Below, one piece after another: positions 1-32,000 of a DNA stretch of 32,000 nucleotides. The stretch comes from Wallemia ichthyophaga EXF-994 (lineage: Eukaryota; Fungi; Basidiomycota). Made by a program: the position numbers and the translations under genes. The notes under the pieces were generated by a model. The model did no database searches and was not told the DNA's origin. It worked only from the letters and a program-made list of their open reading frames with translations. Location of the stretch: the NCBI RefSeq assembly GCF_000400465.1, contig NW_008806279.1, forward strand, positions 84,097 to 116,096, read 5' to 3'. The stretch's first letter is position 1. The number at the start of each line of letters is the position of its first letter.

Positions 1-840
1 GTGAGCATGCGCTTCTCTTCTTCGATTCTTCAACACCACTTGAACTACAACCACTTAAACTGCCAGTATCGACACAATCAACGCTATCCAACTGATAATC
101 CTCCAATTCATCCTTCGCGTGCATACTCACTTTCGCACTCTCCTCTTCCTCCCTCTGAAGCGCCTCTAGTTGAGATGCGTGGTGGGCATCTGCGAATAGA
201 AGACGTGGCTTAGGGTTGGGTAAAGGTGAAAAGTCGATATGAGATTCAGGGAGGTGTGCACGCTGTTTAACAGCACTTGGGAGATTTTTGAATGGGTTTG
301 TGAATGCGCATTTAGCCCCACGGCTGTAATTGGTGTGAGTTCAGCCTAGCGAGAGTGAAATCAGTCAACCCACAATGAATACATCATAAAATCAGGTTCA
401 GGAGAAGAAGTCCTCTTACTCTTCCCTTTAACTGGTCTTTTGTTTGTTGTACCAGAGAATATGTCATCGTCTGGGTCCTGGGTTGGTATAGCGTTTGCGT
501 AGACTGATTTCGAGGTACTTGGTTGCGGCGAGGTGTTCAAGTCATCCAAGCTATCATCAAAATCACTAAAGTTCAATTTACGCGGAGATTTGCTGGCATG
601 TTCTTGGAAACCATCCTCCTCCTCATCATCATCATCTAAAAGACCATAAACGACGCGTCTTTTAGGATCCTTTCCTTTGTGCAAGTACGCGGATGGCGGT
701 AAGTTGTCGTCAGAGCGTTCGTCATCGCTCGAACGCGTGTCGTTGAGCAGCTCGTCGTGGAGTGAGTGGCGGGGATGTTGATATTTATACTTCTTTTGTA
801 CGTGTATGTTATGAGGAGATTGTGGAGATCTTTTTGGCAT
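1..840 (-). CDS. Hypothetical acidic/low-complexity protein, spliced; 3' end uncertain or beyond the window
   Basis: ATG at 840. Exon 840-383, GT-AG intron 382-324, exon 323-131 continuing in frame (MIRGAKCAFTNPF...LPESHIDFSP...PRLLF...EEESAK), then a GTGAGT donor at 130. No family recognised. Confidence 0.55.
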
Positions 841-924
841 AATTTTAATAATTTTGATTGTCGTCGTTTGAGTCTAAAAGCGGCTGACCCACTAAGTCTT
901 CGATAAGCAGCGAAATTTAGCAAA

Positions 925-1566
925 ATGAGCCAAGATACACGTTCGTACGCGTCAAATCAGCTTCCATTTGGCGATAAAGTTAAAGAATTTATCGATGATC
1001 AGATTGCGGTACTTACAAAACCGGTGGACTGGAATGGCAAGATTCTCGCAGGTAGCACGATGAGCAAGGAGACAGTAAAAGCGATTTATGAACACGTGAA
1101 TTTAGAAAGAGACGTCGTTATTTCCACTCATTTCAATCAGATTGCTAAAATGTCTGTCGTTGAGCAATTGACAGAAATACAGCGTGTTAAAGAGATTGAT
1201 GAGAAGGAGAGACGCGAGGAGGAAGACAACGTCATCTTCATCGATAAGGGAAAGAGTAGCCTGTTGGCTGAGTTCCCGCAGCGGTGGCCTGGCGATGAGC
1301 ATCACAGAGATTCACAAGTAAAAAGATATGATCAGAAGATGTCAGTTTACAAGAGTAACCTTAAGCTTATCAATGACCAGAAGAATAAGATCGCAGAGTA
1401 TAAACGTCTCTATGAGATGTTATCCAAATTATCAGATGAATCCATCGAGCTGAATTGCGATGTAATGGAACAAGATACCTTTGAAGAAATCAATGACAGG
1501 CTCGATGACATGCCCAATCAAGATATTAAATCAATCTATACCGCCAACCACTTGGATCTGTTGTAA
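925..1566 (+). CDS. Putative kinetochore Sim4-complex subunit, Fta4/Nkp1-like (213 aa)
   Basis: Intronless ORF. The pattern K..FI..Q...L..P, then VVEQL..I, FPQRWP and a C-terminal coiled coil resembles the Fta4 family as I recall it. Confidence 0.5.
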   Translation: MSQDTRSYASNQLPFGDKVKEFIDDQIAVLTKPVDWNGKILAGSTMSKETVKAIYEHVNLERDVVISTHFNQIAKMSVVEQLTEIQRVKEIDEKERREEEDNVIFIDKGKSSLLAEFPQRWPGDEHHRDSQVKRYDQKMSVYKSNLKLINDQKNKIAEYKRLYEMLSKLSDESIELNCDVMEQDTFEEINDRLDDMPNQDIKSIYTANHLDLL

Positions 1567-1594
1567 CCACCATCGTCTAACTTAGTATACTCAA

Positions 1595-2704
1595 ATGCAC
1601 GCACTCCTTCTAATACTGCTGCTTATAAGTCTAGTATATTCAAAACCATCTCTTCTCGTTTTACATGGCAGTGATTTAGATTCTTACACTCAGCTATCTG
1701 ATGAGCTGGAAAATTCCTTTGATACGGCGTATAAGGATATACAGAGAATCAGTCAATATGACTTAGATTACAACAATCTGCTGCTACTCTCAGATACACT
1801 CCCAACCAACCTCCACTACCCAATCTTAGATAATTTACAACACAACAACATCGTCATCACTTCAGAATCCAACAATCTATCAAATCTAGCTAGACAATTC
1901 AATTTACAGCTATCGAACAAACCAATTACCGCCTTCGATGGAGCTAATGAGCTGGAAATCCATTCAAACCCACACTCCTGCACGCTATCTTACAATGGCC
2001 ACTCACACTCATACATATCCAACTCACAACTTATCCATCCAAGTCTATCATCGCCACCCGCAACCTCTCACTCAAAGTCTCACCTCATTTCATCCCTCCA
2101 ATCCACCAAAAACACCAGAATGTCTTGGATTTCCAGTAAATCCTTCCTTAATGACACGTCGCTTTCAAACGAATGTAACAAACAATCTGCACTCGACGTA
2201 CTTCTCTGGACATTCCAACAAAAGGGAGTTGTCAAGGTCACTCAAATGAAACACTACAAAACGGGTGAATCAGAGACACCCGAATATGTCTACAATGATG
2301 AATCGAACTTTGAGCTCCACCTTTCAGATGAGAACAATCAGCCATTCACTACGCACTCGCTCCAACTCGATTTCACTATGCTCGATCCACACATCCGCGC
2401 CCACGTCCCCCCATCGCACATCTCCGAAGATGGTACATCTATGGTTTACAAGCTCACTTTTAGAGTTCCGGACCGTCATGGTATTTTCAAATTCGTTGTC
2501 GATTGGAAGAGACAGGGTTACTCATTCATAGACGAGCAGATGCGCACTACTGTCGCACCTATTAGACACGACGAACATCCACGCTTCCTTAATCACGCTT
2601 GGCCTTTCTATTCAGGCACCCTCTTTACTCTCGTCTCTTTTGTCGCTTTTGCCGCCCTTTGGCTCAGTTGGGATGATAAGATTAAGGGTAAAAAGAGTGA
2701 GTGA
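1595..2704 (+). CDS. WBP1: Oligosaccharyltransferase subunit Wbp1/OST48
   Basis: N-terminal signal peptide, LDFTMLDPHIR, FRVPDRHGIFKF, HDEHPRF..AWPFY, C-terminal TM helix and KKxx ER-retrieval end (KKSE). Confidence 0.93.
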   Translation: MHALLLILLLISLVYSKPSLLVLHGSDLDSYTQLSDELENSFDTAYKDIQRISQYDLDYNNLLLLSDTLPTNLHYPILDNLQHNNIVITSESNNLSNLARQFNLQLSNKPITAFDGANELEIHSNPHSCTLSYNGHSHSYISNSQLIHPSLSSPPATSHSKSHLISSLQSTKNTRMSWISSKSFLNDTSLSNECNKQSALDVLLWTFQQKGVVKVTQMKHYKTGESETPEYVYNDESNFELHLSDENNQPFTTHSLQLDFTMLDPHIRAHVPPSHISEDGTSMVYKLTFRVPDRHGIFKFVVDWKRQGYSFIDEQMRTTVAPIRHDEHPRFLNHAWPFYSGTLFTLVSFVAFAALWLSWDDKIKGKKSE

Positions 2705-3777
2705 GTGAGCTTTGTGTTTTATTTATATCATTTAAAACATTATACACATCATATACATCTTAAATTTTATCTATAATGATCTCGTCCAACAATCACCATA
2801 CCAGATTGGATGATAATCTTTTGAACGAGTGCGAGTGGGAGCGAAAGTAATAGAAACGCTCTCAATCTTAATCAATGAGATTTTTCACTTTTCAAGCGTC
2901 GACCCTGGTTTCCATCTAAAAACACCTTGTTGAGGCTCCCACTCATGTATGACTTTCCAAAGCTGAAGATTTTAATATGCAAAGGCACTGACATTCCGTC
3001 TTAACTATCATTTCAATACAGCTCAATCATGAAACTATTTGAGGTGTTCGACCTGTGCAAAAGGTTTGCTAATAAGCAGTCACACCCCAAGTTGACAAAG
3101 ATACATCTCACAATAAACGACATCAACGCAGATGGCGCATGGGAGAAAGACTCTGCTCAAGTTTAGTGCTGAAATGAGGTCTGCGTATCTGCTAATCCAA
3201 TACATCACCCAAATGTTTTGGTTTCAACTCCAAAGCTCAAGTGTTTCATTATTTTAAGGCTCCAATAATGCTTACTAGAAAGTCTCACTTTTGCACCTTG
3301 AAATCAACGCTACTAGCAACGTTTCTCTTTCAAGTTTATCAAGCTTGTGATTCATGAAAGAAGGTGGCACTCTGTAAATATCTAGTATTTATATATTTGT
3401 TTCTTTAAATAATCGCATCACCAAAGTCGAGCTGGCCTTTCTAAAAACACAATCCACAATCATCAGCGAGCGCAATCTCAACGAGCACGAACAAGCGCGA
3501 GGATCAATAAAGCAGTTTATATTCATGCTAACGCTATCTTCATTCAGCGATGATTATATCCGCTGCCAAATTATGTTTCGAAGATGTCTCAGCCACATAG
3601 CATTGTGATTGAGTGCGAGTACTGAACTTGGGTGCGCTGTAAACCTGCTTCAAGAACAAGCTTAAGAAGAAGCATCCATAAAAACATGGAAGATATTGCA
3701 ACTCATCCAGGACAAAGATATTGATTATTTCGTGCTATCACTCACCTCATTGGTAACACGAACGTTGATGAGCAAAA

Positions 3778-4126
3778 ATGGCACAAATGACGAAATATAT
3801 TCAACGCGTCGCTAGCGGACCAAAGCAAAGATTCCGAGATCCAGAAACGGATACAGATTTAGATCTATCGTACATATCTGACAATATCATCATAATGGGT
3901 TACCCTACACCTGCGAGTGAGAATAAAATAAGCAAAATAGCCGCGTGAATCTCAAAAATACTTTTAGACAATTATCAGGCGGTATTTCGCAATAACCAGG
4001 ACCAAGTGAGGAAGCTGCTTGAGTGGGTTACAGTGCGTAGGAGGAGAGAACTGCACGATAATTCTCAATAGTCTTGATCATTCTTGCATCACCGCGAACC
4101 TCCACCTCCACCCACATGATCTTTAA
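3778..4126 (+). pseudogene. Truncated PTEN/Tep1-like fragment (82 aa, 3 exons) lacking the catalytic motif
   Basis: Exons 3778-3916, 3968-4022, 4072-4126 with GT-AG introns of 51 and 49 nt give MAQMTKYIQRVASGPKQRFRDPETDTDLDLSYISDNIIIMGYPTPANNYQAVFRNNQDQVRKLLDLDHSCITANLHLHPHDL*. This matches the PTEN N-terminus (DLDLxYI...IIxMGxP...xRN). I found no HCxxGxxR before the next gene. Confidence 0.7.
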
Positions 4127-4478
4127 GCGGTGATTCTATCAGCTGACAGCAGCTGTCAGGTTCAGCAGGTAGAACTAGCTGAGATTTATGCGGTCATGAT
4201 CCTTGCGCGTGCTCGAAGGAAGCGTACAACAAAGTGGGTGATGCCGATCGAACGTTCCTGGAGAACGAACGAACGAGAAGTAACTGACGACAAAAGTCAG
4301 AAGTCAAAAGCACCGAAGCACACCTAATACAGCTGAGTCAGAATATATCGAGGAATGTTTCTTGGAATGTTTCGGCGTAGTTATGTCTGGTTCAAAAAAG
4401 GAGCATGTTCATCGGCAATAATAATTTTATAAGAAGAAAGTAACGTTGACAGAATAAGCCTTACGAGAAGACTTCCAT

Positions 4479-5153
4479 ATGTCAGACATAAACATAAAGC
4501 GGGAAGCGATCTCTCAATCGTACAAACCATTTCACCACAAACACAAGCATTTCGACAGAGAGATCCTGGTGGAAGGAATGAGTATGAGAACTAAAGAAGA
4601 GAGTGTACTGAGGTACATGAGTCAATTTGGAGCAGTGGACACTCTATCGATATATTCCTCCAAACGCAGTCAAACGGCATTGCTCACATTAACAGATGCC
4701 GAGCATGCGCGACAAATTAGTATCAGAGATCACTGGATAGACAACAAGCGAGTAAATGCTAGACTGTATATACTTGCACTGGCCAGCGGTGGATGTCTCA
4801 CTGTCAATATCGACGGAATACCCCCATCCATCCCAGCTGAGGGGGTGGCAGAGGCGTTAAAATGTTTCGGAAGAGTTATCCACGCTAGCATCAAGCACAA
4901 CAGCAATATAGGCAGAGCGTCAAAGGGATTTGGTGTGTTTTGTTTCGATTGTCCAGACTCAGCTAAAGATGCTGCCAAAGAGGGTGAACTGATGTTGGAA
5001 GGACAGAAAGCGAAAGTAAGCTACATGGGAAGGACTCGCAATACGTTTGGGGCGGACAGTCGGGTGGGCGGGGTGAAGTTTTTGACAAGGATAAAAGTCG
5101 CGATAAATTGGAATATTTCATGTGGTTTGTGCGGCGTGTGGTGTGCGTTGTGA
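4479..5153 (+). CDS. Divergent two-RRM RNA-binding protein
   Basis: Two RRM-like units: ILVEGMS...FGAV...HWIDNKRVNA and VNIDGIP...FGRV...SKGFGVFCF (RNP1-like). Confidence 0.7.
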   Translation: MSDINIKREAISQSYKPFHHKHKHFDREILVEGMSMRTKEESVLRYMSQFGAVDTLSIYSSKRSQTALLTLTDAEHARQISIRDHWIDNKRVNARLYILALASGGCLTVNIDGIPPSIPAEGVAEALKCFGRVIHASIKHNSNIGRASKGFGVFCFDCPDSAKDAAKEGELMLEGQKAKVSYMGRTRNTFGADSRVGGVKFLTRIKVAINWNISCGLCGVWCAL

Positions 5154-5223
5154 ATAAGGACACGTCTAAAGTGGCGTAAGACATCCCAATTCCAGGAATA
5201 TCAACAAACACCTTGACATCGGC

Positions 5224-5922
5224 ATGTCATCATCGAGGAATATCGAAAGAATGAGCAAATGGAGCCGTAGGCTGCAGCGGGTACAGACGTATTCAGGGGT
5301 TGCTTTTGGTGGGTTCGCATTGCAGCACACGCTCCCAGCGCTGCTAGCGAGTGTAGGACAGCTGGAGCTGAGTGAGCAAGTGGTGATGATAGAGCGGGCA
5401 GTGTACCACTCGCCGTATGTGGAAGTGGTGTGGGTTATTGGATCAATATCTGTGCACGTGATCGCCGGTATCTTGCGGCGTGTAGTGTTGAAGAAGACAG
5501 CGAAAGAGAATAATACGCAACACACACTCACCACACAGCAGAAAGCAGGCTGGATGCTGACGCCACTCCTCACAACGCATTACCTCATCCACCGCTCAAT
5601 ACCCAGTTTGGATACACCGCCTATACGCTCACTTTCACCGTCCGAACTCTCTTACCCGCATTTCGTGGGCTATGCAGTACAAGCACTCACACCACGCGCT
5701 GTCATATCCGCTACTGCCCTCACCGCCCTCTCAACCCTCACCGTTTATCACAGCTTGGCGGGGCTATGGCGCGGGAAAAAGAACGCAAGGACAGCGCTGA
5801 GGTGCTCAGTCGTCAACGGCGTCAGCGTATTAGCTGCATTGGTTAATATGGGCAGAGCGTACTCCAGTGTGTCTTACTTAGAGCCTCGCTACGAAGCAGT
5901 GTATGGTTATTTGGGGTTGTAA
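5224..5922 (+). CDS. Mitochondrial membrane protein, DUF1691 / Mcp1-like
   Basis: Q.YSG..FGGF...H, VE...V.GS..VHV..GI.RR and HY..HR..P motifs with several hydrophobic helices. Confidence 0.7.
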   Translation: MSSSRNIERMSKWSRRLQRVQTYSGVAFGGFALQHTLPALLASVGQLELSEQVVMIERAVYHSPYVEVVWVIGSISVHVIAGILRRVVLKKTAKENNTQHTLTTQQKAGWMLTPLLTTHYLIHRSIPSLDTPPIRSLSPSELSYPHFVGYAVQALTPRAVISATALTALSTLTVYHSLAGLWRGKKNARTALRCSVVNGVSVLAALVNMGRAYSSVSYLEPRYEAVYGYLGL

Positions 5923-6006
5923 TTGACACGGAGGCAGACGCCGCACTAATTATACACTAAATATATCTGACATTGGAATACAAATAATGGACTTGAAATT
6001 ATTCAG

Positions 6007-7454
6007 CTAACCCAGCTGAGGTGCTGGCGGGGCACTAAACCTGTCGAGCACATCGAGTGCATCGCGTACAGCGCCCATCTCGACGAGCAGTTTCCTTCTC
6101 TTACTATTTGATATGAGTTGGTCGTGGGGGACGAGTTGTGGGAGTTGCAGTGAGGTGCTGTTGCGACGTGCGCTAGCATGGTTAGAAGTGTCAAGTTCAT
6201 TGTTACTGCTACCCATATCCACCCTCACTTCAGCATCGCGGTGGACATTCTCGAGCACCTTCTCAACCTGTTGATGCAATTCTGCGCCGGTACATCTCGT
6301 TCTGCTGCCAACGAGATCGGCGAGTAGTGCTAGATCTGCTAGGCCGATGTTAGGATGTGATTTGAGACGTCTCCAAGCATCCGAAGCGGGAATGGAGGGG
6401 GTGTGGGTGTTGTTAACCCGTTCTTGGGCTCTTTCTTCAGGAGTGCTTTCTTCAGCTTCTTCGTGAAGGTCCTTTTTCTTCTTTCCTTCTCCTTGCGAAT
6501 ACTCCTTATTATGTCCCGGACAGCCTTCGCACCTCGCGCCACCGCCATCCTGACAGACGCTCCCCTGCAGCGCTTCAAAGAAGGCACGACCGGGTTTGTC
6601 GTCGCGGCAGGCGAGTGAGTCATCTACTTGGCACGCCATGCAGTTGTCTGGGTCGCCACTGCATTCTGTCTGTACGGTGAAAAGTTTCTTAGACTGCGTG
6701 CGTTTCTTGCGGAGGGGCTGAGCGGGTGCGATGGAGGGTGGATTGTCGAGGATTTTTGTGGGTGGCGTGATAGTTTCTGTGGTTTCTACTGCTGCATTGT
6801 CTGCCTTGTCTGTAGCTGCCTCGGATATCTGCCGACAAACACACGGCGTCTCTTCAGAACAAAAGCCGCAGCTGAAAAACTTATCGAGATCGTCGTCGAC
6901 GTGCAGTTTAATAGGTGGTGGTGGGGGGGTTGTGTGCTTGGTTTGTTGAGCGTGGGTGTTTGCTGCATATGCTGTATCTGCAGCTGTTGTGCTGAATTTA
7001 CGCTTCATTGCTCTGCGTGTCTGTGTGCCCATTTCCAGCCGCCTTTTCAGATGAACATTCTCCTCTTTGAGTGTATCATTTTCTTGCTTCAACTTCTGTG
7101 AAACCTGCTGTAATGCGATATGGCGCTGTATAGAATTACTCTCAAATTCCTGCAGACGCTGCTCGAGTTCCTGTACATACTCCTGTTTTCTCTCACGGAA
7201 AGCACGCTGTGCGACTCTGTTTTGTGATTTGCGCTGGGAGTATTAAAGATGTTGCTTGGACTGAAAATAGCCACTCACATTTACAGGATCAGCCTCAATT
7301 GGCTTCCTTCCTGGCTTTGGTCTCGCTGGTATTTCCCAGTTTTTCGTAGGCTGTACGTAGATTTTGCCTGTTTCTATTGTAAAAAGGCTATCATACAGCA
7401 CATACAACACCTACCTGTTATTTCTTTCTGCGGTGCTGCCTTTATCGTCGACAT
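6007..7454 (-). CDS. HAPX: Iron-homeostasis bZIP transcription factor HapX (453 aa)
   Basis: Exons 7454-7415, 7373-7279, 7233-6007. Hap4-like motif WEIPARPKPGRKP, bZIP RKSQNRVAQRAFRERK, Cys-rich regions CGFCSEETPCVC and CSGDPDNCMAC. Confidence 0.9.
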
Positions 7455-7462
7455 GGCAGCTG

Positions 7463-7493
7463 CTATCAAAAATGATCTGATAACTCAAGATAA
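7463..7493. promoter_or_regulatory. GATA-site cluster including an SreA/Fep1-type ATCTGATAA next to the HapX start
   Basis: ATCTGATAA at 7475-7483, AGATAA at 7488-7493, CTATCA (reverse TGATAG) at 7463-7468; all within 40 bp upstream of the HapX ATG. Confidence 0.6.
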
Positions 7494-7648
7494 AGATCAA
7501 TCGGATCGAATCGGGTAATCAAAAATGTTAATTTTAAATTTGAGAAAGGGAGTTGCATTTGGATGGTGAAGGTTTATTAGGGATTGTTTATATTTAAATA
7601 TTTTAAATCCAATTAATTCCTGCGTTTTTAGCTTCAAATTCAACTCCA

Positions 7649-9643
7649 ATGCGACCATCACTAGCCCGGCACACGCAATCGACCCTGGAAAGCATCGAAG
7701 GGATTTTGAGTAAATCACCCACTCACACAAACCCCTCCATCCAAGATTTAGAGTCACTGCGCCCGCGCCAACTGCCGACGCAGCTGCAAGACAAGATAAT
7801 TCTCTACGACACCGTCCACAAGCGGCTAGATAATGCATTTACTAAATCTCAATTACGTCACTTGATAAAGGAGCTTGAGATGCAGCCAGGGAGCAATCTC
7901 AATAAGCGTGGGCTAGTTGATAGATTATTGAGTAGATGGGGAGTGTATTCGCAGCAGCACCTCACCAAAGTCAGTCAACAGGAGACATTGCGCCGTTCAG
8001 AGGCCAAACACACTATCGCGCTGCCCAGCCATGCCCTCTTTCTTCTCCTTGGTCAGGACGGGCAGCAGCAGCACCGTCTCATTTCGTCGCCCTTCAATGT
8101 ACGCGTGGGGGTGGTACGCGTACCCAAGCTGGCGCTGTCCATCGTAGGCTCGAACGAGGGTGTTGGTCGAGCAACTGAGTTTCTCGACAGATTCGTACAC
8201 AATACCCAATCAGCCAGCGTGCACGTGCCGGATGCCGTGAAGAGACTTTCGAAGAGTGCACTATTGGGCATATCGCGCATCACTCACACTTACCTCGATC
8301 CAGCTAGCCTGGGGAGCGATACGGTCGTCATGTACGCTCACCATCAACGTAATCTCACTCTCGCAACGCGTCTCCTCAACTCACACCTGAGAAGGGACAG
8401 GAGGGGGTGCGAGGTCGTTAAAACACTTCTGCCAGCTCTTGCACTCAACGCTCACCGCTCGCTCACCCTCCTCCCGTTCGAATTGCGCGATGAAAGACCT
8501 TGGGACTTGGTCGGGATGGCGTATCAGCTGGGCCTGCAGTTGGATGGCAGTGATAACTCGATGTCGCACATGCAACACGATCTCAACATTCTCACTCCTG
8601 ATGACCTCTTTAATGGATGTGAGACACTCAGACATTTTAATTCTGATTCTGATTCCGCGCTGGTGAATGAGGAAAATGCGAATAAGGAGGTGAGGGTAGA
8701 AATAGAGTGCGTCGTGGGTTATTTGAGTGGTATATAACGAGACACTAACAAAATTCTCAGACTCGGCCACTACTTATACCTCGACCAACACGACACATCC
8801 GACTACACCGCCAAAGCTGATGTGGATGTGACGTCTCTGCCCACGCCACGCTTCGTGCCATCGGTCAACCCGGCCTCGCTAAAGATTCCGCTGAAAGGAG
8901 CAGACTATTCGCCGCAATTGAGGCTGACGTATACGGCAGGCGGTGAGGGCACACGGGAAGGGACACAGCGGCAATTCACCACTCTCCTCAGCACAGCGTC
9001 AGATGGTCAACCTTCACTACACCAGAGCATCTCGGCCGTAAGTATTGAAGGCCTCGTCCTGCCTGGGTTGCCCACCGATGCGCGCGTGAGCAGGTACACG
9101 CGCAGTGAGTCGTCTCTCCTCGGCCTGGATGTGGAGCTGAGGCGGTGGATTGAGGGGGTGAGTATGGGTGAAAGTCTGGGTGAAAATGGAAATGGAAATG
9201 AAATTGAGGATGCTAGCGCTAGTTTGAACGCTTCATACGGCTCAAATATACTACCCCCTCTCGCGCTCACGGATGAACACGGCACACAGTGGTATCTCGA
9301 CGAACACTCCCTCCTCAACTCCAACTCAAGCAGCAAAGACAACACTATTGCACCTGGTGTGACACTCACTCGGGAGAGTGTGCTGGATGGGGAGACAAAC
9401 GAGACGCACGAATGCGCTCGGATCTCTCTTAGTCTGGAGGGCATTCAGGGGTGTACAGTGGACAGAGAGTGTAGAACGCGTATGCACAGCCTCCTCACCC
9501 AGAAATGGTCCTTTGTGTATGACCACATGAGGTGGAGCAGGCCGCCACGGGAGTATCAAAGTGAGAAGGAGAATGAGCAGGAGAATGAGCAGGAGAATGA
9601 GCATGAAAATGAACATAGATATAAGCACAATCACGATGAATAA
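7649..9643 (+). CDS. Putative mitochondrial inner-membrane regulator, Sls1-like (646 aa)
   Basis: ORFs 7649-8737 and 8822-9643 join in frame through intron 8707-8760 (GTGCGT...CTAAC...CAG). N-terminal L..AFTKSQL...K..LV..LL..W pattern resembles Sls1. Confidence 0.5.
9569..9616 (+). repeat. Coding 12-bp tandem repeat x4 (ENEQ/ENEH)
   Basis: GAGAATGAGCAG GAGAATGAGCAG GAGAATGAGCAT GAAAATGAACAT at the 3' end of the Sls1-like gene. Confidence 0.85.
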
Positions 9644-9668
9644 AAAGACTAGGCACTAAATAATCACG

Positions 9669-10881
9669 CTACCGCATTATTGGCCATCCGTGGGTATACA
9701 AACGATGCCACAAGCCACCGGCACCCAAATCAATATGCTTCTTCATGTACTTGTTACTCTCTGCATTCATCCCGAGTTTGATGCGTCTGATCCTGGCCAG
9801 TCGTCTGAGACATGCGTACGTCACTGCAGATGAAAGGATAGCAGTAGTGAGAGATACGCCGAAGAAAGCATAAGGGTTTTCTTCGAGATGTGATTGAAGA
9901 TTCATTCCAAACAGCCCAGCAAAGAGCGTGCCTGCGCCTATACCTAGTGTAGCAATGCTTACTTTAAGATCCAAGGCGAGTAGATTATTTCGATTGCTGT
10001 CGAGAATGAGTTCTACTATCTCCTGCGTTGAGCTGACGTTAGCGTCGAGTGCATCGGCTGAGGTGACTATCTCTTCTATCTGTTTAGAGGCGGATTCCAA
10101 CAGCAATTCGAGCTCGTCGTGGTCTCCGTGCTGCTGTTTATCATATTTCCCATTTTGCTCATCTTTCTCCCTATCGGAGAGATACATCAGGGACAAGTCT
10201 TCATCATTCTTCAGTACCTCCTCGATAGCCTCGTGGGTGAGAGTAGCGCGGTTGCGCAGAGTAGACAGCTTCCTGGCGTAATGAAGCAAATTCTTGAGCT
10301 TCTCCCTCTCAATGTCGTCCTCGAGGTCGAGAAGGAGGTCAGAGATCTGCCTTGCGAGTACATCAGTCTCGTGGCCGAGAGCAGCGATAACGCTCTGCAA
10401 GATAGCCTCGATAGCGCGAAATTCGTACGGAAGGTGTGAGTGAGTGTCTTTGAGGGAGTGCTCCAGATTATAGAGGAAGACTGACTGCTGGCGCGTGTCG
10501 AGTGCGTTGTGAGGCTCGAACAGGAGAACTGTGTCGCGCTTGACGAGTGCGCGCACGTGGAGGATGTTGATCAGTGTAGCCTCCCGCCGGGCGAGGATGG
10601 TGGGTACGATGTTGGGTATGCGTGAATCCACCTTGCGGAGGTCTCGCGGGTTGAGTGAATGGCGCATGCACAAATCACTCTTGCGGAATTTACCACTGAG
10701 TCGCGATTGACCCCGCTCGTCAATCACCGTGCCTGGTGGGAGTGAGCGTGTTGTGGCTGATGAAACAGGTACACGGACATCGAAGGTATATCTCGCTGCT
10801 CGTTCGCCCCCACACGCCGGAAGAAGACGTATAGCTGCGTGTACTATTGAAATTGGTGAAAATATTAAAATATCTTTTCAT
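9669..10881 (-). CDS. MRS2: Mitochondrial CorA-family Mg2+ channel Mrs2/Lpe10 (388 aa)
   Basis: Exons 10881-10779 and 10732-9669. Presequence-like N-terminus, LNPRDLRKVD, LPYEFRAIE, GMN signature (FGMNL) between two TM helices. Confidence 0.9.
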
Positions 10882-10914
10882 CCCCCTTGACCGTAAACAA
10901 CCAAGAGATAATTG

Positions 10915-11865
10915 ATGCATTCGGATGGAGAGAGTGCAAGCGCAGTGAGGGATGTTGCGTTTGGCAGTTCCGCGGGGATGATCGCCAAGGTTTTCGAGCA
11001 CCCTTTCGATCTCATCAAAGTACGCCTCCAATCGCAGCCACTCGACAGGCCTGCACGGTTCCTCGGTCCTGTCGACTGCTTCAAGCAGACTCTAGCAGGC
11101 GAAGGTTTTCTTGGTCTCTATCGCGGTCTCTCTATGCCCGTTATTGGCAGTATGGTTGAGAATGCCACTCTCTTCGTCGTCTACAACCAGGCACAGGATT
11201 TCATCCGCTCCTTCTCCGCTATCCCCCGCGACTCCTCTCTTACTCTCACCCACCTCGGTGTGGCGGGTGGTATAGCTGGTGGCGTCACCTCCTTCGTCCT
11301 CACCCCGATCGAATTCATCAAGTGCAGAATGCAAGTGCAAATGCTCTCGCACATGGCCTCTGCACAATCCCCTCATCCACCCGTCACGAAAGCCCCGGGC
11401 GCGGTAGGTATGTTCCTCGACACACTCCGCACACGCGGCGTTAAAGGCCTCTGGTTGGGCCAGACAGGCACCTTCATTAGAGAGGCTGGTGGCAGTGTCG
11501 CCTGGTTCGGTGCTTACGAATGCCTAAGTCGGGCATTCCTTAAGAATACCTCAAACCCTACCGATAAATCTCAGCTTAAAACTTGGCAGCTCATCGTCGC
11601 AGGCGCTGTCGCTGGTGTCTCTTACAATGTCATCTGCTTCCCTGCTGATAGCGTCAAGTCCGCGCTGCAAACTTCGGACGAACTCGGAAGTACGAGTGGC
11701 GCTAATGGTGCCGCCAAGAAACGCTTCTTCCAGACTGGAATGGATATTTATAGGAGTAGAGGATTCGCAGGCCTTTATGCAGGTATGGGTGTTACCATCG
11801 CCAGGAGTGCTCCCTCTTCCGCCATGATCTTTACCATATATGAATTCCTCAATCAGACCTTTTGA
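10915..11865 (+). CDS. ORT1: Mitochondrial carrier, ornithine transporter (Ort1/Arg-11-like)
   Basis: Three PxD/ExxK carrier repeats (HPFDLIKVRLQ, TPIEFIKCRMQ, FPADSVKSALQ); DVAFGSSAGM N-terminus typical of ornithine carriers. Confidence 0.85.
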   Translation: MHSDGESASAVRDVAFGSSAGMIAKVFEHPFDLIKVRLQSQPLDRPARFLGPVDCFKQTLAGEGFLGLYRGLSMPVIGSMVENATLFVVYNQAQDFIRSFSAIPRDSSLTLTHLGVAGGIAGGVTSFVLTPIEFIKCRMQVQMLSHMASAQSPHPPVTKAPGAVGMFLDTLRTRGVKGLWLGQTGTFIREAGGSVAWFGAYECLSRAFLKNTSNPTDKSQLKTWQLIVAGAVAGVSYNVICFPADSVKSALQTSDELGSTSGANGAAKKRFFQTGMDIYRSRGFAGLYAGMGVTIARSAPSSAMIFTIYEFLNQTF

Positions 11866-12002
11866 GGTGATGGTTGAAAAAACTACACATGCTGTTAATA
11901 AATAGATGTATAGATGTACAAATGCTTCATTTCTAGGTTGTGTGTGAGTTTCTATGCCTTGTCGTTATTCTTTTTCACTTGTTCACTTTTTTTTTTCCTA
12001 TT

Positions 12003-13228
12003 TCACTTATTCGTACTTGCGACCTTCGGCCTGTCTGCGCCTGAGAAAGTGTTTGCAGTTGGCTTGAGATGGGTAGCTTGTTGTGGTTGCTTCTCACCCG
12101 TCTTCAACTCCTCCCGACTCTGCTCTTCCGCCACCAACTCACCCTCATCCTTCCACAACTGGTCCTCAAAAGCGTCATAGTCCTCGCGCGCATCGAGCCA
12201 TCTCTCCTGGACATCTATATCGTGTTCACCTGGAAGTGAGCCCATAGCGGAGGTGAAGAGCGACAGTGCGCTGTCCTGTTCAGAGAGTTCGCCCTGAAAC
12301 ACATATCCACAGACTCGGTCAGTGAGTCTGACGAGCTTAGTCATGCTTTGTTTATCCTGCAGACATTCTCAGTGAGTTTATTACGCTCCATTTTCGCACT
12401 ACACACCTCGACTGCGAGTGTCTCAAAAGACACCAATCCGAAATCTTCAACCATCTCACAAATAGCCCTATTCAAACCTTCTAAACGAGAAGTGTGTCGC
12501 TGAGTGTTAAGATAGTCGCAGATGTAATCGAGATCGTGTACCTGTGTGTAATAATCGAGGTTGAAGGCTGATGAGGGGTGTAGTGAGGAATTGTACACGT
12601 ACAAAACGCACAGCACCCACGCAGATCACCGAAACGAGGAAGAGTGTCTATTTTAGACAGAACGTTGATTTGCGGTTGCTCCAAAGCCAGCATAGAACGG
12701 AGTGAGAGGAGACAAACGGCAATATATCTGCTTGGTTCAGCGAGACAATGAGCGTCGGTGAGATTGACGACTACTAGCTGATAAAGGAGTGTTAGCCTTT
12801 AAGGCAAATAACACCAAACCACGCGCACACACCCTGCAATCGAGTTGCTTCTTGAGCTTTGTGAGGATATTGGTGAGTGCGGTATGTCCCGTGGTGAGCT
12901 CGACCTGGCCAGGCATATCAAAAACCAAGTACTCGCCCCCACACTCCTCTATACGATGTTCCAACCAATCGAAATTGACGTCAATGTATTCAAACGCAAA
13001 GAGGGTGGCACCATTAGGACCGAGGGAATGTTCCTGCATGATATCGGCCACAGTACACAGATCACGTATATCAATATCAGGTGTGTAAGGTGGCTCATCG
13101 GCAGCAGGATCGAGATTGATACGTGTTAAGGGACGGTGAAGGGCGGTGAGGAACTGAGATAAACCATCCACATATGTCGTTTTGCCTGCGCCTGGTGGAC
13201 CGATGACGATCTGACCGAATTTAGTCAT
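12003..13228 (-). CDS. GPN2: GPN-loop GTPase 2 (355 aa)
   Basis: Exons 13228-12833, 12777-12621, 12567-12407, 12356-12003. FGQIVIGPPGAGKTT, NLDPA, LGPNG, FDMPGQVEL. Confidence 0.9.
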
Positions 13229-13261
13229 GAAACAGAAGTTGGTGGTTGGAAGACAACGACC

Positions 13262-14042
13262 ATGAACCAGCCACTTCACCAATTAACTGGGATTGAAGAA
13301 GGTGAGCTATTAATTGACCAATTGAAAGAAATACAAATATTATACAGATGCTATCATTCAACATCGATTGGCTATCGACGAGAAAGGCTGGAAGCAGTTG
13401 TCTAAGCGGGTGTTCAACAGCCACAGCTTAGAGGATAACCAAAGTGCTTTACTGGAGCTACACAAGTTTAAACTGCAAATGGATAGATCGCACTTGGTAG
13501 ACGCTGCCATCCAATCTCAGTCCACAGAAGCTCATTTGGAGAGAGAGAGGATGAATAGTGCGTGTTCCTCGATAATCCAACAGAACAATCAACTTGTCTA
13601 CGATCTGCACCAAGCTCAATTAGATAGACAGCGTAAAATGGAGTACGATTCCCTCGCTGCTGAGATATTCAATTACCCTTCACGCCAAGATAGTCAGCGT
13701 TCCATAGACGCCCTTCAATCTTCCATCGACGATCTTCACCACACCAAACACTCTCAACGTAACACCTTTTCAAACAGGGCTCTTACTTTTGCTGAGATTC
13801 TCGACGCTTGTGAGAGACTTAGAGGCGATGTTGGCGCTGAGGCTGAAGAAGGCAGACGGAGAGCTCTCGTTGAAATGGAACTCGAAGGTGAGACAGGTGA
13901 GAGAGGCGAGACAGGTGAGGCTGCTGAGGCTGCTGAGACTGGTCATCTTGCCGAGAAATCTAATCTAGACCCAAATGCCGCTGCTTTTGAGCCTGCCATA
14001 TCCAAAAAGGTTGATTTAGAGGAAGGCGAGGAGAATGAGTAG
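13262..14042 (+). CDS. THO7: THO complex subunit 7 (Tho7/Mft1 family)
   Basis: Exons 13262-13301 and 13348-14042 give EEDAIIQHRLAIDEK; R.RKMEYDSLA..I...PSR coiled-coil motif. Confidence 0.8.
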
Positions 14043-14078
14043 TAGTTATATCAAGTAATTACCATGTATTATTATTCC

Positions 14079-15004
14079 TTACTTATCATCTGATATAGCT
14101 GCCTCATTCATTAATGTCTTAGCTATCACCGTGTGTATATTCCGTGAAGCACTTTCTGCAATAGACAGCGCCTGCTTATAACCCCCTAAATCGAGCATTC
14201 CTGCTTGCCATATGTGTGTTATCTGTGTTAGTGCTGGCAGAGTGCACACTGTCATCATTCCCTGTGATTCCCTGACTTCTGACGGTGTTGGATCGACAAG
14301 CAACCTATCTGATTGAATAGCCTAGAGTGGGAGTGAGTGGATGCCACGCAAAAACATCAGAACCCACCAACGCCACTCCTACAACTAACCCATTCATTTC
14401 CAATCCCGCGCTCGCCAACGCGCATCCAGCCGCCGTCGTAATACATCCCATCAAACCGAAATCGAGTGAATCATCCTCTAAAATGGTCACAAAGACATCG
14501 ATCTGCATCTTCTCGTACTCGTCTAGTCTAAGACTGGGGAGAAGAGACTGTGTGACCTGGTTGCTGAGGTGTGTCGCGTCTAGCTCCTACCAATGTGGTT
14601 TTAGAACGGGAATCAATCAACTAAAACGCCCGCCTACTCTAACAGCATCACGTCGCACTGGCGAGCTGAACGGAGAGTGCTTTATCTCCACATTGAGCCT
14701 GCCGGTGGGAGAATACGCGGCGTTCTTTATCTGCTTCGGTCCATACACTGCGCACGCTATCTTTGTATTACCCGCCTCAAAGTAGGTGGAACCAGACGCA
14801 GAAGAAATCAAACCAGGTTTAAGGACTGTTTGAGCGTCATTCGTGGAGCTCACCGTCGCCGTCGCTGGTAAACATACAAATTGGCCTCATTTCGTCCACT
14901 TTACGTATTTCGCGTTCGTTTTTGGTAAATTGAGGAGATTCATTAGCGTAGAATACATCAGAGGTGATCTCAGGACCATTTACTCTCCTCCTGTCGAAAT
15001 TCAT
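14079..15004 (-). CDS. MTR3: Exosome RNase PH-like subunit Mtr3 (EXOSC6)
   Basis: Four exons. DRRRVNGPE start, MRPIFLKPGLISSASGS, KIACAVYGPKQ, MQIDVFVTILE, LLVDPT. Confidence 0.85.
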
Positions 15005-15344
15005 CGAGATGGTGGTGGTAGTGGTGGGAGTGGAGGGAGAGAGAGATAGAAAAGCGGCATGTGTATTATGAGTGGTGTTAGGAACAGATCTGGTATTATT
15101 TCTGACTATCTCTCCAAATATCTCTCACTGACATCAGCATCTACCATCGAGCTTAAAGATACCACAAGGATGGCAAGTAAAATAGCTTTGAATAATAAAA
15201 CACTATCAGCCTAATAAATATAAATTCGAATAAAATTATTTAAATTTACTCGATTTACTCGATTTACAATTTTTATCTCACCTCCCAAACCTCATCCAAC
15301 CAATTTTCGCTTCTCTTTGAGTGCAAGTCAGGAGCGTTGAAAAA

Positions 15345-15790
15345 ATGGTAAACATTCCAAAGACACGCCGCACCTACTGCAAGGGCAAGCAATGCCGCAA
15401 GCACACTCCACACAAGGTCACCCAGTACAAGAAGGGCAAGGACTCCATCTACGCTCAAGGTAAGCGTCGTTACGACAGGAAGCAATCCGGTTTCGGTGGT
15501 CAAACCAAGCCAATCTTCCACAAGAAGGCAAAGACCACCAAGAAGGTCGTCCTCCGTCTTGAGTGCTCTGCTTGCAAGTACAAGATGCAGCTCTCTCTCA
15601 AGAGAACCAAGCACTTTGAGTTGGTAAGTTGGTCTTTATATCCGTGTGCTTTGGCTAACGCTTGTTACAGGGTGGTGAAAAGTAAGCTCTTTGTTTTTTC
15701 TCTTCTTTTTTTGCGGAGAAAATCTTCACCCGAACACTCCCGCTAACAAACTCTTACAGGAAGCAAAAGGGCGCTGCTCTCGTTTTCTAA
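15345..15790 (+). CDS. RPL42: 60S ribosomal protein eL42 (L44/L36a), 106 aa
   Basis: Exons 15345-15623, 15671-15681 (11 nt), 15760-15790. [13 protein letters not shown]...[17 protein letters not shown]...[17 protein letters not shown]. Confidence 0.97.
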
Positions 15791-15947
15791 GCTATGTCCA
15801 AGCTTTACGAAAATATTCAAGTCGTACGTTTACCTACGCAATCCTCCCAACAAGGCTCACACAACATTCCAGTTACTTCTCACTTGTGCTTAAACATGAA
15901 TGAATTCGGCATTACTTGCGTGATATGCTACTCTGTTTGCTATACAA

Positions 15948-16961
15948 TTACTCTACCGCACTCTGCTTCACTTTGGCCCTGAACCTCGACATTGCACTGC
16001 CTTTCTTTGTGGATTTGGTGGTCGTGTTGGTGGTGTTGGTGGTATTGCTGTTATTGGTATTGTTGAAGACACTGTTATCCTCACTAGCGCTGCTTCTATC
16101 AACACCACTGACCCCAACAGATAATCCTTCGAAACCACCTATTTCATCACTCTTAGGCTCTTCTTTGTCGTTTCTCTCGTCGTTGATCCTCTCACCCTCA
16201 CCATTGTTCTCTTTCTTAGTATTCTTCCTCTCCTTGGTTGTCTCTCTCAGAATATCATCCAGGCTTTGCTCTCCACTCGCTGGATTGATTACGTCCTCAA
16301 ACACCTTGCTAAACTTGAAATTCTTGCTCCTATCCCTGTTAAACGCCTTACTCCCCTTAGCTAGCCGTCTTCTCTCTTCAGCCGTGCTTATAACTCCACC
16401 AGTACCCACTGCATCTTCGTTAAAAAAAGAAAGCAGGCTGGTCAAGATGGTCGAAACTGATAACATTGGATTCCATGTATCCTTGTGGAAATCACTAAAT
16501 GACGTGCATATGCTTGTGTTGGGCTTGAAACGTCCATTAGGCGTGTCTGTTGGCGTGTTAAGTAGGCACGTATCTACGCCTAGACAACTCACAAAACTTT
16601 ATATGTGGCGGTGAGAAAGGGTAATCTTTTGGAAACTAAGTACGTATGAGCTGGTATGTAAACTTCAAAATTCTGTCACACCTCTAAAACGCCATGAAAC
16701 TCGCCATCTTTATACGGAGAATCTTCACTTCCCATGAAAACAAAGTGCCAATTCAAAATATTTGATCTGAGTGGATGTGGTTAGTGTTGCTTGATGAATA
16801 AAACCTTCAAACACACTCTTCTGGCCTTGCGTAGGTATAAGGTGGACAGCCTTCAAGTTGCAACGTTGCGAGCTCCTTCATCAATCTCTTTCTAGCAGCA
16901 GGACTTGCCTATGATGATTCCATTAAACATTTCAATCACCTCAAAGAATATCCCCCACCAT
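15948..16961 (-). CDS. UBC6: Ubiquitin-conjugating enzyme, Ubc6/UBE2J family
   Basis: Five exons, the first coding only the ATG (16961-16959). ASPAARKRLMKE, ILNWHFV, PFSPP, TPNGRF..NT.ICTSFSDFH...WNP with the catalytic Cys. Confidence 0.85.
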
Positions 16962-17060
16962 ATTTTGCTTTAGTTGGTCTTACTCCTTCAACAAACCAAC
17001 GCTATTTTCTCATTTAAAACCTTGTTGAACGGCGGTAAGCTGAAAGAGTTACCAATCAAA

Positions 17061-19712
17061 ATGAAATATCAACTTGCAGCTGTATCCACACCTGCCAGCG
17101 ATACTCAGCAATCTATATGCCTCTTCTTCCCAAACGCAAGGTACTTGTTCGGTATTCCAGAAGCCACAACTAGAATGTGTATACAGCGTAAGCAGACTCT
17201 TAAAAAGCTAAGAGGTGCTTTCCTCTCACAGGCCACTGACGGTGGTCTCGCTGGTCTCACTATGTCTTTCGCAGACAGCTCTGGTAGTGGCACTCTTAAT
17301 GTCGCTGGTCCTGAAGGTACTCTACACAGAGTAGCTGGAATGCGCTATTACAATAAAAGAGATCAGCTCAAGGTCAATGTTTTAGAAAGCTTGATTGGTG
17401 ATAGATGCGAGGATGCCCTCTACTCTGATGAATTTGTCAATGTCTACGGCGTAACTACACATTCAATCAAATCTAACGAGTCTTATTCAAGCTCGTCCCC
17501 TTCTCCATCACGCAGCCAATCACCTTCACATTCCAAGCGTAACAACATGTCTTATGAGGAGAGCGTCGAATACAAGAGGAAAATTGTCGATGAAATCTTC
17601 CCTGGCTTGCTTCCACCGAATGGCTTAGATGGATCCTCAGAAATTTCCACACCCAAGAATGGCGGAGACGCTGTGGAAGATATCCCCTCACGAAACGACG
17701 CAAAGCTTTCGAGGCGTCTTGCTAGACTCCCAGCACCCAGACATCCTCGCTCTGATGCTGCCGCTAGCTACATTGTCATGGGTAAGCCGATGAGAGGCAA
17801 GTTCAACAATGAAGTAGCCGTGCAATTGCAAGTTCCTGGTCCTCTAAGATCGAAACTTACAAGGAAAGAGACCGTCACTTTCCAGCTAAGCGATGGCTCC
17901 GAGAGGACTGTCACGCCTGAACAAGTTGTCGCTCCTGATACTCCACCGACTGTGAGTGATAATCGGTCTTATCGATCTCACTCAGACAACGCTTAGGTAT
18001 TCTTTATCGTCAATGTTCCCAACAAGAAGCACATAACTACTCTCGTACAATCATCGGCATGGGAGAGACACAGACAGACCGACAAGCCACACATTCTTGT
18101 TCATAATGTCGGTTGGGGCGTGTTGGATAGCGAGGAATATGTGCAGTGGATCAAGTCTTGGGGTCCAGATACCCACCATCTCGTCTCGTCCCCTGAATAC
18201 ACCGCGAACAACGTATCGCTACCATCTTCATTCCTTTCCTTGAAAAGGGCCAGTGTTTTATCGGACGCGTTCAAGGCACCTCTGTACTCGCTAGACGCGC
18301 CACGCAGCCTACCTGAGACGCTCACATCTCAAGTCAAGATAGAAGTGCTAGACAAGCACCACAAGGCAGAGCTTAATCCACCAGAGGCGCCCTCTGTGCA
18401 GCCGACACTGATGAGCGGTCTGCCGCCAGGATTCGACATACGTCGCGAGACGACCGAGGATGAGCTGCTGAAGCAAGGTCTCAGCGAGAAGTCGTGGGAC
18501 AACTACTCCAAGGCTTGCGAAGCTGTCAAGGAGGAGGTATGTAAACTGACACCACCGGAAAGACAGGCAGGTGATGATGTAGTAGTCACCACTCTCGGCA
18601 CAGGAAGTGCACTGCCGTCCAAATACCGCAATGTATCTGCAACTCTCCTCCAGACGCCGCACGGTAATATTCTCCTCGATGCTGGCGAGGGCACGTGGGG
18701 GCAGCTGGCGAGGATGTTTGGCGAGCGCTCCAGAAACACCCCGCCAAGAGATGGAGATGGAGATGACAGAGAAGATGCATGGGATGTGCTCAAGAATACT
18801 AAAGCTATCTACCTCAGCCACGTTCACGCTGATCACCACATCGGGTTGGCGAAATTGCTTCAACTGCGATCCAAAGCTGTTGGACAGGAGAACCCAGTGA
18901 CTATCATCTGCAATCACCTCATACGCACTTATCTCCTTGAGCAGAACGAATTGGAGTATCTCGGTATAGGCAGGAAGGTGAAATTTGTAGATGTGGAAGC
19001 CTTACTATATAACCAAGACGTTGCTGTTGAAAAAGCGGGCTATCGGAAGCTCCAAGCAGATGAAGCTGCGCTCAACCTCGCAGCATTACGCCAATCGCTT
19101 AATCTCAAAGATGTAAAGACGGCGCTTGTGAAACACAGGTGTAAATGCCACGCTGGTATAATAGAAAGCAACGAGGGCTGGAAAGTGGTTTACTCGGGCG
19201 ATACGATGCCATGTGAGAACCTCGTCGAGAGCGGTAAGGACGCCACGCTGTTGATTCATGAAGCTACAATGGAAGATGGGCTCGAGGAAACTGCTGAAGC
19301 TAAAGGACATTCTACCATTGGACAGGCTATACAAATAGGCAAGGAAATGAATGCAAAGAAGGTACTGCTCACACACTTCTCACAACGTTACTCCAAACTC
19401 GCTCAGTCTTCCGAGTCACAGAACGGGACAATGGTCATTGCGCATGCTTTCGATCTGCTTAGTCTGAGAGTAGGCGATTTGTGGAAAATGTCTCATTACA
19501 ACAGTCCTCTTTCCTTCCTTCTCGCACAGGAAGTCGCAGGTGAGGAGACTGAAGACGTGATCGAGGAGGAACCTGTGGAAAAGCAAGAAAAACGTAGTAA
19601 AAAGTCGAGAAAAGCTCAGAATAAGGAGAAACGTAAGCCAAATTCTCTTTTTGACACTGTACATGAGAGTAACGCGAGCGATCAGCAACAGTCCAAAAAA
19701 GCTAAAGTATAG
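17061..19712 (+). CDS. TRZ1: tRNA 3'-endonuclease RNase Z long form (ELAC2)
   Basis: Exons 17061-17951 and 17997-19712. LGTGSALPSKYRNVS, LLDAGEGT, HVHADHH metal motif, YSGDT, HEAT, THFSQRY; basic NLS-like C-tail. Confidence 0.95.
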
Positions 19713-19739
19713 AACTAATTATACAACATACATATATTA

Positions 19740-21038
19740 TTACAGCAGAATCTTGCGCAGCTGTGTGATTTTTACAGGCTTGAGTGTGACGGGACAGCAA
19801 CTATGTTTGTCCACATACTCGAAAATACTCTTGAAGCTGTACACGTAGCCAGTAGGTACAAGCGTTGGATTCTCGAGCGGTGATCCTGTAAGTGGATCGA
19901 TGCCAAATTTGATATGTTCATCGTCGATGGTCGATTCGGGGTGTTTTGACAACTTGCCAGGTGGTGGTATTCTTGTCTTGTTCGCTTTCTTCTCCTCTTC
20001 GCGCTGTAATCGTGGCGACTGGTTGGAATACCACCACTGCAGGAACTTTAATATGAATAGCGTCACTGGCAGGGCTGTTTTGAGAGATGATAGTAGCAAA
20101 CTTGGTAGCCTGCGTATAAGGGAGGTTTGTTTAGTTGATTTTTGTATATGTAGCTAGATTTAGCGTCAGTTAGGCTGTTTAGTCAAGCGACAAGACAACC
20201 TCACCAGATCGCTCATAGTTTGACGGCGTATATCGACATTCATCCACGCCAGCCAAGGACGGTAGAAGGGCGTGGAGTTGAACATGTAGCGAACATTGTA
20301 GCTCAGCAGCGCACTCTCCAACGCGAGGTTGGCGTATGGATAAACCTTCTTGAATAATGTCTTGAATGAGTGCTGAGGGTTAGCGGAATTAGTGAGGTTG
20401 ATTTGCAAAGCTTATGCACATACCTCTTGCCGTGCTTGCCTCGTCTCGTCTCTGAACAGCTCGCTCGGTTCGTTTCCACCCCAGATATCATACAACTCCT
20501 TCCCTTTGGCACGCAGATAGGGTACACCAACCTGGTGCACGTGAGATAGAGCAATTCAACGGTGCTGTATACACACCAGGAAAGCCAGCGATCCATATAT
20601 CTGGCCTCTGCTAAGTTTATCGAAAGACTGGTGGTGCTTGTCAAGATACGCCGCCGATTGGCTCAATTCGAACGCCGGTCTATTGCGCCTTTTAAGGCCG
20701 TAGAAGGATTCAGTGAAAGAGGCGTCTGGTGTGTGTGAGTGGATGGCTGCAACTGGTTGGAAATGGCCTACTCTCAGTGCGCAGATAGTGCGATTCAACG
20801 ACGAGCATCACCAGGGCATACAGCTCCTCATGCCGATTCACCAATCTGATCAAATAGCGTGGATAGCGTGTTGCTAATATCTGTGCTTGTCAGCCATCAC
20901 TTGGTTGAGGCCACCACCACACACCGATAGGACGTATTTCACCGCCGGTTGCAGCAAATCTGTTAGCTCCTCCTGAGCAAACAACTCAAATAGCGACGGC
21001 TTTTCTGTAAATGACGAGCTTTCTAGTTGGGTGTCCAT
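19740..21038 (-). CDS. PEX12: Peroxin Pex12
   Basis: Five exons. [55 protein letters not shown]...QLRKIL. Confidence 0.92.
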
Positions 21039-21106
21039 TTATGAGAAAATAGATTACAAAGATGCATGATACAATGTCTCCTTATTTTTGTGGTGTACAA
21101 ATACCT

Positions 21107-22737
21107 TTAAACATGCCTCTTGTCAGATACATCGCTGTCAGATTGTCTCACGTCACTCTGCCTCATTGCTACTGTTGCATTGAGCCCAGTCACCGATGGA
21201 TCCCTGATACTAGTATATTTCCACAAAAGGGCTCCAGCTATCGAAGCAAATGCATACGCAGCTCCCGCCTTGTACCCGATCCTGTAATTCGGTGCCTCAG
21301 ACGCTGGGTAAAAGAATATATTCTGAAACGAATCAATTGCGTTGACGAGCGTGACAGCTAGACCAATGTATATTGTCCGCAACTCCGTGTTTTGCTTGCC
21401 GATTAAATCACTCATCCACGCAATAATCAATGGTCCACCGCAATTAGAGAGGTAGAGGAAAAAGTACGCGAACATCTTTAGTCCAAAGTTAGCTGGCCAT
21501 GTTGACAGGATGATCGTACCGACGAAAATGGTGAGTTGTTGGATAACAATATACCGACAGCGGCGCTGCTGTTTGTCTGACAGATAAGCCCATAGCATCA
21601 TAAACACAATCTGAAGCACATACCCGCCTATTGGTATGGATGTGAGCTGATTGTTGGTGAAACGCTTGCTACCGTCACTATTCGTGACCGACTTGAGAAA
21701 TAATGTAAACCACGTGTTTGCGTCTTGTGACCAACTCCAGAATGCATATGTAAGTGTAAATGCGTACGTTATCCAGCTAGTCACGCCCTTCCTGATCAAG
21801 ATGAAAAATTGTTGGAATGTGAGTTTGATCGGTTTGCGATATCCAGTGCGTGTGAATCTCTCCTCAGCTATTTCGCGCATGTTATTCGTCATCCATATTG
21901 CATGTGAGCTTTGCAGTGCGTCGGGTATCTGATTTGTGTGAGGAAGAGAGCTCAACAGCGCGACATTGCACGTTGATAGACACTCACAAGGAAAAATCCA
22001 GAAATTGCTATGATGACAGTGATGATGCCATTCCAAATAAACCTATAGGTTTGTCAGTCGTCGTATCGGAAAGCGTGCAAACCCACAGCCATCTCCAACC
22101 TTCCAAACCCTGCACACCATCCATACCCTCATTGATAGCTATTTGGAGACTACTAGTGAATATATTTGCTAGCGGGTACGAGGTCCCGAATATGCTGAGT
22201 CGTTTAGCGAGTTCTTTGGATTTGTACCAGTAGACGATCAGAGACATAAGACCGGCATAGCTGCTGGCTTCACATAGACCGATCAAGAAACGCAGTCCGT
22301 AGATAGTTTTGGCGTCGTTGGCTACAGCTATCAAAGCTGTAGCTATACCCCATATCAACTCGAGACCAGGGATCCAGTAAGACACTCGGATGATACTCGA
22401 TGCTAGCACAGCTTCTGATATCGGTATGAACACACTATAGCCTATTCTGTAGAAGGTGTTGAAGTAGTTGAGCTCGTTTCCGTATAAACTGGGTGAAGAT
22501 GTGAGATTATGGCGGGGTGAAAGTTAGGCGTAGGCATCAAAACCATACTCACCCAAGATCCTCTTTCATACCATTGACATATGCCGTCTTGTAATTTGAC
22601 GAATCAATTTGCTTGCATAGATAGCTTAGATAAGCCCAAGTGAGGAAATACACGTCGAGGCGAGTAACGAAAGCCCTGTTCTGCTTTTTCCATGCCTTCT
22701 CGCTTTCAATTGAGCTTTGCCCTGTCTCAAGCTGCAT
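21107..22737 (-). CDS. MFS anion:cation symporter family permease (pantothenate/allantoate, Fen2/Liz1-like)
   Basis: Four exons. RLD...AYVNGMKEDLGLYGNELNYF, RFLIGLCEA, WYK.KELAKR, GLEGWRWLFI..GIIT, APNY..GY. Start at 22737 is the only in-frame ATG found before an upstream stop. Confidence 0.85.
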
Positions 22738-23345
22738 GACCGTCCTCGCTACCAAGGAGGGCCTACTAAGTGGAACTGCAGACGGAGTCCGAGATAACGG
22801 TGGTACAAGTCCGAGATATCTGGTAGTTGCGTAGAGTGTTGATTATTGATTAGGTTGCTCATATTCTTGGACGCTCGTTAGTCACGATAACAGCGATGAA
22901 TCCACTGACACACCCAAATTTAGATTCAGCGATATTCTAATATGAAAACAGATAAAACAACAAACTTCGAAAACATTTAAGCCATAAACAAATTCTACTC
23001 ATAATAATCCACAAGTCGCTTCCAAACGATAAGCAGGTGAAAGTTTTGACAAGATTCTTGTAATATATAAAAGTATATGGTCTGATGCGCATTAATTTGC
23101 TGAGTAGTATGGTACCCCTGATGCACAAATTTAATCTTAATTTGCATAATTTATTCAATTTCGAAGCCCCGGCTCAACTCACCCGCGCATTGCGCTACAA
23201 CATCGAAATTGAATTTCGTCGAGGCGCGCATCAATTTAGTGCAGGATCAATTCGAACAACTGGTGATTTGATCATTTTGAATTTTTTTTTGAAATACTCG
23301 CCTCGACTCACATCCTCTCTTCATCTTGTCCACCCAACATCTGAA

Positions 23346-23819
23346 ATGTAAGTGAATATTTTCATATTTTGAGGTGGCAAAAATTAATTAAATATTTATA
23401 GGGCCAGAACTAAGCAAACAGCCCGCAAGTCCACCGGTGGTAAAGCACCACGTAAGCAGCTCGCAACCAAGGCCGCAAGAAAAACCGCCGCACCAACCCA
23501 AGCTGCAGGTGGTGTAAAGAAGCCACACCGTTACAAGCCTGGTACTGTCGCTCTTCGTGAGATCAGACGTTATCAGAAGTCGACCGAATTGCTTATCCGT
23601 AAATTGCCATTCCAACGTCTCGTAAGAGAAATTGCGCAAGATTATAAGACGGATTTGCGTTTCCAATCTTCAGCTATTGGTGCACTTCAAGAAGCTAGTG
23701 AAGCATACCTGGTCTCGCTATTCGAAGACACAAACCTTGCAGCTATCCACGCAAAGAGAGTTACAATTCAACCAAAGGATATTCAACTCGCACGCAGATT
23801 ACGTGGTGAGCGCACTTAA
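23346..23819 (+). CDS. HHT1: Histone H3 (139 aa including Met; 3-aa tail insertion)
   Basis: AT (23346-23347), intron 23348-23401, then G plus [27 protein letters not shown]...[28 protein letters not shown]...RGERT. Confidence 0.97.
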
Positions 23820-24911
23820 GCAGTTTTCCTTTTCTCAGTGTATTCTTATTGTAAATGTTGATCAATGTTTGATATAGTTCTCGATATAGCTTTTGACGTT
23901 ATTTGTGTACGCTTTTTCCGCCTTGCTGTTGTGTGCCTATTCATCCTATGAAGACTGAACGTCACTTTCGTCGATGTCTTGTCAAAATAATGGCAATTTA
24001 AAGCCATATTCCTAATGACAATAGGTTTTTCGCATCCTATTACCCGCTTGTAGCTCGCAACAACTCGTTGCCTCGATTATCTCAGCCAATGTCTTGCGAT
24101 AATTCATGGACTTGGCAATCGCGTAGAGCGCGTCATAAAAGGATTTAAATTGTAATTCATCTCTTTCTATCACTTTTGCGGCGGCCGATTCTCCATAAGC
24201 TCATTATTCACTGTTTACATCAAGACCCACAGCCTACTCAATCGTAGTTTCATTTACAGTAATGTCTAGGTTTCTGATCAAATAACATTTGCTGTACCAT
24301 AGCTTTGGTCGCTTTTAAATACTTCAACAGATTCATACCATGAAACCCATTATCGTCGCATCCGTTGTCATGGTATCGTGGTGATGTAATTGCCCTGGAT
24401 CTTGATCAAAGTGAGAGGATATATGCAGTTGTTCAGCGCTTGTTGGGCTCTTTTGCACTGTTATTGTATTTAATCTTGTATTCTTAACAGCATTGCGCCT
24501 GTTGTTGGCGGATGTGTCTCTACAGATTTCCAACAGACTTTAACCCTTTGATTGGTAGAAATTGAGTTCGAAAATTACACAAATGCTAAATTAAGATGCT
24601 GGCTTTAAGGGAGGGTATTAATCACATCTATCACCTACAGACCCAGCGCGATATGATATCAGAGACACGCATGTACTAAAGCAGACGCCACCGAGTAACA
24701 CTTGAGCACCACCATACAATGTCAATGTTGGCATTAAGGCATACTAAATCAAGATGGCACCAATTCATAACATTCTTCTATGCTTGGGTGCTGGTGCTGG
24801 TGAGCCCGACCACTCAAGAGATTTCAAATACAAAAAACCCACAAAAGCCACAAAAGACATAAAGTTTTGTTAAAATGTTCCTCGATGCGCTCTCAAACCA
24901 TAACGGTGACG

Positions 24912-27341
24912 ATGTCATTTGGGAAAGAGAACAATTATGAGCTAGACGTTAACGGCGGGAACATGAGGGTGTGTGGGGAGTGCCATTAGGCTAATAAGTC
25001 ATCTTAATACGAATCCAGTCTCATTACAAGCCTCGTGTGTCATACTATTACAGTAAAGGGATTGGTAGGTAATGCTGGACGCATAAAGCGATTATTTACA
25101 GAGACAAGGCGACTATCATTATGGAGTTAGTGCTGCCAATTCTACTCTCTCAGCTACTCACAATCACTTCCAGGAGAAGCATCCGATGAAACCTCACCGC
25201 CTAGCGCTCACAAATAGCCTTGTTTTGGGTTACGGAATGCACAAGTACATGGAAATGTACGAGCCTCAGCGAGCTACAAGAGACGAGATATGCGAATTCC
25301 ACGATCAAGACTACATTGACTTCCTGTCTAGGTAAATTTTTCAATCTCGACGCAAAACGGTCCACTCACACAAAGCAGGCTATCCTCGCCGCCTACACCG
25401 ACAATGGTGAATCTTATGAAGCAATTTAACATGACGGACGATTGTCCTGCTTTTCCGAACCTCTACGACTTCTGTCAGCAGTATGCTGGTGCCAGTCTGT
25501 TAGGAGCGCGTCATATAACATCACAGCGCTCTGATATTGCCGTTAACTGGACTGGTGGTCTCCATCGTGGGTTTTTATGTCCAAACAGTGCTCATGGCTG
25601 ATTAGACCATAGATGCACACAAGGCTGAAGCTAGTGGATTTTGCTATGTGAATGATATAGTGCTGGCTATTCTCGAGCTGCTGAGGTTGGCTCAACTTGC
25701 CCAGGTTATAAAGCCCATCTAACAATCTACAGGTTCCACCCGCGGGTGCTATACATAGACATTGATATTCACCACGGTGACGGTGTGCAGGAGGCATTCT
25801 ACAATAGCAATCGCGTCATGACAGTATCGTTCCACAAATACACAGGTGACTTCTTCCCCGGCACTGGTGCACTCGATGAGACGGGCGAGGGCGCAGGCAA
25901 GCACTTCTCCCTTAATGTCCCACTCCAGGATGGAATAGATGACTATAGCTATGTAGCACTATTCAAAAACATCATGTCTTCCTGCATAGAATCATACAGA
26001 CCATCAGCAATTCTGCTCCAATGCGGAGCAGACTCACTTGGGTGTGATCGACTCGGAGCGTTCAACCTATCGATTCGCGCACACGGAGAGTGCGTACAAT
26101 ATATAAAGAGCTGGGGTATACCGCTGATGGTCGTCGGCGGGGGTGGGTATACGATAAGGAACGTATCGCGTTGCTGGGCGTACGAGACGTCAGTGTTGTT
26201 GGACATGGGAGTCAATGACACACTGCCGCAGACAAGTTACGATGAATACTTTGCTCCGGATTACGTCCTCCATCCTCCTATCGTCACTAAGGTCGATAAT
26301 CAGAACAGCAAAGCCGGCCTCGAAAGGTTGGTGAGAGGTTGCAGGGAGCAGCTAAGGTATCTTAACGGTGCACCGAGCGTACAGATGCAAGAGATTCCTC
26401 CGGATATCGCCCGCTTCATGGACGCGGCGGAGTTGGGAGTGGACGAAAGAGATGAATTGCAGTGGGGCCAGACTGCCGCGAGTGATACGAAACATCCTGA
26501 TAGTCACGCGTCTAATAATGAATTCTTTGATGATGAAGTCGATCAGGACGCGCTGGCGCTCGAGCAGGTGAGGGGTGGTGAGCGGATTAAGATGCAGATG
26601 CAGATGCAGAGGCAGGAAAATGAGGAAATGGATGAGATGATGGGTGGTATGGTGGATGGAGAAGAGAAGGAGGATGAGCAGATAGAGAAAGTGAGGAGAG
26701 ATGAAGAGATGGTGCAGGCAGATGAGGATAGTGGTGACAAGCAAGTTGAGCAGGTTGATCAAACGTCGGAATCACAGCAAGCACAGTCAGAGCAACCGCA
26801 ACAGCAACAGCAACAGCAACAATTAGATAGACTTATCGATCAAGCAGACACAACAAGAATTGAACATACGGAACAACCACAGCAAGCTGCACAGCCAGTT
26901 GTATCATTGGGGGAACAACCAGCCGTGCAAACAATGTCTCGACCAGTTTCAGACTGGGCTGCAGAACCAATGTCTCATACCATACCACAAACAGAACCAG
27001 AACCAGTTGCACAGATGTCTTCACAACCGGCGTTGCAACCAGCTGCACAGCCAATATCAAACTCTGTTGCCCAACCAATCACACAAATAGGTGCACAACC
27101 AGATGTACACTTGAATGCTAAGCCACCTTCCCAGCCAGTAATTGACGAAACCATGGAAGGTGTGACATCTGGACAGAATGGATCAATTGCGCCGTTGATG
27201 GACAAAGAATCGACGACATCTAGTCAAGTAAAATTAGAAGACGGAGGTGAGGGCGCTGCAACTAGCAATGCCAATAGCAATGCCACTAGTAATGCCACTA
27301 GTAATGCCAACGTGATAAAGGTTAAAACAGAACCAGCTTAA
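24912..27341 (+). CDS. HOS2: Class I histone deacetylase, Hos2-type, with long acidic/Q-rich C-terminal tail
   Basis: Seven exons including a 17-nt exon (25109-25125). [22 protein letters not shown]...[34 protein letters not shown]. Start codon assignment is tentative. Confidence 0.9.
27261..27308 (+). repeat. Coding 12-bp tandem repeat x4 (TSNA/NSNA)
   Basis: ACTAGCAATGCC AATAGCAATGCC ACTAGTAATGCC ACTAGTAATGCC at the Hos2 C-terminus. Confidence 0.85.
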
Positions 27342-27373
27342 TGTAAATTATTGTATCAATGACTTCTTTGAAA

Positions 27374-28287
27374 ATGACGTCGACGCGACCAGTAGTCTTC
27401 TTTGATGTAGCTTTGGGGGAATCAGCGTTAGGAAGGATAAAGATGGAATTATTTAGTGATATTACGCCAAAGTTTGTCGATACTTATCCCAACGACTTGG
27501 TTAACATCGATATAAAGAACCGCAGAGAACTTTAGACAGCTTTGTACCGGTGAACAGAGGTGAGACAATGGAATTTTGTCGGTTATAGCTCACAAAGCTT
27601 ATAAGAGTGGGAAACGTACCACAGGGATACAAAAACAGCTCGTTTCATAGGTAGGATGATATAACAAGAATCCAAGGATATTCTAACCAGAGCTTAGAGT
27701 GTGAGTTATTCGTGATTAGCGGAGAATCGCTCACCTGAGCATACACCATACTAGTATAAAGGATTTTATGGTTCAATAAGTCTTGTGCTCATTGGATGAA
27801 AATTGGCCTGACAGACGCTGTAGAGGTGGAGATTTTATCAATGAGGATGGTACAGGCAGCTACAGTATCTATGGAGGTGCTAAATTCCAGGTGGGAAGAG
27901 TTTTGATCGGCAGAACACGCGCTATAACACGCACATAACCCACGCAGGACGAGAACTTTACAGTGAAGCACGACCAGCCAGGATTGTTGTCGATGGCAAA
28001 TTCAGGACCAAACACGAATGGATGTCAAGTGAGTTGAGAGTGATTTGTTCGTAAGCAACGACTGACCGTTATAGTTCTTCATAACGTGTAAACAGACGCC
28101 ATTCTTGGATGGGAAGCATACCGTGTTTGGCAAGGTGGTAGAGGGGATGCTCACGTTGCGTAAGATAGAGAATGTACAGACAGGTGCGAATAACAAACCA
28201 AAGTTACAAGTCAGAATAAAGCGTGGGTTTTGGTTTGATTTACATGAATATAATCTTACAAGGATTTTAGAATGTGGGGAGATGTAA
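27374..28287 (+). CDS. PPIH: Cyclophilin H (U4/U6 snRNP-associated peptidyl-prolyl isomerase), 173 aa, 9 exons
   Basis: Exons 27374-27471, 27518-27559, 27606-27650, 27698-27700, 27755-27775, 27824-27890, 27948-28028, 28075-28222, 28271-28287 sum to 522 nt. RPVVFFD...[12 protein letters not shown]...[21 protein letters not shown]...[17 protein letters not shown]...LRKIENV.TG.NNKPK...CGEM. Requires one AT-AG intron. Confidence 0.9.
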
Positions 28288-28679
28288 ATGTATATATCTT
28301 TATCATCTATTCATCTGGATTTTCCTTATTCAAGTCCTGCGTAACTTCCACAGCGGGAGTGTTTGAGCATCTATAGCAATATTAGACGCGTAAATAGCTC
28401 GCCTAAACGCGTTAAAATCACAGGACTCACACACTCAACACTCTCACCAATCTCCAGCACTGGTACTCATCAAAATGCTGTATGCAATTGAATTGACATA
28501 TTTCTTGTAAGATACATTTATTATCTTGGATATCTTTGTTGTGTGGCTGTTTAGATTTCCTTGCCCACTGTGGAATATCAGGAATATCAGGCATGTTGCT
28601 GCCAATTGACGTGGCTCGATCTCACTCCTTTCAACACTATCATCAAGAGATAAATATAAAAAAATAATAAAATCGAGAG

Positions 28680-31600
28680 ATGCCACATACGAGCATCAAA
28701 AGAACTTCAACTTTCGCTTGGTCGCCTTTCTCCAGCGATTCTACCATCGCTACTGGTACTGTCGCAGGCGCACTAGACGAGAACTTCTCAAACGACGCTC
28801 AATTGGAATTGTGGGATGTTTTCAGCGGTGAAGAGCCTCAAGTGAAGGGAAGCGTTACAACGTCGTCTAGGTGCGTTTGGTATGCCCACACAACTCACAC
28901 CTCTCACATTTAACCAGATTCAACACTCTCGGCTGGGGTAGCGTCAACTCAAGCAAACCTCAGGGTGTTATAGCCGCTGGATTAGAATCTGGGGATATTT
29001 CAATCTGGGATCCACAACTAATCGTTAATCAGCCATCCAATTCACTTTTACACTCAAATAACTCTCACTCTGGCTCAGTTAGAGGTTTAGACTTCAATTT
29101 ACTGCAATCTAACTTATTCGCTACTGGCGCTTCTCAAGGTGAAGTTTTTATTTGGGATTTGAACAACCCTTCAAAGCCATACCTTCCTGGTCCAAGATCT
29201 CAGAAGTTACAGGATATTACTTCTACCTCTTGGAATGCTCAGGTTCCTCACGTTCTCGCTACCTCTTCTGATACTGGCTACACGGTCGTTTGGGATTTGA
29301 GACACAAGAAGGAAGTCGTCGGTATTAGCTACGGTGGCGGTGCTGGTACTATGGGCGGTCCGTTCGCCAACTCAACTGCCATCACTCAACAAGGAAGACG
29401 TGGCATTAGCTCTGTTGCATGGCATCCTGATAATGTGCGTCTTTTTTCATCTTCTAATCTATCTCTTAACACCGTAAAAGGCTACTCGTCTAGTTACTGC
29501 CTCTGAAGATGATACCAGTCCTGTTATTATGCTTTGGGATCTCAGGAATGCAAGAGCTCCAGAGAAGGTCCGGTTTTCCTTTTGATTCTCAATTCCCCAC
29601 TAATTTTCATTCAGATTCTTCCTGGTCATGATAAGGGCGTTCTCTCTCTTTCTTGGTGCAGACAGGACCCTGATCTTCTCCTCTCCTCTGGTAAAGACAA
29701 CAAGACATTGGCTTGGAATCCAAACACAGGTGAAAATATTGGCGAGCTGCCATCTTCTGATAATTGGTCATTTCAAGTTGAATGGAATCACCGCAACCCT
29801 GATATATTTGCAACAGCTTCTTTCGATGGTACTGTTGGCATTCATTCCATTCAGTCACAAGCTCCTCCTCCAGAATCTATAACCGCAAATGCTCAAAGCA
29901 ATGTTGATCCAAATGACATCTTTGGCGCTGTCTCAGCTCAGCAAGAAGCAGAACAACATGCACTCAAAGCCCAACAATCTTTCTCTCTCAAACAAGCACC
30001 AAAATGGTTGCGTAGACCTACATCAGTTAGCTTCGGTTATGGTGGTAAATTGGTGACACTTAAAAACAATCTCGTCCAAATTCACCAAGTTTCAACCGAA
30101 CCCTCCATCCTTGAGCGTGCACGCTTGCTCAGCGAGGCTATTGACAGTCCAGACAGTGAATCAAAATTAATTAGCTTGTGTCAATCCCAAGCTGCCAAGA
30201 AGGGGGGTGACTCTGATACGTGGAAGGCACTCCACTCTCTCTTCGAAGCCAACTCAAGGGATCAACTTGTTCAATTACTTGGATTCAGCAAAGAGGAAGT
30301 CGCAAAGCAAGTTCAGGCTGCGATCGATGCCTTCGCTAAACCAGCAGGACAAACACCTGAATCTACACACCTCTCGTCAGTCGATACGAATGCTAGTGAT
30401 GAGCCTGAGAAAGAGTCTACTGTATCATTCGCCGAGCCAGAGCCAGAACAAGAGGCAGATGGAGAGGAAGAGGAAAAAGTTGAACCAGAAGCAGAAGCAG
30501 ATCAAAACACGCCAGCTCCAAGTGATAGCCTTTTCGGTGACAATAAGGCAGATGGCGATGATTTCTTTAGATCTGTCACCGTCGCATCAGAGACAACCCC
30601 ACAAGTGGAGAAGGTTGTTATACCACACATGACTGCTGATGAGTCTGTTGCTGCAACAATTGGCTCACCAGGTCCATCAAGTATTACTTCTGAAGCAATT
30701 AAAGCCAATACTTTCAAGATATATCCATCAGAAGAATCCGAGTCAGATCGTCTCATTACCAAGGCATTGGTATTAGGAGACTTTGACTCAGCTGTAGAAC
30801 TATGCTTGTGCACTGAGAGATACGCTGATGCTATTTTGTTGGCTGTTAAAGGCGGTGCTGAGCTGCTGGCTAAAACGCAAAAGAGCTACTTCCAACGTCA
30901 AACGATTCATCTACCATACTTACGTCTATTCCAGTCAATTGTGTCTGATGATTTGTCAGACATTGTCCAGAATGCTGATCTTGGAGAATGGCAAGAGATA
31001 TTCGTCGTCTTGTGCACATTTGCTAAGGGGGATGAATTCGGTCAATTGGCAGAACAACTCGGTCAACGTCTAGACTTCCAATACAAAATGGTCGATGATA
31101 GCGAGAAAGTGACAGCTAAGAAGTTCCGCACCAATGCTATTCTGTGTTATTTAGCAGCTGGCAAATTGGAAAGAGTTGTGAATATCTGGTCAGATGAAAT
31201 GGTTGAAGAGGAGAGAAGTGGTGCTGGTGATCAAACTTCCAAGCAATCACAACACGCTTTAGCACTCCAAAGCTTTATTGAGAAGGTCACTATTTTCCAA
31301 AAGGCAACTGGATATGTAGACCAAGATCTCAGCACTCCTACTGAATCACCAGCTGTGGCAGCATCTGGAGTAAGAGTTTACAAATTGAGCACTCTTTACG
31401 ATCGCTACCATGAATATGCGGAGCTGTTAGCATCGCAGGGATTAGTGAAAGATGCTGTTAAATATATGAATCTTACACCATCTGATTACCAGGGCACTGG
31501 GGGTGTGTCTAGCGATGCTCAGACAGCCCGTCAGAGATTACTCATTACAGCATCAGACGAGGCGCAGAGAGAGACGAGAAGAGAAGCCGAAGTGCAACAA

Positions 31601-32000
31601 CAGGCACAGTTGAAAGCTCAACAAGAGGCTCAGGCAGCTGCACAGGAGCAAATGATGGCCCAACAAGCAACTCAACCGGTTGCACAACCAACAGCACAAC
31701 CAATAGCACAACCAATAGCACAACCACAAGTGAATGCCTATGCACCAGCTGCTACTACTGCACAGCCAACCTATACATCGCCTTACACACCACAAAACAC
31801 GTCATCATACGCACCACCAGCTCAGACACAATCTCAACCTCAGCCACAAGCACCAGCACAGGCGCAGATGTACAGTCAGCCAGCGCAAGTATCTGCTACT
31901 AATGCTTACGGAGGCTATGCTCCCCCACCAACGATGCAACCTAGCGCCAGTAATCCATATGCACCAATCGTACCAGCACCAACAACAGCAGCAGCAACAG
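28680..32000 (+). CDS. SEC31: COPII outer-coat protein Sec31, 5' part (runs off the window)
   Basis: [23 protein letters not shown]40 repeats ([15 protein letters not shown]), [20 protein letters not shown]-rich region. Introns 28871-28917, 29435-29480, 29568-29614. Confidence 0.95.
31682..31729 (+). repeat. Coding 12-bp tandem repeat x4 ([12 protein letters not shown])
   Basis: GCACAACCAACA GCACAACCAATA GCACAACCAATA GCACAACCACAA in the Sec31 low-complexity region. Confidence 0.8.

Follow-up and report, generated by a model that had tools for sequence, protein, structure and literature searches.

An AT-AG intron in the cyclophilin H gene of Wallemia ichthyophaga, probably derived from a conserved U2-type AT-AC intron

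How an intron that starts with AT and ends with AG could be removed from the transcript of a conserved protein is the question raised by the cyclophilin H gene of the halophilic fungus Wallemia ichthyophaga EXF-994. The gene occupies positions 27374–28287 on the + strand of the window, which is the whole 32,000-nucleotide stretch of DNA that was analyzed and which is identical in sequence to KE007229.1. Its nine exons encode a 173-aa product that harbors one cyclophilin-type PPIase domain (PF00160, 182.6 bits, residues 14–171) and is colinear with human PPIH (1mzw_A, residues 4–173 versus 9–177, E 2.7e-79). Human PPIH is also the closest solved structure (268 bits, with the next at 235 bits and CypA at 184 bits), and the best database matches of the product carry the name PPIH, which bears out an earlier note on this DNA that had named the gene as cyclophilin H (PPIH); it is the PPIH/SnuCyp-20 orthologue. 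Human PPIH binds Prp4 (U4/U6-60K) and Prp18 and is a member of the tri-snRNP; the PDB entries 1mzw, 5o9z, and 6ahd presumably go with this protein and its tri-snRNP role. The gene order HDAC-PPIH-SEC31 is common to all Wallemia loci, and no second PPIH-like protein of W. ichthyophaga is found among the best 120 matches. The hand-built splice model has the following parts:

27374..28287, + strand: cyclophilin H (PPIH/SnuCyp-20) gene, ATG to TAA, eight introns
27472..27517, + strand: intron 1, GT-AG, 46 nt
27560..27605, + strand: intron 2, GT-AG, 46 nt
27651..27697, + strand: intron 3, GT-AG, 47 nt
27698..27700, + strand: 3-nt microexon AGT between introns 3 and 4, which completes Arg62 and starts Val63 of FHRVIKDF
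27701..27754, + strand: intron 4, GT-AG, 54 nt
27891..27947, + strand: intron 6, GT-AG, 57 nt
28029..28074, + strand: intron 7, GT-AG, 46 nt
28223..28270, + strand: intron 8, GT-AG, 48 nt

The deposited Wallemia PPIH models are all wrong at the AT-starting intron and at the adjoining 3-nt microexon. The deposited W. ichthyophaga model of 158 aa omits the 21-nt exon 5 (27755–27775), and its PF00160 score is 118.1 bits versus 182.6 bits for the 173-aa model. Exon 5 is followed by ATAAGTCTTGTGCTCATTGGATGAAAATTGGCCTGACAGACGCTGTAG (27776–27823, 48 nt) and then by A GGT GGA GAT TTT. The parts of this region are:

27755..27775, + strand: exon 5, 21 nt, T ATA AAG GAT TTT ATG GTT CA, encoding (V)IKDFMV and the first two bases of Gln70 (from the Wallemia comparison)
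27776..27823, + strand: intron 5, AT...AG, 48 nt, phase 2 in the Gln70 codon (sole excision that restores FMVQGGDF)
27776..27781, + strand: donor ATAAGT, which departs from the U2 consensus GTAAGT only by its A at +1 (kept in four of four Wallemia lineages)
27808..27812, + strand: CTGAC, similar to a branch site (motif match); its A at 27811 is the putative branch point, 12 nt upstream of the final base of the intron
27822..27823, + strand: 3′ terminal AG, with G at 27823 where every other Wallemia lineage has C (lineage comparison)
27824..27825, + strand: exonic AG directly 3′ of the splice site (tandem AGAG), third base of Gln70 and first base of Gly71 (splice-pair enumeration and outgroup comparison)

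Reading through into unspliced intron 5 gives CAA TAA, a stop at once. All GT, GC, and AT donors in 27756–27812 were combined with all AG and AC acceptors up to 27889, and only 27776–27823 yields ...IKDFMVQGGDF...; the remaining open combinations add or remove core residues. The enumeration agrees with the earlier note on two points, namely that FMVQGGDF needs the removal of a 48-nt AT-AG intron that splits the Gln codon and that nearby GT donors or AT-AC ends leave no intact core. It is confirmed that the intron at 27776–27823 begins with AT and not with GT. The junction 27775^27824 has one equivalent notation, TA...GA, which is shifted by 1 nt. Among the rejected pairs, 27776–27814 (AT-AG) adds RCR, 27776–27853 (AT-AC) removes 10 residues, and 27771–27845 (GT-AG) removes VQGGDFINE. 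Splicing of 27776–27825 to the exonic AG causes a frameshift, and a microexon within intron 5, earlier GT donors, and AT-AC ends in W. ichthyophaga lead to stops, frameshifts, or the loss of core residues.

The main product could nevertheless arise from joining the AT donor to one of the other 3′ sites (AC 27852–27853, AG 27813–27814, or AG 27824–27825), which would give an altered protein or a target of nonsense-mediated decay. These sites are present, two of the three keep the frame, and an A(+1) donor prefers an AC 3′ end in yeast (Chanfreau 1994, as cited in PMC10711555). The 27853 product, however, loses part of the conserved cyclophilin core, the AG at 27814 follows the putative branch A by only 3 nt, and strong purifying selection acts on the residues encoded from 27824 to 27853 in the W. 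ichthyophaga lineage too, so that this outcome appears very unlikely.

Intron 5 is identical in three W. ichthyophaga assemblies (EXF-994, GCA_004918445.1, and GCA_004917865.1) that differ elsewhere, with 99.4–99.5% identity over 5.8 kb and three SNPs within the gene. The two further strains were reached via the SEC31 ORF. A search via the HDAC tail matched only the sister lineage SRR25399871 and W. mellicola, and several ORF start variants that were looked up for other W. ichthyophaga strains were absent. The border CA/ATAAGT is kept in W. mellicola (10 assemblies, six haplotypes), in W. hederae, and in the Logan contig SRR25399871_5785. The odd ends could also stem from a wrong base call or a misassembly at 27776 or 27823, as the window is a single assembly. 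Its probability is close to nil: GCA_004918445.1 and GCA_004917865.1 carry the same intron despite SNPs and indels relative to the window, EXF-994 was sequenced at >270x (PMC3849046), and the genus as a whole has retained the +1 A. The main alternative of the earlier note, a single-base assembly error or a recent null allele, is refuted by the A(+1), which three W. ichthyophaga strains, 10 W. mellicola assemblies, W. hederae, and the SRR25399871 lineage have in common. The three W. ichthyophaga strains that were read also agree on the G at 27823.

Intron 5 has one position and one AT start across four Wallemia lineages, between which synonymous sites are saturated. ATAAGT is fixed at the same codon position while the remainder of the intron is scrambled, and among the 28 GT/GC donors that the gene has in these lineages, not one carries TAAGT at +2 to +6. 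Judged by this comparison, the conserved ATAAGT is more than chance. The intron measures 45–48 nt across Wallemia, and the differences in the adjoining 21-nt exon 5 between the four lineages are all synonymous.

The 5′ splice site follows the U2 consensus except at +1 in all four lineages. The same /ATAAGT is the consensus of U2-type AT-AC introns (PMC5029451) and, as a donor type, a selection rule for them (PMC1557818). The U12 donor ATATCCTT and the branch site TCCTTAAC are absent from all four lineages, and a U2-like branch motif is present, which is CTAAC, CTCAT, or CTAAT in the other three and lies 10–12 nt from the 3′ end in all four. In the window intron the donor reads ATAAGTCT, not ATATCC as in /RTATCCTT, and no TCCTTRAY is located 10–15 nt, or at most ~26 nt, from the 3′ end. 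A minor-spliceosome (U12-type) intron with noncanonical ends, as in animals, would match the end pair, since AT-AG is the commonest noncanonical pair of U12-type introns (20/66, PMC1557818). It is extremely improbable here given the ATAAGT donor and the missing branch site in four lineages; moreover, minor introns and minor snRNAs have not been found in Basidiomycota/Dikarya (PMC10639083), and an Rfam scan gave no match in the 32-kb window, although 32 kb says little on the whole genome. A tRNA scan of the window found none. Ancestry from a U12-type intron of animals or early fungi was rejected as well, because PPIH lacks an intron at this position in both the coral Stylophora and Mucor, which thus give no hint of an ancient minor intron. 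The earlier note had called the site U2-type and not U12; with no ATATCC donor, no TCCTTAAC, and CTGAC 12 nt from the 3′ end, that view stands, and we infer from these signals that intron 5 is removed by the major spliceosome. A nonconserved TCCTTATC occurs in the SRR25399871 copy at ~31 nt from the 3′ end.

The lineages differ at the other end of the intron. In W. mellicola, W. hederae, and the SRR25399871 lineage it ends with ...TAC/AGG, that is, as AT-AC. As all three end in AC and have an /ATAAGT donor, intron 5 was presumably a U2-type AT-AC intron ancestrally, and by the same alignment the unusual base in W. ichthyophaga is the last and not the first. A comparison of the orthologous intron in relatives had been proposed in the earlier note, and it keeps the +1 A in all of them with AC at the 3′ end of the three other lineages. 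We therefore consider it probable that this is a genuine U2-type PPIH intron that was inherited in Wallemia as a type II AT-AC intron and that became AT-AG in W. ichthyophaga through a C-to-G change. The three related copies possess the AT-AC ends of the type II class, which the window intron lacks, and because all three W. ichthyophaga strains read AT...AG, the window copy is a derivative of that class and not a strict member.

U2-type (type II) AT-AC introns were reportedly described by Wu and Krainer in 1997 and Dietrich et al. in 1997. Natural cases are extremely rare: a survey lists 24 among ~608,000 U2-type introns of five species, e.g., in human SCN4A/SCN5A and TAF2, and the fungal cases it contains are only hypothesized ones in xylanase genes (Sheth et al. 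2006, PMC1557818). Similar to the human introns, the Wallemia intron combines A(+1) in an otherwise perfect U2 donor with an ordinary branch site, and its borders have long persisted in orthologues. At the sequence level, the class is fully matched by the copies of W. mellicola, W. hederae, and SRR25399871. The W. ichthyophaga copy differs in its AG end, and the Wallemia intron also differs in its basidiomycete host and in its length of 45–48 nt beside a 21-nt exon. A firmly documented U2-type AT-AC intron in Dikarya was not found in the literature searched; Wallemia would add a case that is conserved genus-wide in a compact basidiomycete genome.

The AT-AC ends of the relatives also bear on RNA editing. 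If the A at 27776 were edited to inosine in the pre-mRNA, the spliceosome would see a canonical GU-AG intron. Human AT-AG junctions are known that A-to-I editing turns into GT-AG, and one of them is U2-like and so shares both its ends and its consensus with the W. ichthyophaga intron (Parada et al. 2014, PMC4176328); after the C-to-G change the edited intron would be fully canonical. In the three related lineages, in contrast, editing would be harmful, as it would yield the incompatible pair GU...AC, and it cannot be the ancestral mechanism; a long duplex around the site is not evident either. To our knowledge, fungi lack ADARs. ADAT-based mRNA editing in ascomycetes prefers a U before the edited A, and here the preceding base is an A. 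Editing is accordingly rated as highly improbable.

If the AT-AG intron is spliced by the major spliceosome, as we favor, U1 and U6 would recognize the donor through the perfect match at +2 to +6 (TAAGT), which would offset the A at +1. The A of CTGAC would be used in branching, and exon ligation would take place at the first AG that is far enough (12 nt) from the branch. Ligation would then need G(-1) docked on A(+1), unlike the compatible C(-1):A(+1) pair in the relatives, and for this reason the second step in W. ichthyophaga is probably less efficient yet sufficient for PPIH mRNA. Speaking against the proposed splicing, a competing AG lies out of frame 2 nt downstream (27824–27825).

First- and last-nucleotide suppression in yeast and mammals is said to go back to Parker and Siliciano in 1993, Chanfreau et al. 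in 1994, and Scadden and Smith in 1995. The Wallemia AT-AC intron is a natural counterpart of the engineered /AU...AC/ double mutant of such experiments. Yeast and human substrates with A in place of G1 are rescued when G(-1) becomes C (PMC1557818), and in the P-complex structure the 3′ splice site is recognized by G(-1)-G(+1) pairing, with AU...AC also tolerable (Wilkinson et al. 2017, 10.1101/212811). These rules make A(+1)/G(-1) unfavorable, so that efficient ligation in W. ichthyophaga would be unexpected. Contrary to the second-step block predicted from these experiments, W. ichthyophaga keeps the "unsuppressed" A(+1)/G(-1) pair in a strongly constrained gene. A combination that classical experiments and the P-complex structure hold to be defective for ligation is thus found in three of three strain assemblies, and if it is spliced, the intron offers a natural test case for how strictly the first and last nucleotides have to pair.

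The same rules give rise to the most serious objection, namely that the C-to-G change at 27823 blocks exon ligation, that cyclophilin H is lost or nearly lost species-wide, and that the locus is a young, intact-looking pseudogene. In yeast and human mutants A(+1)/G(-1) fails the second step and only C(-1) rescues it (PMC1557818; 10.1101/212811). An exact look-up of the correctly spliced PPIH of the four Wallemia lineages in a collection of 15 billion proteins gave no match, and a degenerate spliced-junction pattern searched against JGI metagenome and metatranscriptome contigs hit 10 loci, none of them from Wallemia and the best 68% identical. PPIH is dispensable in some fungi, and we know of no orthologue in S. 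cerevisiae. The pattern of substitutions points the other way. The frame is intact in all three strains, and the dN/dS of PPIH between Wallemia lineages is 0.016–0.022 at dS values of 1 or more. On the W. ichthyophaga branch, 37 synonymous and five nonsynonymous (conservative) changes have accumulated, which is no excess over the sister branch (40 and seven), whereas neutrality along the entire branch would predict ~141 nonsynonymous changes. From these counts, at most roughly the last 5% of the branch could be unconstrained. The C-to-G change is, moreover, older than the split of the three strains, and a second PPIH-like copy does not appear among the matches mentioned above. We regard the loss of the gene as unlikely, and the splicing of the AT-AG form, for which conservation speaks, as the better explanation.

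In a stronger form of this explanation, the W. ichthyophaga major spliceosome would ligate A(+1)/G(-1) efficiently, with the rule relaxed or compensated, and PPIH splicing could report on or feed back on the stringency of the second step. The PPIH partner Prp18 is in humans a second-step fidelity factor. We give this proposal only a small chance. It transfers the sensor or feedback idea of the earlier note from the 5′ to the 3′ end of the intron, and none of the findings here lend support to that idea. Lineage-wide relaxed rules at the 5′ splice site, which the earlier note had considered, likewise find no support: AT-AC is a known compatible end pair that accommodates the +1 A, and all seven remaining introns of the gene have ordinary GT-AG ends. 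A survey of the 32-kb window by donor motif, branch motif, and open flanking frames returned AT-type candidates about as frequently as GT-type ones and therefore has no discriminating power. Junction finders limited to GT-AG, GC-AG, and AT-AC would have thrown out the 27775^27824 junction. TopHat, the program employed in the 2013 genome paper on EXF-994 (PMC3849046), outputs GT-AG junctions alone or, with long reads, GC-AG and AT-AC ones as well (PMC4324775).

U12-type AT-AG introns are reportedly viewed by Burge et al. in 1998 as intermediates in the switch from AT-AC to GT-AG, and the survey of Sheth et al. likewise lists them as proposed subtype-switching intermediates (PMC1557818, Table 3). 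The W. ichthyophaga intron shares their terminal dinucleotides and the one-base steps AT-AC, AT-AG, and GT-AG in orthologues. It differs from these minor-spliceosome introns, which tolerate varied 3′ ends, in its U2-type signals and in belonging to a phylum without a minor spliceosome. A27776G alone would turn AT-AG into canonical GT-AG. AT-AG may be a state that is tolerated on the way from AT-AC to GT-AG; the intron could be a living example of such a conversion in the major spliceosome.

The origin of the AT start can be approached through the outgroups. In Obba, Calocera, and Tulasnella, a GT/GC-AG intron interrupts the next codon in phase 1, with each of its ends displaced downstream by exactly 2 nt, and the acceptor is ACAG in two of the three. 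The exonic AG at 27824–27825 is the positional counterpart of their terminal AG. These positions suggest that two donor G's were lost and that an AC located 2 nt 5′ of the former AG came into use, leaving the same mRNA. Starting from an ancestral intron CAAG/GTAAGT...ACAG/GTGGA, the loss of two G's spanning the donor would create CA/ATAAGT, and the AC two bases 5′ of the old AG would be taken as the 3′ end, so that the mRNA stays unchanged. The last base would later have changed from C to G in W. ichthyophaga (27823), converting AT-AC to AT-AG, which is fixed in every strain read. This is a simple one-event model for the AT-AC intron, in which the upstream AC restores the frame after the 2-nt donor loss, and the recruitment of an AC just 5′ of the old AG by a damaged donor mirrors the cryptic 3′ site activation of the suppression experiments (PMC10711555). 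The 2-nt shift between Wallemia and the other Agaricomycotina could have run in either direction, as Wallemiomycetes may be the sister group of all remaining classes and the intron is absent from Tremellomycetes. The deposited Tulasnella protein could not be threaded onto its own locus with standard splice pairs, because the deposited model is wrong at the microexon, and the site was read directly. Annotations of Cryptococcus gattii and Obba include the same 3-nt microexon, which can also be seen in Tulasnella.

The window comes from the obligately halophilic basidiomycete Wallemia ichthyophaga EXF-994 and, over 3,914 bases around the intron discussed here, is identical to scaffold KE007229.1 of that strain. 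In it, the gene for cyclophilin H (PPIH) is flanked by a histone deacetylase (HDAC) gene and SEC31. Its manually spliced product matches human cyclophilin H (1mzw_A; residues 4-173 versus 9-177, E 2.7e-79) with an internal gap of one residue only, and the best database matches are Wallemia and other fungal proteins named peptidyl-prolyl isomerase H. The gene order HDAC-PPIH-SEC31 is identical across all Wallemia loci compared, so the locus is orthologous rather than a stray copy; the 120 best database matches contain no further PPIH-like protein of W. ichthyophaga. The gene and its parts around intron 5 are:

27374-28287, + strand: PPIH gene, nine exons by manual splicing, 173-aa product
27755-27775, + strand: PPIH exon 5, 21 nt (T ATA AAG GAT TTT ATG GTT CA)
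27776-27823, + strand: PPIH intron 5, ATAAGTCTTGTGCTCATTGGATGAAAATTGGCCTGACAGACGCTGTAG, followed by exon A GGT GGA GAT TTT

Intron 5 splits the codon of Gln70 of the Wallemia protein, which corresponds to Q63 in CypA numbering. The donor is GTAAGT with an A at +1, the A of a CTGAC lies 12 nt from the 3′ end, and reading through without splicing gives CAA TAA. When all GT, GC, and AT donors near the intron are combined with all AG and AC acceptors, IKDFMVQGGDF is obtained by excising 27776-27823 only. Other open combinations cost the cyclophilin core nine or ten residues, and the remaining one inserts RCR and uses an AG 3 nt past the branch A. The U12-type motifs ATATCC and TCCTTAAC were not found in the intron. 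Enumeration and motif check thus agree with the earlier note, which had described a U2-like AT-AG intron here.

The intron is shared by other strains. Further annotated W. ichthyophaga assemblies were found by an exact match to the SEC31 ORF, and the two compared (GCA_004918445.1 and GCA_004917865.1) show SNPs and indels relative to the window (99.4-99.5% identity across 5.8 kb); the differences within PPIH are at 28220 (Lys168 to Thr), 28265 (intronic), and 28278 (synonymous). In both, ATAAGT...GCTGTAG/AGGTGG is unchanged and the reading frame is intact. Together with the >270x coverage of the EXF-994 genome (PMC3849046), this contradicts the proposed alternative of an assembly error or a recent null allele, and an error is effectively excluded. 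Lys168 is a strain-specific non-synonymous polymorphism of EXF-994 among the three strains; codon 28219-28221 is AAG there and ACG (Thr) in the two others and in all other Wallemia lineages (...VRI(K/T)QCGEM).

PPIH was aligned between W. ichthyophaga, W. mellicola (10 assemblies with six distinct haplotypes, intron 5 identical in all), W. hederae, and the Logan contig SRR25399871_5785, whose lineage is closest to W. ichthyophaga in PPIH (dS ~1.0, 85% CDS identity). The contig, 58 kb long and taken from public sequencing data, carries PPIH at ~4634-5536 with the gene order of the window. In 4/4 lineages PPIH has the same nine exons and an open frame over its full length, dN/dS between them is 0.016-0.022 with synonymous sites saturated or beyond, and differences within the 21 nt of exon 5 are synonymous only. 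Although intron interiors are scrambled, ATAAGT opens intron 5 in each of the four, at one shared codon position; of the 28 GT/GC donors in PPIH's other introns, not one has TAAGT at +2 to +6. The three other lineages end the intron with ...TAC/AGG(T/C)GG, making it AT-AC, and ...TAG/AGGTGG is found in W. ichthyophaga only. The closest relative carries C as the last intron base, which makes G at 27823 the derived state, and the C-to-G change predates the divergence of the three W. ichthyophaga strains.

On the W. ichthyophaga branch, purifying selection on the exons joined by excision of 27776-27823 has stayed strong: there are 37 synonymous and five conservative non-synonymous substitutions (40 and seven in the sister lineage). 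Under neutrality, ~141 non-synonymous changes are expected on the entire branch, so at most about 5% of it was unconstrained. A young, species-wide loss of PPIH function is confined by this pattern to that fraction and is unlikely. The use of another 3′ site, by which an altered protein would be made, is very improbable, since the residues that would be lost are conserved, which contradicts it. Still less credible is A-to-I editing of the +1 A, for which a human precedent exists (PMC4176328). In the relatives with AT-AC ends, such editing would do harm. Nor does the sequence around the A suit the editing known from fungi.

Introns that combine AT-AC ends with a U2-type donor form a recognized but very rare class, termed type II. 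They make up 24 of ~608,000 U2-type introns in five species, none are found in C. elegans or Arabidopsis, and fungal cases are hypothesized only (Sheth et al., PMC1557818). Members of the class stand out by a very strong consensus, /ATAAGT (PMC5029451), and according to a pan-eukaryotic survey neither minor introns nor minor snRNAs are convincingly present in Basidiomycota (PMC10639083). The Wallemia intron is best filed as U2-type AT-AC, its copy in W. ichthyophaga being an AT-AG derivative; U12-type splicing can be practically dismissed. A(+1):C(-1) is a compatible combination, a yeast suppressor pair that is functional in human substrates too (PMC1557818). In the P-complex structure the last and first intron bases pair non-Watson-Crick, explaining 3′ splice-site recognition, and AU...AC is possibly tolerated too (10.1101/212811). 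As judged from the sequences compared, intron 5 of W. ichthyophaga is a real, species-wide, and derived U2-type AT-AG intron that goes back to a conserved type II AT-AC intron.

Annotated orthologues were threaded onto their loci to compare intron positions, giving the following orthologous introns:

Obba rivulosa: GT-AG, phase 1 of the next codon
Calocera viscosa, 612-665 of its locus L019: Gln/Gly intron, GC-AG, donor GCAGGC, phase 1 of the next codon
Tulasnella calospora: GT-AG, phase 1 of the next codon

Their pattern is CAA G/GT...AG/GN GG, and relative to the Wallemia intron both ends are shifted downstream by exactly 2 nt. An intron at the Gln/Gly position was not found in Mrakia, Cryptococcus, Mucor, or the coral Stylophora. 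A donor deletion that converted GT-AG into AT-AC is a likely origin of the Wallemia intron. Removal of two donor-spanning G's from an ancestral CAAG/GTAAGT would yield CAATAAGT, the Wallemia sequence. Were the intron then to end at the AC within a typical ...ACAG/ acceptor, as present in Obba and Calocera, the former AG would become exonic and provide both the last base of CAA and the first of GGT, leaving mRNA and protein unchanged. A small deletion could thus suffice, given that A(+1) donors are known to prefer C(-1) acceptors; the direction of the 2-nt shift is unproven, as Wallemiomycetes possibly form the sister group of the other classes. In W. hederae (L011), PPIH intron 2 is GC-AG (donor GCATGT); with the GC-AG intron of Calocera, donor variation at these positions extends beyond Wallemia.

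In the AT-AG copy, the donor would be recognized via TAAGT by U1 and U6, branching would occur at the A of CTGAC, and the exons would be ligated at the first AG within workable distance (12 nt). The A(+1)/G(-1) contact would be less favorable and efficiency probably reduced; an AG at 27824-27825, 2 nt downstream of the intron end, is a potential out-of-frame competitor. The intron is one substitution from canonical GT-AG, and AT-AG may be a tolerated intermediate in switching from AT-AC to GT-AG, by the same logic as proposed for U12-type introns (PMC1557818). The published W. ichthyophaga transcriptome analysis used TopHat (PMC3849046), which reports GT-AG junctions only, or also GC-AG and AT-AC with long reads (PMC4324775). 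As AT-AG is not among these types, that analysis was unable to report the intron 5 junction. Searching the 32 kb of the window by motifs for further such introns gives AT-type candidates about as frequently as GT-type ones, so this survey does not discriminate.

The idea of a splicing-fidelity sensor or of relaxed 5′ splice-site rules, raised in the earlier note, is left without support: the +1A is ancient and originally had its proper partner, and the other PPIH introns are canonical. Any substance in the sensor idea would, if anything, concern the 3′ end. Prp18 is a partner of human PPIH. It enforces 3′ splice-site fidelity in yeast (PMC10711555), which is a coincidence with the 3′ end of this PPIH intron, not evidence.

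All deposited Wallemia PPIH models are mis-spliced around exons 4-6 and lack a microexon:

EOR01640.1 (EXF-994): 158 aa, mis-spliced, additionally loses FFITCKQ
TIB75089.1 and EIM23405.1: 182 aa and 164 aa, mis-spliced
W. hederae model: 198 aa, mis-spliced
Model of the two other W. ichthyophaga strains (loci L031/L032, 1180-2108): 200 aa, mis-spliced
27698-27700, + strand: microexon AGT, 3 nt, between introns 27651-27697 and 27701-27754

On Pfam PF00160, the re-spliced 173-aa protein scores 182.6 bits and the deposited EXF-994 model 118.1 bits. The microexon encodes the end of Arg62 and the start of Val63 in FHRVIKDF. It is kept as AG/AGT/GT in 4/4 Wallemia lineages, belongs to the annotated gene of Cryptococcus gattii and Obba rivulosa, and can be seen in Tulasnella; Mrakia, Mucor, and Stylophora have a single intron instead.

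Upstream of PPIH lies:

25746-27341, + strand: last exon of the upstream HDAC gene, ending in a long Q/E/N-rich low-complexity tail

This tail diverges fast among Wallemia species (identity 60% to SRR25399871_5785, 49% to W. mellicola), and a word-based protein search with it did not return the W. ichthyophaga and W. hederae proteins. For SEC31 (28681 onwards), models of 1462, 1499, 1503, and 1507 aa, besides partial ones, exist across W. ichthyophaga assemblies, which hints at more inconsistent annotation in a genome so dense in introns. In Obba rivulosa (L015, 1-93), PPIH stands head-to-head with DIM1, another tri-snRNP protein gene, probably by coincidence.
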